Shown here piece by piece: positions 1 to 64,000 of a stretch of DNA of 64,000 nucleotides (position 1 is its first letter; each line of letters starts with the position of its first letter). The position numbers were made by a program, and so were the translations under genes. The notes under the pieces are model-generated. The model searched no databases. It worked only from the letters and a program-made list of their open reading frames with translations, and had not been told where the DNA came from. The DNA is from a virus. The DNA lies in IMG/VR virus record IMGVR_UViG_3300036791_001355, positions 11,506 to 75,505 of that record. The stretch is one strand, 5' to 3'.

Positions 1-60
1 GCCGGCGCGGCGGACGAACTCCAGCAGGCTCTCGGTCCAGGCTGGATTGGCGCGCATGCC

Positions 61-309
61 TTAGTGGACCTGCACCACGCGCCACGCCATGCCATTCTTC
101 TTGAGGATGTTGTCCAGCATCCTCATGGCCTCATCGGGCTGTGTCTCCACCAGCGTACCCATCAGCGTGATGCCAATAGCGAAGCACGCCCGGTTGACGG
201 TGTGCTCGCCCTCGCAGCGCGTTTCGACATAGGTCCGCGTGGCGTCGGCGCAGTAGGTGATCATCCGCTCCATTTGCTCGCTCGCCTCGGCAAACTCGTC
301 CGGGGTCAT
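61..309 (-). CDS. hypothetical protein (82 aa)
   Basis: ATG preceded by GGGAGG; another ORF appears to start just after it and run off the window edge. Confidence 0.6.
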   Translation of the reverse strand: MTPDEFAEASEQMERMITYCADATRTYVETRCEGEHTVNRACFAIGITLMGTLVETQPDEAMRMLDNILKKNGMAWRVVQVH

Positions 310-671
310 GGCCAGCCTCCCATCAGCGTCCTTGGCCCGCTACGCCCGGTGCACGGCAGCTGCCATGCCTGCCGACACGGGGGACACAGGGCTATGTGTG
401 TCGCCGCGAACGCTGATGGAAGCTCGTACGGAATGCCAGTGCCTGCCATCCAGTGCCAATGGGGTGTTACGCTCCTATGAACTAGGTGCTAGGTGGGTGG
501 GCGTATCGCGCGTAACACAGCTGCCATCCAGTACCAGTGCGCCACCATGCGCCGGCATACCGCCAAAAATAATCTTGACTTCGGAAAAGTCACACTCGTA
601 GCGTCGTTTCGTCCGACACACTGTGTGCGAGACGTTTGCCGAAACTGTTCGGCAAAAAAGGATACGACGCG

Positions 672-1691
672 ATGGCAAAAACAAATCGCAGCCCGCAAGC
701 GACAATACCGCTGATTTCGCAGGGCGAACAGATGGTCGCGGCCATCCAGAATACCGCGAAAACCGCCACCCCCGAAGATCATGCTTTGCTTGCTGACTTG
801 CAGGCAAAATCCCGCAATCATGGCACTGCAGACACTTACGGGATGGAATTGGTTACTGCCACTCCCGGCTTTTGCGCATTGCTATTTCTCGATCAGGACC
901 ACAACCGCCCCTGGGACCCCAACTGGTCCAACGAAATCGGCCACCTGATGCGCAATGGAAAGTGGAAGCCAAACACCGATTCCTACGCGCTCTACGGCGA
1001 TGACGGAAAGCTCGGCAACGGCCAACATCGCACTGCTGCCCAGGCAGTTACCGGCTTCACATTCAAGGTTCCGTTCTTCCTGGGATTAAAGAAAGCCGAC
1101 ATCGGCGCAATCGACTGCGGCAAGCCGCGCACCGGAGTTGATCTCGCTGCCCTGTCCGGTATCAGCCGGGCCAAAGAAAAGGCAGGTATCCTCGCGGGCG
1201 TCTGGGGATGCCTTCAGGCTGCTGGGGAACTGGTCCGGCAGTATCGCTCACCGGACGATATCGCCATCGAAATCCAGCAGCACGACAAGATGCTCGCGCG
1301 CTCGTTGGAGATTGGTTACGTCTCTGTTGAGCATGCCACGACTCCGGTCCTGCCTCCCACGTTAGCGGCAAAACTGGCTGGGCTGCTCCTCTTCAAAGGC
1401 TGGCCGGAACGCCGCATGATCGACCGGCTGGACGAACTCCAGTGCGCTGATTTTGCTTCTGACAAAGCCCCGCTCGCAGTGGCCCGGCAGTACATCGCCT
1501 CGAACCGCAAGCCGGACGACACGCTCACGCCGCAGAAAGAACTGGCGGTGGCAGTGAAGGGATTCGTGCTCGCTGAGCAGGGTGCCGTCACCGCCAAGAA
1601 GGCCGAGCTGACCGTGGCCCGCCAGAGATTCCCGGACGCCTCCTATCCTGGCGTGGTACCGGCCGCTCCGACTGTCCAAGCCGCAGACTGA
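672..1691 (+). CDS. ParB/DGQHR-like N-terminal domain protein
   Basis: NRPW...WKPN...LGNGQHRTAA resembles the ParB-like LxDGQHRLxA motif; ATG at 672 follows AAAAGGA. Confidence 0.6.
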   Translation: MAKTNRSPQATIPLISQGEQMVAAIQNTAKTATPEDHALLADLQAKSRNHGTADTYGMELVTATPGFCALLFLDQDHNRPWDPNWSNEIGHLMRNGKWKPNTDSYALYGDDGKLGNGQHRTAAQAVTGFTFKVPFFLGLKKADIGAIDCGKPRTGVDLAALSGISRAKEKAGILAGVWGCLQAAGELVRQYRSPDDIAIEIQQHDKMLARSLEIGYVSVEHATTPVLPPTLAAKLAGLLLFKGWPERRMIDRLDELQCADFASDKAPLAVARQYIASNRKPDDTLTPQKELAVAVKGFVLAEQGAVTAKKAELTVARQRFPDASYPGVVPAAPTVQAAD

Positions 1692-1767
1692 TCCCGTTCG
1701 TGGATATGGGCCGTCCATGTCGCATTGATGGCGGCCCGGTCTGTGTCTTCGCGATGCGGGGGGGATC

Positions 1768-2673
1768 ATGCTCAACGTGGTAACGGAAGACGCGCGCTCC
1801 GAGGAAATCTCGTGGCGTTTGCTGCAATACGAACTGGCCGAGATCGAGCGAAACTATAGCGAGGCCCTGGAGCACTGGGTTCGGGTCGGTCACTACCTGC
1901 TGGATTTGCAAAGCAAGTATCCGCCGCACGGCGGCCAGTTCGGCCAAGCCTGCGCTCGACACGAGATAACCCTGACCGTCCAGCAACGGTCAGCGATGTG
2001 GTGGACGACGCTGGAAGACGATCAGCGGGCCACGCTGCGGGAGGAATCACCGGAGGCGCTGGAACCGGAGAGTCTGCAAAAGGCTTGCCGTAAATACCAT
2101 CCGGCATGGGCGAAGCGCAGCGAATCCTCAGTCTTCGGACGGTCCGAAGACTCAAAAACCAAACGCAAACGAGGGAAGAAGCCGATTCTCAAAGTCGCGG
2201 GAACCGAAGCCGATGAGGCAGAGCCGAAGCCCGAGAAACTGCCGCCGCGCCCCAAACCAACCGCACGCACGCCGAGTCAGTTGCGAGCGCAGCAATACAA
2301 AACCACGCCGCCGCAGCCACTACAACCGAAAGAGCAGTCTATCATCTGGTATGGCGTCCAGCTCTGGCCACCGGACCCGGCCAATGCACTGATGCACGGG
2401 GTCTACGACTATCGCCAGTGGTTTTGCGCCATCCGCGATTTCCGCAGCGTCACTGACCTGTTCGCCGACCGCTCCCCCCACAGCATCGCGCAAAACATGC
2501 GAACGCGGTGCAAGAAGTTCAAACTGATGTTCGCCGACGGATACTCTACCGACAAAGCCGAGGCACTGCGCGATTTGGTCGGCTGTCTCGACACCCTGAC
2601 AACGCTGATGGCAGTTAATCCCGAAGGCGAATGCCAAATTCCGGCTGACATCGTCCTGTTCAAGGGAACCTGA
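1768..2673 (+). CDS. DUF3102-like domain protein, probably DNA-binding
   Basis: N-terminal WVRVGHYLLDLQSKYPPHGGQFGQAC resembles the DUF3102 IGxxL...HGxFxxW pattern; basic/Pro linker. Confidence 0.5.
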   Translation: MLNVVTEDARSEEISWRLLQYELAEIERNYSEALEHWVRVGHYLLDLQSKYPPHGGQFGQACARHEITLTVQQRSAMWWTTLEDDQRATLREESPEALEPESLQKACRKYHPAWAKRSESSVFGRSEDSKTKRKRGKKPILKVAGTEADEAEPKPEKLPPRPKPTARTPSQLRAQQYKTTPPQPLQPKEQSIIWYGVQLWPPDPANALMHGVYDYRQWFCAIRDFRSVTDLFADRSPHSIAQNMRTRCKKFKLMFADGYSTDKAEALRDLVGCLDTLTTLMAVNPEGECQIPADIVLFKGT

Positions 2674-2696
2674 CGGCCAGCCAGCAGGAGAAGCCG

Positions 2697-3002
2697 ATGG
2701 ACACCCGCAACCGGATCACCATTCACGACGTGGCCGCTGACCTGGGCCTCGAACTGAGCCACGCCCAGGCATGGCGCATCGGCGATGCCGTCAAGCGCAT
2801 CCACCGCTGGGATACCGGCGAGCTGCCGGTCAAGGACAACCGCACCAAGAAGGCCGGCACCGGCAGCCACTGCTTCGCGCTCTATCCCGACACCGCCGAA
2901 TGGCGCGAGCGCATCGCCCGCCAGATCCGCACCGTCAGGGCCGAGGAGCCAACCACGCAGACCGACCTGTTTGCTACTCCCCCATCCCCGTCTTCTGCTT
3001 GA
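2697..3002 (+). CDS. hypothetical protein (101 aa)
   Basis: AGGAG RBS; 3' end overlaps the portal stop convergently. Confidence 0.6.
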   Translation: MDTRNRITIHDVAADLGLELSHAQAWRIGDAVKRIHRWDTGELPVKDNRTKKAGTGSHCFALYPDTAEWRERIARQIRTVRAEEPTTQTDLFATPPSPSSA

Positions 3003-4551
3003 ACGGCATCACCTTGGGCTGCTTCTGACCACCGCCGCCGGGAGGCCCACCACCACCGCCAGGAGGGCCGCCAGGGCCGCCACCCGCACCACCCGGCCCA
3101 CCACCACCGCCCATGCCCATGCCGCCCTGCATGGCCTGCTCCTGCTGCTCCTGCTGCTTGGCGCCAAACTCCGCCAAGGCCTCGGTGTCGAGCACCAGCG
3201 GCACGCCGAACAGCAACTCGGTGTCGGCGATGTTGTCGCAGGCCCAGTCCAGCACGCGCGCCTTGTTCTCCGGGTCCATGTTGGGCAGGAACGTCTCCAC
3301 CACGCCGATGATGGCCCGCAGCTTGACGTCGTCGGTCTTGACCCGCTCGCTCTCGGGCTCGATCAAGAGACTGGGCCACGAGGCGATGAAATCATTCTGC
3401 CACCGGCTCATGGCCGCCTCGTACGTCATCTTGCCGTACTGGTCCGGGTAGGTCTGCTGCATGCGCTGGAAGAACTCCCGGTTCCACGCCCGGTGCTGCA
3501 CGATGCGGTCGAGGAACTCGTAGGTCGGGTGCATCTCCTCGCGGAAGCGCTCGATATACCGCGCGATGTTCTTGGCATCCTCCGAGCCCTCGCCGAAGCC
3601 GGACACCAAAGTCTCGTTCTCCAGCAGCACCGCCGGCATGTCCGCCGCCGTGGCGAGGTTCTTGAGGATGTTGGTGCGCGCGAACGTCCCCGCCCCGTCG
3701 ATGTTCTGCATGTTCAGCGTCTCGATGTTTTCCTCCACGTCGATGCTGAGCACGTTGTCGGTCTGCGCCTGCTTCAAGAGCGAGCGCTTCATGCTGGCGA
3801 TGCCCACCATGACGCGGTCAATGATGCTGCCGGGGCTCTTCATCTTGGCGATCAGCACGCCCGCCTTGCGGGTGATCATGTCGTCGGTGCGCATCGATTG
3901 GATGAAGCTCTTGAGCGGGAACAGCGAGCGCTGATACACGCTCCGCCCGACATAGCCGAAGGCCGACGAGGTGAAAGCGATGTAGACCGGCTCCTCGTTC
4001 ATGATCACGCACACCCGCGAGCGGTGATAGGTCTGCCCCTGGGTGGTGATCACCGTGGTCTTCTGGAACTCGGGCGAGTTGGGATCTTGGCTGAGAATCA
4101 GCGACCCCGCCGTATTGAGCGGATCGAGCACGTTGAAATAGAGTTCTTCGTCGGCATAGCGCTCGGGCGGGATCACCTCGGTGGAGGGGATGCCCACGGC
4201 GCCGACGACGATGCTGGCGATGCCGTAGGCGCGAGCGAGACGGTGGCCGCTGTGGATGATGCGGTCGGCGTGAATCGCCCCCCACTGGCGCTCGAAGGCT
4301 TCGTGGACGTCGGGCGGCGCGCCCGCCACCTCGATCTTGCGTTTCTGCGACTGCGCCAGGGTGATCGGCGCCTCCACCATCTTCGCCCCCAGCGGGTGGT
4401 AGAGCAGGATGGTCTTGCACAGTTGGTAGCTGGGATCGGAGCCGGGCACGATGTCGTCGGCGGTGAGCATCTCTAAGAGCGCCGAACCCATGCTGGAGGT
4501 GCTGAGCGTGAGCATGGCGCCGGTCGGCTCGGGGCCTGAACTGCCTGACAT
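2974..4551 (-). CDS. portal protein (DUF1073 family)
   Basis: 525 aa; YHRSR, FGYVGRSVYQR, ATAADMPAVLL...GFGEG motifs; downstream of TerL; Gln/Gly/Pro-rich C-tail. Confidence 0.85.
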   Translation of the reverse strand: MSGSSGPEPTGAMLTLSTSSMGSALLEMLTADDIVPGSDPSYQLCKTILLYHPLGAKMVEAPITLAQSQKRKIEVAGAPPDVHEAFERQWGAIHADRIIHSGHRLARAYGIASIVVGAVGIPSTEVIPPERYADEELYFNVLDPLNTAGSLILSQDPNSPEFQKTTVITTQGQTYHRSRVCVIMNEEPVYIAFTSSAFGYVGRSVYQRSLFPLKSFIQSMRTDDMITRKAGVLIAKMKSPGSIIDRVMVGIASMKRSLLKQAQTDNVLSIDVEENIETLNMQNIDGAGTFARTNILKNLATAADMPAVLLENETLVSGFGEGSEDAKNIARYIERFREEMHPTYEFLDRIVQHRAWNREFFQRMQQTYPDQYGKMTYEAAMSRWQNDFIASWPSLLIEPESERVKTDDVKLRAIIGVVETFLPNMDPENKARVLDWACDNIADTELLFGVPLVLDTEALAEFGAKQQEQQEQAMQGGMGMGGGGGPGGAGGGPGGPPGGGGGPPGGGGQKQPKVMPFKQKTGMGE

Positions 4552-4708
4552 TCAGCACTCCTCGGAAGCCTTCGAGCGACCCTTTGAAAAAGCTCCGCGC
4601 GTCCTACGCCTTTGCACGGGGACGGGAGAGGGCGCGCGGAGAGGTGCATGGAAGAGGAACCCTGCACAGATGACCGCCTGCGCACACGCGGATGCGCGCC
4701 AGGAGTCC

Positions 4709-4729
4709 GGTCACGCAAGTTGCGTGACC
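4709..4729. promoter_or_regulatory. perfect palindrome GGTCACGCAA-G-TTGCGTGACC upstream of the portal gene
   Basis: 10-bp arms with a 1-nt centre, in the intergenic gap. Confidence 0.5.
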
Positions 4730-4745
4730 CGTGGCGCGAATTGGG

Positions 4746-5951
4746 TTAGCGACCGGGCGGCAGTCCCACCACGGTGCCGTTGCCATCGACGACGGGCGTC
4801 TGGCCGTGCCACTCGCAGTCAGGGCCGAAGGTCAGCACGCCGCCCTGTAGTTGAATGAACGTATCATTACAGTCGAGCTGCATGACGGTGCCGGTAACCA
4901 CGTTGTTGTCGAGCAAGCCCTTGTCCTGATATTCCAGCCCGTAACTGATGACGCGGCGATTGGGCGAGTTCGCCGGCTTGGCCAGGGTCGCGTTCCTGAC
5001 CTCCAAGAGGCCGCCGTTGCAGCAGTCGATCAGGGAAGCTGTCGAGTTCCGCATGGTGCCGCCATCGACATAAGCGTGCCACGCCCGCGACTTGAGCGAG
5101 TAGCCCTCGGTCGGATCGACGCTGTCGGTGTTCTTCAGTCGTACTGCGTAACCATCACCGACATAGATGTTGTGGGTGTAGCCATCGCCAAGACCGTTAT
5201 GCTCTAGCAAGCAATTCACGATGGTGATGTCCCACATCGGCCCGTTATCGGCGGCGACGCCGTTCTGATTGTTGCTGAAGTGACAACCCTCGACGGTGCC
5301 GTAGCCGGCGGCATCGCAACGTACCGCCGCCACCAGCGTATGGCTCTGCTCGCGAATGCCGGCGCCGCTGATGGTAAAGCCCTTGATGTGCCATGCCGGG
5401 GTCGAGGCGACAATCGCCGCCTTGCCCTGATAAACCAGTTCACTAACCGGAACATCACTGAAATCCCAACGAACGCCGGTGCCATCGAGCAGCAAGTTCT
5501 TGTAGATCACGAACGATTCGCGCGGGGTCGCGGGCGGCACGACGACAGTGTCGCCGTCCACCGCCGCGTCAATCGCCTGTCCCACCGTGGTGTAGGGCTG
5601 CCCCACCGTCAGCGTGCGCCCCGAACTGCCGGGTGCCACCGCAGGCAGCGACGGGGCCGGCGGCGCGCCGGGGTTGGCACCCGATGATGGCGGCTCGACC
5701 GGCGGTTGCTCCACGGGCGGCTGCTCAATGGGGGGCTGTTCGCCCCCGCCGATGTCGAGCGGAGCGCTGAAACTGGCCACCACGCCGTTGTCAAACGTGA
5801 CCGTGCCCGCCAGGGTCGGCACCTGTGCCGCCGCGCCCTGGGCCACTTCCTTGATGGTGGTATCAAATAACCCCGTCACGCCATCCGTCAGCGTCAACGT
5901 GCCAGAGAGTCGCGCCGTGGTAGTCGCCAGCGGTTTGGGTGGCTTGGCCAT
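4746..5951 (-). CDS. right-handed beta-helix (pectin-lyase-like) protein with Pro-rich linker
   Basis: TVGQAIDAAVDGDTVVV, NNQNG, NGLGDGYTHNIYVG, LKSRA; start chosen at ATG 5951 after CAGGAG. Confidence 0.7.
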   Translation of the reverse strand: MAKPPKPLATTTARLSGTLTLTDGVTGLFDTTIKEVAQGAAAQVPTLAGTVTFDNGVVASFSAPLDIGGGEQPPIEQPPVEQPPVEPPSSGANPGAPPAPSLPAVAPGSSGRTLTVGQPYTTVGQAIDAAVDGDTVVVPPATPRESFVIYKNLLLDGTGVRWDFSDVPVSELVYQGKAAIVASTPAWHIKGFTISGAGIREQSHTLVAAVRCDAAGYGTVEGCHFSNNQNGVAADNGPMWDITIVNCLLEHNGLGDGYTHNIYVGDGYAVRLKNTDSVDPTEGYSLKSRAWHAYVDGGTMRNSTASLIDCCNGGLLEVRNATLAKPANSPNRRVISYGLEYQDKGLLDNNVVTGTVMQLDCNDTFIQLQGGVLTFGPDCEWHGQTPVVDGNGTVVGLPPGR

Positions 5952-6058
5952 CGCTTTCTCCTGTGGGTTTGGTTCCACCATCCGAGGCACGGCATGATGG
6001 CCAGGGGTCACCCCCTTCGTGGCTGACCGATGCCGCCGCTTACCCATGGGAGAACGCC

Positions 6059-6343
6059 ATGATCACCCTCACCGTTGCGGGCGAGTTCACCCCCCTGGAG
6101 CTAGCCGCATTCCTCTGCCTGATCCAGGGTCTGGACCGCGCCCGCAGAGAAGACAAGCACTGGAGCGTGAATGTTGACGACGCCGACGGCGCCACGGTAC
6201 GCGAGGCCGAGGCGCTGCTGCGTCAGACCCCGCCGCCCGCCGTCGATGCCCACGAAGCCATGGTGCGCATCACCGCTGCCGGCGAGGTCGCTCGAAACCT
6301 CGCTCCCGAGGTTCGCACCCACCCCAACAAAGGAGGACACTGA
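6059..6343 (+). CDS. hypothetical protein
   Basis: GGGAG RBS then MITLTVAGEF; C-terminus contains a copy of the 24-nt element. Confidence 0.55.
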   Translation: MITLTVAGEFTPLELAAFLCLIQGLDRARREDKHWSVNVDDADGATVREAEALLRQTPPPAVDAHEAMVRITAAGEVARNLAPEVRTHPNKGGH

Positions 6344-6541
6344 ATGGCCCGCCTGCTGGCCTGGATCAGCATCGACGGCAACAGCGCCCTGGCCTGCTAC
6401 CTCAGCGAGACCGCCCAGGAGCGCCAGCCCGCGACCCAGTGGTTCCCCACCGCCGCCGCCGCCAAAGCCTGGATTCAGCACGAGGCAGCGCGGCTCAAGG
6501 TCGGCATCGCTTGGCTGGATCGTCACACCCGGCGCGGTTGA
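6344..6541 (+). CDS. hypothetical protein (65 aa)
   Basis: AGGAGG RBS, abuts the previous stop. Confidence 0.6.
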   Translation: MARLLAWISIDGNSALACYLSETAQERQPATQWFPTAAAAKAWIQHEAARLKVGIAWLDRHTRRG

Positions 6542-6738
6542 TCGCCGTCTTCCTCCAGCAGGGTCAGGCTGACCCAGTGGCCCGAGGCAAAGGCCCGCCG
6601 CAGATAGTGCCCGTCATCGTAGAGCAGCAGCGCGCCGCCGCCGCAGCACTCCACCATATGCGCCTCGATCACCTCGTGGACGGTGCCCCTATTCTCCGTG
6701 GTGGCCCCCCAGTGCGGCAGTTCCACCCGGTAGCGCAT
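6523..6738 (-). CDS. hypothetical protein (71 aa)
   Basis: tightly packed with minus-strand neighbours. Confidence 0.5.
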   Translation of the reverse strand: MRYRVELPHWGATTENRGTVHEVIEAHMVECCGGGALLLYDDGHYLRRAFASGHWVSLTLLEEDGDQPRRV

Positions 6739-6740
6739 GG

Positions 6741-6983
6741 CTATGGCCGGTGCCGGTCGGGGAAAATGACGTAGACCATATCGCCCCAGAGCGCCCCCAT
6801 ATTTCCCCGCGAGGGCGTCCAGACCAGCCGCGATGGCGCGTCCGCCATCGCCTCGCTGAAGCTGTAGAAGATTACCGCCCCGCGCCCCCTGCCCCAGATG
6901 TGTCGGCCGTGCTTGTTGAGCGTCCGATAGTAAAGCGGGCCGTTCTCGCGCAGCCGAGTCAGCACGAAGCGCCCCGCATTCAT
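6741..6983 (-). CDS. hypothetical protein (80 aa)
   Basis: ATGA overlap with the upstream ORF. Confidence 0.5.
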   Translation of the reverse strand: MNAGRFVLTRLRENGPLYYRTLNKHGRHIWGRGRGAVIFYSFSEAMADAPSRLVWTPSRGNMGALWGDMVYVIFPDRHRP

Positions 6984-7303
6984 GGTGTCCCCAGCACGTA
7001 GGTCAGGAAGTCCCGCAGCAGCTTGATGTCTTCGCGATCCAGCTGCACCCCCATGGTGCAGTGATAGGCCTCTTCCGGGCCGCTGATTTCCATATGGCTG
7101 GCAATGAGCGACAGGGTGCAGCCGCCTTCTTCGATGTCGCAGCTGAGCGACATCTCCCGGTCGTCCACATCAAACAGCGTCGCGCTGTCCCAGTTGCCCT
7201 TGGCATCGGCTGCAGGAGCGCGCTTGCGCACGTCCGCATTGCCTGACAACGGACACAAAGTGACGTGGCTGGTCAGATAAGCCAGGAACTCCTTCCCTGC
7301 CAT
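6980..7303 (-). CDS. hypothetical protein (MAGKEFLAYL...)
   Basis: ATG directly after the tandem array; true start uncertain. Confidence 0.5.
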   Translation of the reverse strand: MAGKEFLAYLTSHVTLCPLSGNADVRKRAPAADAKGNWDSATLFDVDDREMSLSCDIEEGGCTLSLIASHMEISGPEEAYHCTMGVQLDREDIKLLRDFLTYVLGTP

Positions 7304-7304
7304 C

Positions 7305-7424
7305 AAGTCGCTCGCAGCCTCGCTCCTGAAGTCGCTCGCAGCCTCGCTCCTGAAGTCGCTCGCAGCCTCGCTCCTGAAGTCGCTCGCAGCCTCGCTCCTG
7401 AAGTCGCTCGCAGCCTCGCTCCTG
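7305..7424 (+). repeat. tandem array, 5 x 24 bp (AAGTCGCTCGCAGCCTCGCTCCTG)
   Basis: five identical units read directly, no spacers; fills the gap between the TerL stop and the next ATG. Confidence 0.95.
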
Positions 7425-7427
7425 AGA

Positions 7428-8765
7428 TCAGAAGCCTTTGTTGTCGCCCAGCGCCATGGCCACGCCATAGGTGAAGCAGTCGAGCAGGTCATCGGCGCCT
7501 GAGTCCACGCCCACCCGATAGCCCACCACCTGGGCCAGCAGATGGTTCCGCGTCGTCGCCTTGTAGGTGATCACCCGGTCATAGGCGGGCTGGCTGATTT
7601 TCACCTTGCCCTGGTGCACGTAGCCGCTGACGTTGATGGCCCGCCCGTCCTTGCCCACCTTGGTCAGGTCGCTCTCGATAGGGTGCGCCCGCCAGCCGCG
7701 CCGCCGCGCCTGCTGCAGCAGGATAGTGCCGCTGTTCTTGTCCTCGATCCACGCCCCCAGGGCGCCCATGCGCGCCCGGCACTGCTTGGCCAGTTCCTCC
7801 ATGCGCTGATAGATGCCCGGCAGCCACTGCTCCAGCAGGCTGCCCTCGATCTGCACAATGTCCCAGTCGAGGATGAGCAGCGGAATGCCGAAATGACGTG
7901 ACACGCCCCAGTAGATGACGGCGGTGCCGTCGTGCTCGCTGTGGTCCTTCACGGCGGTGTCGATGGTGACGAAGATGCCATCGCAGATGGCGGGGTAGGC
8001 GGGCGCCTTGTTGTCGACCAAGAGCGAGGTCTGGGCAAAGAAGGCCGCGCCCGACCAGTCGACGAACTTGGCCTCGTACTCCTGCTCGAACACCAGCGGG
8101 TGAGTGCGCGCGCGTAAGGCCTCGATCTCGTCCTGCGGCAAATAGGGGTTATTGGCCGAGGGCGCCCAGTACTCGACAAAGCCCCACTCCTCGGGCTCAT
8201 TGCACAGGCGCCAGAAGAAGTTCTCGCTATCCAGCCCGTTGGTGTTGGAGGCGGCCAGCGCGGTGCCTTTGTAATCCAGCAGGGTCGGCTCGATGCTCTT
8301 GCGCCAGACATCGGTCATGAACGGCTTGCAGAAGGCCGCCTCGTCGACGATCACCTTGTGGTAGCGGCGGCTTCTGCCGGCGCGCTCGTTATCCAAGCTC
8401 CAGAAGTCAATCCTGCCCCCGGTCGTGGTGCGAATCACCCCGTCCATGCGGTTGGAGCGCAAGATGACCGGGCCGAGGCGCTCGACCACATCGGTGTAGG
8501 CCTCGGAGAGGAATTTATACTCCGGGGCAAACCAGCCGACGTACTCGCCGCGTATGGCGGCATCGCAGGCGATGGTCTCGCACAGCAGCGTCTTGCCCCA
8601 GCGCCGGCCGCAGCGGATCGCCTTGTGCCGCCCGGGCATGCGATAGGCCTTGAGTTGGTCGGCATGGAGCGTGGGCAGTTCCACCTCGACCTCGCGGGCA
8701 CTGTCGGGGCCGCGCCTGGGCGGCAGGTGTACGCGCTGCTCACTCTGCGGGTGGGTCTGCTCCAT
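7428..8765 (-). CDS. terL: terminase large subunit
   Basis: Walker A CGRRWGKT, Walker B VIVDEAA, FEQEYEAKF, nuclease acidic motifs IDTA, IEDK, DDLLD. Confidence 0.93.
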   Translation of the reverse strand: MEQTHPQSEQRVHLPPRRGPDSAREVEVELPTLHADQLKAYRMPGRHKAIRCGRRWGKTLLCETIACDAAIRGEYVGWFAPEYKFLSEAYTDVVERLGPVILRSNRMDGVIRTTTGGRIDFWSLDNERAGRSRRYHKVIVDEAAFCKPFMTDVWRKSIEPTLLDYKGTALAASNTNGLDSENFFWRLCNEPEEWGFVEYWAPSANNPYLPQDEIEALRARTHPLVFEQEYEAKFVDWSGAAFFAQTSLLVDNKAPAYPAICDGIFVTIDTAVKDHSEHDGTAVIYWGVSRHFGIPLLILDWDIVQIEGSLLEQWLPGIYQRMEELAKQCRARMGALGAWIEDKNSGTILLQQARRRGWRAHPIESDLTKVGKDGRAINVSGYVHQGKVKISQPAYDRVITYKATTRNHLLAQVVGYRVGVDSGADDLLDCFTYGVAMALGDNKGF

Positions 8766-9297
8766 CCGGCTCCCTGTGGTCGCTCGAAGGCTCGCTCCCG
8801 TGGTCCTCGCCGTTGGGTTCCGGCTTGGCGTCGATCACCTGCGGCAGGCCGCCCCGGATCAGGATAGTGGTGCCGCCGCCGTTGGCGTAGGTCTCGTCAT
8901 CCCGTGGCGGGCGCCACTCCGGGCCACCCTTGCAGAAGAGCCAGTATTTCTGCGCCGCCACGTTGCCGCCGAGGGCGGAGCGCACGACAGCGGTGGAGAT
9001 GCGGGCCTTGACCTCATCGAAGGCGTTGGCGAGGTCGCGGTGATAGTGCCGTTCAAGGCTCTGCTCGGTGATGCCCATGACAAGAGCGATGATGCGGTTG
9101 GTATTGCCGTTGGCGCGGAGGACTTGAACGGCGCGACGCTGTTCGTCGGTAGGTTTGAACTTCTTGCGTCCAGCGTTTTTACGAGCCCCGCCTGAATTAG
9201 CTCGTGGGCCACCGCGTCTCGATTTGGGTTTGGCAGGCGGGACGGGCTCGAACTCTGGCAGTACGGGTTGAATAGGCTCGTCGTCGCCGTCGGCCAT
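8740..9297 (-). CDS. terS: terminase small subunit
   Basis: RGGPRANSGGARKNAGRK then an HTH-like segment, GNVAAQKYWL; directly upstream of TerL. Confidence 0.8.
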   Translation of the reverse strand: MADGDDEPIQPVLPEFEPVPPAKPKSRRGGPRANSGGARKNAGRKKFKPTDEQRRAVQVLRANGNTNRIIALVMGITEQSLERHYHRDLANAFDEVKARISTAVVRSALGGNVAAQKYWLFCKGGPEWRPPRDDETYANGGGTTILIRGGLPQVIDAKPEPNGEDHGSEPSSDHREPDGADPPAE

Positions 9298-9382
9298 GGT
9301 GATTTGCCTTCAATAGCCACCGTATTTCACCAGTTATGAATGCCGCTCACCCCCGTAATCAGCAAGTTTCAGCAAGCGGTTT

Positions 9383-9571
9383 TTAGCGCGGCCAATGGGT
9401 GAGGAGCCAGATGATGGCAGCGCCGAGGGCGAGGGTGGCGGCGGAGAGGCCGAGCATGGCGCCGGTCATGGTGCCGTTTCCCTGGTCGAAATAGGTCATG
9501 ACGAAGAGCAGCAGGATGATGAGCAGGATGATGGCCAGGGAGCCCCATCCTGCGGCATCCAGGCCGCTCAG
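9383..9571 (-). CDS. small two-TM membrane protein (absent from ORF track; start uncertain)
   Basis: hand translation ...WGSLAIILLIILLLFVMTYFDQGNGTMTGAMLGLSAATLALGAAIIWLLTHWPR*; a CTG overlaps the MTase stop. Confidence 0.45.
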   Translation of the reverse strand: MSGLDAAGWGSLAIILLIILLLFVMTYFDQGNGTMTGAMLGLSAATLALGAAIIWLLTHWPR

Positions 9572-11124
9572 GGGTGTGGGCCTGTGGCGACATAGGCGAA
9601 CAGCGGGAGGTCGTCCTCGACGCGCTGCTTGGCCATGGCGCAGTAGGTGGGGTTGAGGTCGATGCCGATGGCGTGGCGCTGGAGTCTATCGGCGGCGAGG
9701 AGGGTGGTACCGGCGCCTGAGAAGCAATCTAAAACTACACAGGGAACCGGAGCAGGAGTTGTCCACTCCATGCGTGATCCACAGTGTGGGCATTGCCGCG
9801 CATCGGAAACGTCCTCTGACAATGAGGGCAGGTCACAATGTAGACGGGCCTCTTTGCCCCGTCGTGCTGTCTCTTTTCCATCAGTTCCAGATTGCTGAGG
9901 CGATTGTCGAGCCTGTTGCCATTCTTGTGGTGGACCACCTCGGCCGAGGTCAGAAGCCTGCCCAGCTTCTTCTCCATAACCAGCCGATGCTCCATCACGT
10001 AGCCATCGCCCGTTGCATTCGGATGGCCCTTCCGAAGAAGCATCCGGTAACCCTTTGAGGTTACTGTCCACCCCTTCGTTGTGGAGCGATTGGCCGCTGT
10101 CCACCTTTGAGCACAAAGCCTCGAACAGCATTTCTGCCTGCTGGCCACTGGCTGAAACAGGATCGCGCATTGGCTGCATTTGATCGGCTGAAGAATGCGT
10201 CGTCCTGGCATCCTTATGGTCTAGCACGGCCTCACATTTGACACACCGGTATTCATGGCATGGGCAGGCGGGTGTCCAGCCGGTGGTGAGGCGTTGTATG
10301 GGCTCGTTGTAGGCGTTGCCTGCGGTGCCGCGTGAGTGCCGTGCCTCTTGCTTTGGTCCCATCCAGTGATCGTGGCGGCGGTAGGTGATTTCGCTCTGGC
10401 GTATCCATGGGGCACCGCACTGGGCACAGCAGCCGTGCTCGGAGGTTCCGGCCTTGATGCATCGCTCGGCCAGTTCGGGCGGCATGGTGGCGAAGTGAGC
10501 GGCGCTATAGGAGGTGGTGGCGATGGTCCACACGTTGCGGGCGTTGGCGCCCAGAGGATTGAGGGTGACCATGGCGTCCTTGCCGCCCAGGGCGATGCGG
10601 GCGCCGCGCTCGCCGGTCATGGTGTGGCTGAAGCCGTTCACCGGGGAGCGGGCGCGCTCGATGCTATTGGCTTGGTGCGGCTCGCGGATGGCGTCGGCGT
10701 CGTAGAAATATCTGGGCTGTTTGGTGAGCAGGAAGATGTGCTCGTGGGCTGAGGTCGGGCGGTCGGTGATGGATTCCGGCATGGGATTCGGTTTGCACCA
10801 GATGATGTCCGAGCGCAGGTACCACCCGTCCGCTTGGAGCGCGAGGGCGACGCGGGCGGGCATTAGCTGCAGCTGCTTGTTGGTGTGGCCGTCGCCCAGG
10901 TTCAGCCACAAGGTGCCATCGGGGCGGAGAATGCGGCGCACCTCGCGGAAGACCGCGACCAGGGTGGTGATATAGGCCTCTGGCGTAGCTTCCAAGCCGA
11001 TCTGGGCGGCCATGCCATAGTTCCTGTGCCCGTAGTAAGGGGGGCTGGTGACACAGCTGTGGACGCTGCTTGCGGGCAGGGTGGGCAGGATGGTGCGGCA
11101 GTCGCCTTGCAGCAGGCGATTCAC
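9568..11124 (-). CDS. DNA methyltransferase, N4-cytosine/N6-adenine (beta-type order), with large in-frame insertion
   Basis: TSPPY catalytic motif, [44 protein letters not shown] motif; GTG start at 11124. Confidence 0.9.
9735..10211 (-). CDS. HNH homing endonuclease nested in an alternative frame of the methyltransferase
   Basis: CxxC...[42 protein letters not shown] (HNH_3-type), C-terminal CPHC. Confidence 0.85.
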
Positions 11125-11177
11125 AGGAGCGAGATTTCGAGCGACCCTCGCTGCGAGAGCGAGGCTTCGAGCAACCC
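11124..11177 (-). repeat. dimer of the 24-nt element joined by CAGCG
   Basis: minus strand GGGTTGCTCGAAGCCTCGCTCTCG-CAGCG-AGGGTCGCTCGAAATCTCGCTCCTG; fills the gap before the MTase. Confidence 0.85.
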
Positions 11178-11180
11178 CAC

Positions 11181-11468
11181 CTACGCGACCTGACGGGTGA
11201 CGCGCCCCGGTGGGTTGTCGATCAGGCTCAGCCACTGAGAGACGGCGGGCGTGCCGTGCAGGCGGTCAAGGCCGCGCAGCCAGGAGGCCAGGGCAGCGTC
11301 GATGGGTTCACGGCCGCGCAGCTGCTTGCGGGTGAAGCTGTCGTCGCGCTGCGCCATTTGCCACAATAACGTCTGGGACCAGCCGAGACGGGTGAGGATG
11401 GCGCGGGCTTCGTCGGGGGTCATGATCATGGGGGTCATGGCGTGATCCCATAGCATCGGGAGAGGCAT
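11181..11468 (-). CDS. small HTH-like protein
   Basis: MTPDEARAILTRLGWSQTLL...GREPI pattern; start uncertain. Confidence 0.5.
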   Translation of the reverse strand: MPLPMLWDHAMTPMIMTPDEARAILTRLGWSQTLLWQMAQRDDSFTRKQLRGREPIDAALASWLRGLDRLHGTPAVSQWLSLIDNPPGRVTRQVA

Positions 11469-11499
11469 TCCTGCCCCTCCTTTTGCTCTCTCTGGCGGT

Positions 11500-12636
11500 T
11501 CAGGCTGCCAGTCCGGGTGCGAAGCTTTGAGCACCCCTCAGCGGGTCGCCCTTGTGGGTGGCGATGGCCTGCCACTCGTGCGGGGACAACTCGATGATCT
11601 GGCCACCCATCTTCTCGAACTCCGACGCCCGGTCGTAGGCGGGGAGGTCTTCGGCGGTGCGGGTGATGGCGTTGAACAAGCCATAGCGGGTCAGGCTGGC
11701 GCCCTCGATGAGGTGGCGCAGGACGCTGGAGCGCTCGCCGTCGTTCATGCCGAACCGCTTGGCCGTGAACTCGACCACCTTGACCGGGTCCGCCTCGATC
11801 TTCTCGGCCACGGTGCCGGTGATCTGGTCGATGCGGGCGGCGAAGCGAGCCTCGTCGAAAGCCCCCTTCACGACGTCGCGTACCTGCGACCAGATGGCCG
11901 CGTCGGTCAGCCTCTTGGTCTCGTCGGACAGCAACTCCATGATGCTATCGGTGGACACCAGTTCGTGGCGGGCACCGACGTGACGGCGCTTCATGCCCTC
12001 GTTGGCAAACACGGCCAAGTTCGTGCAGGCCCGCGTCCACACCCCGGTTTCGACCGAGAGGCTGCCGGCACCGACTTCCGAGTTGGAGATGACGATGGCG
12101 GGCACGCAGGTGTCGAAGATGGTGTGGCTGCCGTCACCCATGCGGCCGCCCTTGGGGATATCGCGGTTGATGCGGTGGTCGCACGCCTTGAGGTAGAGCT
12201 TGCGCTCGGTAATCTCGCAACTGATGACCTCCAGCTGGCAATCAGCCAGCACGGGCAGGATGGCCTCGGCGAGGTCCAAGTTTTCCAACGGCCGGTACTT
12301 GTCGGAGAGGAAAGCGCGGGTGACGCCGTCCATGGTGCGGACGAGGCGCTTGTCGTCAGTCTTGAGCCACGTATTGACGTTGTGGGCCAGCAGGTCCGGG
12401 TTGGTGGTGCGGCAGCGGTCGTAGTACTTGGTCGGGATGCCGGTGTAGACACCGATCTGGTCGTGGGCGATCTCATTGATGCCGAAGATGTTGGCGGAGC
12501 CGCCTACCATGAGGCGAGGCTCCTGACCCCACACGCCCATCTCGATGGCGGTGGCGGGGGCGACGAGGTCACGCTTGGCGTTGGCCTGCCGCTCGATTTC
12601 GGCGGCGAGTTCGGAAATAGAGCGTCCGACTTTCAT
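11500..12636 (-). CDS. DUF932-family protein
   Basis: RAFLSDKYRPLEN, ISNSEVGAGSL, CTNL, RRHVG, LFNAITRTA; start at ATG 12636 after the leader cassette. Confidence 0.8.
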   Translation of the reverse strand: MKVGRSISELAAEIERQANAKRDLVAPATAIEMGVWGQEPRLMVGGSANIFGINEIAHDQIGVYTGIPTKYYDRCRTTNPDLLAHNVNTWLKTDDKRLVRTMDGVTRAFLSDKYRPLENLDLAEAILPVLADCQLEVISCEITERKLYLKACDHRINRDIPKGGRMGDGSHTIFDTCVPAIVISNSEVGAGSLSVETGVWTRACTNLAVFANEGMKRRHVGARHELVSTDSIMELLSDETKRLTDAAIWSQVRDVVKGAFDEARFAARIDQITGTVAEKIEADPVKVVEFTAKRFGMNDGERSSVLRHLIEGASLTRYGLFNAITRTAEDLPAYDRASEFEKMGGQIIELSPHEWQAIATHKGDPLRGAQSFAPGLAA

Positions 12637-12742
12637 AGGGATACCCCTTTCTGGGTAAGCGCTGGGGCGGGATTGCCCTCTGGCCGGTCCCTGTGTAGCC
12701 GGTATGGTGTGGCGATGCAAGTGGAATATTTGCGCGTTTAGG
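12637..12742 (-). promoter_or_regulatory. early promoter/leader cassette P1
   Basis: GCAAATATT box, TTGCAT-17bp-TACACA, hairpin GGGC-AATCCC-GCCC, AGGG-GTAT-CCCT before ATG. Confidence 0.7.
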
Positions 12743-12833
12743 CAAGTTTTTTCTTGCCTCCTCGGGCGGGCTCCTTTAGATATGGCGTTGCCGCCAGGGA
12801 TGGTCCCGGCGGGCTTCAGACAGGGGTTTCCCG
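12740..12833 (+). promoter_or_regulatory. early promoter/leader cassette P2
   Basis: TTGCCT(12754)-17bp-TAGATA(12777); CCGCC-A-GGGA-tgg-TCCC-GGCGG; CAGACAGGGGTTTCCCG-ATG. Confidence 0.75.
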
Positions 12834-13028
12834 ATGGCCTCCTCAGCCGCTCACATCCAAGCCTGCCAAGCCACTCTCGCCCGCATCCTCGCGCTGCGCC
12901 CCGCGCTGCACCGCATCAGCGACCGCAAGATGAACCAGCTGGTCGCCATGATTGACCGCGTGGTGCGCGACGCCACCGCCGCCGGCTGGTCGCAGGACCG
13001 CATCGTCAACTACCTCGACAACCTGTGA
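12834..13028 (+). CDS. hypothetical early protein (64 aa)
   Basis: first ATG after P2. Confidence 0.65.
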   Translation: MASSAAHIQACQATLARILALRPALHRISDRKMNQLVAMIDRVVRDATAAGWSQDRIVNYLDNL

Positions 13029-13044
13029 GGGGGAGGGCTAAGCC

Positions 13045-13308
13045 ATGAATGCTTTCGATCTTCGCGGCGGCTACACGCAGGAGCAGCTTGACGCTGCCTT
13101 CACCCTGGTGGCGCCGAGCGACAACTGGAAGCTGCCCGTCAACACCTTCCTGCCGGGCGATCTCAGCGTGCCTGAACTGGCCCTGCTGACCTTCGCGGTG
13201 CCGTTCTACACCGGCAGCGTGCCGACCCTGACCCGCTGCCGCGATGCCTGGGGCGTACTGGGCTGGCGGGTCACGGCGGACGGCTACTACGCCACCGTGG
13301 GGGCCTGA
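13045..13308 (+). CDS. hypothetical early protein (87 aa)
   Basis: GGAGG RBS; operon packing. Confidence 0.7.
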   Translation: MNAFDLRGGYTQEQLDAAFTLVAPSDNWKLPVNTFLPGDLSVPELALLTFAVPFYTGSVPTLTRCRDAWGVLGWRVTADGYYATVGA

Positions 13309-13310
13309 CC

Positions 13311-13559
13311 ATGGGCCTCCCCCCGATGACCCGCGAGGAAGCCTACGGCGTCGAGATCACCACCGTGAACGGCGAGGTCGCGGTGCTGCCGCACACCATG
13401 CACGTGAAGCAGCAGCACGCGCTGGTGGCGCTGACCAATCTGCGCTGGGGCTACCGGCACGCGCCGCCCACGCACTGGTGGCATCAGGTCAAGCACGCCC
13501 GCGTGGTGCGGGTGCAACTGTCGTGGCACATCAAGGAGAGCAGCAATGTCGCTGAGTGA
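13311..13559 (+). CDS. hypothetical early protein (82 aa)
   Basis: operon packing. Confidence 0.6.
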   Translation: MGLPPMTREEAYGVEITTVNGEVAVLPHTMHVKQQHALVALTNLRWGYRHAPPTHWWHQVKHARVVRVQLSWHIKESSNVAE

Positions 13560-13773
13560 GCATTTTCGCCGGGACAATACCGAGGGCTATGACGCGGCCG
13601 ATCTGGCGGCGCTGAACGCGGCCTGGACGCGCATCACCGCACATGGCGCACCGGGTGAGGACGAGGACGACATCGGCGTACGGTCGATGCTCAACCACTG
13701 GGGCGAGCAGCTGCTGGCCGCGTATGATGCCGGGCGGCGCGGTGATGACCTCGTGGCATGGTTCTATCAATGA
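13546..13773 (+). CDS. hypothetical early protein (75 aa)
   Basis: AAGGAG RBS; FRRDNTEGYDAADLAALNAA. Confidence 0.65.
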   Translation: MSLSEHFRRDNTEGYDAADLAALNAAWTRITAHGAPGEDEDDIGVRSMLNHWGEQLLAAYDAGRRGDDLVAWFYQ

Positions 13774-13940
13774 CCCGCCGCATCATCCAGATCGCCGTCT
13801 CGCCGGGCCGCCATGGCGAACCGGACACCTTGTACGCGCTGACCGATATGAGCGAGGTGTGGGAACTCAGCGGCGGCCATTGGTCGCGCCTGGAGCCGCT
13901 GCCGCCGGACGAGCGATGGCCGCATGGCAACCCTGCCTAA
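13770..13940 (+). CDS. hypothetical early protein
   Basis: ATGA overlap; MTRRIIQIAV...LYALTD...W. Confidence 0.6.
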   Translation: MTRRIIQIAVSPGRHGEPDTLYALTDMSEVWELSGGHWSRLEPLPPDERWPHGNPA

Positions 13941-13946
13941 ATGCGT

Positions 13947-14050
13947 GCCTAAATACGCAAATATTCCGCTTGCATTGTCAGCGCCGCCGGGCTAGAAAGC
14001 CTCTGCCGCCAGGGACTGGCCCGGCGGCTTATCAGATCGGGTTTAACCCA
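13947..14050 (+). promoter_or_regulatory. early promoter/leader cassette P3
   Basis: GCAAATATT, TTGCAT(13970)-17bp-TAGAAA(13993); GCCGCC-A-GGG-actgg-CCC-GGCGGC; CAGATCGGGTTTAACCCA-ATG. Confidence 0.75.
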
Positions 14051-14266
14051 ATGGCTCGCGTAACCTCCCGCACATGGATGCGAGTGATGGCCGGACTCTA
14101 TCGCTACGGCGACTGGACCATCGGCCGGAACGAGGACAGCAACCCTGGCTACTACTGGTCGATCCACCATCCCGACCGGGGCGAGTTCTACGCCCACACG
14201 CTGAAGGAGGCGAAGGCTGCTGCCCTGCGTGCCGACCGTGAGTGGCAGCATTCGGTGGAGGGCTGA
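14051..14266 (+). CDS. hypothetical early protein
   Basis: first ATG after P3; TLKEAKAAA. Confidence 0.65.
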   Translation: MARVTSRTWMRVMAGLYRYGDWTIGRNEDSNPGYYWSIHHPDRGEFYAHTLKEAKAAALRADREWQHSVEG

Positions 14267-14269
14267 GCC

Positions 14270-14503
14270 ATGACAAACTATCTCACCGCCAGCACCGCCG
14301 GCTGGTATTGGCTGACCTACCGCACCGCCGATGGCGCCCCCGGCTATACTTGGCCCCACCCTGACGGCCGCTTTTGCTTCTACTGGGAGCCGTCCTGGCA
14401 AGCCTGGAGCGAGACGCGCAAGCGCGACTCGTACGTCTTGCTGCACCCCAACAATGGCTGGCGTCTCGAAGGGCCGGCCCAGGAGGAGGACGCGGCGCCA
14501 TGA
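14270..14503 (+). CDS. hypothetical Trp-rich early protein (77 aa)
   Basis: GGAGG RBS; operon packing. Confidence 0.6.
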   Translation: MTNYLTASTAGWYWLTYRTADGAPGYTWPHPDGRFCFYWEPSWQAWSETRKRDSYVLLHPNNGWRLEGPAQEEDAAP

Positions 14504-14748
14504 CGACCCCCACCTATCGCGTCTGGTGCGTGGTCAGCGGCGGCGTCACCGGCACCCGGCAGGCGTGGCTGAAGGACGGCGACGGGCTGGTCCGCGAATG
14601 GACCGACCGGGCCGAGGCCGAAAGGCAAGCCAACGTGCTGACGCGGCGAATGAACTATCATCCGCTCGCCAAGGCGACGTTTCAGTATCTGGTCCGGAAA
14701 TCGCCCGACTACAGCATGCTGTCCGACAAACCAAGCTGGGAGAACTGA
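14500..14748 (+). CDS. hypothetical early protein
   Basis: ATGA overlap; YRVWCVVSGGVTGTRQAWLK. Confidence 0.65.
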   Translation: MTTPTYRVWCVVSGGVTGTRQAWLKDGDGLVREWTDRAEAERQANVLTRRMNYHPLAKATFQYLVRKSPDYSMLSDKPSWEN

Positions 14749-14752
14749 GCCG

Positions 14753-14851
14753 ATGGACCCGCTCGGCCTCGCCCTCGGCCTGCTGCTGCTCGTTCTCGTG
14801 GCGCTGATTCTGACCGCTAACCCCAATCAACGAGGACACTCAATACCATGA
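14753..14851 (+). CDS. tiny single-TM peptide (32 aa)
   Basis: hand translation MDPLGLALGLLLLVLVALILTANPNQRGHSIP; GGGAG RBS. Confidence 0.45.
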   Translation: MDPLGLALGLLLLVLVALILTANPNQRGHSIP

Positions 14852-15255
14852 TGATCAACGTACGAGCCCTTGGCGTCACTGTCGTATTGCTTGGCGGCGC
14901 ATGGGCTGCGAGCGTCGCCTCGCACAGTCCCCCAGCCAGCAATCTGCCGGTATTCGGAGCCAGCGATATTGCTGCCATCATCGAAGCAAGCCAGAGACAG
15001 GAACCGCTTTTCAACCGCGACTACAAAAACCGGGCCTTCTCGGCCTCTGGTCTCGTGAAGGAAATCACTTCGGATCTGGGCGGCGGCTACATGGTCTCCG
15101 TAGACGTTCGTGGCAGCACCGTCCTTTGTTCGCTCGACGGCACGAGGTACGATCTCGCGAGCCTCGCCCTCAATAGCCGGGTCAGCATCACCGGCACGAT
15201 TCGCTTCACGGTCTTGGGCCATTTGTCCATCAGCGAATGCAACATGCGTGCGTAA
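14848..15255 (+). CDS. exported OB-fold-like protein
   Basis: signal-like N-terminus; YKNRAFSASGLVKEITSDLGGGYMVSV...RVSITGTI; lower GC. Confidence 0.55.
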   Translation: MMINVRALGVTVVLLGGAWAASVASHSPPASNLPVFGASDIAAIIEASQRQEPLFNRDYKNRAFSASGLVKEITSDLGGGYMVSVDVRGSTVLCSLDGTRYDLASLALNSRVSITGTIRFTVLGHLSISECNMRA

Positions 15256-15258
15256 AAA

Positions 15259-15356
15259 GGCAAATATTTCACTTGCCCTGGCATCGCCACTAGGCTAGAA
15301 ACTACCTGCCGCCAGGGAATCCTCCCGGTGGCGAACATCAGACTGGGGACACCCCG
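15259..15356 (+). promoter_or_regulatory. early promoter/leader cassette P4
   Basis: GGCAAATATT, TTGCCC(15273)-17bp-TAGAAA(15296); GCCGCC-A-GGGA-atcc-TCCC-GGTGGC; CAGACTGGGGACACCCCG-ATG. Confidence 0.75.
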
Positions 15357-15560
15357 ATGAGCTTTTCCCTCCACGCCGAAGCCAAGGCCCTCGCCGCCCG
15401 CGTCCGTGCCCTGGCCAACCAGCGCGACGCCGACTTCATCCAGAGCGCCGATCCCCGCGCCTTGCAGGGCGGCGCCATCAGCTGGGACGCCCACGAAATC
15501 CACGAAATTGCCGATCAGCTGCTCGACGTCGCCCTCCAGCTTGAGAACGTGGAGGGCTGA
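15357..15560 (+). CDS. hypothetical early protein (67 aa)
   Basis: first ATG after P4. Confidence 0.65.
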   Translation: MSFSLHAEAKALAARVRALANQRDADFIQSADPRALQGGAISWDAHEIHEIADQLLDVALQLENVEG

Positions 15561-15563
15561 GCC

Positions 15564-15650
15564 GTGACCACCGCCTTCGTCCTCATCGCCCTGATTTTCG
15601 TCATTCTCGCTGTCTTCAGCGTCCTTTCGTCCCTCGGCAGGGAGGGCTGA
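15564..15650 (+). CDS. tiny single-TM peptide (28 aa)
   Basis: GTG after GGAGG; MTTAFVLIALIFVILAVFSVLSSLGREG. Confidence 0.5.
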   Translation: MTTAFVLIALIFVILAVFSVLSSLGREG

Positions 15651-15653
15651 GCG

Positions 15654-15785
15654 GTGCACTTCCTTTTCACCGTGGCCTGGATCATCGGCGGCTTCGCCCT
15701 GTCCGTGCTGCTCGCCTTCGGCCTGTCGGCCTCCGCCATCGTCGCGCACGCTGTCATCGCGCGGCACCGGAGGAGCACGCCATGA
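15654..15785 (+). CDS. tiny hydrophobic peptide (43 aa)
   Basis: GTG after GGAGG; hydrophobic stretch then RHRR. Confidence 0.5.
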   Translation: MHFLFTVAWIIGGFALSVLLAFGLSASAIVAHAVIARHRRSTP

Positions 15786-15946
15786 CCTTCATGGAGTTCT
15801 GGCGTGCCCTCAACCTCGCACTCACCGCCCGTGGCGAGCCCGAGGCGCTGTGGAGCGAAGCCCGCGAGTGGTACGCGTGGCGCCCGGTCAAGCTCGTCGA
15901 TACCCGCCTCGTCAACCGCGTCATCAACGCGCGGCGGCCGCTGTGA
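15782..15946 (+). CDS. hypothetical protein (54 aa)
   Basis: ATGA overlap, GGAGGAG RBS; MTFMEFWRALN... Confidence 0.55.
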   Translation: MTFMEFWRALNLALTARGEPEALWSEAREWYAWRPVKLVDTRLVNRVINARRPL

Positions 15947-16464
15947 CCGGCACCCCCCGCCTGCGCTGCTGGGACGGCAAGACCCAGATGGCCTGGGTCT
16001 ACGACGACGGCGGCCGGGCTGCCGCCGGCTTCAAGGGCCGCTCCGCCGACTGCGTCGCGCGTGCCATCGCCATTGCCACCGGCACGCCCTATCGCGCGGT
16101 CTACGACGCCCTCAACGCGCTGGCCCAGCGTGAGCGACCGAGGCAAGGCAAGGCCCGTTCAGCGGCCCGCACGGGCGTCCGCAAGACCATCTACCGGCCC
16201 TACCTCGAAGCGCTGGGCTGGCGCTGGGTGCCGACCATGCGGCTGGGCCGGGGCGCCACCGTGCATCTGTGCGAGGAGGAACTACCGACCGGCCGCCTGA
16301 TCGTCAGCGTCAGCCGTCACCTGACGGCGGTGATCGACCACGTCGTGCACGACAGCCACGACCCCCAGCGGGCTGGCGTCGAGACCGTCAACGGCAGCGA
16401 CCGCATCATCCGCCGCTGCGTCTACGGCTACTTCACCAAATCGGCGACGCGAGTCGCATCTTAG
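15943..16464 (+). CDS. conserved phage protein with DCVARAIAIA motif (possible Cys/His peptidase-like fold)
   Basis: YDDGGRAAAGFKG..DCVARAIAIATG...SRHLTAVID..VHD; start may be ATG 15988. Confidence 0.65.
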   Translation: MTGTPRLRCWDGKTQMAWVYDDGGRAAAGFKGRSADCVARAIAIATGTPYRAVYDALNALAQRERPRQGKARSAARTGVRKTIYRPYLEALGWRWVPTMRLGRGATVHLCEEELPTGRLIVSVSRHLTAVIDHVVHDSHDPQRAGVETVNGSDRIIRRCVYGYFTKSATRVAS

Positions 16465-16475
16465 GGAGGACCGCC

Positions 16476-16868
16476 ATGTGGATCTGTCTGTCTGACGCCT
16501 TCCTGTCCGTGGTGCAGCATCCCCAGTCGCCCCGGCGGCTGATGGTGCGGGCACGGGCACGGGGCGACATCACCCGGGTGTTTCCGCAGGCGCGGGTGCA
16601 CCATACGCCGCAGCGCGACTATCCGTGGCGGGCCTACCTGTCGCGGCAGGCGGTGGCCGACGCCGTGGCCCGCGAGGTGCGCGACATCGACTACACCAAC
16701 TTCAAGGACTCGGTGCCCGAGGACGCCCGCCACGACGCCTATACGGCCGTGTGGGTGACCATGCTGGACTGGTCGCACGGACGCTTCCGCCGCCGTCCAG
16801 CGCCCGCCTGGGAGCCGCTGGAGCAACCCTGGGCCGATGAACCGCCGTGTCTGTGGGGCAAGCCATGA
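16476..16868 (+). CDS. conserved hypothetical protein
   Basis: MWICLSDAFLSVV...LMVRAR...DYPWRA...IDYTNFKDSV; GGGAGG RBS. Confidence 0.7.
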   Translation: MWICLSDAFLSVVQHPQSPRRLMVRARARGDITRVFPQARVHHTPQRDYPWRAYLSRQAVADAVAREVRDIDYTNFKDSVPEDARHDAYTAVWVTMLDWSHGRFRRRPAPAWEPLEQPWADEPPCLWGKP

Positions 16869-17071
16869 GCCCGCACAAGATCGAGCGCACCATCCGCGCC
16901 CTGGGCTGGAGCGTCGAGCGCACCCACGGCGGCCACTACGTGTGCCGCCATCCCGACGCCGCCTATCCCGTCTATGCCGCCGCCACGCCGTCCTGCCACC
17001 TGTTTTTCGCCAACCTCAAGGCCGAGTTCCGGCGCGCGCTGCGGGCCAAACGATCCAAGGAGACCGCGTGA
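16865..17071 (+). CDS. HicA-like small protein
   Basis: ALGWSVERTHGGHY...V..AATPS...N..AEFRR matches the HicA-type pattern. Confidence 0.6.
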   Translation: MSPHKIERTIRALGWSVERTHGGHYVCRHPDAAYPVYAAATPSCHLFFANLKAEFRRALRAKRSKETA

Positions 17072-17235
17072 TGGTCAGCCGTAAGTTACTCCATCTCGAA
17101 AAGCACCTGCGCGACAAGGCCGCCGAGGGCATGCCGCTGACGCCATACGAGATGCGACATGTGGCCGATATTCTCGCCGCCATGCGCGAACTGGTGCTGC
17201 AAATGGAACTGCTGCGGGTGGACCCTGAGGCCTGA
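17071..17235 (+). CDS. hypothetical protein
   Basis: TGATG coupling, AAGGAG RBS. Confidence 0.55.
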   Translation: MVSRKLLHLEKHLRDKAAEGMPLTPYEMRHVADILAAMRELVLQMELLRVDPEA

Positions 17236-17239
17236 GCAT

Positions 17240-17347
17240 TTATTTGCCTAGCCGTGATATTTGCCTATTGCATGTCGTAAGGAGATAGGGTAGATAATGC
17301 CTCACCGGCAGGGGTGGTCCCGCCGGCCGCACACAGGGGTTTCCCGA
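17240..17347 (+). promoter_or_regulatory. early promoter/leader cassette P5
   Basis: two TATTTGCCTA boxes, TTGCAT(17268)-17bp-TAGATA(17291); CCGGC-A-GGGG-tgg-TCCC-GCCGG; CACACAGGGGTTTCCCG-ATG. Confidence 0.75.
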
Positions 17348-17408
17348 TGCTTCAGATGCCCGCTCTTCTCGCCCTCCAGGCGACCCTCGTGTGCCAGGAG
17401 GCGGCGTG

Positions 17409-17696
17409 ATGAACATCCAAACCAACAACTGGATCAGCGGCCTGTGGATGGCCTGGGATGACGACACCGATGACGGCGCCCTGGACAGCCAGTGGCGCCG
17501 CATCGCCACCGGCCTTTCCGAGGCCGAGGCGGTCGCCACCCTGCTGCGGCAGCTGTCGGATCAGGACATCGACTGGCTGGCATGGGAGGTCCGCGCTGGC
17601 CACCACGCCGCCTGGGCGGAACTGATCGCGGCCGAGGACGACAGCCGCGCCGCACTCAACCCCCACCAGTGCCTCGACTACGGCAAGGGCCTCTGA
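17409..17696 (+). CDS. hypothetical acidic protein
   Basis: AGGAGG RBS; preceded by a 20-codon mini-ORF at 17348-17410. Confidence 0.6.
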   Translation: MNIQTNNWISGLWMAWDDDTDDGALDSQWRRIATGLSEAEAVATLLRQLSDQDIDWLAWEVRAGHHAAWAELIAAEDDSRAALNPHQCLDYGKGL

Positions 17697-17698
17697 CC

Positions 17699-18820
17699 AT
17701 GACCAAGCGCAGCGCCACCCTGGCCGATGCCTTCATCGCCCATCGCTACACGGCGGGCGATCCCAACTGCAATCTCATCGCGCCCCGCGTCATCGAGCGG
17801 GTGCAGGCCAAGGCCCGGCAGGCGCGGCGCTTCGTCTTCGACGACGATGCCTCGCGCCGGATCGGCGACGTGGTGCGCGAGATTCCTGATCTGATCGTCC
17901 GCGAAGCCCAGTTCGCCCGCGCCCCCTTCCCGCTGACCTGGGTGGAATACAACTCGGTGGCGATGTGGCGCAGCGTCTACCGGGAGCAACCCCACAAGCT
18001 GGAAAACGAGTTCCCCGACCATGCCGCCCGCATCGGTTACCTCATCGAGGAGAACGAGGTCTACGTGGTGGCGGGCGGGCACGCCGTGACGCCCGAGGCG
18101 CTCAATATCGTCCATCTCGGGCATTTCGCCTATGAACTGAATGTCGTCGGCAGGGATCGCAGCCAGATCCTGCGCGATGAGATGGCGAGAAGGGGCCTCG
18201 ACGCCGCTTCCGAACGCCACGTGCGCGACTGGTTCAACCGCTTCTTCTGGTCCTCCACCGCCGACCACCTCGACGACGCCACGCTGGACGCCCTGTCCAA
18301 TCGCTTCGCCAGCTATCCGCTCTACGACACCAACGGCCCGCTGCATGGCCACATGCAGCAGGTCATGGCCGAGTGCTTCGGCGATCTGCGCAACATCATC
18401 GCCATCCTGCTGATGCTCAACCGGCCCCGCATCACCCGCTATGACAACGAACTGCCGCGCTCACGCGGCTGGCTGAAGAACCGGCAGGTGCCCTATCTGG
18501 CGCACACCCCGGTGACCATCCACCTCGACCCGCTGCCGATCCTGCGCCACCTGGGCACCCCGCTGGGCGAGGCCGAGCCCCGGCGGCGGCACGAGGTGGA
18601 CGGGCACTATCGCCATCGGGGGGGAACGCCCGGCTGCATCCACCCCTGGGTGCGCACCGACGAAGACTGGATAGCGGTGGCCGAGCATGCCGCCCCGGCC
18701 GATGTCGATCACTGGCTGTGTCCGGTGTGCGAACGCAAGCGCTGGTGGGTCAAGACCTATCATCGCGGCGACGCCGCCCGTGGCTACGTCACCCACGACC
18801 ACCGCTATGTCACGCCCTGA
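17699..18820 (+). CDS. conserved phage protein with C-terminal RxHxVxGHxR...W...HxRG motif
   Basis: start MTKRSATL at 17699; RRRHEVDGHYR...WWVKTYHRGDAARG. Confidence 0.7.
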   Translation: MTKRSATLADAFIAHRYTAGDPNCNLIAPRVIERVQAKARQARRFVFDDDASRRIGDVVREIPDLIVREAQFARAPFPLTWVEYNSVAMWRSVYREQPHKLENEFPDHAARIGYLIEENEVYVVAGGHAVTPEALNIVHLGHFAYELNVVGRDRSQILRDEMARRGLDAASERHVRDWFNRFFWSSTADHLDDATLDALSNRFASYPLYDTNGPLHGHMQQVMAECFGDLRNIIAILLMLNRPRITRYDNELPRSRGWLKNRQVPYLAHTPVTIHLDPLPILRHLGTPLGEAEPRRRHEVDGHYRHRGGTPGCIHPWVRTDEDWIAVAEHAAPADVDHWLCPVCERKRWWVKTYHRGDAARGYVTHDHRYVTP

Positions 18821-18835
18821 GCGAGGAGGTCGCTG

Positions 18836-19798
18836 ATGCTCGCTCATCTGGAAGCCGACCTGAGCGCGCGTCTGCTGCGCAGCGTCAGGCCATGGCTCAA
18901 GCCGACGCCGCAGCAGGTTCGCAACGCCGTCCTGGGCCTGCGCATGATCGTCTCCAGTCACGGCCACAACGACAAGCAAAGCGAGTTCCTGGCCACCACC
19001 AACGAGGCCTTCGTCGGCGCCATCGCCAGCGGGCGCCTGATCTGCGTCGGCCACCTGCCCAACGAGGCGATCAAAACGCTCGGCGGCCAGGGCGCCCAGC
19101 TGTTCGGCCACGGCCACATCAAGCACCCGTTCGCCGCCCCCTACTGCATTTTCCATACCTGGGAGCAGGGCGGTTCCATCCTGCTGGTCGATCCCTTCGA
19201 CTTTCACGTCCAAAGCCGGGAGCGCCTGCCCGAGGGCACCTTTCTGGTGGTCGAGGCGCAGCCGGTCATGGTGGCGGGCGAGCCGTCGCTGCTGCTGGCG
19301 GCGGGCGCCTTCGCCACGCTGGACCCGGTCAGCTGCCGCTACGGCGGCGAGATCATCCTCTCGGGCATCTACCAGGGCAACGGCATGGATGGGCTCAAGC
19401 TAAGCCTGGAACTGCTGCCCAGTATGCTGGACCCGACCATGGCGGCGCTGCTGCTGCTCAACACCGATGGCATCGAGGCGACCCAGTGGCAGCCCGGCGA
19501 GAAGCTCAACCGCGCGCGGGTGAAGAACGGCAACGCGCCGCTGCCGCCGCACTGGGAGGTCAACACCGGCCCCTACATCACCGCCCTGCTGGCACGGCGC
19601 CAGCGCGGGCCACGCTCGGCCAGCCAGGGCGGCCACCACGCCAGCCCGATCCCGCACATCCGCCGGGGGCACGTACGCCACCTCGACGAGGTGCGCACCA
19701 CCTGGGTGCACGATTGCCTGATCAACCTGACCGATCCCGACGCCCCGGTGGCGCGCTCGTTCTACAGCCTGCGCCGCGAGGAGGCGGCGAGCCGATGA
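18836..19798 (+). CDS. conserved phage protein with C-terminal SPxPHxRRGHxR motif
   Basis: GAGGAGG RBS; KLNRARVKNG..PLP...SPIPHIRRGHVRHL...TWV. Confidence 0.75.
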   Translation: MLAHLEADLSARLLRSVRPWLKPTPQQVRNAVLGLRMIVSSHGHNDKQSEFLATTNEAFVGAIASGRLICVGHLPNEAIKTLGGQGAQLFGHGHIKHPFAAPYCIFHTWEQGGSILLVDPFDFHVQSRERLPEGTFLVVEAQPVMVAGEPSLLLAAGAFATLDPVSCRYGGEIILSGIYQGNGMDGLKLSLELLPSMLDPTMAALLLLNTDGIEATQWQPGEKLNRARVKNGNAPLPPHWEVNTGPYITALLARRQRGPRSASQGGHHASPIPHIRRGHVRHLDEVRTTWVHDCLINLTDPDAPVARSFYSLRREEAASR

Positions 19799-20001
19799 CC
19801 CTGGAAGAGATTCACGCCTGCATCGTCCGATCCGCGACTCAACTGGATGAAATACACACCGTGATCAGTGCTGATCATCCCACTGACGAAGAAGGGTTTG
19901 TGAAGCCCGAAGACCCCGATCTCGCTGATGCCTTAACGACGATGGAGAACGTAGCTTCTGCTTTATCGCGGCTGGCATTCAAAATAGCTCGGGAGAGTTA
20001 G
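19795..20001 (+). CDS. hypothetical protein
   Basis: ATGA overlap; lower GC. Confidence 0.5.
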   Translation: MTLEEIHACIVRSATQLDEIHTVISADHPTDEEGFVKPEDPDLADALTTMENVASALSRLAFKIARES

Positions 20002-20114
20002 CCACGCATGTTCTGCTGTTCCCGGCCCAATAGTCCCGAAAACGCCTCTCAGTCAGCTTTTCGACGTTTACAACGGCAGTTGTATTTGCCGAATATGCAT
20101 GTAGCGCCCAAAGA

Positions 20115-20192
20115 ATGGATGATCTCTGGAAATGGGTCGCCATCTGCTTCCTCGCGGGGCTGATCGGCGGCCTCGTCGCGCGGCATCTGTGA
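20115..20192 (+). CDS. possible tiny TM peptide (25 aa)
   Basis: hand translation MDDLWKWVAICFLAGLIGGLVARHL. Confidence 0.3.
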   Translation: MDDLWKWVAICFLAGLIGGLVARHL

Positions 20193-20247
20193 CGGGGTCA
20201 CACCTCTCCAGAGGATACAAATTCTTGCGCATTTTCAGCCGGACGAG

Positions 20248-20805
20248 TCAAGATGTTGTTGTCCCGGCTGAACTTCGGCCGTGATAGTACTCATCCAACC
20301 CGTCCAGCGCGTGGCGCAGCCACAGCAGCGCCAGCCCGATATGGCCGAGGCCGTGGGCGTCCTCGAACTCGCGCGGCGGACGGTTGTCGAGCAGCACCCA
20401 CCACAGCACGGTGTCGCGGCTGATGCCGAGCATCAGGCGTACCCGCTGCACGGCGCGGATGGCCCGGCGCTGGCTCTCGGTGGCGCCCTGGTAGCCGCCG
20501 CCCCGGGCGGTCAGCAGCAAGGCCCACGAGCAGGCGGTGCCGGCGCTGGCGCGGCTGAGATCGTCGAGGAAGCGGTTGGCGGCGTCGAACTGGCGCTTGC
20601 TGACGAGGTCGCTGCGGTAGAGGTCGTCGAGCACCGACCAGCGGCGGGCGCCGCGCACCAGCGCCTTGATGGCGGGGTCGGGATCGGCGCGGTCTTCCAG
20701 CACGGCGGCACCGGCCCCCCGGCTTTCCAGTCGACCCTGCCGCGTGACATGCACGCTAGGGCCATAATCCGAGGCGTGGAAGGCAGGAAGACGCCGCCGC
20801 TTCAC
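20248..20805 (-). CDS. putative late-gene regulator (DUF6456/Q-like)
   Basis: LDDLYRSDLVSKRQFDAANRF...LRHALDGLDEYY; last gene of the replication operon. Confidence 0.5.
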   Translation of the reverse strand: MKRRRLPAFHASDYGPSVHVTRQGRLESRGAGAAVLEDRADPDPAIKALVRGARRWSVLDDLYRSDLVSKRQFDAANRFLDDLSRASAGTACSWALLLTARGGGYQGATESQRRAIRAVQRVRLMLGISRDTVLWWVLLDNRPPREFEDAHGLGHIGLALLWLRHALDGLDEYYHGRSSAGTTTS

Positions 20806-20835
20806 CCGACTACCACCCCCCCCCCTGCACTGCCC

Positions 20836-22659
20836 TCAGTGGTCATCCTGATCGCTCCAGTGGGGCGGCGCGTCATCCGGCCCGCTGCCGTGCAGATCCG
20901 CCACCGGAGTGCGGTAGCGACCCACCGAGGCGTCGAAGTCCAGCTTCGCCGAATCCCCCCGGCGACCCCAGCGGCGGAAGCGTGTCTTCCAGACGATGAT
21001 CTCGGCCTCGCCCATCTCCGGTGCCCACACCGTCACCCCGAGATCGGTCTTGTTGGCCCAGTGGGCAGAACCCGAGATGTCATAGGCACCGGGCGGGTTA
21101 CGCTTCTCGCCGTTTTTGAGCGGCGGCGGCTTGGCCGGATGCGCCACCACCCAGACATTGCAGCCATGGCGCAGGGCAAAGCCCCGCAGGCGCTGCAGGG
21201 TGCGTCCGGTGTAGTCGGTCTCGGTCATGTCGCCGCGCTGGTGCTCGATCTCGTTCCAGGGGTCGATCAGGAAGTCCGTCGTGCCGTCGCGCAGGACGCA
21301 ATAAGCCGCCCGCTCCAGCAGCCACTCCAGCGTCGGCGCCTGATCCGTGGCGTCGCATTGCAGCACCTTGACGTGGTCGCGGAGGAACTCCGAAGCCGCG
21401 TCCACCTGCGCGTCTGCCATGCCCTGCCCCGAGTTGGACCCCGGCCCCGGCCAGAACGGCTCGCCGATGAACGCCTCGGCGCACTCGACCATGAACTGCT
21501 CGAACTCGTGCTCGGGCGAGAACACCAGCCACTTGCGTCCGTGCTTGCCCATGGTGTGCAAGGCGGTGAACCGCACCCAGGTGGACTTGCCATGATTGGG
21601 CGTCCCGGTGACGACGATCAGCCGCCCCTCCACCGGCAGCTTGAGCACCTTGTCCGTGGCCCCCGTGCCGGTGGTCATGGTGGGCGGCGGCGGACTCTTG
21701 CGCCAGTCGCGCAGCGTGTCCGGCCCAAGATCCAGAATGCCCTCGATGGGATAGGGCGTGGCGGCGGCGAGAGCGGCCTCGATCTCGGCCGGGCCGTTGT
21801 CCTTGGCGGTGGCCAGCACCTCGCCCGCGTCCTTGCAGCCACGCGGCCATGTCACCAGCGAGACTTTGTGGCGGCCCAGGCGACGCGCCAGTTCCTCCTT
21901 CAGCGCCATCCCCGGCCCATCCATGTCCCCCGCCAGCACGTGGTGCTTGACCTTGGCCAGCTGTACCGCGTGCGTGGTCAGCGCGGCAAATCGCGCATCG
22001 TCCTGGCGGAACTTGGCCTGAGCCGGCGCCCCGTCGCGCAGGCTGACCACGTTGGTCTGCCCGGACTCGAACATCGCCAGCACGTCCGGCTCGCCCTCGA
22101 CCCAGAGCAGCGTCTCCGGGGGTTGCTCCAAGACCTCGGCGTTGAACAGCACCGGCTCGCCCGTGTTCTCCTGGCTCTGCGGCCCTTTCTCGGGATAGGG
22201 GCGGTATTTCCGCGTCACCACCTTGCCGTTCCAGCGGTACGGGAAGACCACGGCAGGGCGCTTGCCAAGGCCGGGAAAGAACCGCTCCACCGCGTAGATC
22301 CCGAAGTGATTCAGCGTTTTCGTCGCGATCCGGCGCTCGTCGAAGAACTTGTGGAGCCACTCCGGGCGATGCTGCTGCTGCTCCTCGCTGTGCTTGGGCA
22401 GCGGTTCCCGGCGCAACGGCGTCTGGGGCTTCCACCCGTGGCGTACCCGCCCGCTGCCACTCCAGCCACAGGTGCCCCGGTGGCAGACCCACACCGCGCC
22501 CGCGCCATCCGGGTCGATGTCAACCGAGCACGACAACTCGCGGCTCGTGCCGCCCTCGCATCGCGGGCAGCGGATGTGCTCGTTGTGACCGGGAGTCAGC
22601 CGCTTCAGCCTGAGCCCGGCGCCCGCCAGGATGGCGGGGAGACTGTCCGCGCCGTTCAT
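20836..22659 (-). CDS. bifunctional primase-helicase (T7 gp4/Twinkle-like)
   Basis: Zn finger CPRC...CHRGTC, TOPRIM VEGEPD and AGDMDGPG, Walker A TGTPNHGKST, IDPWN, VAHPAK, YDISGSAHWANKTD. Confidence 0.92.
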   Translation of the reverse strand: MNGADSLPAILAGAGLRLKRLTPGHNEHIRCPRCEGGTSRELSCSVDIDPDGAGAVWVCHRGTCGWSGSGRVRHGWKPQTPLRREPLPKHSEEQQQHRPEWLHKFFDERRIATKTLNHFGIYAVERFFPGLGKRPAVVFPYRWNGKVVTRKYRPYPEKGPQSQENTGEPVLFNAEVLEQPPETLLWVEGEPDVLAMFESGQTNVVSLRDGAPAQAKFRQDDARFAALTTHAVQLAKVKHHVLAGDMDGPGMALKEELARRLGRHKVSLVTWPRGCKDAGEVLATAKDNGPAEIEAALAAATPYPIEGILDLGPDTLRDWRKSPPPPTMTTGTGATDKVLKLPVEGRLIVVTGTPNHGKSTWVRFTALHTMGKHGRKWLVFSPEHEFEQFMVECAEAFIGEPFWPGPGSNSGQGMADAQVDAASEFLRDHVKVLQCDATDQAPTLEWLLERAAYCVLRDGTTDFLIDPWNEIEHQRGDMTETDYTGRTLQRLRGFALRHGCNVWVVAHPAKPPPLKNGEKRNPPGAYDISGSAHWANKTDLGVTVWAPEMGEAEIIVWKTRFRRWGRRGDSAKLDFDASVGRYRTPVADLHGSGPDDAPPHWSDQDDH

Positions 22660-23501
22660 AGCGAGTTCCACCCGATGCCACCGTTGCGGCGTGGCGTATG
22701 GTTGTCGAACTTACCCTCACGGATCTGCACCAGCTTCTTTGGGCTCAGCAGGAAGTCGAAATCGGCCCTCCAGGCGCGCGAGCCACCGCCTCGGCAGAAA
22801 TCCGAAGCTTCCAGCTTGCGGATCGCCTCCAGCATCCCCTCCGGGCCGTGCTCCTTCAGCCGCGCTCGCAGATGGACCCGACGCTGCGGCGTGAGCATGC
22901 GGACCACGGGCATGCCGCTCCGCTTGGCCATCTCGTTCCAGGCCTCGACGATGGGCTGCTCGTCCTCCGCGCCCTGTGGTTTGGCTTTGGTCCGCGCTGG
23001 TTTGGTTTCTGGCTCTGGCGCGGATTCGGGAAACAATTCTGCCGCGCGGTCCACGAGAGTCTGCGAAGCAGACTCGGTATCTTTCTTCCTAAGGGGGTAC
23101 TTAAGGGGATTGGGTGCATCTCTTGCACCCTTGGGGTGCACCTGTTGCACCCTTGGCTTCGTCATGGGTGCAGTGGTTGCACCCCTCATGGGTGCATGTG
23201 TTGCACCCTTGCTTTCGACGGAATGGCCCCGCAACAGCGTAAAAATCAAGTGTTTCCCCTCCATTCTGACACGCAGAAGAGGGTCTGGCGCATTACTTAG
23301 CGCCCGCACCGCGTACTGCACCGTGCGCTCGCTCAGCCCGGTGTCGTCTCGGATGGTGCCAATCGCGATGGGGCCTTCACGGTTAAACCTGTCCACCCGC
23401 TCGGCGACGGTGACCAGCACCCACCGCTGAGTCGAGGGAAGATTGCGCTGCCGTGCCGCCTTGATGGCCCAGGCGCAGTTGGGACAGGACGCGGGAATCA
23501 T
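22656..23501 (-). CDS. replication initiator (N-terminal wHTH; lambda O-like layout)
   Basis: DTGLSERTVQYAVRAL HTH; internal iterons; C-terminal WN...LTPQRR...WRADFDFLL..EGKFD. Confidence 0.8.
   Translation of the reverse strand: MIPASCPNCAWAIKAARQRNLPSTQRWVLVTVAERVDRFNREGPIAIGTIRDDTGLSERTVQYAVRALSNAPDPLLRVRMEGKHLIFTLLRGHSVESKGATHAPMRGATTAPMTKPRVQQVHPKGARDAPNPLKYPLRKKDTESASQTLVDRAAELFPESAPEPETKPARTKAKPQGAEDEQPIVEAWNEMAKRSGMPVVRMLTPQRRVHLRARLKEHGPEGMLEAIRKLEASDFCRGGGSRAWRADFDFLLSPKKLVQIREGKFDNHTPRRNGGIGWNSL
23112..23208. repeat. four palindromic iterons GGGTGCA-N5-TGCACCC; probable replication origin
   Basis: copies at 23112, 23134, 23166 and 23190 inside the initiator gene. Confidence 0.8.
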
Positions 23502-23725
23502 GACCGCACCTCCCCAGCGAGAAGGTATTCCCACTCGGGAAGCAGCGTGACTGGGCCATGCACCTCAGAAGTTGTCCCAGTGATCTCACAGTCACGCCGG
23601 GCGCACTGCGCAATAAAGAGATCGCGCACCTCATCTAACCCGATTTGCGTCATGCACGTACCGTGGACAGGACACGAGCAAATGCTGAGACGCCGAGCGC
23701 GATCAGCTGGGGATTGCCGTTTCAT
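23498..23725 (-). CDS. small Cys-rich hypothetical protein
   Basis: AAGGAG RBS; CSCPVHG...CARRDC. Confidence 0.55.
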   Translation of the reverse strand: MKRQSPADRARRLSICSCPVHGTCMTQIGLDEVRDLFIAQCARRDCEITGTTSEVHGPVTLLPEWEYLLAGEVRS

Positions 23726-23901
23726 CGGCACAGACTCCTTGCGTTCCGTGCAAGGCCGTGCCAGATTCCAAGCGGTTCTAAGGCTTGGTCTGCGGCACGT
23801 CCCTGCACAGACTGGTTCAACCAATCAGGCGCCTCCGTCTTCACAGGACGGGGGCGTCGCCTATTTTGGGCCAAGCCCCCGCCTACGCCAAGCGGATTCA
23901 T
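23722..23901 (-). CDS. hypothetical protein
   Basis: ATGA overlaps at both ends. Confidence 0.35.
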   Translation of the reverse strand: MNPLGVGGGLAQNRRRPRPVKTEAPDWLNQSVQGRAADQALEPLGIWHGLARNARSLCR

Positions 23902-24107
23902 GCGTCCCTCGGCAAACGCAACGAACGCGGCCTCAGCGGCAGGCCGTGCTGCAGGCAGCGGGCGCGATCCGGCACCGCCCGGCACAGCAGAATGCCCGCC
24001 TCGCGTACCTCCTCCTGACCCGGCCACACCAGCACGGCAGGCGCTCCGCAGACACACCGCCGCTCGGCGAAGGCCTGCGCCAGCGCCGCCGATCCCGCCG
24101 GCTTCAT
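23898..24107 (-). CDS. small Cys-containing hypothetical protein
   Basis: ATGA overlap; CVCG...CLQH. Confidence 0.5.
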   Translation of the reverse strand: MKPAGSAALAQAFAERRCVCGAPAVLVWPGQEEVREAGILLCRAVPDRARCLQHGLPLRPRSLRLPRDA

Positions 24108-24655
24108 GGTACCCCCTCTCTCCCCCCCTTCGGGGGAGAGAGAGACCCACCGTTCAGACGGCCGTAATGCCACAGCCACACCAGCGCCGCGTCGGCGGCA
24201 TGGTGGGTCGCCACCTTGATGCCCCGGCGGTGGCAGTAACGCAGCACCTCACGCTTGACGACGTCCTTGGAGTAGCGGCAGCCGAGCAGTTCATCGCGCA
24301 CGGCCTGGGCATTGATCTCGCTCACCGCACAGCGCGCGTGCCACGCCTCGGTGTGCGCCTGCCACGTCAGCCCGTATTGCTGGCGGGCACTGCGCATGTT
24401 GGTCTGCGCCAGCGGCGGCAACGGCGCCTCCAGCACGAGGTGGGCCGGCTCCACCTCCTCCAGCAACTCGGCCAGCCGCTCGGCGAAAGCCGCCCCCCTG
24501 GCGCCCTCGCCGCCGACCATCGGCAGCTGCCACGTACCGTGCGCCAGTTCCTGCGGCTGGTGGCCATAGGCCCAGCCGACGGCACTGGACAGATCCAGCG
24601 CCAGCACGCCGCCGGTTAGCACCAGACGCGGTTCACCCTCGCCATCACGCGGCAT
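24104..24655 (-). CDS. RuvC-like Holliday junction resolvase
   Basis: VLALDLSSAVGWA, LVLEAP, K..V...C, AADAALVW. Confidence 0.75.
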   Translation of the reverse strand: MPRDGEGEPRLVLTGGVLALDLSSAVGWAYGHQPQELAHGTWQLPMVGGEGARGAAFAERLAELLEEVEPAHLVLEAPLPPLAQTNMRSARQQYGLTWQAHTEAWHARCAVSEINAQAVRDELLGCRYSKDVVKREVLRYCHRRGIKVATHHAADAALVWLWHYGRLNGGSLSPPKGGREGVP

Positions 24656-24659
24656 GGCC

Positions 24660-25262
24660 TCACGCCCCCGGTGACGGGGTGACGACCAGCACCAGCGGCG
24701 GTTTCCTGCGCGCCCGCTTCTGGTGCTCCTCCGTCCCCGGCAGCGGCGGCTGCTTGCGGCGGCGGCGAGTGCGCGTGGCGGTGACCTGTTCGGTGTCCGG
24801 CCCCAGCTGCCGCGCGATGGCTGCCTGTCCCCGGTGCCACCCGGCCAGCCACGCCAGCGCCAGTTCCGACCCCGACGGGTAGGGCGCATCGGCGATATCG
24901 ACGCCCTCGCAACCGGCCCGGTAGCCCCGGTCCTCGGCATCCCACGGGTCTTCGCCCCGTACCGAGGTCACCTCCGTCATGCCAGCGAAGAGATCATGGG
25001 CGCCAATCGGAATGCGGCGCAGGCCGAGGTAGTAGAGGCGGTGCCGCAGGGCGACGCGAACCTCGTCGCCGTCGCGCTTGCCATCCCTGATGGCGGCTTT
25101 CAGTTCGGTGACATTCTCGCCCGCCACGCGGGCGCGCTTGTAGAGATTGCGCAGCACGCCCTGCTCTTCCTCGACCCGTCTCTGCTGCGCCATGATGTCA
25201 CGCAGCCAGCGCAGCGAGTCTTGCGGGTCCAGATCGACGGAAACGGTTGTGGCATCTGACAT
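24660..25262 (-). CDS. GapR/DUF2312-like protein with C-terminal GYxAG...PY...WLxGW module
   Basis: helical N-terminal half (LRNLYKRARVAG...LKAAIR); GGAGGGG RBS. Confidence 0.5.
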   Translation of the reverse strand: MSDATTVSVDLDPQDSLRWLRDIMAQQRRVEEEQGVLRNLYKRARVAGENVTELKAAIRDGKRDGDEVRVALRHRLYYLGLRRIPIGAHDLFAGMTEVTSVRGEDPWDAEDRGYRAGCEGVDIADAPYPSGSELALAWLAGWHRGQAAIARQLGPDTEQVTATRTRRRRKQPPLPGTEEHQKRARRKPPLVLVVTPSPGA

Positions 25263-25422
25263 TTCCCCCCTCCGTGATCTGTTACTGGCGTGATTCCGCC
25301 CTGCGAAGATGCAGGTGCACAAAGCAACTTTGTCAATAAAGCCGCCCTTGGGCTGCGTCACGGTGAGCCGTCGGCCATCCTGCGCCGTTCACACAAGTGA
25401 CGCAAGGCGTGTGACGCTTTTG

Positions 25423-25456
25423 TTGACATCCGGGGAGCAATAGGCAAATATTGCCC
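25423..25456 (+). promoter_or_regulatory. sigma70-type promoter P6 overlapped by the GGCAAATAT box
   Basis: TTGACA(25423)-17bp-AAATAT; GCAATAGGCAAATAT is identical to the reverse complement of the P5 box. Confidence 0.7.
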
Positions 25457-25494
25457 GCTTCGGGCCGCTACCCGAGAATGAGGACAACACATTG

Positions 25495-26061
25495 ATGGAC
25501 AAGCCGACTCCGTTGCCAACCCGGGCACGCGGGAATTTTTCTCGTCCCCCGTCCCCGTTCCAGATCGAGGCGGCGCTGGCGGAAGCCTTGCGCGGCCGAA
25601 AGCAGTTGCTGGAAATCGATCCCACCATCGCCGACGATCCCAAAGCCTATGCCGACACCTTGGAGGGCATCACCGACGACTGGGTGGAGGAACTGCACCG
25701 CTGCATCGAGGGGGTGCAGAAGGCCGAGGATTACCAGCAGGTGATCGGCCAGCGCATCGCCGAACTGGAGAAGCGCCGAGCCCGCTTCAAGGCGCAGGAA
25801 AAGCACTGGCGCAGCGTCGCTCTACGCATGCTCGAACTGCTCGATGTCAGGCGCTTCGAGCGCCCCGAGTACACCCTCAGCATGCGGCCCGGTGCGGCGC
25901 ATGTGCAGCTGACCGACGAGACCCTGCTGCCGCCCGAGTTCCAGCGCGTCACGGTGGAGGCGGACAAGGCGGCTCTGCTCAAGGCGCTCAAGGCGGGCGA
26001 GACGGTACCCGGCGCCGTGCTCTCCAACCCGCAACTCACCCTCTACCTGACGGAGCGCTGA
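25495..26061 (+). CDS. Siphovirus Gp157-family protein
   Basis: DTLEG, coiled coil, LLPPEFQRVTVEADKAALLKALKAGETVPGAVL. Confidence 0.85.
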   Translation: MDKPTPLPTRARGNFSRPPSPFQIEAALAEALRGRKQLLEIDPTIADDPKAYADTLEGITDDWVEELHRCIEGVQKAEDYQQVIGQRIAELEKRRARFKAQEKHWRSVALRMLELLDVRRFERPEYTLSMRPGAAHVQLTDETLLPPEFQRVTVEADKAALLKALKAGETVPGAVLSNPQLTLYLTER

Positions 26062-26064
26062 GCC

Positions 26065-27288
26065 ATGACCACGAAGAAAGAAGTGGCGACGGCGGCCCCT
26101 GTGGTTCCTGCCTTGCCAGAAGGTGCGACCAAGTCGGCTTCGCTGATCGACATCATGGCACCAGTGCTGGCGGCGCTTTTGCAGCGCGAGAATCCGAACA
26201 TGGATGCGGTGGACCGGGCCATGGCCATGGCCGAGCGGCTGGAGTTCGCGCGCCGGGAACAGGAGTTCAAACAGGCCTTCGCCGTTATGTGGCCCAAGCT
26301 GCCGCAGATCGCCAAGAAGGGTGACGCCAGCCTGGGCGGCAAGGGCGGCTACAAATACGTGCGCGAAGAAGACGTCATGGAGGAGTGCAAGCCGATCATG
26401 GAAGACCATGGTTTCGGCCTGTCCGCCCAGCCGGTCGAGCAGGATCTGAAGACGGGCACACTGACCATGGAAGTCGAACTGATTTTCCGGAATGGCTTTT
26501 CCAAGCGCGCGCGGATGAGCGGCTACGCCGATGCCGGACCCGGACGCAACGCGCTGCAGGCAATGGGCTCGGCCCAGACCTACCTGACCAAATACCTGAC
26601 TAAGGGCCTGCTGGCATTGGTCCAGAGAGGCGCCGACGACGACGGCAACCGGGTAGGCCTGCGGGAAAGCGGCGGCGACTATATGGGCAACGCCAAGACG
26701 CGCCCTGGCGGCAGCGGCAGCAGTGACCGGCTGAATACCCCGCCCCAGGATCTGCCCGGCGACCAGCCAGCCCCACCGCCGCCCAAGGCCAAGGCGGCCG
26801 CAGCGCAGTGGATCGACCCCGATGGCATCGTGCATGACAACGCCAAGGCATGGTCGCTGGCCTTCAACGAGCACTGGGCGATGGCCAGCCCGGAGGAGCG
26901 GCTGGAACTGCACGAGGAGTATGGCGCCACCCTGCTGGCGGCCCGCAGCGCTGACCGCGAAGCGGCAGTCATCCTGGCGGGGGTGGAGAACAGACGCGAC
27001 CAGAGCGAGACCGAATCGGGACCGACAGATTCGCCCGACTCGAAGCCCGACTCGGCCAAGCTCAGCGACGATGAACAATGGGCCGGAAGAGTGCCCGACG
27101 TGTTGAAACGCCTGCCCAGGACCAACGAAGGCCGCGTGAATTTCGCCAAGCTGCTGCAAGAAGCCACGGCCAGGATGCAACGGCTCAAGAAAGCCAGCCC
27201 CACGGTCTACGAACAGACCCGGGCAAAGTTCACGGCGACCAGCGAGAGGATAGATTTCGCCCCCGCCAACAAAAGGGCGACACCGTGA
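26065..27288 (+). CDS. erf: Erf-family ssDNA annealing protein
   Basis: LPQIAKKG...YKY..EEDV...KPIM..HGF, QAMGSAQTYLTKY...DDDG; follows Gp157. Confidence 0.85.
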   Translation: MTTKKEVATAAPVVPALPEGATKSASLIDIMAPVLAALLQRENPNMDAVDRAMAMAERLEFARREQEFKQAFAVMWPKLPQIAKKGDASLGGKGGYKYVREEDVMEECKPIMEDHGFGLSAQPVEQDLKTGTLTMEVELIFRNGFSKRARMSGYADAGPGRNALQAMGSAQTYLTKYLTKGLLALVQRGADDDGNRVGLRESGGDYMGNAKTRPGGSGSSDRLNTPPQDLPGDQPAPPPPKAKAAAAQWIDPDGIVHDNAKAWSLAFNEHWAMASPEERLELHEEYGATLLAARSADREAAVILAGVENRRDQSETESGPTDSPDSKPDSAKLSDDEQWAGRVPDVLKRLPRTNEGRVNFAKLLQEATARMQRLKKASPTVYEQTRAKFTATSERIDFAPANKRATP

Positions 27289-27596
27289 GCGCCCCGATGA
27301 CGGACGAACAGCTGGGCTCGCTGCTGCGCGGCGAGAAACAGCTCCAGGCGCGGCACCTGAAGCTCTTGGCCATCCTGCCGCCGGGCGGGCTCTCGGTACA
27401 GGATGCCGCCCATGCCATGCGGATCAGCACGCCATGGGCTAGCCGCACCGCGACACTGCTGGTCAGGCACGGCTATATCAAGCGCATGGAAGGCGAGGAT
27501 GACCGCCGGGTGGCGTACCTGACGCCGACGCCCTCTGGGCTGGCGCTGGCGGCCCGTGTCACCGTGGTATCACGCTCACGGCGGAGTGCCGCGTGA
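27285..27596 (+). CDS. MarR-type winged-helix regulator
   Basis: SVQDAAHAMRISTPWASRTATLLVRHGYIKR....DRRVAYLTPTPSG. Confidence 0.8.
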   Translation: MSAPMTDEQLGSLLRGEKQLQARHLKLLAILPPGGLSVQDAAHAMRISTPWASRTATLLVRHGYIKRMEGEDDRRVAYLTPTPSGLALAARVTVVSRSRRSAA

Positions 27597-27620
27597 ACGA
27601 CGCGAAGGAGCGTCTTGGCG

Positions 27621-27824
27621 ATGCCTGACCTGCTCAAGATCTCCCTGGAGGACATGGCGGCGGAGGTGGCGCGGGAATGTGGCCTGCGCCGCAAGGTTTA
27701 TCCGCGCATGGTCCACACCGGGCGCCTCAAGTCCGACCGGGCGGAGCGGCAGATGGAGGTGATGGAGGCGGCGGCCGACTATCTGCGCGAGCAGGCCGAC
27801 GCCGAGAGGAAGGGCCATGGTTGA
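27621..27824 (+). CDS. conserved phage protein
   Basis: EVARECGLRRKVYPRMV..GRL...AERQMEVMEA. Confidence 0.7.
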   Translation: MPDLLKISLEDMAAEVARECGLRRKVYPRMVHTGRLKSDRAERQMEVMEAAADYLREQADAERKGHG

Positions 27825-28029
27825 CGTGGTGGTGGAGCTCCAGCGCGTTCTCGACGAGGTCGCGGCGCTGCGGCAGCGGCTGACGCCCGGCGACGTGCTG
27901 GCGCTGCTCGAGGTGAAGCGGAGAGAAGCGCTGGAGGAAGCGGCGCGGGTCGTGGAAAGTTACGGCTACGGACGGTCGCACGGCTACGAACTTGCCGCCG
28001 CCATCCGCGCGCTGAAGGACAAACCATGA
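27817..28029 (+). CDS. hypothetical protein with EALEEAA...AAAIRALK tail
   Basis: overlap packing; C-terminus shared with the next gene. Confidence 0.6.
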   Translation: MVDVVVELQRVLDEVAALRQRLTPGDVLALLEVKRREALEEAARVVESYGYGRSHGYELAAAIRALKDKP

Positions 28030-28316
28030 GCGCAGTGGTGACGGAGCTGCGCCACTGGCTCAATCAGGGCGTATGTCCGCCGCTGCAATTGGTGCGCTGC
28101 GCTGTCACCGAGATTGAGGCGCTGCGGCAAGAGTTAGAGCTTCGCAGCAGCGCCGAGTTCGTGGCGGCCAATGAATTGACGCAGGCCCGCGCCGAGGCGC
28201 TGGAGGAGGCGGCGAAGGTGTGCGAGCAGTTCAGCCCCGCTCACGGCGATGACAATTGGCGGCCTCAGTCCGAGAGATACGCCGCCGCCATTCGGGCGCT
28301 GAAGGAGAAGCCGTGA
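28026..28316 (+). CDS. hypothetical protein with EALEEAA...AAAIRALK tail
   Basis: ATGA overlap; C-terminus shared with the previous gene. Confidence 0.6.
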   Translation: MSAVVTELRHWLNQGVCPPLQLVRCAVTEIEALRQELELRSSAEFVAANELTQARAEALEEAAKVCEQFSPAHGDDNWRPQSERYAAAIRALKEKP

Positions 28317-28768
28317 TGCCGCGTCGCCGGGATCGCGCTGTCGGGTGGTGTGTCTATGTGCTGCTCGATCTGGCGGGCGTGCCCCGCTATGTCGGCATGA
28401 CCACCAATCTGGATCATCGCATCGCCCAGCATCGGCAGACTGGCGGTCGATTCAAACGATCCAGGCAATACCACCAAGATCTCGTAGCGTTTTGCAAGAA
28501 TGGTTTCCGGATCGGCGTGTTTGCGCGCGGATTGACTGAGGCAGAGGCAAGCAATTACGAAGAAATGCTGATCGACCTGTTTGGTAGAACGTGGGACGAG
28601 ACCGGATCTTTATATAACCGTGTAAAGGGAGGTAGATACGCCGGCGGCGCTTATGCTCCACTTTGTCCGCCGAGGGTTATTGATGACTGGCTGGCAGCCC
28701 CCGGCAATGCGGCTTGGGAGCTTGAACGTAAAAAGTATTTACACCAAGCCGGCAAGGAAACGGATTAA
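28316..28768 (+). CDS. GIY-YIG endonuclease
   Basis: VYVL...RYVGMT.NL..R..QH, E..LI, LYN..KGG; lower GC; TGATG coupling. Confidence 0.8.
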   Translation: MPRRRDRAVGWCVYVLLDLAGVPRYVGMTTNLDHRIAQHRQTGGRFKRSRQYHQDLVAFCKNGFRIGVFARGLTEAEASNYEEMLIDLFGRTWDETGSLYNRVKGGRYAGGAYAPLCPPRVIDDWLAAPGNAAWELERKKYLHQAGKETD

Positions 28769-28811
28769 CTCCTCTGGAATCAAACGGTTACATTTCGGAA
28801 CAGAAATTGCA
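28728..28811 (+). promoter_or_regulatory. sigma54-type promoter with IHF site and upstream palindrome
   Basis: GTAAA-N5-TTTAC (28728-28742); AATCAAACGGTTA matches WATCAANNNNTTR (28778-28790); TCGGAACAGAAATTGCA has GG-N10-GC (28797-28810). Confidence 0.7.
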
Positions 28812-28846
28812 TATGTGTCCCCGTGAACACAGAGGACCACACCGCC

Positions 28847-29497
28847 ATGAAACAGCTCCTTCTCGCCAGCGCCGTGACGCTGGCGATCCCGCTCGGCGCC
28901 GCTGCCGCGCCGAATGAGATCATCAACTTCGCCGGCCCGCTATCCAGCGACTTCATCGCCACCAACCCGACCAGCACCTCGACGGCGCTGTCGGTCAACA
29001 ACGTCAACGTCACCATCAGCGGCCTGTTCGGCAACCCGTCCGTGACCAGCGGGGTGATGAACCTCAGCGCGGTCAACACCGATGCGGCAACGAATGTGAC
29101 CGGATTTGCCATTCAGCACTACAATGGGAGTTTCAGCATCACCAACGGGGGTGCGGTTAACTACCTCTCGGGCACCTTCACCGACGCGGCATTCGGCGCC
29201 CTCGGCGGCGATGGATTGACGGTAAATGTAACAAATCCACCGGAGTCGTTAACATTGACTTCCAGCGTCATCCCGGCCAGCGACCTCGTGCCACCGACGG
29301 CGTTCGACCTTTCCATGAGCGCGGTCAACCCACCGTTGACGATTGCCAACGGCACCATCCAGGCATTCGCCGCCAGCTTCACGGGCGACGCCTCGGCTAA
29401 CGTGGCGACAGGAGTGCCCGAGCCGGCCTCGCTCGCCATCCTCGGCACCGGCCTGCTGGGCCTTGGCTTCGTCATGAGGAGGAACCATCGTGCGTAA
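28847..29497 (+). CDS. PEP-CTERM sorting domain protein
   Basis: signal peptide MKQLLLASAV...AAA; C-terminal VPEPASLAILGTGLLGLGFVMRRNHRA. Confidence 0.92.
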   Translation: MKQLLLASAVTLAIPLGAAAAPNEIINFAGPLSSDFIATNPTSTSTALSVNNVNVTISGLFGNPSVTSGVMNLSAVNTDAATNVTGFAIQHYNGSFSITNGGAVNYLSGTFTDAAFGALGGDGLTVNVTNPPESLTLTSSVIPASDLVPPTAFDLSMSAVNPPLTIANGTIQAFAASFTGDASANVATGVPEPASLAILGTGLLGLGFVMRRNHRA

Positions 29498-30125
29498 TCT
29501 TCTTCTCGGTACAGTCGTCCTGGCCGGTTTCGTCGGTCCAGCCTACGCGGCGGCCTCGCTCGGTCCCGACGCCGCCACCGAAGGCCTGACCTACACGCTG
29601 ACGGAAACCAGCACCTCCGGTCTGATGGCCAGTTTCGAACTACAGATTACCGGCGCCAACACCGCCAGTGACACAATTGGCGGCAGAACCGGAATAAACG
29701 CCATCGCCTTCACCAACCCGACCGGTGGCCTTGCTACTGCCGTGATGACCTCGCCGGCCGGCTACAACTTCGTCCCGGGCGGCCTGAACAGCACAGGATG
29801 CAACGGCAACGGTGGTTTCTTCTGCTTCGACAATTTAGCCATCCCGCCGACGCCCACTACTTTGGTCAGTGGCACGCAGACGCTCGATTTCACGGCGACG
29901 CTGAATGCCGGCGGCTCTTGGAGCGGCTACAGCCCCGATTTCAAGATCGACTGGGTGGGCCGGCAGAACAACTACAGCCTCGTTTCCGAGGCGATACCAG
30001 TTAATATGGGCGGTGGACCGCCGCCGCCTCCGCCTCCCCCGCCGCCGCCGATCCCGGAGCCGGCCTCGATGCTGGTGCTGGCGAGCGCGCTGGCAGCACT
30101 GGGGGTAATCCGTCGTCGCCGCTAA
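29490..30125 (+). CDS. PEP-CTERM sorting domain protein
   Basis: signal peptide MRNLLLG...PAYA; poly-Pro linker; IPEPASMLVLASALAALGVIRRRR. Confidence 0.92.
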   Translation: MRNLLLGTVVLAGFVGPAYAAASLGPDAATEGLTYTLTETSTSGLMASFELQITGANTASDTIGGRTGINAIAFTNPTGGLATAVMTSPAGYNFVPGGLNSTGCNGNGGFFCFDNLAIPPTPTTLVSGTQTLDFTATLNAGGSWSGYSPDFKIDWVGRQNNYSLVSEAIPVNMGGGPPPPPPPPPPPIPEPASMLVLASALAALGVIRRRR

Positions 30126-30169
30126 GGCGCAAACAACTCCTGGCTTAGCTCCTGTTTGCCAGGACACTC

Positions 30170-30203
30170 GGGGGGCGAAAGCCATGATCGCCCCCCTCTT
30201 TTT
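30170..30203 (+). terminator. intrinsic terminator after the PEP-CTERM genes
   Basis: GGGGGGCGA/TCGCCCCCC stem then TCTTTTT. Confidence 0.8.
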
Positions 30204-30216
30204 GCCGCTGGATAGC

Positions 30217-30244
30217 AAAAACCCCCCGCCTCGACAGCGGGGGG
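30217..30244 (-). terminator. intrinsic terminator of the late operon
   Basis: CCCCCCGC/GCGGGGGG stem then T5 on the minus strand, directly after the last stop. Confidence 0.8.
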
Positions 30245-30517
30245 CTATTCCTTCGGCGGCAGCGGGCGGCTGGCGGCAATCAGCGCCAGGATCGCCGTCA
30301 GCAGTTCAGTCATGATCTCGCGCACATTGTTGCCGAGATTGCCGCACGCCCCGTCCGGCTGCGGCAGGTCAGACCGCGCCACGTAATTCCACACGCAGCC
30401 GACCACGGCGACCATCGTCTCGCCCATGGCGATGCAGACGACGACCGCCAGCAACAGGAAACAGGCACGGACGATATCGAACGGCCGCCTGGGCGGCGGC
30501 TCTCGCGGCTCCGTCAC
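30245..30517 (-). CDS. small two-TM membrane protein (holin candidate)
   Basis: two hydrophobic segments; last gene of the late operon. Confidence 0.5.
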   Translation of the reverse strand: MTEPREPPPRRPFDIVRACFLLLAVVVCIAMGETMVAVVGCVWNYVARSDLPQPDGACGNLGNNVREIMTELLTAILALIAASRPLPPKE

Positions 30518-30587
30518 GCGTCGTCAACGGGATCAGGCGGCAGAAGGGGTCACTGGCTGTCCCTCCTGCCGCTGCGGGCTTACTCCC

Positions 30588-31184
30588 TTACTTGCTGGGA
30601 GTCGGCACGCCAGGATGGCTCTCGCTCGGCACGATGGCCATCGCCCAGCCCGCCTCGGGTGTCCAGTAGGCGATGACGTCCCAGTTTTCCAGCGGCTTCG
30701 GATCTGGCTTGCCGCCCTCACCCGGGGGCAAGGCGATAGGATGCGTCGGGCGCGGCGGGTACACCACGGGCGGCAGCGGAATCACGATGGGATGCTCGGG
30801 CCTTGCGTCAGGCGGCCAGATTTCCGGCGGCAGGACAATCGGGTGAGATGGGTAGCCCGGCACGGCCGGGGGCGGAATGACTATCGGGTGCTCGGGGTGG
30901 ACCCCATCAATGAAACCGGGCGGCAGGACGATGGGATGGGTCGGAAACCCTGGAATATAGATGGGATGGGTCGGCACCCCGGGTGCCCCGCCGGGAGCAA
31001 TGGGATGCGCCGGATACGGCGGCAGGGAGCCTGGACCGCCCGAGATAACCGGCGGCCAGTAGATTGGGTGGGTCGGCGTCCCGCCGCCGCCGTCACCGCC
31101 ACCACCGGGCGGCAGGATCGGTCCCTGGTAGACTTCGGGGATATGAATCTTGCCGACGAAGACAGCATCCAATACTGGCATCAT
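30588..31184 (-). CDS. Pro-rich repeat protein (PxHPI repeats)
   Basis: eight PTHPI/PAHPI/PEHPI/PSHPI units; GGGAG RBS. Confidence 0.75.
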   Translation of the reverse strand: MMPVLDAVFVGKIHIPEVYQGPILPPGGGGDGGGGTPTHPIYWPPVISGGPGSLPPYPAHPIAPGGAPGVPTHPIYIPGFPTHPIVLPPGFIDGVHPEHPIVIPPPAVPGYPSHPIVLPPEIWPPDARPEHPIVIPLPPVVYPPRPTHPIALPPGEGGKPDPKPLENWDVIAYWTPEAGWAMAIVPSESHPGVPTPSK

Positions 31185-31261
31185 AAGTCTCCCAAATTGT
31201 TGCGGAAAAGCACGGGTCGGGATGCGGAGGAGCGCAGGCTGCTTCTGCGGTCGGCAAAAGC

Positions 31262-31660
31262 CTAGCCCATCAGGGGCGAGACGACCATGGTCAAGTCTCT
31301 GATAAACAATCGGCCCATGATCGTCTTATTCACCGTCAAGACGAGCCGGTACTGCACCCCCGCCGCACTGGCTGGGGCATAGAAGCCCGCCGTCACCACC
31401 AGTCCGGAACTATCCACCGACAGCGGCCAGTTGGCCCCGGCCAGCATCAGATCGGCCGAGGTCATCGGCTGCCCGTCCGAACGCGAGATGCCGAGAGTCA
31501 CCGCCGAGGCGGACGGAATCGCGTCGCCCGCCGCGCCGAGATCGGGCGTGGTATCTATATAGCGCCCGTCGATCTCGCCCGCGCGCATGGCCGGCACCTG
31601 TACCGGCGCGGGCTGAATCACGGAGTAGGTGCAGGCCACGGAAGAACTCACGTCGCGCAA
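31262..31660 (-). CDS. hypothetical virion-associated protein
   Basis: TTG start; beta-rich; in the late operon. Confidence 0.55.
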   Translation of the reverse strand: MRDVSSSVACTYSVIQPAPVQVPAMRAGEIDGRYIDTTPDLGAAGDAIPSASAVTLGISRSDGQPMTSADLMLAGANWPLSVDSSGLVVTAGFYAPASAAGVQYRLVLTVNKTIMGRLFIRDLTMVVSPLMG

Positions 31661-31715
31661 CGGAGTGAAGCGACCCTCCGCCCTCCGGTAGTCATTTCGC
31701 TACGCTTCATGACGG

Positions 31716-34007
31716 TCATACCAGCACCTCCACGCGGGTCATGGGATAGAGCTTCACCCCGATGGTCGCCGTCTGCCGATAGCTGTAGGCAACGCTGACC
31801 CGGGCCTCGCCGTTGATGGCGACGGCGTCATAGACCGGCGGCGCAGCGGGATACAGCACCATGCTGCAGACACCGTTGATTGTCGTCCGCGCCAGCACCC
31901 GCAGCCCTGGCGCCACGGCCACGCCGCTCTGCCCGGCGATGAGGGCAGTGGCGAACAGGGTGGTGGCGGTGGTGACGTGGCCGCTGCCGGCGATGACAAC
32001 GCCGGGGGCCAGCACGGCGGTGACGGCGACGCTCACCCCGGCCGTGCCGGCGATCTGCAGCGCGGCCAGAGCGGAGAGGTTGGCACTGACGCTGCCCTGG
32101 CCCGCGATCACGGCAGGCCTGACCGGCACAGTCAGGGCGGCGCTGGCAGCGACGCTGCCGAGGCCCGCGACCGGCGTGCTGGCGGTCGTGCTCACGCTGG
32201 CCGCCGCGCTGACGCTGCCGCTGCCGCCGAGGGCGAGGACGGCGGGCCGGTAGGTGGCCACGGAGGTGACACCGACGGTGCCCTGGCCGGTGACGAAAAC
32301 CGAGGCGGACGGGGCCACAAAGGCCGCCGCCACACTGGCCACGCCCGCCACCGTGGCGCCGCTGCTGAGCCGCGACGAGGCGCTGGCGGTGACACTGCCG
32401 AGACCCGCCATGGGGACGCTGGCGAGCAGCGTAAAGCCAGGGAGCGCCATACCTGAGAGGCCGCTGATGCCGCTGCCGGCAGCCAGCACGAGCGAGGCCG
32501 AGGCGGCGACGCTCCCCGCCCCGGTCAGCAGCGCCGAGCCGGCCTGTGGCGCCCCGGCCGAGGCAGCGGTGGCGACGACGGTGGCGAGGCCGCCGAGCGG
32601 TGCCGTGGCGCGCGCCAGCACGCCGGCGGCGACGGCAAGCTGTCCGCTGCCCGCGCTCGGCGCCGAGGCGGGCCGGATCGGACCGGCGGCAGCGGTTACG
32701 CTGGCAATCCCGGCAAGGGCGAAGCTGCCGGCGGCCAGCAGAAGCGTGGCGGCGACCGTGACGCCGCCACTGCCCTGGATCGGCGGGGCGACACTGGCGA
32801 CCGCCCTGACGATGGCGGCGGCGGCCACAGTGCCGACGCCGCTGAGGGTGGCCGACGACACCGGCGGCCCGACGGCCGCCACCTTGAGGCCGACCTGGGC
32901 GGTGTACCATGTCGTGTTGTTGGTACTGCCAGAGGTGAAGGTGGCGGTGGTGCTGCCCGCCGACGACGTGGTGCGATCCTCGGTCGAGGCGGCAAAGCCG
33001 ATGGAACTGCTGGGCAGCCGTCCGGCCCAGCCGGTGCCAGCACTGGTGGGCGGGATGTTGAAGTAGGTCAGCCCGGCCGCCCATTGAATGTTAGTGGCAT
33101 TGGTCGACGTCAGCGCCCCGGACGTGACGGCGTCCGTGGTGATGTTGTTCATGCCGGTCTGGAAGTTCTGCAGGTGGGTATCGAGGGCGGAGACGCCCTG
33201 ATATTCATCGCAGCCGCAGGTCTGGCTGGCCCAGCCGCTGCCCGCCAGGGTGATGGTCTGCGGATTGCCGGTGACGTTGGCGCGGGAGAAGACGACGTAG
33301 GAGCAGTTCTCGCCCGTGGCGGCGTCGTAATAGCTCTGCACGACGCTGTAGCTGTTGCCCTTGTCGTCGGTGATGCCGGTCAGGTTGGCGACGGTGCCGA
33401 TCCAGGCGGCAAAGCCGATGATCAGGTTGCCGGACCCGACCGGGTGGGTCAGCGCCAGCGGAATGGTGGCGGCACTGCCGCCGGTATAGACCACCGTCTG
33501 CACCCAGGTCGGCCCGGGCGGCGGCGTGGTGGTGTAGACGAGATCACAGCCGACATACTGGAAATTGCTGGCGGTGGTGATGCTGGTGGGCGGATCGACC
33601 GTCGAGTAGCACGACACCGCATTGGTGAAATCGGCCGAGGTGGTGCCGGTGGCGTTGTTGTCGCTCCACGGCGCGTTGCCCGATGAAGCCGGCATGTGCG
33701 CCAGCACCGCGTAGCTGGAGGCGCCGTTCAGCAGCACGGGGGTGCTGAGGGGGACGTAGGCGAACGTGCCGGCGGTGCCGGCGCTGAGATTAACCGTCAC
33801 CTGAGCCAGATTCGCCAGCACGGTGGTACCGGCCGTGCGCAGCAGGGCGACGTCGCGGTTGCCGGTCGCGCCCGGCATCACGTAGGTGCCGATCTGCGTC
33901 ACCCACAGGCCGGTATGGGTGGCGGCCGGCGTGATTTGGCCGCCGACCCAGAATGGCCCGTCGTTGCGGGCGGTGCCCGGGGTAAAGGTGGCGACCATGT
34001 TGGCCAT
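31716..34007 (-). CDS. large Ala/Gly/Ser/Thr-rich virion protein (N-terminal globular domains plus GxGxVxA repeats)
   Basis: start MANMVATF by TGATG coupling; repeated IxGxGSVxAxA units in the C-half. Confidence 0.7.
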   Translation of the reverse strand: MANMVATFTPGTARNDGPFWVGGQITPAATHTGLWVTQIGTYVMPGATGNRDVALLRTAGTTVLANLAQVTVNLSAGTAGTFAYVPLSTPVLLNGASSYAVLAHMPASSGNAPWSDNNATGTTSADFTNAVSCYSTVDPPTSITTASNFQYVGCDLVYTTTPPPGPTWVQTVVYTGGSAATIPLALTHPVGSGNLIIGFAAWIGTVANLTGITDDKGNSYSVVQSYYDAATGENCSYVVFSRANVTGNPQTITLAGSGWASQTCGCDEYQGVSALDTHLQNFQTGMNNITTDAVTSGALTSTNATNIQWAAGLTYFNIPPTSAGTGWAGRLPSSSIGFAASTEDRTTSSAGSTTATFTSGSTNNTTWYTAQVGLKVAAVGPPVSSATLSGVGTVAAAAIVRAVASVAPPIQGSGGVTVAATLLLAAGSFALAGIASVTAAAGPIRPASAPSAGSGQLAVAAGVLARATAPLGGLATVVATAASAGAPQAGSALLTGAGSVAASASLVLAAGSGISGLSGMALPGFTLLASVPMAGLGSVTASASSRLSSGATVAGVASVAAAFVAPSASVFVTGQGTVGVTSVATYRPAVLALGGSGSVSAAASVSTTASTPVAGLGSVAASAALTVPVRPAVIAGQGSVSANLSALAALQIAGTAGVSVAVTAVLAPGVVIAGSGHVTTATTLFATALIAGQSGVAVAPGLRVLARTTINGVCSMVLYPAAPPVYDAVAINGEARVSVAYSYRQTATIGVKLYPMTRVEVLV

Positions 34008-35647
34008 CACACGGTCTCCGTCGTCGGGGCCGGCATCACACCGCGCGGCAGCGGCGCCAGTTCGCCGCCCCGCTCCAGCGGCGCCAGCGGGATGCCACGG
34101 GCCACCGGCGGCAGATCCGTCTCGCGCGCGACAGGTGCCAGCGGTACGCCACGCGGCATGTCTTCCAGTTCCACGCTGCGCTGGCACGGCGCCAGCCTGA
34201 TGCCTTTGACGGTGATCTGGTCATAGGTCTCGGCCACGGCGAGCGCGGCGGTGCCGTCGATGCGAACGGCGGCGGTGAAGGTCTGGCCCTGGTACCACGT
34301 CAGACTGCCCTGGCCGCCGATCAGGCTGCGCCCTGGCAGGGCCACGCCAGCGGGCAGGAGCACAGACCCCACCCCGGGCAGCGCCGCCCTGACGGCCATC
34401 CTGAGGGCTGCCAGCCGCAGGTCCACCAGCACGCCGCCATGGATGGCGACCGAGGCTTCCTGGCTCAGGGAGGCGAAGAGGTTGCCGTAGCCCCACACCG
34501 GGATGGGCTGGGCCAGGAAGCGCGCCACCGGCCGCGCCACGAGGCTGCCCTGGCCAGGGATGGCGACGTACGCGGCGCTGCGGCACTGCGCGGTGACCGC
34601 AAGCGTGCCCTGGCCGCTGATGAGCGAGACAGCGGCGAACAGCCGTGCCGGGGGGGCAACGGCAACGCTGCCGGTGCCGCCGATGACGGCACTGGCCGGG
34701 CGCTGCGGGATGACGACGACGGCGACGCTGCCGTTACCGCCGATAGCGACCCGGGCCGCTGCCAGCACGGTGGCGGCGACGGCGACATTGCCGGTGCCGG
34801 CAATAAGGCAGCGAGGACCGAGGAAAGCAGCAGCGGGAGCGCCGACGCTGCCCGCGCCCGCGATAGTGCAGACGGCAGCCAGTTGCCGGCTGGCGGTGAC
34901 GCTGACGGTGGCCCGGCCGAGGGCGAGGTACCACGCCGTGCAGAACTGCGTGGTGGCGACGCTGAGGCTGCCGACGCCGTCGATCTCGGCGCTGAGAGAC
35001 CGCAGCGGAGTGGCCGCCACCGTGACGCCGCCGACGCCGTCGATCTCGGCGCTGGCGGGCCTTTGTGGGATCGTATCGACGGCGATGCCGCCGACCCCCC
35101 CGATGGCGCAAGCGGCAGGCCAGACGGTGCCCGTAAAAGCGGCGGCGAGGACGAAGCCTTCACCGGGCAGCCGGGCAGTGGCGCCCAGCAGGCCGGTGAC
35201 AGGAGCGAGGCTGACGCTGGCGGCACCGCCGATGCTCGCCGCACCCGCCAGCCTGAGCGAGGCCTGGACCGAGACGCTGCCGCTGCCGGCGATGCTGATG
35301 TACGGGAGGGCGACGTAGGTGCTGCGAGTGGTGACGCTGCCGACACCGCTGATCTGCGCCGAGACCTGCAGCCCGGTGCCTTCGTGCACCGAGACGGCGG
35401 CAACGCCGTCGATCTCGACGCTGGCACCGGCGATGACGTTGACGCTGAGACGAAGCTTCTCCCAGTCGCCGCCGACCGTGCCGCTGCCGTTATCCCAGAC
35501 GAGGGTGGTGTTCCACAGGTAGCGCGGCGCGTTCCAGACCTCGCCCGCGCCATGGATGGCAGCGCTGGGGCCAGCGCTGAACTGCGGCTCGGCGACGCTG
35601 ACGCTGCCCCCGGTGTCGATGCGTACGCGGGCCAGGAACCACGCCAT
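34007..35647 (-). CDS. Ala/Gly/Val-rich repeat virion protein
   Basis: many IxGxGxVxV repeats, e.g. duplicated SAEIDGVG. Confidence 0.7.
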   Translation of the reverse strand: MAWFLARVRIDTGGSVSVAEPQFSAGPSAAIHGAGEVWNAPRYLWNTTLVWDNGSGTVGGDWEKLRLSVNVIAGASVEIDGVAAVSVHEGTGLQVSAQISGVGSVTTRSTYVALPYISIAGSGSVSVQASLRLAGAASIGGAASVSLAPVTGLLGATARLPGEGFVLAAAFTGTVWPAACAIGGVGGIAVDTIPQRPASAEIDGVGGVTVAATPLRSLSAEIDGVGSLSVATTQFCTAWYLALGRATVSVTASRQLAAVCTIAGAGSVGAPAAAFLGPRCLIAGTGNVAVAATVLAAARVAIGGNGSVAVVVIPQRPASAVIGGTGSVAVAPPARLFAAVSLISGQGTLAVTAQCRSAAYVAIPGQGSLVARPVARFLAQPIPVWGYGNLFASLSQEASVAIHGGVLVDLRLAALRMAVRAALPGVGSVLLPAGVALPGRSLIGGQGSLTWYQGQTFTAAVRIDGTAALAVAETYDQITVKGIRLAPCQRSVELEDMPRGVPLAPVARETDLPPVARGIPLAPLERGGELAPLPRGVMPAPTTETV

Positions 35648-35702
35648 GCCTCAGGCCTCCCGGGAGCGAGGTTTCGAGCGACCCTCCCTGGGCGCGGTGG
35701 GG

Positions 35703-36029
35703 TTAGCTCCCTAGCTTGGCTTCCAGCGCCGCGATGCGCTGAATCAGCGGCTGCACCATGCCGTCGAGATAGGCTTTCGGCACCGCGTCGTAGGGCTCGA
35801 CCGGTGCCGTGCGGGGCAGCTTCAGCGGCTCGATCTGGCTGGGGTCGGGCAGGGTGGGAGGCGGCGGCGGATCGGGCACGTTGCCCTCGGCCAACCACGC
35901 CTCGTATTCGGCCCGGTCACGGTTAGCCGGATCGTTCGGGATGTGGGCCTGATCGGCGACGCGCAGGATGGTGTCCGAGACTTTCGTCGGGTCCATGCCG
36001 TCGCGAATCTGCTGGTAGGGTTGGGCCAT
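35703..36029 (-). CDS. tail-fibre-associated/assembly protein
   Basis: IPNDPANRDRAEYEAWLAEGNVPDP motif, typical downstream of fibre genes. Confidence 0.7.
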   Translation of the reverse strand: MAQPYQQIRDGMDPTKVSDTILRVADQAHIPNDPANRDRAEYEAWLAEGNVPDPPPPPTLPDPSQIEPLKLPRTAPVEPYDAVPKAYLDGMVQPLIQRIAALEAKLGS

Positions 36030-36030
36030 G

Positions 36031-37092
36031 TCAGATGTCCGCCGAGGCTGTAATGGTAAAATTCATACAGTTGTATCCAGCGGCATTAGCATTGGCTATC
36101 ACAGTCACGCCGCATCCAAGAGGCGTTAGGCTCACAAATGATGTTGGGCTACCTGTAGTGCCATAGTTGTTTAACATTACACACGTTGCACTAGCTCGCA
36201 TAGGCACCGGAAAATAGATACTGGAATATAGTTGCCCGCCCGCGGCAGCCGCATATAAACCGTTTACTGCTACCTGCGTAGGGCAATAAAACCGTTGGCA
36301 GCGTTGAAGGTCTGTCATCCAGTCAATTTTCTCCAACGGAGTCATTACATTTCCGACCTCAAGCTGCATACCCCAGAGTTGCACTACGCCGCTCTGCACG
36401 CCGATATTGCCAGCACTAGGACCGTTAGTGGTGCCGCTAGAGAAAAATATCTGAATTATCGTGAAGTCAGTACCGAGATTAGTGCCTAGCGTCTTCCCAA
36501 CTGTAGTCGGGATCGTCATTGTTACGCTGTAGCGAGCAGCGCTCGTGGTGATTGGCACGGCGGTGCCCGTGGGAGAAAACGAAACTGCGGTTGACGGTGA
36601 TCCTCCGGTGCCAAAAGACTGATAGCCATTGATGCCAAGCTTCAGGGCCGCGCCAGCCGACGCCAAGAAGCTCAGGGTCACGGTCTTGCCGCCAAGTCTG
36701 CGCACGTTCTCTATCGCGTGAACGATTTCATTGTATGCACCGGCTGCAGCATTGCCGGTGAAGGTATTCTGAAGAAGATATTGCACGGCGTCATCGCCAA
36801 CTACCGAACGCCAGCCATCAGTAGCTTGGATCAGATTAACGCTGGCCGTATCCGACGAGACATTCAGCGCCCACCGATCCGCCGTATAAGTCGCGGTCGT
36901 GGTCCACGGCCCAGCCCCACGTTGCTGGATATTGAAATACGGGTTATGCAGGAGGTTCCGTCCCGCATTATTAACGAACTGCGCCGCCGGGCTGCCACTA
37001 ACCCACTTCACCCCATCGTAGGTGTAGGTCAGCCCGTTGGAGCCGAGGACGGTCTGGCCGATGGTCAGCGGGGGATTGGGGAAATCGAACAT
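36031..37092 (-). CDS. putative receptor-binding/carbohydrate-binding tail protein, paralog 3
   Basis: GRNLLHNPYFNIQQRG..ADRW...GKTVTLSF...QLEVG...DLQRCQRF...ASADI. Confidence 0.7.
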   Translation of the reverse strand: MFDFPNPPLTIGQTVLGSNGLTYTYDGVKWVSGSPAAQFVNNAGRNLLHNPYFNIQQRGAGPWTTTATYTADRWALNVSSDTASVNLIQATDGWRSVVGDDAVQYLLQNTFTGNAAAGAYNEIVHAIENVRRLGGKTVTLSFLASAGAALKLGINGYQSFGTGGSPSTAVSFSPTGTAVPITTSAARYSVTMTIPTTVGKTLGTNLGTDFTIIQIFFSSGTTNGPSAGNIGVQSGVVQLWGMQLEVGNVMTPLEKIDWMTDLQRCQRFYCPTQVAVNGLYAAAAGGQLYSSIYFPVPMRASATCVMLNNYGTTGSPTSFVSLTPLGCGVTVIANANAAGYNCMNFTITASADI

Positions 37093-37095
37093 GGG

Positions 37096-38361
37096 TCAGA
37101 GGTCCGCCGACGCTGTCCAGTTAAATACGCCATAACCACCACCTGTCGCTGTGACAGCAACCACGCAAGTAAACCCAGTAACGTCGTTATCAGCCATCCT
37201 CGCCCCAGAACAATTCGAATAGGCTGGGGTGCCTATCACTGCCGTTGTTGGTGCTGCTCTCATCTGTACAGGAAGGCACCATGTGTTTCCTACCGTGCCT
37301 CCAGCCGAGCTGTTGCTGAAACAGACAACATACTTTCCTGTTTGGAAAAACCGTTGGCAGCGCTGAAGATCGAGCATCGGATCGATTTTCTCTAACGGCG
37401 TCATTACGGTGCCGACCTCACACTGGGCACCCCACAAGCTGACGGTACCGGACTGCACCCCAATATTGCCTGCGTTGTTCGCGTAGGTACTCCCGGAGGA
37501 TAGCCAGAACGCCACCTGCAAGTAGCTGTCATTGTTGGTGCCGTAGGTCATGCCAGCCGTGCTCGGGAGCGTGGCGGTCACGCTGTACCGCCGCCATGTC
37601 GTTGTGAGTGCGACCGGTGTTCCGGTGGGCCGGATCATTGCAGAGGGCGATCCGCCAGTACCAAAGAGCAGCAAATTGCCAACGCCCACTGACAGCGGCG
37701 TCGCGCTGCACATTGCCCAGAAACTGGTAGTGATCGTTTTGCCAGACAGACGATGAAGATTCTCTATCTGTTGGATTATCTGATGGTAATCGCCTGCGGC
37801 ACCAGTGCCGGTAAAGGTATCGACCACCTTATAGAGCGCTGCCTCATCGCCGATGGCGGCACGATCAGCATCGGTCATCGCGGTCAGGCTCATGCTGCCG
37901 CTACCGCCGCTCCACCCGATGCTCCAGCGATCAGCCGTAAATCCGGGCGTCGTGAAGGAAGTACCGCGCTGCTGAATATTAAAATATGGATTGTGCAGGG
38001 CATTCCTGCCGACGTTATAGCCGCTCTGCGCGCTGGTGACCCCGGTCACCCATTGCGCGTTCTGGCGCAGGTAGGCGTTGGCGTCCTGCGGTGCGTCGGC
38101 CAGCGTGCCCTGCGGGGTGGCGGGCACCCATTGCGAGCTGTTACCATCGTTGTAGTACAGCATCAGGGCCAGCCCGATGCTGTCCCACCAGAGCTGCCCG
38201 TTGGCCGGATTGGCGGGCGGGCTGTCGCCGACCGCCAGCGCGTTGCCGCCCGTCACCAGCCACTTGGTGCCGTCGTACAGCCAGGAGGTGGCGCCGTTCG
38301 GGCTGGTATAGGTCTGGCCAGTGGTGACCGGCGGGTCGGGGAAGTTGAGGGCGCCCGACAT
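37096..38361 (-). CDS. putative receptor-binding/carbohydrate-binding tail protein, paralog 2
   Basis: same core motifs plus LWWDS and ADAP N-terminal modules. Confidence 0.7.
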   Translation of the reverse strand: MSGALNFPDPPVTTGQTYTSPNGATSWLYDGTKWLVTGGNALAVGDSPPANPANGQLWWDSIGLALMLYYNDGNSSQWVPATPQGTLADAPQDANAYLRQNAQWVTGVTSAQSGYNVGRNALHNPYFNIQQRGTSFTTPGFTADRWSIGWSGGSGSMSLTAMTDADRAAIGDEAALYKVVDTFTGTGAAGDYHQIIQQIENLHRLSGKTITTSFWAMCSATPLSVGVGNLLLFGTGGSPSAMIRPTGTPVALTTTWRRYSVTATLPSTAGMTYGTNNDSYLQVAFWLSSGSTYANNAGNIGVQSGTVSLWGAQCEVGTVMTPLEKIDPMLDLQRCQRFFQTGKYVVCFSNSSAGGTVGNTWCLPVQMRAAPTTAVIGTPAYSNCSGARMADNDVTGFTCVVAVTATGGGYGVFNWTASADL

Positions 38362-39638
38362 CAGAGATCGGCCGAGGCTGTATAGCCAGAGGTAACTTGC
38401 CCCCCTCCAGTAGCGGTAAAGGTAAACCAGTAACCAATACCGTTGGCATCGAGAGCCGCTGTAGCGAGGGCCGAACCGTTGGTATAAGCGATGTTGTAAA
38501 GCCCCACAGTGGGTGCGGCTCGCATTGGAACGGGAAACAACATACGACTAGCGGGGCCTTGGCCGGCAACGTGATAGCCCGCTAAATAGATTGCACCAAC
38601 CTGATAAAAGCGTTGGCAGCGCTGAAGGTCAGTCATGGGGTCAATTTTCTCTAGCGGGGTCATTACGTTTCCGACCTCGATCTGGACTCCCCAGAGGTTG
38701 ATGGCGCCGGATTGGACGCCGACGTTGCCGGCACGAGTAGCGAGAGCCGAACCGGCAGTTGGCCAAAAGTTAAAATTCGTATAGTCATTGGCATTCGTGC
38801 CAAGTGTCATACCCGCCGCACTCGGCAATGAAAGCGTCAATGAGTAGCGGGCAAATGCCGTTGTCATTGTCACCGCTTGCCCAGAACCAAGGACGCTGGA
38901 GGACGGCGAGCCGCCAGTGCCGAAACTCTGATCTAATGAGACACCTAATTTCAGTCCCGCTGATGATGCGATAGCCCAGAATGACACCGTGACCGTCTTG
39001 CCAGCCAGTCGCCTCACTCCTTCGATACGTTCAGAGAAGTAAGCATGATCACTGGCGCCGGACGTTCCAGTGAACTGGATACCGGCGACGTTGGTGCAAC
39101 TCTCATCACCGATTTGCGAACGATTGGCGTCGGTTGCGACGTTCTGTGTCACAGACATTGACGCGCCCGTGCCATAGAAGCCCATCACCCAACGGTCCAT
39201 GGTGTAAGCACCACTCACCGTCCAGTTTCCCGACCCGCGCTGAGCGACGTTGAAATATGGGTTCTGGATGACATTGCGACCAACGTTGTCCGCCACTGCT
39301 GGGAGCGTCGCTACCTGGGTCCACGCTGCCGCGCGCCGGGCATAGGCATAGGCATCGTTGGGCGCGTCGGCCATGCCGCCGGTCAGCTGGTTGACCGCCA
39401 CCACCCACTGTTTCGAGGTGCCATCGTCGATGTAGACGAAAAGCTGGCCCGACACGGTATCCCACCACTCGTTTCCATTGCTCGGGTTGGCTGGAGGGGT
39501 GGCCCCGACGGTGATGCTGGCGCTGCCGCCGCTACCCCCGCCGGTGATCGGCATCCACTTGATGCCGTCGTACAGCCACGACGCGCCGCCGCCGGTAAAG
39601 ACGGTGTTGACCGGCGGATTGGCGGGGAAGTCCAGCAT
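38361..39638 (-). CDS. putative receptor-binding/carbohydrate-binding tail protein, paralog 1
   Basis: same core motifs plus WWDT and ADAP N-terminal modules. Confidence 0.7.
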   Translation of the reverse strand: MLDFPANPPVNTVFTGGGASWLYDGIKWMPITGGGSGGSASITVGATPPANPSNGNEWWDTVSGQLFVYIDDGTSKQWVVAVNQLTGGMADAPNDAYAYARRAAAWTQVATLPAVADNVGRNVIQNPYFNVAQRGSGNWTVSGAYTMDRWVMGFYGTGASMSVTQNVATDANRSQIGDESCTNVAGIQFTGTSGASDHAYFSERIEGVRRLAGKTVTVSFWAIASSAGLKLGVSLDQSFGTGGSPSSSVLGSGQAVTMTTAFARYSLTLSLPSAAGMTLGTNANDYTNFNFWPTAGSALATRAGNVGVQSGAINLWGVQIEVGNVMTPLEKIDPMTDLQRCQRFYQVGAIYLAGYHVAGQGPASRMLFPVPMRAAPTVGLYNIAYTNGSALATAALDANGIGYWFTFTATGGGQVTSGYTASADL

Positions 39639-41462
39639 TCACCGCGCTTCCAGCGCCGCTACCCGCGCCACCAGGGCCTCGTTCTGCGCCGCCAGCTGCT
39701 CGACCATGGCGCTGAGTTCCTGCACCGCGTTGACCATGGCGTAGTCGAGCCGCTCGGTTCTGATGTGGCGCATGTCATCGACTTCCTCGCCATCGACATA
39801 GCCCGGGTGGCGATAGATCAGCTCCGGCCAGAACTCCTCGGCATCCTGGGCAACGATCCCCGCATGCACAGTGGTGGTATCGCGGGGCTGCCTGGGCGGG
39901 GCAGGGTCCAACTGCGGATCGCGCTTGGGATTGTCGTCGTTGCCCTTCCATGTGAAGTCCATCACCTTGAGGCGCTTGATCTCATCGAGTCCGCGCTGGT
40001 GCGGACCGATGACGTTCTTGATCCGCGCGTCGCTGGTATTGGCAACGATGTAGCAGTAGTTGCCGCCGTCGATGTAGAGGTAGGTGGCGTGGTTGCCGTC
40101 GATGGACGCCATGAACCAATGGCCGGTGGCCGAGAAATAAACGCCGTTGCCGTTGTTGGACTGACAGCCGCCATTGCAGACGCACTGCCCGTCTACCTGG
40201 GCGGTGCCTGTCGTATGCATGTAGGTGCAGGTGACTGCGGCGCGTGGCCAAATGTTGCCGGCAGTATCAATGTAGAAATTAGTCGTGCCGTTCTCGACGA
40301 AAGTCCAATTGCCGTTGCTGGAGTCGCGATTGAGACGATAGGCCCAGTTATTCGGCGAGATGCCGCAATTGCTGCCGGTGCAGTAAAACACGTCGCCCGT
40401 GCTGCAGGCGGCGTTGGAATGCATGGAACCATTGACCTGCAAATTCCCGTAAGAAGCCAGATAGTTCGCGTACATCCCCTGCGCCACCAGCGCATTGCCA
40501 GAGCTGTCGATGTGCATCCGTTCCGCACCGGCACTGTTGTCCCACACCGTCCAGTTGCCATTATTGAAACAGCCGGTCAGCCAAGAGCGGACGTTCGTGC
40601 AAGTAAAGTCAACACAGGCATGGTTGGCTTGCGGCGAGGTGAGGTAAAGGTAACCCGCTGAATTAACGGAGAGTGTGTTATTGACGGTCAGAGTGCCGTC
40701 CGCCTGCATATTGCCAGTGCTGTGGACATAGCCCCCGGTCAGGGTGCTGCTGGCGGTAACGTTGGTCGTGCTCAGCGTGCCCGTCGCCGACAGGCTCATC
40801 ACCGACGTCCACGTCACCTGCGCACCGGCCGCGCCAGCGGGGGCGTTCAGCCAAGCGAAGCTGCCATCGGGCTGGGATTGCGTGGCCGAGGCCGCGCTGG
40901 TGCCGAGATATCTGAACAGTCCGGTGGTGTTGGAGATATACGCCCCCGAGACCAGTCGCGCGTTCAGCCCGGATGGCGCCACCGCGCCCGCGCCTGCCGT
41001 CATCAGCGTGCCGGGCAGGGCGTCGGCGGGAATGGCGGTGCCGCCCAGCCCCAGGCTGCCGGGGCCGTTCAGCGTGCCGCCGCTGATCGGCAGCACCTGC
41101 CACCAGCCATTCTGGTAGCGGCCATAGGTATGGCTGTCGACCGGCGCATCGGCGATGCCGCTGCTATTGGAGGCGGCCACCCACTGACTCGTATTTGGAT
41201 CGGTATAGTAAATGAAAAGCTGGCCCGAGACGCTGTCCCACCACAGTTTCCCCGCTGTCGGGGAGGCGGGCGCGGTGTCGGAGATGGTCACCGACATGAC
41301 GTAGGACTGGAGATAGCGCAGCGGCACGGCATCGAGCGGCTGCACCGGGTCTTGGTAGAGGGTGAAGCCGCCCTGCATGATGCCGCCCGCCAGCAGCAGA
41401 CGGGCGTTCAGGGCCGCGTTGACCTCGTTGGCATCGGCGGGCTGACCGGGCGAGATCGGCAT
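39639..41462 (-). CDS. tail fibre with C-terminal intramolecular chaperone (peptidase S74-like)
   Basis: SDARIKN...GLDEI..L...F.W...GIVAQD....PELI...MVNAVQEL plus coiled coil. Confidence 0.8.
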   Translation of the reverse strand: MPISPGQPADANEVNAALNARLLLAGGIMQGGFTLYQDPVQPLDAVPLRYLQSYVMSVTISDTAPASPTAGKLWWDSVSGQLFIYYTDPNTSQWVAASNSSGIADAPVDSHTYGRYQNGWWQVLPISGGTLNGPGSLGLGGTAIPADALPGTLMTAGAGAVAPSGLNARLVSGAYISNTTGLFRYLGTSAASATQSQPDGSFAWLNAPAGAAGAQVTWTSVMSLSATGTLSTTNVTASSTLTGGYVHSTGNMQADGTLTVNNTLSVNSAGYLYLTSPQANHACVDFTCTNVRSWLTGCFNNGNWTVWDNSAGAERMHIDSSGNALVAQGMYANYLASYGNLQVNGSMHSNAACSTGDVFYCTGSNCGISPNNWAYRLNRDSSNGNWTFVENGTTNFYIDTAGNIWPRAAVTCTYMHTTGTAQVDGQCVCNGGCQSNNGNGVYFSATGHWFMASIDGNHATYLYIDGGNYCYIVANTSDARIKNVIGPHQRGLDEIKRLKVMDFTWKGNDDNPKRDPQLDPAPPRQPRDTTTVHAGIVAQDAEEFWPELIYRHPGYVDGEEVDDMRHIRTERLDYAMVNAVQELSAMVEQLAAQNEALVARVAALEAR

Positions 41463-41463
41463 G

Positions 41464-42651
41464 TCAGCGCGCCTCCAACGCCGCCACGCGGGCGGTCAGT
41501 TCCTGCACCGCGTTGATCAGCGCGAAATTCAGCTGCTCCAGGCGCAGATAGCGCAGATCGTCGACCGCGTTGCCGTCGATATGGCCCTGACGGCGGGCCA
41601 CCAGTTCGGGCCAGAACTCCTCGACGTCCTGCGCCATGATGCCAGGGTGCACCGTGGTGGTGTCGCGGGGCGGCAGGTCCGGGGCAGGCGATACTTTCTC
41701 TGCCGCGCTGGGATCGTCGTCGTTGCCCTTCCACGTGTAGTCCATCACCCGCAGACGGTTGATGTCGGCCAGCCCGCGCTGATGCGGCCCGACCACGTTC
41801 TTAATCCTGGCGTCGCTGGTGTTGGCGGTGATGTAGCACCAGTTCCGGCCATCGACGTAAAGATAGGTGGTGCCGTTGCCGTCCACCGAGGCCATGAACC
41901 AATGACCGACGGCGGAGAAATAGACGCCCTGGCTGCCGTTGGACTGACAGCCGCCATTGGCAATTAGCTGGCCGTCGATCTGCCCGTTGCCGGTCGAATG
42001 CACGTAGCCGCCCTGCACCGTGCCGCCGCAGGTCAGGTTGCTATTGGCATTCACCGTGCCGTTGACCTGGGCGCCGCCGTCGATCTGCAAGCTGCCGGTG
42101 GAGTGAATCCAGCCGCCGACCAGGGAGTTGGGCGTGGAGATATTGCCCTGGCACCAGAGATTGCCGCTGCCATCGAGCGTGGCATACCAGTTGCCATTCA
42201 TCGACCAGATGCGCATGCCGTCGCTCTCGCGCCAGCAATCGTACCAGTTGGCGGCCCAGTTCAGCAGCCGCAGGTTGCCTGAGCGACCGAGGTAGAAATC
42301 ACTGACCTGATTATAGGCGGCGTTGACGTTGTTGTCGCATAACGTGCTGCCGCCGATGTGGTGATGGTTGCCGCCCGCGCCGCCGATGGTGAAGCGGTAA
42401 GAGCCGGCGGTCTCATCAGCGATGGCAAGGGTGCCGGTGTTGTCGCAGCCCGCCGACCACGTGCGCGCGCCCGCCACGGTGTAGCGGATGCGCGAGTAGA
42501 AGCCACTCGGCACGTTGACATTGATGGGATCGCTGCCGGGGGCATTCATCGCCACCGGCCCGGTGAGTATGCCGCCCGCCAGCGCGAGGCGTGCGTTGAT
42601 CGCGTTGTTGACATCCGCCGCGAGCGCGGGCTGGCCGGTGACGATTGCCAT
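41464..42651 (-). CDS. tail fibre with C-terminal intramolecular chaperone (peptidase S74-like)
   Basis: SDARIKN...GIMAQDVEE.WPELV...LINAVQEL. Confidence 0.8.
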   Translation of the reverse strand: MAIVTGQPALAADVNNAINARLALAGGILTGPVAMNAPGSDPINVNVPSGFYSRIRYTVAGARTWSAGCDNTGTLAIADETAGSYRFTIGGAGGNHHHIGGSTLCDNNVNAAYNQVSDFYLGRSGNLRLLNWAANWYDCWRESDGMRIWSMNGNWYATLDGSGNLWCQGNISTPNSLVGGWIHSTGSLQIDGGAQVNGTVNANSNLTCGGTVQGGYVHSTGNGQIDGQLIANGGCQSNGSQGVYFSAVGHWFMASVDGNGTTYLYVDGRNWCYITANTSDARIKNVVGPHQRGLADINRLRVMDYTWKGNDDDPSAAEKVSPAPDLPPRDTTTVHPGIMAQDVEEFWPELVARRQGHIDGNAVDDLRYLRLEQLNFALINAVQELTARVAALEAR

Positions 42652-42660
42652 GACCGGTCC

Positions 42661-43059
42661 CTATGCCAACGTAATGACTAGCGATCCCACGGCGATGACG
42701 AGGCTGTCACCCGAAGCCAGCGTGCGCGCCGTCGCCAAGGTGCCGTAGTAGAGCATGTTGCCCGCTGCCGCCGCCGTGGTGTCCCACACCTGAATGCCGG
42801 TGATGGCCGCCGATGACAGCGCCGGACCGAAGGTCATGGCCGACGAGTTCGAGGCGCTGCCCGCAGGCGAGGAGGCGCCGGGGAACGGACAGGTGGCGCG
42901 GCTCAGCCCCGAGCCGGTGCCGATCTCCGATCCGGAGACGGAACTGGGCGCCCCCAGCGCCAACCCCACCGACCAGTTGGCCGGCCGCGTCGGGATCGCC
43001 CCGCCGAGGCTCCAGTCCAGCATAGCCTTTTGCATGTACGCAGCGATCCCGGCCATCAC
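42661..43059 (-). CDS. small tail-fibre-associated structural protein
   Basis: SNSSAMTFG....ITGIQVWD....GNMLYYG.L...RT...GD pattern. Confidence 0.65.
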   Translation of the reverse strand: MMAGIAAYMQKAMLDWSLGGAIPTRPANWSVGLALGAPSSVSGSEIGTGSGLSRATCPFPGASSPAGSASNSSAMTFGPALSSAAITGIQVWDTTAAAAGNMLYYGTLATARTLASGDSLVIAVGSLVITLA

Positions 43060-43814
43060 TCTGTCTCCTTGATATCCTCGCGTATCGGGTCGGCTTCATG
43101 TACCGCGAGATAGCTCATGAAGCAGGGAAGCAGGACGTAGCCGCGCTCTTCCAGCCACGCGCGCAGCGCCGCGTCGTCGCTCTTGATCTTCTCGATCAGC
43201 ATCACGGGATGGAAGGTGCGTAGCAGCGCATTGGCGCCCTGCAGCACCGCCAGTTCCATGCCCTCGACATCGAGCTTGATGAAATCCACCCGCAGGATCG
43301 GCACTTCATCCAGCGGGATCGACGGCACCGGCATGGTGCGGCTGATGTCCTGGCCGATGTTCTCGCCAGGACGGTCCTCGCCCAACTCGACGCTGCCATA
43401 GCTGCCCGGTTGGTCATAGTCGGGCTGCGGCACATCGACCCAGCCGACACGGTCGCTGAGCACGTTCAGACGCGCGCTGGCGTTGGTCAGGTTGTTGAGG
43501 CAGATGTTGCCCGCCAGGGCATAGAACAGCCGCTCCTGGGCTTCTATGGCCAGCACACGGCCCCATCCCTGCATCACCCGTGCCATGGCCAGCGTGTGGG
43601 TGCCGATATTGGCCCCGGCATCGACCGCCATGACGCCGTCGCCCCGGTATTTGCGCCGCAGCCGCAGCAGTTCGCAGCACAGCGACACCTCGGCGGGATC
43701 GAAGCTGCCGGTGTCCAATAGCTGGCCGCCAACGCCTTGCCAGCCGGGACCGTAATCGAGCCGGGGCACCAGCATGCTGCCGTGCTCGGTGGCGGCCAGC
43801 ACAAAGGCGATCAC
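43056..43814 (-). CDS. FkbM-family methyltransferase
   Basis: VDAGANIGTHT, AIEAQ, VDFIKLDVEGMELAVLQGA...PVMLIE; GTGA overlap start. Confidence 0.9.
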   Translation of the reverse strand: MIAFVLAATEHGSMLVPRLDYGPGWQGVGGQLLDTGSFDPAEVSLCCELLRLRRKYRGDGVMAVDAGANIGTHTLAMARVMQGWGRVLAIEAQERLFYALAGNICLNNLTNASARLNVLSDRVGWVDVPQPDYDQPGSYGSVELGEDRPGENIGQDISRTMPVPSIPLDEVPILRVDFIKLDVEGMELAVLQGANALLRTFHPVMLIEKIKSDDAALRAWLEERGYVLLPCFMSYLAVHEADPIREDIKETE

Positions 43815-44971
43815 TCCGCTGCCTGCGGCACCTCGGGCGCCGCCTGGGCGAACCACTTGGCGGTCTCCATCAGCTGCTCGGGGTTGATGTCAGCGATGCA
43901 CGCCGCCGCCTCCGCGTGCTCGGCTTTGCGACACGTTTCGATACTATCATGAAGGCGGTGGCATGGCCAGCACGGTACCCGCTCCTGATCGGCGTGCAGC
44001 GTCGCGGTGTAGCGCCAGTGCTTGGTGATGTTTTCCTCGCTGGCGTGGCTCAGCAGCACGATCTTGCCAATGTCCCCGCGCATCGCCACCGACCACATCG
44101 GCCCGGTGTCGGGGCCGATCACCAGGGTGCACAGCCGCAGCTGCGACAGCGTGCGCCGGATCGGCCATAGCGGCTCGGGCTTGTCGGCGAGCTTGATGTG
44201 CACCGCATCGGGTTCCACCGACCAGCCTTGCGTCTCGGTGCCGGGCGAAATGGCCTGATGCAGGCCGGCGAGCGAGCCGTTCTGCGCCTCCACTTGCTCC
44301 ATGATCGCTTTCGAGATGGCGAAGTCACGCGGCCCGGAGCCGAACATGATGACCGGCCAGCCGATTTCCTTGATCAGCCGCGCCACCACCATCGACGAGT
44401 AGGGATAGATTTTGTCGATGCGGCTGCCCGAGACGCACCAGCCGATGACCTCGGTGCTGCCGAGCTTGCGCTGCGTCGCCAACGCTTTGTCCCGCTCCTG
44501 CTCGGTGGGGAAAAAATCGGGCGCGAACTGATAGGGCACCTCGGCGATGTCGTGCACGTACTCGAGATAAGACCGCCCGCACAGCTTGCGACGCATGGAA
44601 TCCGGCCAGTTGAAAGCTGTCTGTGCCTGCACCAGGGCCAGCGCTACCTCGCAGGAATGGGAGAGATGCACGAACTTCGCCACTTCGCGGGCGCGGGCGG
44701 TGAACCATTGCTGCCATTCGATGCCGCCGTGCTGCGGCAGGTCTTCCGGCTTTTTGAGCACCAGCTTGGCGATGTGCGGGTTGTGCTCGAACACCGCCGA
44801 TGCCGGTTCCTGGGTGATCACCTCGACGAGATAATCGCGCGCCAGCAGGGGCAGAATCGACGAGGCGATGAGGTTATCGCCGATGGAGCCCATGCGGCAG
44901 ACGGTGGCCCACTGGGTCGCTCGAAAGCTCGCTCCCGCAGCGAGGTCGCTCGAAACCTCGCTCCCGGTCAC
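43811..44971 (-). CDS. glycosyltransferase family 9-like protein
   Basis: RMGSIGDNLI, FEHNPHI, LVIGPDTGPMWSVA, CWPCH...C. Confidence 0.8.
   Translation of the reverse strand: MTGSEVSSDLAAGASFRATQWATVCRMGSIGDNLIASSILPLLARDYLVEVITQEPASAVFEHNPHIAKLVLKKPEDLPQHGGIEWQQWFTARAREVAKFVHLSHSCEVALALVQAQTAFNWPDSMRRKLCGRSYLEYVHDIAEVPYQFAPDFFPTEQERDKALATQRKLGSTEVIGWCVSGSRIDKIYPYSSMVVARLIKEIGWPVIMFGSGPRDFAISKAIMEQVEAQNGSLAGLHQAISPGTETQGWSVEPDAVHIKLADKPEPLWPIRRTLSQLRLCTLVIGPDTGPMWSVAMRGDIGKIVLLSHASEENITKHWRYTATLHADQERVPCWPCHRLHDSIETCRKAEHAEAAACIADINPEQLMETAKWFAQAAPEVPQAAE
44914..44966 (+). repeat. dimer of the 24-nt element joined by CAGCG
   Basis: GGGTCGCTCGAAAGCTCGCTCCCG-CAGCG-AGGTCGCTCGAAACCTCGCTCCCG, at the 5' end of the GT9 gene. 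Confidence 0.9.
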
Positions 44972-45198
44972 CCCGCCGATGACCCCGAGCCCATGATGGA
45001 GATTTCGCCCGGGCCGATGACATGGACGCGCCCCCCCGCATGGAGCGCAGCGGAGTGCGCTTCCTTGGCAGCCTGCGGTGGCGGCTCCTGGCGCGGCGGC
45101 TCCTTGGGCGGCTCCTCCTGCGGCAGTGGCGGCGGCTGCCCCGGCGGCGGCGGCTGCACTGGTTCCGGCGGCGGGTCGCCCGGCGGCTTGTCGCTCAT
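44968..45198 (-). CDS. small Pro-rich protein
   Basis: AAGGAG RBS; ATGA/GTGA coupling on both sides. Confidence 0.5.
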   Translation of the reverse strand: MSDKPPGDPPPEPVQPPPPGQPPPLPQEEPPKEPPRQEPPPQAAKEAHSAALHAGGRVHVIGPGEISIMGSGSSAG

Positions 45199-46805
45199 TG
45201 CCTCTGCTCCTTCAGGTGCTTGACCTCGTATTCCAGGGTGGCTACCCGCGTTGCCAGTTCCTTGCAGGCATTGACCAGCGCCCACAGCACGGGCGGCTCT
45301 TCGATGCCGAGCATGCCGGGCAGGCGCTTGGTGGCGACTTCCTGCTGCATGCGGGCGGCGATTTCAACCACCGCCTCGGGCAAGATATCGCGGGTCTTCT
45401 GGGCGCTGACACCGTAATAGACGGTGCCGTCGTCCACGGTGTCGCCCTCGCCGTTGTATTGAAACGAGACCGGTTCCAGGCTGATGATTTCATTGAGGCC
45501 GCGCTGATAGGGGCGCACGGCGCGTTTGGCCCGGTCGTCGCAGATATTGGGCGCCCAGATCGAACTATAGGCAGAAACATTGCCACTATAGTCGCATTGG
45601 AACAGATGGGCGCCGTCCGGGCGCTGGTAGGTCATGGTGCCGTACCAGCCGGCCGTCTGCAGCCACTTGAGCGCGAAGCCGTTGCCGGGTTGGTTGCACC
45701 AGTAAACCAATCGCGACAGTTGCTGGTCGACCGCCAGCCCGAACCAGCCGCCGCTCAGACCATAGCCGCCGACCCCGAGTTCGCCATTGCACATCATGTT
45801 GCTGTTGGCGTTGACATCGTGGTCGGCATTGACGTCGCCGCGCGAGTGGACGTACCCGGCGTTGACGGTGCCGCCCGCGTTCACGTCGCTGTTGGCATTG
45901 ACGAAATTGCTGGAATAGACCGCTCCCGCCGCGTGCAGGTCGTAGCCGCTGACATTGCCGCCGACCGCCACCGTGCCGCCGGTATAGGTGCCCGCCGCGT
46001 TGATGTTGCCGTTGGAATAGACGTAGGCGGAGCCGACCCAGCCACCCGCCCACACCGTGCCATTGACGCTGACGTTGCCGCCCGTGAAGGTGTTGCCGGC
46101 GTTGACGTTGCCGGATGACGACAGATAGCCCGCCGTGATGTTCTGGGTGGTGCTGAGATTGCCGCCGCAATAGATGCCCGCCCCCGAGCCGTCGATGGTG
46201 ACGGCGCCGGTCGAGAGATTCCAGGCAAACGGACGCAGCGCGGTCCACGAGCCGTTGGCGTCGTTGGCGTTGGTCTGCAGCCAGTAGGCGTTGGCGCCGT
46301 CGTTGCGCAGCATCACGCCGTAGGCGCCGCCGATGGCACGGAACTGCCCGTAGGGGTCCATGCCGCGCGAGATGAAGCCGGTTGAGGAGCGGACCTGATT
46401 GGTGGTGTCGATGTAGTTGGTCGTTTGCAACCAGCCCTGCACCGTGGTGTTGGCGAACACCGGCGCGATGCTGGCGTCGGTCATGTGCGGGATCTGCACC
46501 ATGGCCGACATCTGGCCGCTGGTGGGACCGTTCCAGGCATAGTCGCCGATCACCCAGGACTGCGCCGTGGTGCCTTCCTGGCCGCGCAGCACGGTCAGCA
46601 CGTCACCGGTCCGGGCGGTGCAGTAGCACACCTCGTAATTGACGCGGGTGGCGAGGTCGTTAAGCGTCAGCGCGAACTGCTGGTTCGCCGCCGGGATGGG
46701 AAAGGCGGCGCCGCCGCCCGCCGCCAGGGTGATGACGGTGGCGCCGGGACCAATCGCCTGCCCCAGGCTGGAGCGTGCATTGTCGGAGAAGACAAAGGCC
46801 GCCAT
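45195..46805 (-). CDS. main tail fibre (baseplate anchor, beta-repeats, S74-like chaperone)
   Basis: N-terminal NARSSL...EVCYCTARTGDVLTVLRGQEGT; RNDG...LRPF domain; C-terminal DDRAK...GVSAQ..PEAV. Confidence 0.8.
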   Translation of the reverse strand: MAAFVFSDNARSSLGQAIGPGATVITLAAGGGAAFPIPAANQQFALTLNDLATRVNYEVCYCTARTGDVLTVLRGQEGTTAQSWVIGDYAWNGPTSGQMSAMVQIPHMTDASIAPVFANTTVQGWLQTTNYIDTTNQVRSSTGFISRGMDPYGQFRAIGGAYGVMLRNDGANAYWLQTNANDANGSWTALRPFAWNLSTGAVTIDGSGAGIYCGGNLSTTQNITAGYLSSSGNVNAGNTFTGGNVSVNGTVWAGGWVGSAYVYSNGNINAAGTYTGGTVAVGGNVSGYDLHAAGAVYSSNFVNANSDVNAGGTVNAGYVHSRGDVNADHDVNANSNMMCNGELGVGGYGLSGGWFGLAVDQQLSRLVYWCNQPGNGFALKWLQTAGWYGTMTYQRPDGAHLFQCDYSGNVSAYSSIWAPNICDDRAKRAVRPYQRGLNEIISLEPVSFQYNGEGDTVDDGTVYYGVSAQKTRDILPEAVVEIAARMQQEVATKRLPGMLGIEEPPVLWALVNACKELATRVATLEYEVKHLKEQRQ

Positions 46806-46815
46806 GCAACGTCTC

Positions 46816-48051
46816 CTAGGGGGTGTGAGCGATGATGGTGCCCGCGCCCGCGATGGTCACCGTGGCATAGAGCGGCCCGGCCCCTCTGGCCCGTATGCTG
46901 CCGCTGCCCGACAGGGTCAGCCCGGCCTGAATCTGCGCCCCGGGTGCCACCACCACGAAGCCCTCGCCGGGCAGGCTGACGGCATTGGTGGCGAACTCGA
47001 TGGTGTTGACCATGAGGCTGCCGACGCCACCGATGGCGGCACTGCCCTGGCGGCCGATCATGACGGCGCCGACGCCCGCGATGATCGCGTTGGCCTGCCG
47101 CGTGATGACGCCGGCACTGACCAGCACGCTGCCGCTGCCGCCGAGGCTCGCGTACGCCACGCGCTGCACGTAGACGCCGTAGTAGTCCCACACCGCCTGA
47201 TCCCAGGAGAACTGATCCCAGGTGGTAAAGACAGGCTCCAGCAGCGTCACCGAGGCGGTGGCAGGGATGGTGGCCGGGTTGTTGCCAAAGTCCGCGCCCG
47301 CCACCACCGACACGCTGGCGGTGCCCTGGACGGTCGCCAGTTGCGGCACGAACCTGATGGTGTTGGTGGCGATATGCACCCCAGCCGTGCCTGCCAGCAG
47401 GATGATCGGCTCGATGCGGACGGTGAAGGAATACTGCACCGGCAGCCCGAGCACGCCGTCGAACACCGCGTACTGGAGAATGCGAGCGATGACGGAATCG
47501 GCGACGTCGATGGTGACGGCGGTGCCCTGGCAGGTGATGGAAACGTCGGCGGTGTTGTCGTTGACGGCGAGATAGCCGTTGCGGCCATGCAGGAAGCGGT
47601 GCACCCGCTGTTTCAACCACCTTGTGGTGTACTGCCAGCCGTCGCCCTTGTAGGTGTGCCACGTGAGGATGCGCTTGAACTGATCGTCGTTGAGAACGAC
47701 GTAAGCGGCGCCCGGGGGGCCGACCATCAGGCCCTGGTCGTAGGCCAGCACGCGGTACTCGACGGTGTTGTACGGCCCGGCATCGCCGGTCGCGGGGGCG
47801 ATGATGGAGAGGATGGGGCGGATGATGCCGTAGAGCCCGTGCGCCACCCAGTCTAAGAGATCGCCGGTCAGCAGTGAGTAGACCGGCAGATTCAGGGCGT
47901 TGAGGTCATCGACCCATTTCTGGCCCTGATAGTTCTGAGCCGCAACGAAAGTCTGCAACGTGTCGTCATCGCTGTACTGCTGATAGAGGTACGACTTGAC
48001 CACCGTGGCCAGCGAAACGGGGCCAACCGGCGGAAACTGCGCCCCTGCCAC
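46816..48051 (-). CDS. baseplate wedge protein (DUF2612-like) with C-terminal extension
   Basis: SYLYQQYSDDD...LLDWVAHGLYG..RP...DDQFKRILTW..YKGDG; follows baseplate J. Confidence 0.75.
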   Translation of the reverse strand: MAGAQFPPVGPVSLATVVKSYLYQQYSDDDTLQTFVAAQNYQGQKWVDDLNALNLPVYSLLTGDLLDWVAHGLYGIIRPILSIIAPATGDAGPYNTVEYRVLAYDQGLMVGPPGAAYVVLNDDQFKRILTWHTYKGDGWQYTTRWLKQRVHRFLHGRNGYLAVNDNTADVSITCQGTAVTIDVADSVIARILQYAVFDGVLGLPVQYSFTVRIEPIILLAGTAGVHIATNTIRFVPQLATVQGTASVSVVAGADFGNNPATIPATASVTLLEPVFTTWDQFSWDQAVWDYYGVYVQRVAYASLGGSGSVLVSAGVITRQANAIIAGVGAVMIGRQGSAAIGGVGSLMVNTIEFATNAVSLPGEGFVVVAPGAQIQAGLTLSGSGSIRARGAGPLYATVTIAGAGTIIAHTP

Positions 48052-48052
48052 T

Positions 48053-49540
48053 TCATGGCCCCTGCGTCACTGTCACTTGCGCCGGCGCGGTCTGAAAATA
48101 GCCATTGGGATCTCCCATGATGGTCATCAGACCAGCGGGCGGGCTGACGGCAAGATTGTCGATGGTGACGATCCAACTCATGCCGGAAATCTGGTTCAGG
48201 CTGATGAGCGTCTCCATGGCATCCTGAGCCTGCTCCTGCGCGGCCAGCAGGTTGAGCGGATTGCCGGCGGGGATTTCGTTGACGTAGGTGACGATGGCGG
48301 TCTGGGCCAGCTGGTTCAGTACCTGCGCCGAGGGCACCGTGACGGTGGCCTCCCACTTCATGACGATGCTCACCTGTTGCACCGGCGGGGTGACAAAAGG
48401 GATGAAGTAGGTATCCGGAAAATCGCTGACGGGGACGGAGTTGTTGCGCAGATTGGGTGCTGCCACACCGCCGCCGGTATAGGCGGGCCACGTGGTGGTG
48501 TTGACGCCGATGGTGAAGTTCCACGGGTCAACCACGGTCACCGTATAGGAGCCGGTGTTTAGGTTGACCATGCCCAGGACACCGGAGAACGTCACCACCT
48601 GCCCGCTGGCGTAGAGATGCTTCAGCCCGGTGGTGATGCGGCCGGGATTGGCCTGCGTCGCCGCCGTCAGGTTCAGCACCGAGCCGGTCAGCACGCAGGG
48701 CACCGGCATGGAACGGTAAATGGCGCCCGCCACGGCGTAGGGGTCAGGATTGGAGCCGCCGCAGATCACCATCCACTGGTTGGGCGGCACCGCCACCACC
48801 GAGGTCTGCTGCGGCGACACGCCGGGAATCTTCTCCAGCTGGGTCTTGAGGAAAGCGGGCGTGCCCTGGCAGGTGGCGACCGAGGCCTGCAGCACGCGCA
48901 GGCGGTATTGCTGCTCGGTCTCGACGGTCTGCCCGCCCGAGCCCTGCAGCGGGTTCTGCACCGCCAGCCCAACGGTGAGCGGCACGCTGGTGAGGATCTG
49001 CGTCACCGTCCCGGCGGGCACGGCGAACGAGCCGGCCGTGCTGGCCACCGCCGTCAGCGGGATCGACTGCCCGTTCTGGCCGATGATGCCGCCGTCCTGC
49101 ACGATGTAGGTATTGGTGCCGTCGCCGATGAGGAACCCGGCCTGGATCAGATAGCCGACGGTGCCCGAGAAAATCACCTGCACGGATACATTCGTCGTGG
49201 TTCCGAACGGGATGCCGAACAGCTGGCCCAGCTGCGCCATGATGAAGGCGTTGGCGCCGTACGGGGTCAGGCTGTTGATCAGTTCGACGCGGGCCTGATC
49301 GCACAGCACCACCGCGCCGACATCGGTCGAGGAAATGTCCTCGATCAGCGAGCCCGGCAGGGTGGCGGTATAGCCCGGCAGCGGCGGCATCACCTGATTG
49401 CCGCCCGCGTCGGTGCCGTAGGTGACGAGATTGATCAGCTGCGTACGCAACGAGGCCGGGGTCTGCGGCAGCGTGCCCGCCCGCGTCATGACGACGGGGT
49501 AGTAGAAGGCGTCCTCGACCGGTTCGGGCGGGGTCGGCAT
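48053..49540 (-). CDS. baseplate J-like protein
   Basis: PGYTATLPGSLIEDISST, ETEQQYRLRVLQA, DPYAVAGAIY. Confidence 0.85.
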   Translation of the reverse strand: MPTPPEPVEDAFYYPVVMTRAGTLPQTPASLRTQLINLVTYGTDAGGNQVMPPLPGYTATLPGSLIEDISSTDVGAVVLCDQARVELINSLTPYGANAFIMAQLGQLFGIPFGTTTNVSVQVIFSGTVGYLIQAGFLIGDGTNTYIVQDGGIIGQNGQSIPLTAVASTAGSFAVPAGTVTQILTSVPLTVGLAVQNPLQGSGGQTVETEQQYRLRVLQASVATCQGTPAFLKTQLEKIPGVSPQQTSVVAVPPNQWMVICGGSNPDPYAVAGAIYRSMPVPCVLTGSVLNLTAATQANPGRITTGLKHLYASGQVVTFSGVLGMVNLNTGSYTVTVVDPWNFTIGVNTTTWPAYTGGGVAAPNLRNNSVPVSDFPDTYFIPFVTPPVQQVSIVMKWEATVTVPSAQVLNQLAQTAIVTYVNEIPAGNPLNLLAAQEQAQDAMETLISLNQISGMSWIVTIDNLAVSPPAGLMTIMGDPNGYFQTAPAQVTVTQGP

Positions 49541-49554
49541 CGCTCAGCTGCCGC

Positions 49555-49770
49555 TCAGCGTACGATACGGCCGCGCAGGATCTGGTCGGCGCAGTGGCGC
49601 ATGGCCACGGCATCACCCCGGCGGCAGGCGTCCATGTACTTGCTCTGGGCGTCAATCCCAGTGAAAGTGCCCTTGTTCTTCCCGGCGTACAGAATGCTAG
49701 CGCCTTTTTCCTTGCCATACTCCTTCTGGAGCGCAGCTTTGATCGTCTGTCCTTTGTGCGTCAGAGGCAT
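49555..49770 (-). CDS. small conserved phage protein
   Basis: MPLTHKGQTIKAALQKEYGKEKGASILYAGKNKGTFTGID. Confidence 0.7.
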   Translation of the reverse strand: MPLTHKGQTIKAALQKEYGKEKGASILYAGKNKGTFTGIDAQSKYMDACRRGDAVAMRHCADQILRGRIVR

Positions 49771-50242
49771 GAGTTCCCCTCCGATTGAGTCTTGGCATAG
49801 CTTCAAAAAAGCACTCGTTCTCTGCAAAGTCCGCATCGGTCATGCGCGTCACGAGACGCCCGCTGATGGGACTATGGGTAGGTTCACGAAGCGGCACGGA
49901 CAGCGCAAGATCAGCCTGTCGTCGTTTCACGATAAGGTAAGGCAGGGCAGATTCGATGACCCATTTAGCGTGCGCTGCTGCGATGGACCATAAATACGTT
50001 GGTTTGCGGCCACGCTTTTCCGTGCTGCGCTGGGAATAGAAGTACAGGCCTCCGCCAAACTTAGTACACAACCATTGAATCAATAACCGGCTTGTATTGC
50101 TTACTTGCAAAGTGACGATGAGATATCTGCGCCCGTGTCTTTTTCGGCCGCCGAACCCGATACACCCCTCGCCGTCGATGATCCCAGCAAGATAAGCTTT
50201 CTCGCATTCCGTCAGAGACGGATATAATTTGCGCGTAGCCAT
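49697..50242 (-). CDS. LAGLIDADG homing endonuclease (single motif, free-standing)
   Basis: AYLAGIIDGEGCI, LQVSNT, FGG, LPYLIVKRRQA; lower GC than neighbours. Confidence 0.88.
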   Translation of the reverse strand: MATRKLYPSLTECEKAYLAGIIDGEGCIGFGGRKRHGRRYLIVTLQVSNTSRLLIQWLCTKFGGGLYFYSQRSTEKRGRKPTYLWSIAAAHAKWVIESALPYLIVKRRQADLALSVPLREPTHSPISGRLVTRMTDADFAENECFFEAMPRLNRRGTHASDAQRTDDQSCAPEGVWQGKRR

Positions 50243-50272
50243 TGAACGAGGTTCCCTCTCGATTGGTGGTTA

Positions 50273-50307
50273 GGAGCGTCACCGCATTTGCCGTGCCGTG
50301 ACGCTCC
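50273..50307. promoter_or_regulatory. hairpin upstream of the LAGLIDADG gene
   Basis: GGAGCGTCAC...GTGACGCTCC 10-bp stem next to an AT-rich stretch. Confidence 0.55.
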
Positions 50308-50324
50308 GTATTTTAAGACATTGT

Positions 50325-50690
50325 TTATCCAAACCCCACCAATAGAGTTGCGGTCGTACCGGTGGCGCGGACGTAGCTGGCGCACACCGGCAGCAAGGTG
50401 CCCGCCGCCACGGTGGAGAACACCACCGGAGTGCCGGCGGGATCGTCGGCCGCCGCGATCACCGCCACGTTGCCTGCGCCACCGACCCAGATGCCGCTGA
50501 CGCGGCGGGCCAGCGGTGTGGCGTCGGACGGCGTGATGACGAAGCAGTGCACGGCAGGCCCGTAGGGCGGCGTAATTGGCCCTGTGGGGGCGGCCAGCAG
50601 AGAGGGTGATGGTGGGGGCGGGGCGGGCGGTGGCGGCTCCTGGCGGCCGTTGCGGTGGGTGTTGTGGCTGTTATTCGTTCTCTGGGACAT
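50325..50690 (-). CDS. small virion protein (spike-base/decoration-like)
   Basis: ITPSD......IWVGGAGNVAV....GTLLPV...VRATGTTAT; AAGGA RBS. Confidence 0.6.
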   Translation of the reverse strand: MSQRTNNSHNTHRNGRQEPPPPAPPPPSPSLLAAPTGPITPPYGPAVHCFVITPSDATPLARRVSGIWVGGAGNVAVIAAADDPAGTPVVFSTVAAGTLLPVCASYVRATGTTATLLVGFG

Positions 50691-50700
50691 GCTCGTCCTT

Positions 50701-51075
50701 TCAGGGGCAAACTTGCACCGTGCCGGCGTTGTTCCACAGCGTGCCAGTGACGAGCCCGGTGCAGGCGGTGGGCAGCTTGGTGGGGGCGGACATGACGTAG
50801 GCCGACAGCTGCTGCAGGTTGACCTGTCCCAACGCATTGGGAAACATCGACGGCCGCCACAGCAGCAGCAGGTCCGAGCCCGAGGCCGACGCAAAGGCGG
50901 GCTGGCAGCCGATGGAACCGACCGGCGCGCCGACCGGATTGCAGGCGCCCTGGGCTTTGCCCGGACGCGGCGTTAGCACCAGCGTCACGACCAGGGCCAG
51001 CGCCAGCACCACTATCGTCAGCGCCGCCCACGCCACAGCTTTGAGCGACAGGTTAGACGGCAACAAATTTCCCAC
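50701..51075 (-). CDS. hypothetical protein with N-terminal TM
   Basis: hydrophobic N-terminus; LPT...GTLWNNAG tail. Confidence 0.55.
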   Translation of the reverse strand: MGNLLPSNLSLKAVAWAALTIVVLALALVVTLVLTPRPGKAQGACNPVGAPVGSIGCQPAFASASGSDLLLLWRPSMFPNALGQVNLQQLSAYVMSAPTKLPTACTGLVTGTLWNNAGTVQVCP

Positions 51076-51565
51076 TCTTCACCCCCACGCTGACGGCATA
51101 GCCGTGGCCGTCCAGCACCGCCTGTCCGAAGCCGTCCACCAGCGCCTGCGGCACCACCTGGGTGGAAATCTGCGCCCCGGTGTGGAACTGCACGTTGAGC
51201 TGATAGGTCGGCACCACGGTGGCCCAGTAGTTGGAATTATCGACCGGCATCTTGTTGATGATGAGCGACAGGAAATAGGGGCTGAAGCGCTGTTGCATCA
51301 ACGTCATGTAGTAGTCGGGGAAAACTTGGCTGACCACCGACTGCCGCGCGGCGATGCCCCAGTTGGCATAGAACGGACTTTCATTCCAATTCAATTTGCA
51401 ACATTGAATCAGCGTGGTCAGATAGATGGAATCGTTCCAGCCGCCGCTATCGGGATTGACCTGGACCCAGAATTTCGCCCCCGAGGCGGTGTCGATGACG
51501 CGCCCATAGGTGCGCATACCCTGCCCGGCATAGGGGGCAACGGCAGCGGGCGGCAGCAGTGCCAT
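51053..51565 (-). CDS. baseplate protein (gp25-like position)
   Basis: MRTYGR...LIQCCKLNWNESPFYANWGI.A.QSV..Q.FPDYY; start may be 51517. Confidence 0.7.
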   Translation of the reverse strand: MALLPPAAVAPYAGQGMRTYGRVIDTASGAKFWVQVNPDSGGWNDSIYLTTLIQCCKLNWNESPFYANWGIAARQSVVSQVFPDYYMTLMQQRFSPYFLSLIINKMPVDNSNYWATVVPTYQLNVQFHTGAQISTQVVPQALVDGFGQAVLDGHGYAVSVGVKSGKFVAV

Positions 51566-51567
51566 GG

Positions 51568-52230
51568 CTAGGTGCCGGTGACCGGCTTGTCGGTGTTGGC
51601 ACCGCCGCGTGTCACCCCGCTGTGGGCATGGGTGGTGAGGTGAATCTGGGTCGCGCCCGCCATCACCTCGCCATTGACGGTCAGTGAGCCGGTCATGGTG
51701 ACATTGCCGTTCTGAATCGTCAGCGCGGTGCCGCCGAGGTCGATGACCATGCCCGAAGCGGTGATGTTCATGGTCACCCCGCCGCTGCCCCTGGCGGCGG
51801 TAGCAGACTGGATGGTGACGCCCGCCGGGCCGTAGAGCACCAGCTTGTTGGAGACCACCGGGAACCAGTTCTTGTTGCCCACCGGCATGAACACCAGGGC
51901 GCCCAGGTTGGGCGGCTCACGCCAGTCCGCCGTGCCGGTGCCGAGACCGCTCATCTGGCCGATGAAGACATCGGCGGACAGCGCGATGCCCTTGTCGCCG
52001 ACCTGAATCGGGTAGCGGATATATTCCGGCCCGAACACCGGCATGGTGACGTGCGGCAGGGTCTGCGGGTCAGCCTTCATCTCGAACTTGACGGTGACGA
52101 TGGAGCCGTTGACCGCCACCACCGAGCAGGGCAGCACCTTGCCAAGGCGCTGCACCCGGCTCTGGGCCGCCTGCCTGCCCGCCATGCCGATGGACTGCGC
52201 CAGCGGCAGCTTCTGTGCATTGGTGGCCAT
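51568..52230 (-). CDS. baseplate central spike protein
   Basis: LPCSVVAV, PIQVGDKG, C-terminal THAHSGV (HxH iron-binding tip). Confidence 0.85.
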   Translation of the reverse strand: MATNAQKLPLAQSIGMAGRQAAQSRVQRLGKVLPCSVVAVNGSIVTVKFEMKADPQTLPHVTMPVFGPEYIRYPIQVGDKGIALSADVFIGQMSGLGTGTADWREPPNLGALVFMPVGNKNWFPVVSNKLVLYGPAGVTIQSATAARGSGGVTMNITASGMVIDLGGTALTIQNGNVTMTGSLTVNGEVMAGATQIHLTTHAHSGVTRGGANTDKPVTGT

Positions 52231-52233
52231 GGC

Positions 52234-53484
52234 TTAACTCGTGGCCGGCAAGGCCGGTGGCGTTTGCGCGATGGGCTGGCCGCCTTTGCCGAGTTGAAAT
52301 GCCCAGATGGTGGTGTTCCAACTGGCAGCGTCGGGCTGGCGGTAATTGCCCCAGTGCTGGATCTGCTGGATCTGGAAGATCTGGTTACCAAAGGCCAGCG
52401 AATCGGCCAGCCGCCCGGTGCCGCCCTGGGCCGGGAACGAGCCCGCCGTGACTTGCGAGATCAGCCCCTCGGGAAACCTGATGATATCGCTGACATCGAG
52501 ATCGCCGCGCATCACCAGCTTGGCCTGGATCGAGCCGTAGCCGATCCACGTCACCTGTCCCATCAGATCGTCGAACTTGATCTTCTTGGGGTCCGGCACC
52601 GGTCCCGCCGGTTGCGGTCCCGCCCCCGTCGTCAGTTCCGAACCGGTAACGCCAGCGCCGGGCGCCGCCGCCTCAATCGGCCCGCCAGGAATCGGTGGTC
52701 CGATTAACGGTGCAAGGTTGGGGTCTCTCTCCATCACATGCACACGCTTGCGACTGATCACCACGGCGACGCCTTGATCGGTATCGCCCAGCTGCCCCTG
52801 CGTGGTTCTCTGTACCCAGCCTGCGAAGTCCTCCAGCGAGCCATAGGTGCCGGAATAATCCTGCGGCGCCACCCGCGCTTGGCTCAGCGAAAGGTTGACG
52901 TCGAGATTGTTCATCTGCTTGAGCACCCGGTTGCAGAGCGCGGACAGCTGCTCTCCCTTGGCCCAGGTGAAGGAGTAATTGACCGGCGCGGCGGTCGAAC
53001 CGGTGCCGCCCGTGCCGCCGTTGGCCAGGATGAGATCGAGCGTCATGTCGGTGCCGACCCAGTTGCCGAAGGCCTGATAGATGAGGCCCTCGGCCAGGAC
53101 GCCCTGCTGATCGACCTTGGCCAGCGGGTAGCCCTTGGCCATGCCGCCCTCGACCTTGATGCGCTTGGCCGTCTTCATGTCGCTCGGATCGGTATAGTTC
53201 AGATTGAGCGCCGAGGAGATGTCCCGCAGTCCCAGACCCCAGATGCGAACGTAGGATTTGACATCCCCCACCTGATGCAACTGATACGATGCTATATCAA
53301 GTTCGATGTTCAGCGCGGCGGGGTTCGTCATCCCGTTGCTCATCAGTGACGTAATCACGCCGGGCTGTGACTGGGCGCCCGAGCCGATGCCCGCGCCGGG
53401 GCCGCCCAACGGGCCGCTGCCAAAGCTGTTGAGCTGAATCGGCTTGCCTTCGGAGTCGGTGATGGTGATGCGATAAAAGCGCAT
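52234..53484 (-). CDS. baseplate hub protein
   Basis: GGMAKGYPLA, QAFGNW.G, DLMGQ.TW, HWGNYRQPDAASW.T; position. Confidence 0.75.
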   Translation of the reverse strand: MRFYRITITDSEGKPIQLNSFGSGPLGGPGAGIGSGAQSQPGVITSLMSNGMTNPAALNIELDIASYQLHQVGDVKSYVRIWGLGLRDISSALNLNYTDPSDMKTAKRIKVEGGMAKGYPLAKVDQQGVLAEGLIYQAFGNWVGTDMTLDLILANGGTGGTGSTAAPVNYSFTWAKGEQLSALCNRVLKQMNNLDVNLSLSQARVAPQDYSGTYGSLEDFAGWVQRTTQGQLGDTDQGVAVVISRKRVHVMERDPNLAPLIGPPIPGGPIEAAAPGAGVTGSELTTGAGPQPAGPVPDPKKIKFDDLMGQVTWIGYGSIQAKLVMRGDLDVSDIIRFPEGLISQVTAGSFPAQGGTGRLADSLAFGNQIFQIQQIQHWGNYRQPDAASWNTTIWAFQLGKGGQPIAQTPPALPATS

Positions 53485-53756
53485 TACGGAGTCTGCTCGA
53501 ACTGCTGGGTATCGGTGCGAAACACCAGCGTCGATTGCTGGAAGTAAGGCCCGACCAGATTGATGTCGCCCTCGGCTGGGGAGCCGATGACAGGAACGCT
53601 GAACATCAGCACATTGTTGGTGGCGACGCAGTTAAGAAACCAGCGCTGGCCGAACAGGTTCCACATCACGACCATCTGGTAGACGGTGCCGTCCAGGGTG
53701 GCACTGAAGGCAAAGGTCTCCCTCGGCGAGGGCTGGAACTGGGTGTAGGTGGTCAC
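53484..53756 (-). CDS. small baseplate protein
   Basis: F.ATLDG..Y....WNLFGQRW...INLVG.YF. Confidence 0.7.
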   Translation of the reverse strand: MTTYTQFQPSPRETFAFSATLDGTVYQMVVMWNLFGQRWFLNCVATNNVLMFSVPVIGSPAEGDINLVGPYFQQSTLVFRTDTQQFEQTP

Positions 53757-53779
53757 TTCGCTAGCCTCCGCTCCCGAGG

Positions 53780-54559
53780 TTATGGCTTCAGAAATCCGCC
53801 GAATGTGCCGACGATATTGCTCAGCGTGCTGGCGCCCGCGACCGGCGGCAACGGCTCTGCTGTCACACCGCCCGGGCCGAGGCCAGTGACATTTGGCAGC
53901 GTCTGGCCGATGTTGATGTCAGGCGTTGACATCGAGGAGCTATTGATCTGCAGGCCGGCGGTGACTTTACTGTAGAAGCTGTTCTGCACCGCGTCCGCCT
54001 CTTCCTGGGTCAACAGCGGCTGCTGAAAATCCAGCTGCCACGTATGTTGCACCTGATTCGACTCGCCGCCGGAAATGTCGCGCATCGCCGTCATGATGCA
54101 GTTCAGATAAAGATAGCTCGGCGTGGCGATGGTGTAGGTGCCACCCTGCGCATTGTGCTGGAAAAGTACCGACTGCATCGTCATCATGGTGGCGAGCTTG
54201 GCGGCATAGCCCAGCCGGTCGCGCACCGGGCAGATCATCTTCAGGCTGATTTCCAGCGGCTGGCAGATCAGCGCGTTGGCCGCCACCCGCTGATTGGCGA
54301 AGGGATACTGGGCGATCTGGTTGTTGATCAGCGTGGCGCCGCCGATGGGGGCGAAGTGAGCGAAGAAGTCGTCCAGTTCGACGTTCTCTCCGCCCGAGGC
54401 GAGGCTGGTGACGAGATGCAGCGGCTCGGTCAGGAAAATCAGCGGAAACATGCCGCCGCCAATCCAGTTCACCAGCGAGGACGAGCCGGTGAGGAAGATC
54501 GGCGACAGCTGGAAGGCCAGCTTGAAGGCATAGCCGAGCGGGGGGAGCGAACCGGACAT
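53780..54559 (-). CDS. tail tube initiator-like baseplate protein
   Basis: start MSGSLPP by TGATG coupling; YPFANQ.VAANA, HN..GGTY...TPS, WQLDFQQPL. Confidence 0.7.
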   Translation of the reverse strand: MSGSLPPLGYAFKLAFQLSPIFLTGSSSLVNWIGGGMFPLIFLTEPLHLVTSLASGGENVELDDFFAHFAPIGGATLINNQIAQYPFANQRVAANALICQPLEISLKMICPVRDRLGYAAKLATMMTMQSVLFQHNAQGGTYTIATPSYLYLNCIMTAMRDISGGESNQVQHTWQLDFQQPLLTQEEADAVQNSFYSKVTAGLQINSSSMSTPDINIGQTLPNVTGLGPGGVTAEPLPPVAGASTLSNIVGTFGGFLKP

Positions 54560-56571
54560 CAGGCCGCAGCCAGATGGCTGGCCAGGACGGCATTGCCGCC
54601 AGTCTCGTTGCGCAATACCACCGTCACATGATGCGGCCCGACTGGACGCTGCCCTGCTGTCATAGTGCCTCTGCCGCCGCCTCCTGCTCCTGCCAGTTCC
54701 GTGGTCACCGCCCGCTGCGTCTCCCCGGGGGCATGGGCAAACCAGTCTTTGCCATACCGCTTGACCGCCGCCATGACATTGCCTTCGCCCCAGTTGTAGC
54801 CCGCCAGCGCCTTTTGCATGTCGCCAGGGAACATGTGCATGAGGTAGGCGAGGTATTTGGCCGCCCCCGTGGCCGCATCCTGCCGGTTGTAGGGATCGCC
54901 GCCGCCGCCCCACTGCTTCCAGCTGCTGGGGAGGAACTGCATCCACCCACTGGCGCCTGACTTCGGGTTATACATATCCCGCCCGTGGCCGGATTCGACG
55001 CCCTCGACGGCGCTGAGAATGCCCGCTGGCAGTCCCCGCTCCCGCTCCATACCGGTGAACATCGCCTGCGCATCGCCGCCGCCAGTGGCGGCCCCAAAGC
55101 TGAACCCCGACAGAGAGGTGCCCTTGCCGCCGCCCGCGCCATAGCCCGGGTAGCCCGGGATCATGCTGAACCAACTCGACAGGTCGGGCAGATGAAGCAG
55201 TTGACCGGCCTGTTTGCCCCAGTCGGACATCTTGTCGCGGACTGTATCCAGGGTCGGCACATGCTGGCTTACCCACTCCACCACCGAGATGATCGCCTTG
55301 CCGAGTTCGACCACGTAGCCGCCCAGTTCGCTGAACTCGTTTTTAATCTCAGTCAGTTTTGCCATGAAGGCGTTGAAGTCGGTCTCTATCTGACCCGAGG
55401 TGATGTACTTGGTGAAATCGTCGATCCACTTATTTAACTTCTCGATGAAGCCGGCGCCTGTTAGCTGCACCAAGATTTTGTTGACGAGATTGCTAAAGGC
55501 ATTGGTCAGGCGCTCCAGATGCGGCGTCAGCGGCGTCAGGCCGACAATGAAGGTCTTCGTGATCATGTTAGTGGAGCGTTCCAGCGCGGTATTGAAAGAA
55601 GCCCACTCACGCGCCTGCTGCTCGTTGAGACCCATCGCTCTGGCATCGCGGCGCGCGCCCGCCTGCCGCTTCTGGAACTCCTCTTCTGTCCCTCCCGTGA
55701 TCTGGCGCAGCTGCTCGGTGCTGGTGATGCCGAATTTGCCCCACTGCCGCATCTCGATCTGCTGCGCCCACGTGCCGGGATCGGTGCCCTGAAGCGTCCG
55801 GCGGATGCCTTCCAATACCTTGAGCGACGTCTCCATCGGGTCGGCTCTGGGGTCTCGCCTCATGCCCAGGGCACCGAACGCTGCCCCGGCAGTGATGTCC
55901 TGCTGGGCGTTGGCGACGGCGGTGATCATCGAGGGGTCGGCATACGGGCTCATGTTGGCGCCGAACGCCTGCATGCCGCCGATGGTGGTGCCGGCGCGCC
56001 ACGCCTGCCTGCGCTGGCCGCTCACCATGCCGGCGATGCCGCCCATGCCGAGGAAGCCGAAGCCGGTGGCCAGCCCCGTCAGAGCCCCCAGGATGGTGCC
56101 GAAGTGCAGAAAGCGCGTCGCCATCTGCTCGACGTTGCGCAGCATGCCCCTGGAGGATTCGCGCATGTCCTGCCAGAGCTTTGTGAGCTTGCCGGTCGGG
56201 CCGAGCGATGCTTGCGCGTTCGATGCGATCTGACGGGTGAATTGCGCGATCCGCTGCGCCGCCGCTACCGCGCGCGGGGTAAAACCGACCGGCTGTGCTG
56301 GCTGGCCGCTGCCGCCGCCGCCACCAGCCCCGCCCCCCGGCGGCACGCCCGGCCCAGGCGGTGCGCGTGGCGCCCCCGGCGAGGTCGGCCCGACCGGTGG
56401 GCCACCCGCCCCGGGGCCACCGCCGCCGCCACCACCGCCGCCGCCGCCGCCCGTGACGTTGACGTTCACACCCGCTGCGGCGGCCTGCTGGAAGGCGTTG
56501 AACTTCTGTATGAAGGCATCGAAGGCGGTGGTGTTAACGTCGATGTCGAGGACCGAGCGTAGCGCCATCAC
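54559..56571 (-). CDS. tape measure protein with C-terminal lytic transglycosylase (SLT)
   Basis: VESG...SGASGWMQFLP..W, ALAGYNWGEGNV, ET; helical N-terminal region. Confidence 0.88.
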   Translation of the reverse strand: MMALRSVLDIDVNTTAFDAFIQKFNAFQQAAAAGVNVNVTGGGGGGGGGGGGPGAGGPPVGPTSPGAPRAPPGPGVPPGGGAGGGGGSGQPAQPVGFTPRAVAAAQRIAQFTRQIASNAQASLGPTGKLTKLWQDMRESSRGMLRNVEQMATRFLHFGTILGALTGLATGFGFLGMGGIAGMVSGQRRQAWRAGTTIGGMQAFGANMSPYADPSMITAVANAQQDITAGAAFGALGMRRDPRADPMETSLKVLEGIRRTLQGTDPGTWAQQIEMRQWGKFGITSTEQLRQITGGTEEEFQKRQAGARRDARAMGLNEQQAREWASFNTALERSTNMITKTFIVGLTPLTPHLERLTNAFSNLVNKILVQLTGAGFIEKLNKWIDDFTKYITSGQIETDFNAFMAKLTEIKNEFSELGGYVVELGKAIISVVEWVSQHVPTLDTVRDKMSDWGKQAGQLLHLPDLSSWFSMIPGYPGYGAGGGKGTSLSGFSFGAATGGGDAQAMFTGMERERGLPAGILSAVEGVESGHGRDMYNPKSGASGWMQFLPSSWKQWGGGGDPYNRQDAATGAAKYLAYLMHMFPGDMQKALAGYNWGEGNVMAAVKRYGKDWFAHAPGETQRAVTTELAGAGGGGRGTMTAGQRPVGPHHVTVVLRNETGGNAVLASHLAAA

Positions 56572-56867
56572 AGCCCCCGTTTGCTGGCCTGGATCAGATG
56601 CCGCTGGCGGAACTCATGCGACGAGCGCCAGGGAAACTGGCCGTCACCGCGCTCGTAGATGACGGCCTCAAACCCCGCCCCGGCAGCCCAGTCGAGGATG
56701 CAGGCTAGGACGGAACCGGGGGCGTCGCGCCAGTACTGTCGGTCTCGGTCGAGGTCGCCAATGAACTCGCGAACACCGACAAGTTCGATGACAATGTCCG
56801 CGCACCCCACAGATTCGCAGCGCCAGTGGCGATGGTCCGGCGCTCCGCTTGCCGATGCAGCCGCCAA
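56568..56867 (-). CDS. probable frameshift extension of the tail assembly chaperone
   Basis: -1 frame open from a T8 run to the tape-measure start; no convincing start of its own. Confidence 0.5.
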   Translation of the reverse strand: MAAASASGAPDHRHWRCESVGCADIVIELVGVREFIGDLDRDRQYWRDAPGSVLACILDWAAGAGFEAVIYERGDGQFPWRSSHEFRQRHLIQASKRGL

Positions 56868-57280
56868 GCGCAGGTAAAAAAAACCAGCACGCCCATGATC
56901 TCGTCGATGTCCTCGACGTCCACCAGCTGGTCGCGGATAGCGTCTTCCAGCGGGATCATCTGCCAGCCCTGCTGGCCGTTGGCGCCCGGCGCCACCACGT
57001 TGGCCAAGCGCCGTATCTCGCCCAGCAAGCCCCGTTGCAGACCCATCGGGCCATCCCAGGTGCCGGCCTCCTCGCCGACCTTCTTCAGCATCAACGCAGC
57101 GATACGAGGACCGGCGACGACGCCCAGCCCCTCGGTGTAGATGGCGGCAAAGGTCTTCGACAGCGGCAGCCAGTAGCGCTCGAACACCTCGCGTCCCAGC
57201 GGCGCGGCGTGGACATAGACCGTGGTGCCGTCAGCCCGGTCCAGCGGCAGGACGAGATAAAGCTGCTCGTCAATCCGCAT
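56705..57280 (-). CDS. tail assembly chaperone
   Basis: between tube and tape measure; GPRIAALML, EIRRLANV, VFFT. Confidence 0.7.
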   Translation of the reverse strand: MRIDEQLYLVLPLDRADGTTVYVHAAPLGREVFERYWLPLSKTFAAIYTEGLGVVAGPRIAALMLKKVGEEAGTWDGPMGLQRGLLGEIRRLANVVAPGANGQQGWQMIPLEDAIRDQLVDVEDIDEIMGVLVFFTCAWRLHRQAERRTIATGAANLWGARTLSSNLSVFASSLATSTETDSTGATPPVPS

Positions 57281-57283
57281 TCA

Positions 57284-57721
57284 TCAGTCCCACATGGTGC
57301 TGTTCACCAAGTAATAGCCCCGCACGGTAACGGCAAATTCCGGCTCGGTGCCGGCGAAGATTAGCTCCCGTATGCTCTGGATGGCGCAGTTGAGGATCTG
57401 ATACGGCGGCAGGGTCGAGGCATCGCCGCGCACCGTGCCGTCGCCGATCAGCGAGTTGGTCTCCATCTGCGCCTTGTAGAGCCCGGCCAGCGGCTGGCTC
57501 TTGAGCAGGTGAATGGTGCAGGTCACCATCATCATCGGCTCCTGCGAGGTCACCGCTCCGGTCATGGTGGGGAAGAACTGCGTCGCCTCGCCGTCGAGGG
57601 CAAGGCGTACGCCGTCCCGCCCGAGATAGGACGCCACCACGTTGAGCGAGGCATTGGACGGCCACACGATGGACGCGCGTACGCGGTTCAGCGTGCCTTG
57701 CGCGATGAGCGGATTCGGCAT
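57284..57721 (-). CDS. tail tube protein
   Basis: 145 aa directly after the sheath; NPLIAQGTLNR. Confidence 0.75.
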   Translation of the reverse strand: MPNPLIAQGTLNRVRASIVWPSNASLNVVASYLGRDGVRLALDGEATQFFPTMTGAVTSQEPMMMVTCTIHLLKSQPLAGLYKAQMETNSLIGDGTVRGDASTLPPYQILNCAIQSIRELIFAGTEPEFAVTVRGYYLVNSTMWD

Positions 57722-57767
57722 CTCAGCCTCTCAGGTAAGAGGACGACGCTAAGGAGCGTCTTAGGGG

Positions 57768-59144
57768 TCAGAAGGTGATGAAGTCCGACACCACGACATT
57801 GAGGACAATCTGGATGAAGCCTCTGGCCGGGATGTAGATGATCGACAGGCCGGCGTATTTGCCGATCTTGAAGTCACCGGGATTCGCCGTCGTGTAGGAC
57901 ACGAACGGGATGGCGTTGATGACGGCTTGCGCCGTGAAGGCGTCGGCATTCAGCGCGGTCTGGAACGAGATGCCGTCCATCTCCGTCTGCAGCACCGAGC
58001 CCACCGCCAGCCCGAAGGAAATCTCCGCCGTCATCATCTGCGCCAGCCGCGCCTGCAGCCGGTTGATGCCAAACTGATCGTAATAGAGCGGATTGACCGG
58101 GTTGTTGCTGCCGTTGATGACCTCGTTGGTCAGCACCAGCTTGGCCTGGATCTGGGTGTAATCGACCGAGAACCAGTAGGTGAAGTCGCGCCCGTCCAGC
58201 GTGGTGCCCCAGTAGATCATGGTCTGGGTCTCGCCGCCCTCGGCACCGGAGCCGATGACGTTGACGTTGGCCGCCTTCAACTGCGTCAGCAGGGCCTGAT
58301 TGCCGAGCGAGGGATAGGCGGTGGTGCCGTAGGTGAACGAGAAGGCGAACGGCGCCACGCGGTTGGTCGGCGACGGATTGTAGGTCAGCGACTGATAGAG
58401 CGCGGCGGCGAGGGAGAACTCGGTGACCGCAATGCCGGGCGCCTCGACCAGGGCGATGACGCATTTCATCTGGCTGTTGTAGGCGGTGTACGTGCTGGCC
58501 GTGGTGGTGACCCAGAAATACTGCATCGCCGTCGGCGCTTCGTAGGACGCCAGCAAGGTCAGGAACGATGCCTGCGCATCCCAGTTGCGCGGCACGAGGA
58601 AGCTGTAGACGGTCTGGGGATTGTTGGTCAGCCACGTCTGGAAGGCGGCGATGGTGTGCACCGGATCGCCCAGGCCGAGTTCCAGCACATAGATACTCAT
58701 CGCCGTGCCCTGGGCGAAAAACGTCGTCGCCATGGCCAACAAGGTCGTCGCCGAGCCCGGCACCCAGGTGCCCATCGTCGTTGCCGTCCCCGGATTGGCC
58801 ACCAGCGGATAGGTGAAGGTATTGGCCCCGGTCACGGTGACCGTGAAGGTGCCGTTGTAGCCGGCCGGCACCGCCCCCTGGATGGTCACCTGCGGCGTCT
58901 GGCCGGTCGGGATGTTGTGCGCCGAGGTGGTCTGCACGGTGGCCACGCCGGTGGCCCAGGAGATGGTCTGGACCGGCGCTGGCGGCACCAGCACGGCAGA
59001 AAGATCAGACATCTGCGTAATCAGCTTGAGTGAACCGGCGGTGCCCGTGGTGCCGCCCTGGCTGATGAAGGCGCCGGTCTGTTGCAGCGTGCTGGGCGTG
59101 GGTGCCTGGAGCACGCTGACGTTAACGGTGACGATGCTCGGCAT
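57768..59144 (-). CDS. tail sheath protein (DUF3383-like)
   Basis: IVTVNVS...P..LQQTGAFISQGGT, INGSNN..NPLYYDQ.GINRLQ, Y.P.RGF..I. Confidence 0.8.
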   Translation of the reverse strand: MPSIVTVNVSVLQAPTPSTLQQTGAFISQGGTTGTAGSLKLITQMSDLSAVLVPPAPVQTISWATGVATVQTTSAHNIPTGQTPQVTIQGAVPAGYNGTFTVTVTGANTFTYPLVANPGTATTMGTWVPGSATTLLAMATTFFAQGTAMSIYVLELGLGDPVHTIAAFQTWLTNNPQTVYSFLVPRNWDAQASFLTLLASYEAPTAMQYFWVTTTASTYTAYNSQMKCVIALVEAPGIAVTEFSLAAALYQSLTYNPSPTNRVAPFAFSFTYGTTAYPSLGNQALLTQLKAANVNVIGSGAEGGETQTMIYWGTTLDGRDFTYWFSVDYTQIQAKLVLTNEVINGSNNPVNPLYYDQFGINRLQARLAQMMTAEISFGLAVGSVLQTEMDGISFQTALNADAFTAQAVINAIPFVSYTTANPGDFKIGKYAGLSIIYIPARGFIQIVLNVVVSDFITF

Positions 59145-59159
59145 GCTCCGGTTCCCCTA

Positions 59160-59462
59160 TCAGCCAAGGGTGATGTTCAGCACCTGCGCGGCGCCGGGGG
59201 CGACGACCACGCCCTGGTTGCAGGGCCAGTTCGCCGTGTAGATGCCAACCGTGGCGGGGATCGTCAGCACCAGCCGCCCCGAGGTGGCGGCACCCGTCGC
59301 GGCGGCGTCGTAGACGGCCCCAGCGGTGCCAGCGGTGATGACATTGACCAACCCGACCCGGGCCGGGCCGGTCCGCATCACGGTGGCGGCGGAGACGCCG
59401 TAATAGGCGGATGACGCGACATCAGACGGATAGACCGACACGCGCTGGGCATATTGCGCCAT
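59160..59462 (-). CDS. small structural protein (100 aa)
   Basis: beta-rich; directly upstream of the sheath. Confidence 0.65.
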   Translation of the reverse strand: MAQYAQRVSVYPSDVASSAYYGVSAATVMRTGPARVGLVNVITAGTAGAVYDAAATGAATSGRLVLTIPATVGIYTANWPCNQGVVVAPGAAQVLNITLG

Positions 59463-59484
59463 GACTACACACTCCGGTTCGAGG

Positions 59485-59584
59485 GACGACGCGAAGTCGC
59501 GTCTTGGGGGATTCGCGCGTCGAGGCCCGCGCGCTGGCCTAACAAGCCGCGTCTTAGCGAGAACGACGCGAAGTCGCGTCTTAG
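59485..59584 (+). repeat. two copies of hairpin repeat ACGACGCGAAGTCGCGTCTTRG (family B)
   Basis: copies at 59485-59507 and 59561-59584 with a partial copy between. Confidence 0.8.
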
Positions 59585-60129
59585 CGCATGCGGCGGGCGC
59601 GGATGGACCCGGCGGCCGATACGGTGCCGCTATGCCAAAGCAACCGGCAGGAGAGATAGATCGGGGTCGCGCTGCCGGTCAGCATGCGCACCGGCCCGGT
59701 TTGCAGCTGCGTGCGCGTGCTCATGCCATTGACGATGTTGAGCATCATGACGGCGAAGTCTGCCGAGAGGTCGGGCGGCGGCAGGGTAGTGGATTGACTG
59801 TTGAGCCAGACCATCACCTCGCTGATGTCGGCCGAGGTGCCTGACGTGGCGAGATAGCCTAAGACATCCCAATCGCCCGGCGGCAGCGTCAGCGACAGCA
59901 CATCGGTGACGGAGTTGGTAGTCAGCGGCGTCGCGTTCGCCGTCAGGATGGTGGTGTAGAGCCGCTCGCCGATCTGCCCTGGCTGGGCCTCGGAGCCGTC
60001 GGTAACGCCGAGGAGCATGCTATGGGCGAGGTTGTCGATGTCACTGGCGGCGGCGGCAAAGTTCTCGCGGATCTCGGCCGAAGCCACCATCGTGCCTTCT
60101 TCGGGAATGGTGATGTCGATGGTGCTCAT
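59581..60129 (-). CDS. putative virion protein (182 aa)
   Basis: GVTDGSEAQPGQIGE, LTLPPGDWDV, IRARRMR; fibre-tip-like. Confidence 0.6.
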   Translation of the reverse strand: MSTIDITIPEEGTMVASAEIRENFAAAASDIDNLAHSMLLGVTDGSEAQPGQIGERLYTTILTANATPLTTNSVTDVLSLTLPPGDWDVLGYLATSGTSADISEVMVWLNSQSTTLPPPDLSADFAVMMLNIVNGMSTRTQLQTGPVRMLTGSATPIYLSCRLLWHSGTVSAAGSIRARRMR

Positions 60130-60623
60130 GCCGTCTCTCTCTCGATGACGAAAAACCGGTCCCCGTCATTGGCGGCATCGCCGGCACCGTTGCGGTAGCG
60201 GATGACGCGCTCGTGCACCGGCTGTCCCGTCCACTGGTCGGCCACCAGCAGGCCATCCTCGCCGACCGCCAGCAGCACGGCGGCATGCGAGCGGCCATCG
60301 ACGTGGTTGCCGTAGCGGCCATCGGCATCGAAGCAGGCGATGGCGGTGCCTCTGGCCAGCGTCGGCGTGTCCGCCACCCTGGCCCCGCGTCGCCAGTGGG
60401 TCGTCATCGGCGCGTCGGTCACCGAGCGGACGAAGGCGACACAGTGACCGCTGCCGATGCGTCGGCCCAGGCAGTGCTCATGAGCGGCGGCGACGAAGGT
60501 CACTCGAAGTCTCGCTCCCGAGGTCACTCGAAGTCTCGCTCCCGAGGTCACTCGAAGTCTCGCTCCCGAGGTCACTCGAAGTCTCGCTCCCGAGGTCACT
60601 CGAAGTCTCGCTCCCGAGGTCAT
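60126..60623 (-). CDS. BPSL0067-like Cys/His peptidoglycan amidase (endolysin candidate)
   Basis: GHCVAFVR...W.RG.RV...GTAIA.FD.DGRY.N...SHAA...V.DQW; N-terminus is the in-frame repeat (SGARLRVT)x5. Confidence 0.75.
   Translation of the reverse strand: MTSGARLRVTSGARLRVTSGARLRVTSGARLRVTSGARLRVTFVAAAHEHCLGRRIGSGHCVAFVRSVTDAPMTTHWRRGARVADTPTLARGTAIACFDADGRYGNHVDGRSHAAVLLAVGEDGLLVADQWTGQPVHERVIRYRNGAGDAANDGDRFFVIERETA
60497..60622 (+). repeat. tandem array, 5 x 24 bp plus 6 bp (AGGTCACTCGAAGTCTCGCTCCCG)
   Basis: five identical units read directly; 19/24 identical to the unit at 7305. Confidence 0.95.
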
Positions 60624-61678
60624 ACCCAGATGATGCCGCTGTCCCAGGTCACCGGTCCGCCCCAGTTTGCCGTGCCCGTCTGCAACGCATTGACAGCAAC
60701 GGTCGCCACCCCTTCTGAGCAGATCTTCGGCGCCATCATGTCGGGCGTGATCACCGCTGCCTGAGCGTCGAGAATCATCTGCCGCGCAATGTCGTTGATG
60801 CGCGTCTGATAGTAGGAAATCTCGAACTCGATGCTCTTGCGTTGCTCCAGCACCATGCCGGGCGGCCACGGCCGCTTCTCGTCGCGTACCGTAGTGGTGG
60901 CACCCATCATGCCGATGACGTCGGTGTCGAGCGAGTAGCGGTTGACGAGGTCGAGAAAGTCCGCCGCCATGGCGTTGTTGGCGCCGAACAGGGTCACCCG
61001 CACCCGCTCCGAGGTCAGCTGGTAGTGCGAGGTGCGGACGTCGAAATGCGGCAACGGCTGCAAGGCCCTGGTATCGCCCGGCTCGACATGCACGGCACCG
61101 TAGGGCGGCGGCAGGTTGTCGGGCACCAGATAGCTGGGATAGAGCGTGATGCCGGGATTGAGCGGCGCCAGCCAGATCGGCGTGTAGTTCACCAGCGCCA
61201 GCCACGCGGGGAGGCTGTTGGAGACGATCAGCGCCTCGGGATCGAGTTGCGCGGGATCGTCGATCAGCTGGGTCGAGGCGCCCGGACGGACCGCGTCCCC
61301 GGTGTAGTGCCAGATGCCCGCCGGCTCGAAGAACCAGCCCTGCTTGTCGAAGGCGAACAGGCGGCTGTCGATGTCGCCGACGATCAGTTGCTGGGTGTTG
61401 ACCTGATTGAGCGGGGCGATGCGCTCACCCGTGGTGAACACCACCGAGTTCCGCGTCGTCGTCTCGTCCTCGGCCTGCTCGCGCTCGCTCATGAAGTGCA
61501 GCGCGCCGGTCGCCTCGAAGCCCGAGGAGCGCAGCCAGAAGACGAAGCCGTCCAGCGGCAGCACGACCTTGGTGTAGATGGTGAACGAGACGGTACGCTG
61601 CTGGCTGATATCGGCGATGCCCGCCAGCAGGGCATCGTGCAGCGGGCCGCCGCCAGCTACCTCGTCAAGGAGACTCAC
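60620..61678 (-). CDS. neck/tail-completion protein
   Basis: YTKVVLPLDGFVFW, LYPSYLVPDNLPPPY..VH, SYYQ; position. Confidence 0.7.
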   Translation of the reverse strand: MSLLDEVAGGGPLHDALLAGIADISQQRTVSFTIYTKVVLPLDGFVFWLRSSGFEATGALHFMSEREQAEDETTTRNSVVFTTGERIAPLNQVNTQQLIVGDIDSRLFAFDKQGWFFEPAGIWHYTGDAVRPGASTQLIDDPAQLDPEALIVSNSLPAWLALVNYTPIWLAPLNPGITLYPSYLVPDNLPPPYGAVHVEPGDTRALQPLPHFDVRTSHYQLTSERVRVTLFGANNAMAADFLDLVNRYSLDTDVIGMMGATTTVRDEKRPWPPGMVLEQRKSIEFEISYYQTRINDIARQMILDAQAAVITPDMMAPKICSEGVATVAVNALQTGTANWGGPVTWDSGIIWV

Positions 61679-61689
61679 GGCGGACTACC

Positions 61690-61875
61690 TCAAGGCAGCG
61701 GGCGGAGATGAGCCAGCGGCAGCAGATAGGTCACCAGCACGATGAGCAGAATCACCGCCAGAATCAGTTGCGCAATGACCTGAAACGGAGGCGGCAACGG
61801 AATCATGGTGATGACGTAATAGATAACGCCAAAGATCAGCAACACCACGAGCAAGGTGATGAGCAGTTCAAGCAT
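61690..61875 (-). CDS. small two-TM membrane protein
   Basis: two hydrophobic helices around IPLPPPF; GGAGGT RBS. Confidence 0.75.
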   Translation of the reverse strand: MLELLITLLVVLLIFGVIYYVITMIPLPPPFQVIAQLILAVILLIVLVTYLLPLAHLRPLP

Positions 61876-61895
61876 AGCAATTCACCTCCGGTGAA

Positions 61896-62408
61896 CTAGC
61901 TCGTCCAGGCCTTGAACGAGGCCTGATAGAGGCCGGTGTCGATGAACGACGGACGCGAGGGACGGCGGGCGTAGGGGTTCTTGAAGCGGTGCGACACACC
62001 CTTCTTCGCCGCCAGCGTCGGCACCCCCTGGATCTTGCCGTCATAGGCCCGCATCGCCAGCGCGTCCTTGAACAGGTGCTCGATCTGGCTGGTCGCCGAG
62101 GCCAGCATCTGGCCGCCGCCCTTGACCGGACCCCCCATCAGGATGGTCTCCAGCGCGCCCTGCATGCTCTTCTCCACCTCCTGATTGATCTGGCTTTCGC
62201 GAATCTGGAGAAAGACCTGCATGACGCGGTAGCGCGCCTCCAGCATGTCCGCCACGTCGCCCGTGGTGTTGCCGCTGGTCGGGGACGCCATCTTGCCCGC
62301 CATGAACTGCTTGTAGGCGTGCAGCGCCTTGGCGGCGGAGATGCCGCCGGCCTTCTTCTGGCCCCATGAATATGGAAGATCAATGACGCCGAGATGCATC
62401 ACCGGCAT
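61896..62408 (-). CDS. neck/head-completion protein
   Basis: LGVIDLPY, TTGDVA..LE, GVPT.AA..GV.HR, RPSFIDTGLYQASF. Confidence 0.7.
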   Translation of the reverse strand: MPVMHLGVIDLPYSWGQKKAGGISAAKALHAYKQFMAGKMASPTSGNTTGDVADMLEARYRVMQVFLQIRESQINQEVEKSMQGALETILMGGPVKGGGQMLASATSQIEHLFKDALAMRAYDGKIQGVPTLAAKKGVSHRFKNPYARRPSRPSFIDTGLYQASFKAWTS

Positions 62409-62942
62409 TTAACGGGTGAGCCCCCACAGCGTGGTGCCGTACTCCTGGGCAAAGCCGAGATAGGCCCGGCCGTAGGGCGTGTTCATCATCTGCATGTTGG
62501 ACAGCGTCAAACTCTTGATCCAGTCCGGCAGCATCCAGCTTTGGCTGGTGCCCTGGTCTGAGGAGGACTGAATGATGCCCATCTGCATGTTGTTGATGCC
62601 GAGGGTCTTGCGCAGATCGGCGAAGTAACACTGGCCGGGCTGGTCGGGGGCGAAGTTAATCAGCCGGTCGGTGGCGTAGTTATACACCATCAGCGTGTAA
62701 ATATCGGACGACACGGCGGCAAAAGCGTTATTCACCTTGTCGATGGCGATATTGTAGCTGGTGGTGATCCACGGCGAATTGTCAGGCAGATAGGCGGAGG
62801 GAATGCCGACATACTGGCGCAGAAAGATGACGTAGTCAGCCAGCGACGGCGTGGTGGGATCAGCGAGTCCCGGCGGCTGCGGTGCCGGGACGTAATCGGC
62901 CTGAACGGCGACGCCGCCCTGGCCACCCAGTGTCTGGCTCAT
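62409..62942 (-). CDS. head-tail adaptor (DUF4054-like)
   Basis: VYN.A...LIN.A.D, GIIQSSSDQGTS, TPYGRAYL. Confidence 0.7.
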   Translation of the reverse strand: MSQTLGGQGGVAVQADYVPAPQPPGLADPTTPSLADYVIFLRQYVGIPSAYLPDNSPWITTSYNIAIDKVNNAFAAVSSDIYTLMVYNYATDRLINFAPDQPGQCYFADLRKTLGINNMQMGIIQSSSDQGTSQSWMLPDWIKSLTLSNMQMMNTPYGRAYLGFAQEYGTTLWGLTR

Positions 62943-63036
62943 GACGAAGCCCTCGCGTCGCAGGTCACTGCGCTGCGCTTCGTAACGGAGTCATCAGGCG
63001 CCGGGCGCTTGGTCATTCCGCTCCGCTGCATGACGT

Positions 63037-63552
63037 TCATGCGCCCCGTCCCTGGCGCCGTCCGCCGCTCTTGCGCAGCGCCTCATCCTTGACCACGCGA
63101 ATACCCCGGCCAAGCTTGGGCGTGTCGCTATCTTCCAGCAGCTGCGTCTCCACCGCCCGCATCGGCTCGCCGATCTGATCCTCCAGGGTACGGGCGACGG
63201 TGATGGCCGCCGCCTCGCGCTGCTGCTCGCCGCGTTCCAGCAGCACGCCCTGGTTATGCTCGACGGCAAACTCCAGCCGGTTGAGGTCCACCGGCTTGTC
63301 GAACGAGTAGCACAGCCCGACGAAAGTTCTGGCGTTGGTCACCTCCGTCACCGGCACCAGCCCATATTGCCGGTGCTGCTCGACAATCGCCTCCAGCACC
63401 ACGGGAGCGGCATCGGCCACGAGCATCTGCTGCGTACCCGCCTCGATGCGAACGGAGCGGACGCGGGACCGCTCCGCCGGACCTTCGGCCGGCATGCGAT
63501 AGAGAAACTCGTGCGGCTGCTTGGAGCAGTTGGCGATGTAGAGGGATGCCAC
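63037..63552 (-). CDS. conserved protein downstream of the capsid gene
   Basis: LYIANCSKQ...F.YR, I.EQH..YG, GLCYS.DKP; GGGAGGG RBS. Confidence 0.7.
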   Translation of the reverse strand: MASLYIANCSKQPHEFLYRMPAEGPAERSRVRSVRIEAGTQQMLVADAAPVVLEAIVEQHRQYGLVPVTEVTNARTFVGLCYSFDKPVDLNRLEFAVEHNQGVLLERGEQQREAAAITVARTLEDQIGEPMRAVETQLLEDSDTPKLGRGIRVVKDEALRKSGGRRQGRGA

Positions 63553-63562
63553 GCTGCCCTCC

Positions 63563-64000
63563 CTAATACCCCATGTTGATGATGGTCACCGCCTCCGGAC
63601 GCACCGGCCAGCCCGGCGTGGTACGCCACTCGGACAGCACGTCGATGGCACCGCCGGCCAGTGGCGTCGGGATCTCCACCGGAGCGCTCATGTCGATATA
63701 TTGCAGCAGGGTCGCCTCCAGGCCGGGGGCGATCTGGGCGAACTCATTGGTATTGAAGCGCCGCCCCACCGGCTTCTTAACCTCGGGCATGGCTAAGACA
63801 ATGACGTCGGTGCCGCCCGCGCCCTTGCCCACCAGGGTGTCGTCATAGGCCCAGACGATGTCGTCGCCGAGGTCGCCCTCGACGTTCTGCACCACGCCCG
63901 CCGCGGTGGCCGAGCCTGCGCCGGGACGCTGATAAGACGTCAACTGGACGATGTTCTGCGTCGCCATGCCGCCGAGAATCCGCTGTGGACCAAGGAAGAC
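63563..64000 (-). CDS. major capsid protein, 3' part (runs off the window)
   Basis: TSYQRPGAGS, DDTL.GKGAGGTD, P.EIPTPL.GG.IDV..E.R.T.GW.VRPEA; upstream of the neck genes. Confidence 0.75.
   Translation of the reverse strand, partial: VFLGPQRILGGMATQNIVQLTSYQRPGAGSATAAGVVQNVEGDLGDDIVWAYDDTLVGKGAGGTDVIVLAMPEVKKPVGRRFNTNEFAQIAPGLEATLLQYIDMSAPVEIPTPLAGGAIDVLSEWRTTPGWPVRPEAVTIINMGY

Follow-up and report, generated by a model that had tools for sequence, protein, structure and literature searches.

Bacteria of soils and biofilms commonly have PEP-CTERM proteins. Phage genomes, for their part, can carry morons, i.e., accessory genes that lie between phage modules and bring a promoter and a terminator of their own, such as bor and lom of phage lambda; the classic morons have sigma70 promoters and belong to temperate phages. 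Floc formation in activated-sludge bacteria needs PEP-CTERM proteins together with exopolysaccharide, according to work cited in the available text of two reports (PMC9012009, PMC9850573), and in Aquincola, expression of pepA depends on RpoN and its start site has been mapped (PMC9850573). The available text of Haft 2006 (PMC1569441) describes a cis-region of PEP-CTERM genes that consists of a 17-nt motif ending in TTTACA, a spacer of 62.8 ± 10.6 nt (range 32–92), and a −24 GG/−12 GC element at least 23 nt before the gene, with the motif confined to Proteobacteria that have PrsK, PrsR, and PrsT. Among mobile elements, the IME1 virus-like elements of Dehalococcoides encode a PEP-CTERM-domain protein, as stated in the accessible part of a preprint (bioRxiv 10.64898/2026.09.15.751708). 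In the literature searched, we found no previous description of exosortase substrates encoded by a virus, nor of a phage gene that had been tied to an enhancer-binding-protein regulon of its host.

Here, we describe a 1.5-kb locus with two PEP-CTERM genes in a near-complete myovirus record, a linear metagenome assembly of 75.5 kb (CheckV ~80% complete). Coordinates refer to the window, i.e., the whole stretch of 64,000 nt that was analysed (Table 1). We consider it reasonably likely that this soil myovirus carries the two genes as an accessory cassette (moron) wired to the enhancer/sigma54 PEP-CTERM regulon of its host. A proteobacterial host is the probable source, from which the cassette would have been captured complete with its control region and its terminator. 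The large terminase shares at most 49% identity with any GenBank phage, and for the tail sheath, neither 301 Acetobacteraceae-family genomes (best 44%) nor 301 Steroidobacteraceae-family genomes yielded a close relative. No RNA dataset containing the stretch is listed, and the sole sequencing run that contains it is the probable source soil metagenome.

Table 1. Features of the PEP-CTERM cassette and its edges (positions in the window)
Feature	Coordinates	Strand	Basis or detail
GIY-YIG endonuclease gene	28256..28768	+	PF01541 30.3 bits, cut-off 22.6
PrsR-box-like 17-mer CGTAAAAAGTATTTACA, near-perfect palindrome, proposed enhancer (upstream activator site)	28727..28743	.	PWM
IHF core consensus WATCAANNNNTTR (AATCAAACGGTTA), exact, predicted site between box and promoter	28778..28790	+	Motif match
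Sigma54-type −24/−12 element CGGAACAGAAATTGCA	28796..28811	+	GG 28797–28798, GC 28809–28810, GG-N10-GC
ORF1 ribosome-binding site GAGGA	28832..28836	+	Read from sequence; 10 nt before ATG 28847
ORF1, 216 aa: signal peptide, beta-barrel domain, PEP-CTERM tail	28847..29497	+	HMMs, alignment A1, AlphaFold model
ORF2 ribosome-binding site AGGAGG	29477..29482	+	Inside ORF1 end; 7 nt before GTG 29490
ORF2, 211 aa: signal peptide, beta-sandwich domain, PEP-CTERM tail	29490..30125	+	HMMs, alignment A2, AlphaFold model
Intrinsic terminator of operon	30170..30204	+	G+C stem 9 bp 30170–30178/30188–30196, loop 9 nt, then UCUUUUU
Terminator of convergent minus-strand phage genes	30220..30246	−	11-pair stem then TTTTG

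The operon is phage-borne, as the preliminary description had it, and this is supported by phage genes on both sides and by the placement of head and tail genes at opposite ends of the record. Upstream lie Mu Gam-like, Erf, and GIY-YIG genes, the last of which is the final gene of the upstream phage operon and overlaps the PrsR-like box with its 3′ end; downstream lies a convergent tail module, the terminator of which forms the other edge of the cassette. Given that the record was assembled from a metagenome as a linear sequence of incomplete length and that the G+C content drops to 0.61 in 28–30 kb compared with ~0.65 in the flanks, host DNA might have been joined to the phage contig through misassembly or at a prophage boundary, but this is scarcely credible for a segment of such small size that lies ~40 kb inside the record with phage genes immediately on either side. 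Moreover, 43 IMG/VR contigs carry a member of the ORF1 family, compared with 3 of 185,579 species genomes and none of the GenBank phages, and the IMG/VR members adjoin portal, terminase, and capsid/head genes, which also argues against a joint with host DNA; in the contigs of the species genomes, ORF1 as query found no relative and alignment A1 as query found the three. The homologue of the closest viral relative among the loci compared (L001, 87% identity) sits between two genes that are also present in this phage, a further point against such a joint.

Two secreted PEP-CTERM proteins followed by a terminator had been proposed for this locus, and both ORFs, their tails, and the terminator were recovered. 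The ORFs overlap by 8 nt and are translationally coupled, and the terminator region (30126–30212) folds at −39.4 kcal/mol with a z-score of −3.4. The tail of ORF1 is recognised by both PEP-CTERM models (TIGR02595 24.5 bits, cut-off 16; PF07589 24.5 bits, cut-off 20.7), and that of ORF2 reaches TIGR02595 exactly at its cut-off (16.0 bits) but falls slightly below the cut-off of PF07589 with 20.4 bits. A six-frame search of the genome returned these two tails, at 26.1 and 20.5 bits, and no others in the record. Sec signal peptides were assigned by inspection only, as MKQLLLASAVTLAIPLGAAAA/P in ORF1 (end AAA/AP) and MRNLLLGTVVLAGFVGPAYA/A in ORF2 (end AYA/A), and the N-termini are conserved in the family alignments of both ORF1 (A1) and ORF2 (A2). 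The ORF1 family has the invariant motif LSGTFTDAAFG, and ORF2 contains a run of 11 prolines. The AlphaFold models have pLDDT values of 76 (ORF1) and 86 (ORF2); Foldseek found no PDB match for the ORF1 model, and VIA-align returned common small beta-barrels only, with Z ~8. On the flocculation model floc_PepA (NF033554, cut-off 80 bits), ORF1 scores 39.8 bits in a weak match over residues 40–213 and ORF2 scores 11.4 bits, so that ORF1 is not a PepA equivalog. Neither an exosortase (PF09721) nor a sigma54 activator/bEBP (PF00158) was matched anywhere in the 75.5-kb record, which extends to the whole record what had been noted for the window.

The DNA upstream of ORF1 contains a PrsR-box-like palindrome, an IHF consensus, and a −24/−12 element in the order and with the spacing of the bacterial PEP-CTERM regulon. 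All three had been pointed out in the preliminary description, and all three are present. The palindrome GTAAAAAGTATTTAC (28728–28742), within the 3′-terminal part of the GIY-YIG ORF, was found once against 0.06 expected. The exact IHF match is the sole one in the window (0.33 expected), with its core ending just 6 nt before the −24 element. The GG-N10-GC element agrees with 9 of 12 consensus positions; it reads GGAAC, not GGCAC, at −24 and keeps TTGCA on the −12 side, and it predicts a transcription start near 28822. The distances from the box to this element (52 nt) and from the element to the ATG (35 nt) are both inside the ranges published in the available text of Haft 2006 (PMC1569441).

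The exact palindrome GTAAA-N5-TTTAC, which the preliminary description would have compared with host PEP-CTERM genes, was rejected as the host box: it was not enriched in three homologue-carrying MAGs (13 forward matches compared with 38 for the control in MAG G002), so that the box of the host differs from it. For this reason, the box was re-derived from bacterial PepA-like loci. A sigma54 promoter at 9–12 of 12 positions precedes 19 of the 22 bacterial PepA-like genes, and 14 of those genes also have a box TGTC[GA]-N7-TTTACA located 62–105 nt upstream of the promoter, which gives the regulon layout TGTC[GA]-N7-TTTACA, spacer 62–105 nt, TGGCAC-N5-YTGCW for these 14 loci. Position weight matrices (PWMs) were trained solely on the bacterial sites, and the box and promoter scores were combined. 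With this composite, the site upstream of ORF1 ranks first on both strands of the 75.5-kb genome with 26.4 bits (next independent site 18.1), which is consistent with the predicted PEP-CTERM control region of sigma54/PrsR type. Taken separately, the box scores 15.6 bits on the plus strand and 16.3 on the minus strand and is the only site of at least 15.6 bits on either strand of the genome; it can be regarded as a variant of the PrsR box, albeit a weak one that scores lower than all training sites (21.4–30.4 bits). Its TTTACA is exact, its 5′ half reads CGTA compared with TGTC in the bacterial sites, and position 4 is A where 14/14 bacterial sites have C; as a whole, it forms a near-perfect palindrome of the half-site that is better conserved. 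The −24/−12 element scores 10.8 bits, below all 19 training promoters (14.2–21.4 bits).

Taken singly, the elements are not all above chance, and the combination is. The three elements could be read as a chance constellation in an A+T-richer gap, with the operon using another, unrecognised promoter: sigma54-like sites are by themselves at chance level (TGGCACG-N4-TTGCW with 3 mismatches occurs 96 times in the window against 128 expected), an exact IHF consensus is present somewhere in 27 of 100 shuffles of the window, and the palindrome was chosen post hoc. This reading is nevertheless very improbable, as the independently trained composite was unmatched in 40 shuffled genomes (shuffled maximum 24.8 bits), has a rate of 3.5e-7 per nt in random sequence of the local composition, and would be expected 5e-5 times within 150 nt upstream of one gene, and as the same layout recurs upstream of homologues.

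At E ≤ 0.001, 201 homologues of ORF1 and 122 of ORF2 were retrieved, the closest being P0002 (87%), P0004 (76%), and P0005 (72%) for ORF1 and P0121 (91%) for ORF2. A pattern scan of IMG/VR found no relative of ORF2, and an ORF scan of viral loci found second PEP-CTERM genes beside ORF1 homologues. Of the 48 non-redundant regions that lie upstream of ORF1 homologues, 11 contain a box of at least 15 bits, mostly those with a second PEP-CTERM gene. The box/IHF/sigma54 layout recurs before homologous two-gene cassettes in soil contigs; soil contig L075 has a box, an exact IHF site, and TGGCATGGGGCTTGCA, together 42 bits, and the exact IHF consensus falls in the equivalent interval of 2 of 11 loci (including L075) against 0.019 expected. 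The survey of related viral contigs envisaged in the preliminary description thus recovered the layout in some cassettes, but most viral homologues lack the control region with its box, IHF, and sigma54 elements. A strict IMG/VR pattern of the canonical box with a TGGCAC promoter gave one site, a chance hit within a coding region. The conserved TTGCAAGG before some homologues was considered as a −12 box and ruled out because its distance to a GG is variable. The 433-aa neighbour gene family c4 has no sequence match in Pfam, PHROG, or the PDB. On the bacterial side, MAG G002 (Acetobacteraceae) carries a homologous cassette together with an exosortase (154.6 bits), PrsR (628.8 bits, cut-off 502.6), and PrsK (578.9 bits, cut-off 300), and a host PEP-CTERM gene in the Acetobacteraceae MAG reaches 34.9 bits with the bacterial-trained PWMs.

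No terminator lies between the GIY-YIG stop (28768) and ORF1, so that transcripts of the upstream phage operon may read through. The absence of a sigma70-like promoter from the 78-nt gap before ORF1 fits both read-through and the sigma54 control that we favour. Both genes might therefore be transcribed from the Gam/Erf/GIY-YIG operon during lytic infection, with the box, IHF site, and −24/−12 element persisting as a decaying host relic that controls nothing. We regard this as unlikely, even though it would accommodate the position of the box within a coding region, the scores of the box and −24 element under every bacterial training site, the many viral homologues that stand in line with packaging and head genes and lack the elements, and the upstream region of L001, which is different and has 0 of the 3 elements. 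Decay would be expected to erode the order and spacing of the elements, which are kept, and the critical features (TTTACA, the exact IHF core, GG-N10-GC, and TTGCA) are kept as well; a composite far beyond chance and a box in which the better-conserved half-site forms a near-perfect palindrome also speak against a relic.

If the cassette is instead wired to the host regulon, as we favour, it would rely on RpoN, IHF, PrsK/PrsR, and an exosortase from the host. Phosphorylated PrsR would bind the box, which lies ~87 nt before the predicted start; IHF would bend the DNA in between, and the sigma54 holoenzyme would initiate at the predicted start. The products of ORF1 and ORF2 would then be exported by the Sec system and held by their C-terminal helix until the host exosortase cleaves both proteins and passes them on to the cell surface or the exopolysaccharide matrix. 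With a host-regulated promoter and a host exosortase, the phage proteins would appear as the host switches on its own matrix program, and the phage may thus make both proteins only while its host builds slime. Candidate roles are matrix remodelling, polysaccharide adhesion, and receptor masking. The lysogenic or carrier state that the preliminary description associated with the cassette is unsupported: no tyrosine or serine recombinase (PF00589, PF00239) was matched in the record, which is ~80% complete, so that the absence of an integrase is not proven.

More tentatively, and with slightly less than even confidence, we propose a broader reading in which soil phages across lineages carry cassettes of exosortase substrates, the ORF1 family being mainly phage-carried. 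In the phage described here, such a cassette would be joined to the host's PrsR-box/IHF/sigma54 switch, so that matrix proteins are made on the host signal for exopolysaccharide or floc formation and sorted by the host exosortase. In the absence of its activator, a sigma54 promoter is silent, and a phage gene behind one would therefore be an unambiguous example of a virus that responds to one particular two-component signal of its host. If phages supply exosortase substrates of their own, the cohesion of infected cells or the exposure of receptors could change; this would, if true, matter for the stability of flocs in wastewater treatment and for the dynamics between phages and hosts in soil aggregates. 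The cis-motif may in addition give a clue to the host, given the Proteobacteria with PrsK, PrsR, and PrsT to which the available text of Haft 2006 assigns it (PMC1569441).

Compared with known systems, the locus shares with IME1 that a mobile virus-like element encodes a PEP-CTERM-annotated protein, although IME1 is integrative, resides in another host phylum, and comes with no sigma54/PrsR control or exosortase link in the accessible part of that report (bioRxiv 10.64898/2026.09.15.751708). The cis-region of Haft 2006, as far as the available text describes it (PMC1569441), is alike in the TTTACA-ending 17-mer, the spacer, the −24/−12 element, and the PEP-CTERM gene that follows; the present region differs in its 5′ half-box CGTA instead of TGTC, its −24 sequence GGAAC instead of GGCAC, and its exact IHF core in the spacer, an IHF site not being mentioned in that text. 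It further differs in preceding a two-gene operon where mostly single genes were described, and in lying in a phage genome with the box in the 3′ end of a phage gene. With pepA of Aquincola tertiaricarbonis and Zoogloea resiniphila (PMC9850573; NF033554), the locus has in common a small secreted PEP-CTERM protein, a sigma54 promoter, and an upstream enhancer, all of them predicted here, whereas ORF1 constitutes a family separate from this flocculation gene, marked by LSGTFTDAAFG and found mainly on viral and soil contigs. Unlike classic morons, the cassette has a promoter of a type that needs a host enhancer-binding protein, and it resides in a record without a detected integrase; like morons in general, it is self-contained, with control region, genes, and terminator together where convergent modules meet, and it shows lower G+C than its flanks, predicted envelope products, and movement between unrelated phage backbones.

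The two adjacent genes downstream of the GIY-YIG endonuclease ORF, ORF1 and ORF2, encode proteins with Sec signal peptides read at their N-termini and PEP-CTERM tails at their C-termini (VPEPASLAILGTGLLGLGFVMRRNHRA and IPEPASMLVLASALAALGVIRRRR, respectively). The ORF1 tail scored 24.5 bits with both TIGR02595 (cut-off 16) and PF07589 (cut-off 20.7), and that of ORF2 scored 16.0 bits, at the cut-off, with the former and 20.4 bits, just below it, with the latter; when all six frames of the 75.5-kb record were searched, no PEP-CTERM tail other than these two (26.1 and 20.5 bits) was found. ORF2 begins at a GTG, with AGGAGG 7 nt 5' of it, and shares 8 nt with the 3' end of ORF1; the two genes are therefore translationally coupled. 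The preliminary description, of two secreted proteins with PEP-CTERM tails, followed by a terminator and preceded by a palindrome, an IHF consensus and a -24/-12 element, is confirmed. Immediately ahead of its PEP motif, ORF2 has 11 consecutive prolines (29996-30055; 13 in the metagenome relative L050), which look like a rigid linker between domain and anchor.

Positions of the operon, its candidate control elements and other features in the window
Feature	Position	Strand	Detail
Small terminase, large terminase, portal	2974-9297		
PrsR-box-like enhancer candidate (box)	28727-28743		CGTAAAAAGTATTTACA, inside last codons of GIY-YIG ORF
-24/-12 element	28796-28811		CGGAACAGAAATTGCA
ORF1	28847-29497	+	216 aa
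ORF2	29490-30125	+	211 aa
Terminator 3' of operon	30170-30204	+	9-bp G+C stem, then UCUUUUU
Terminator of convergent genes	30246-30220	-	Second terminator

The 75.5-kb linear IMG/VR record, of which the window covers bases 11506-75505, is ~80% complete by CheckV. Same-strand genes upstream of the operon encode a Mu Gam-like protein, an Erf-like recombinase, small proteins and the GIY-YIG endonuclease, and minus-strand genes downstream encode tail fibres, baseplate and tail sheath. The operon stretch is phage DNA. Head genes, including that of a truncated major head protein, fill the left end of the record and tail genes lie at the opposite end, a distribution that suggests a nearly whole, permuted myovirus genome and not a prophage flanked by host DNA. 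Neither an exosortase nor a sigma54 activator was found across the whole record, as had been noted for the window, and the lysogenic or carrier state proposed earlier is not supported by this ~80% complete record, which has no tyrosine or serine recombinase. Directly downstream of the operon and convergent to it (30245-31184, minus strand) are genes for two proteins, one of 90 aa with hydrophobic stretches, judged by eye, and one of 198 aa that is rich in proline and repeats an HPI motif; in the viral contig L001 a homologue of the latter adjoins the ORF1 homologue, but upstream and on the same strand. Window positions 36000-39500 have lower G+C (0.55 in 36-38 kb vs ~0.65 elsewhere), and none of the ORFs there shows the high G+C at third codon positions that is typical of the phage's genes.

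According to Haft et al. 2006 (PMC1569441), proteobacterial PEP-CTERM genes are preceded first by a 17-nt motif ending in TTTACA, then by a spacer of 62.8 +/- 10.6 nt (range 32-92) and a sigma54 -24/-12 motif separated from the start codon by 23 nt or more, and the phylogenetic profile of the cis DNA motif matches that of PrsK, PrsR and PrsT. The window fits this architecture in element order and in both distances (52 nt from box to -24/-12 element, 35 nt from there to the ATG of ORF1). We rebuilt the motifs from 30 loci, found when the PepA model (NCBIfam NF033554) was run against 401 genomes of the class to which one MAG belongs. In these bacterial PepA-like loci the promoter scored 9-12 of 12 in 19 of 22 usable upstream regions, and the box TGTC[GA]-N7-TTTACA lay 62-105 nt upstream of it in 14. 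Position weight matrices were derived from the bacterial sites alone, and a composite was formed by adding the promoter score to that of the best box. The window site reached 26.4 bits (box 15.6, promoter 10.8), the top composite on both strands of the genome (next independent site, 18.1 bits) and a score attained by none of 40 shuffled genomes (maximum 24.8). Random sequence (20 Mb) matched to the local, A+T-richer composition gave a rate of 3.5e-7 per nt, so that ~5e-5 such sites are expected within 150 nt upstream of a single gene. A host PEP-CTERM gene of an Acetobacteraceae MAG, not used for training, served as positive control and scored 34.9 bits.

Taken singly, the elements of the preliminary description are weak evidence: CGGAACAGAAATTGCA has three mismatches to TGGCACG-N4-TTGCW, and matches of this quality number 96 in the window where 128 are expected; the exact IHF consensus is unique within the window, yet present in 27 of 100 shuffles. 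The box carries A at position 4 (C in 14/14 bacterial sites), the -24 element reads GGAAC instead of GGCAC, and box and promoter each score under all training sites. Its weak match might be offset by the near-perfect palindrome that the box forms from the better-conserved half-site. Only 6 nt separate the end of the IHF core from the -24 element, closer than in textbook sigma54 promoters. That the operon is expressed by read-through, or that the switch is a relic, is a serious rival to control by the host circuit.

The control region is not general among loci with ORF1 homologues. Of 48 non-redundant upstream regions, 11 had a PrsR-type box scoring 15 bits or more, mostly those of two-gene cassettes, and six upstream regions had composites at or above the shuffle maximum. 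The promoter halves of L004 and L045 are doubtful, lying just 12-13 nt before the start codon and overlapping TTGCAAGG at the ribosome site. The survey of related phages suggested in the preliminary description gave a divided picture: the layout recurs, with a full set in soil contig L075 (42 bits in total; reversed box TGTAAAGTTTTCCGACA, TGGCATGGGGCTTGCA and an exact IHF consensus), CATTGAT between two box-like sites in L083 and L084, and 2 of 11 loci in which the box is followed downstream by an exact IHF consensus (0.019 expected, P ~0.0002), whereas most relatives lack the elements, including L001, the closest readable viral one (87%), which has none of the three, lacks ORF2 and differs in gene order. 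Soil contigs L075 and L077 are nearly identical from sigma54 promoter to start codon; further upstream their boxes have opposite orientations and only L075 has the exact IHF site. In many ORF1 homologues the ribosome-binding site is overlapped by a conserved TTGCAAGG core (10-25 nt before the start; L004, L014, L045, L083, L084 and L038), which extends to the full palindrome CCTTGCAAGG in L045, L083 and L084 and is absent from the window; it could bind a protein or act as a hairpin in translational control.

The ORF1 family, with the invariant motif LSGTFTDAAFG (alignment A1), was found in 43 IMG/VR contigs (43-87% identity), 41 soil or rhizosphere metagenome loci, several being the same contigs, only 3 of 185,579 species genomes and none of 50,697 GenBank phage records. 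Its neighbours on other viral contigs include P22-like or SU10-like portals, large terminases, major head protein and primase, so the family has moved from one unrelated phage backbone to another. Among the three genome hits, one has an ordinary chromosomal setting beside lipoyl synthase, RsmB and acyl-CoA dehydrogenase genes; bacterial copies therefore exist. At many loci an ORF2-like PEP-CTERM gene precedes or follows the ORF1 homologue, and several protein hits of the ORF1 and ORF2 searches seem to come from the same contigs, since they agree in the length of their longest contig. An unannotated gene of 433 aa (4746-6047, minus strand, between large terminase and portal; family c4), without sequence match in Pfam, PHROG or PDB, has homologues that directly adjoin the gene of the ORF1 family in 19 other loci, among them L001, L014, L027, L045 and L071.

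An Acetobacteraceae MAG (G002) carrying the homologous two-gene cassette L045 encodes PrsR (628.8 bits; cut-off 502.6), an adjacent PrsK (578.9 bits; cut-off 300), an exosortase (154.6 bits) and a host PEP-CTERM gene with canonical box and promoter upstream. It is the sole well-equipped example. A 211-nt stretch of L045 (9930-10139) matches the phage tail region (60141-60350) at 72.5% identity; a small ORF is common to both.

ORF1 is predicted to form a closed beta-barrel (pLDDT 76) with generic structural neighbours only (best Z 8.1); as a PepA equivalog it was ruled out (39.8 bits vs cut-off 80). For the predicted beta-sandwich of ORF2 (pLDDT 86), Foldseek returned weak matches to CBM2-type cellulose-/chitin-binding modules and cohesins, making polysaccharide binding a lead, not a finding.

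Sequence statistics and homologous cassettes support the core of the earlier proposal, though not its lysogeny: the phage cassette appears designed to exploit the circuit by which the host sorts and regulates such proteins. It was probably captured from a bacterial chromosome along with its switch, which only some phages seem to keep. Our literature search found no paper on phage-encoded exosortase substrates or on a phage gene under PrsR/sigma54 control. A PEP-CTERM domain is noted in a virus-like element of Dehalococcoides in a preprint of 2026 (bioRxiv 10.64898/2026.09.15.751708), and RpoN dependence has been shown experimentally for a bacterial PEP-CTERM gene (PMC9850573).
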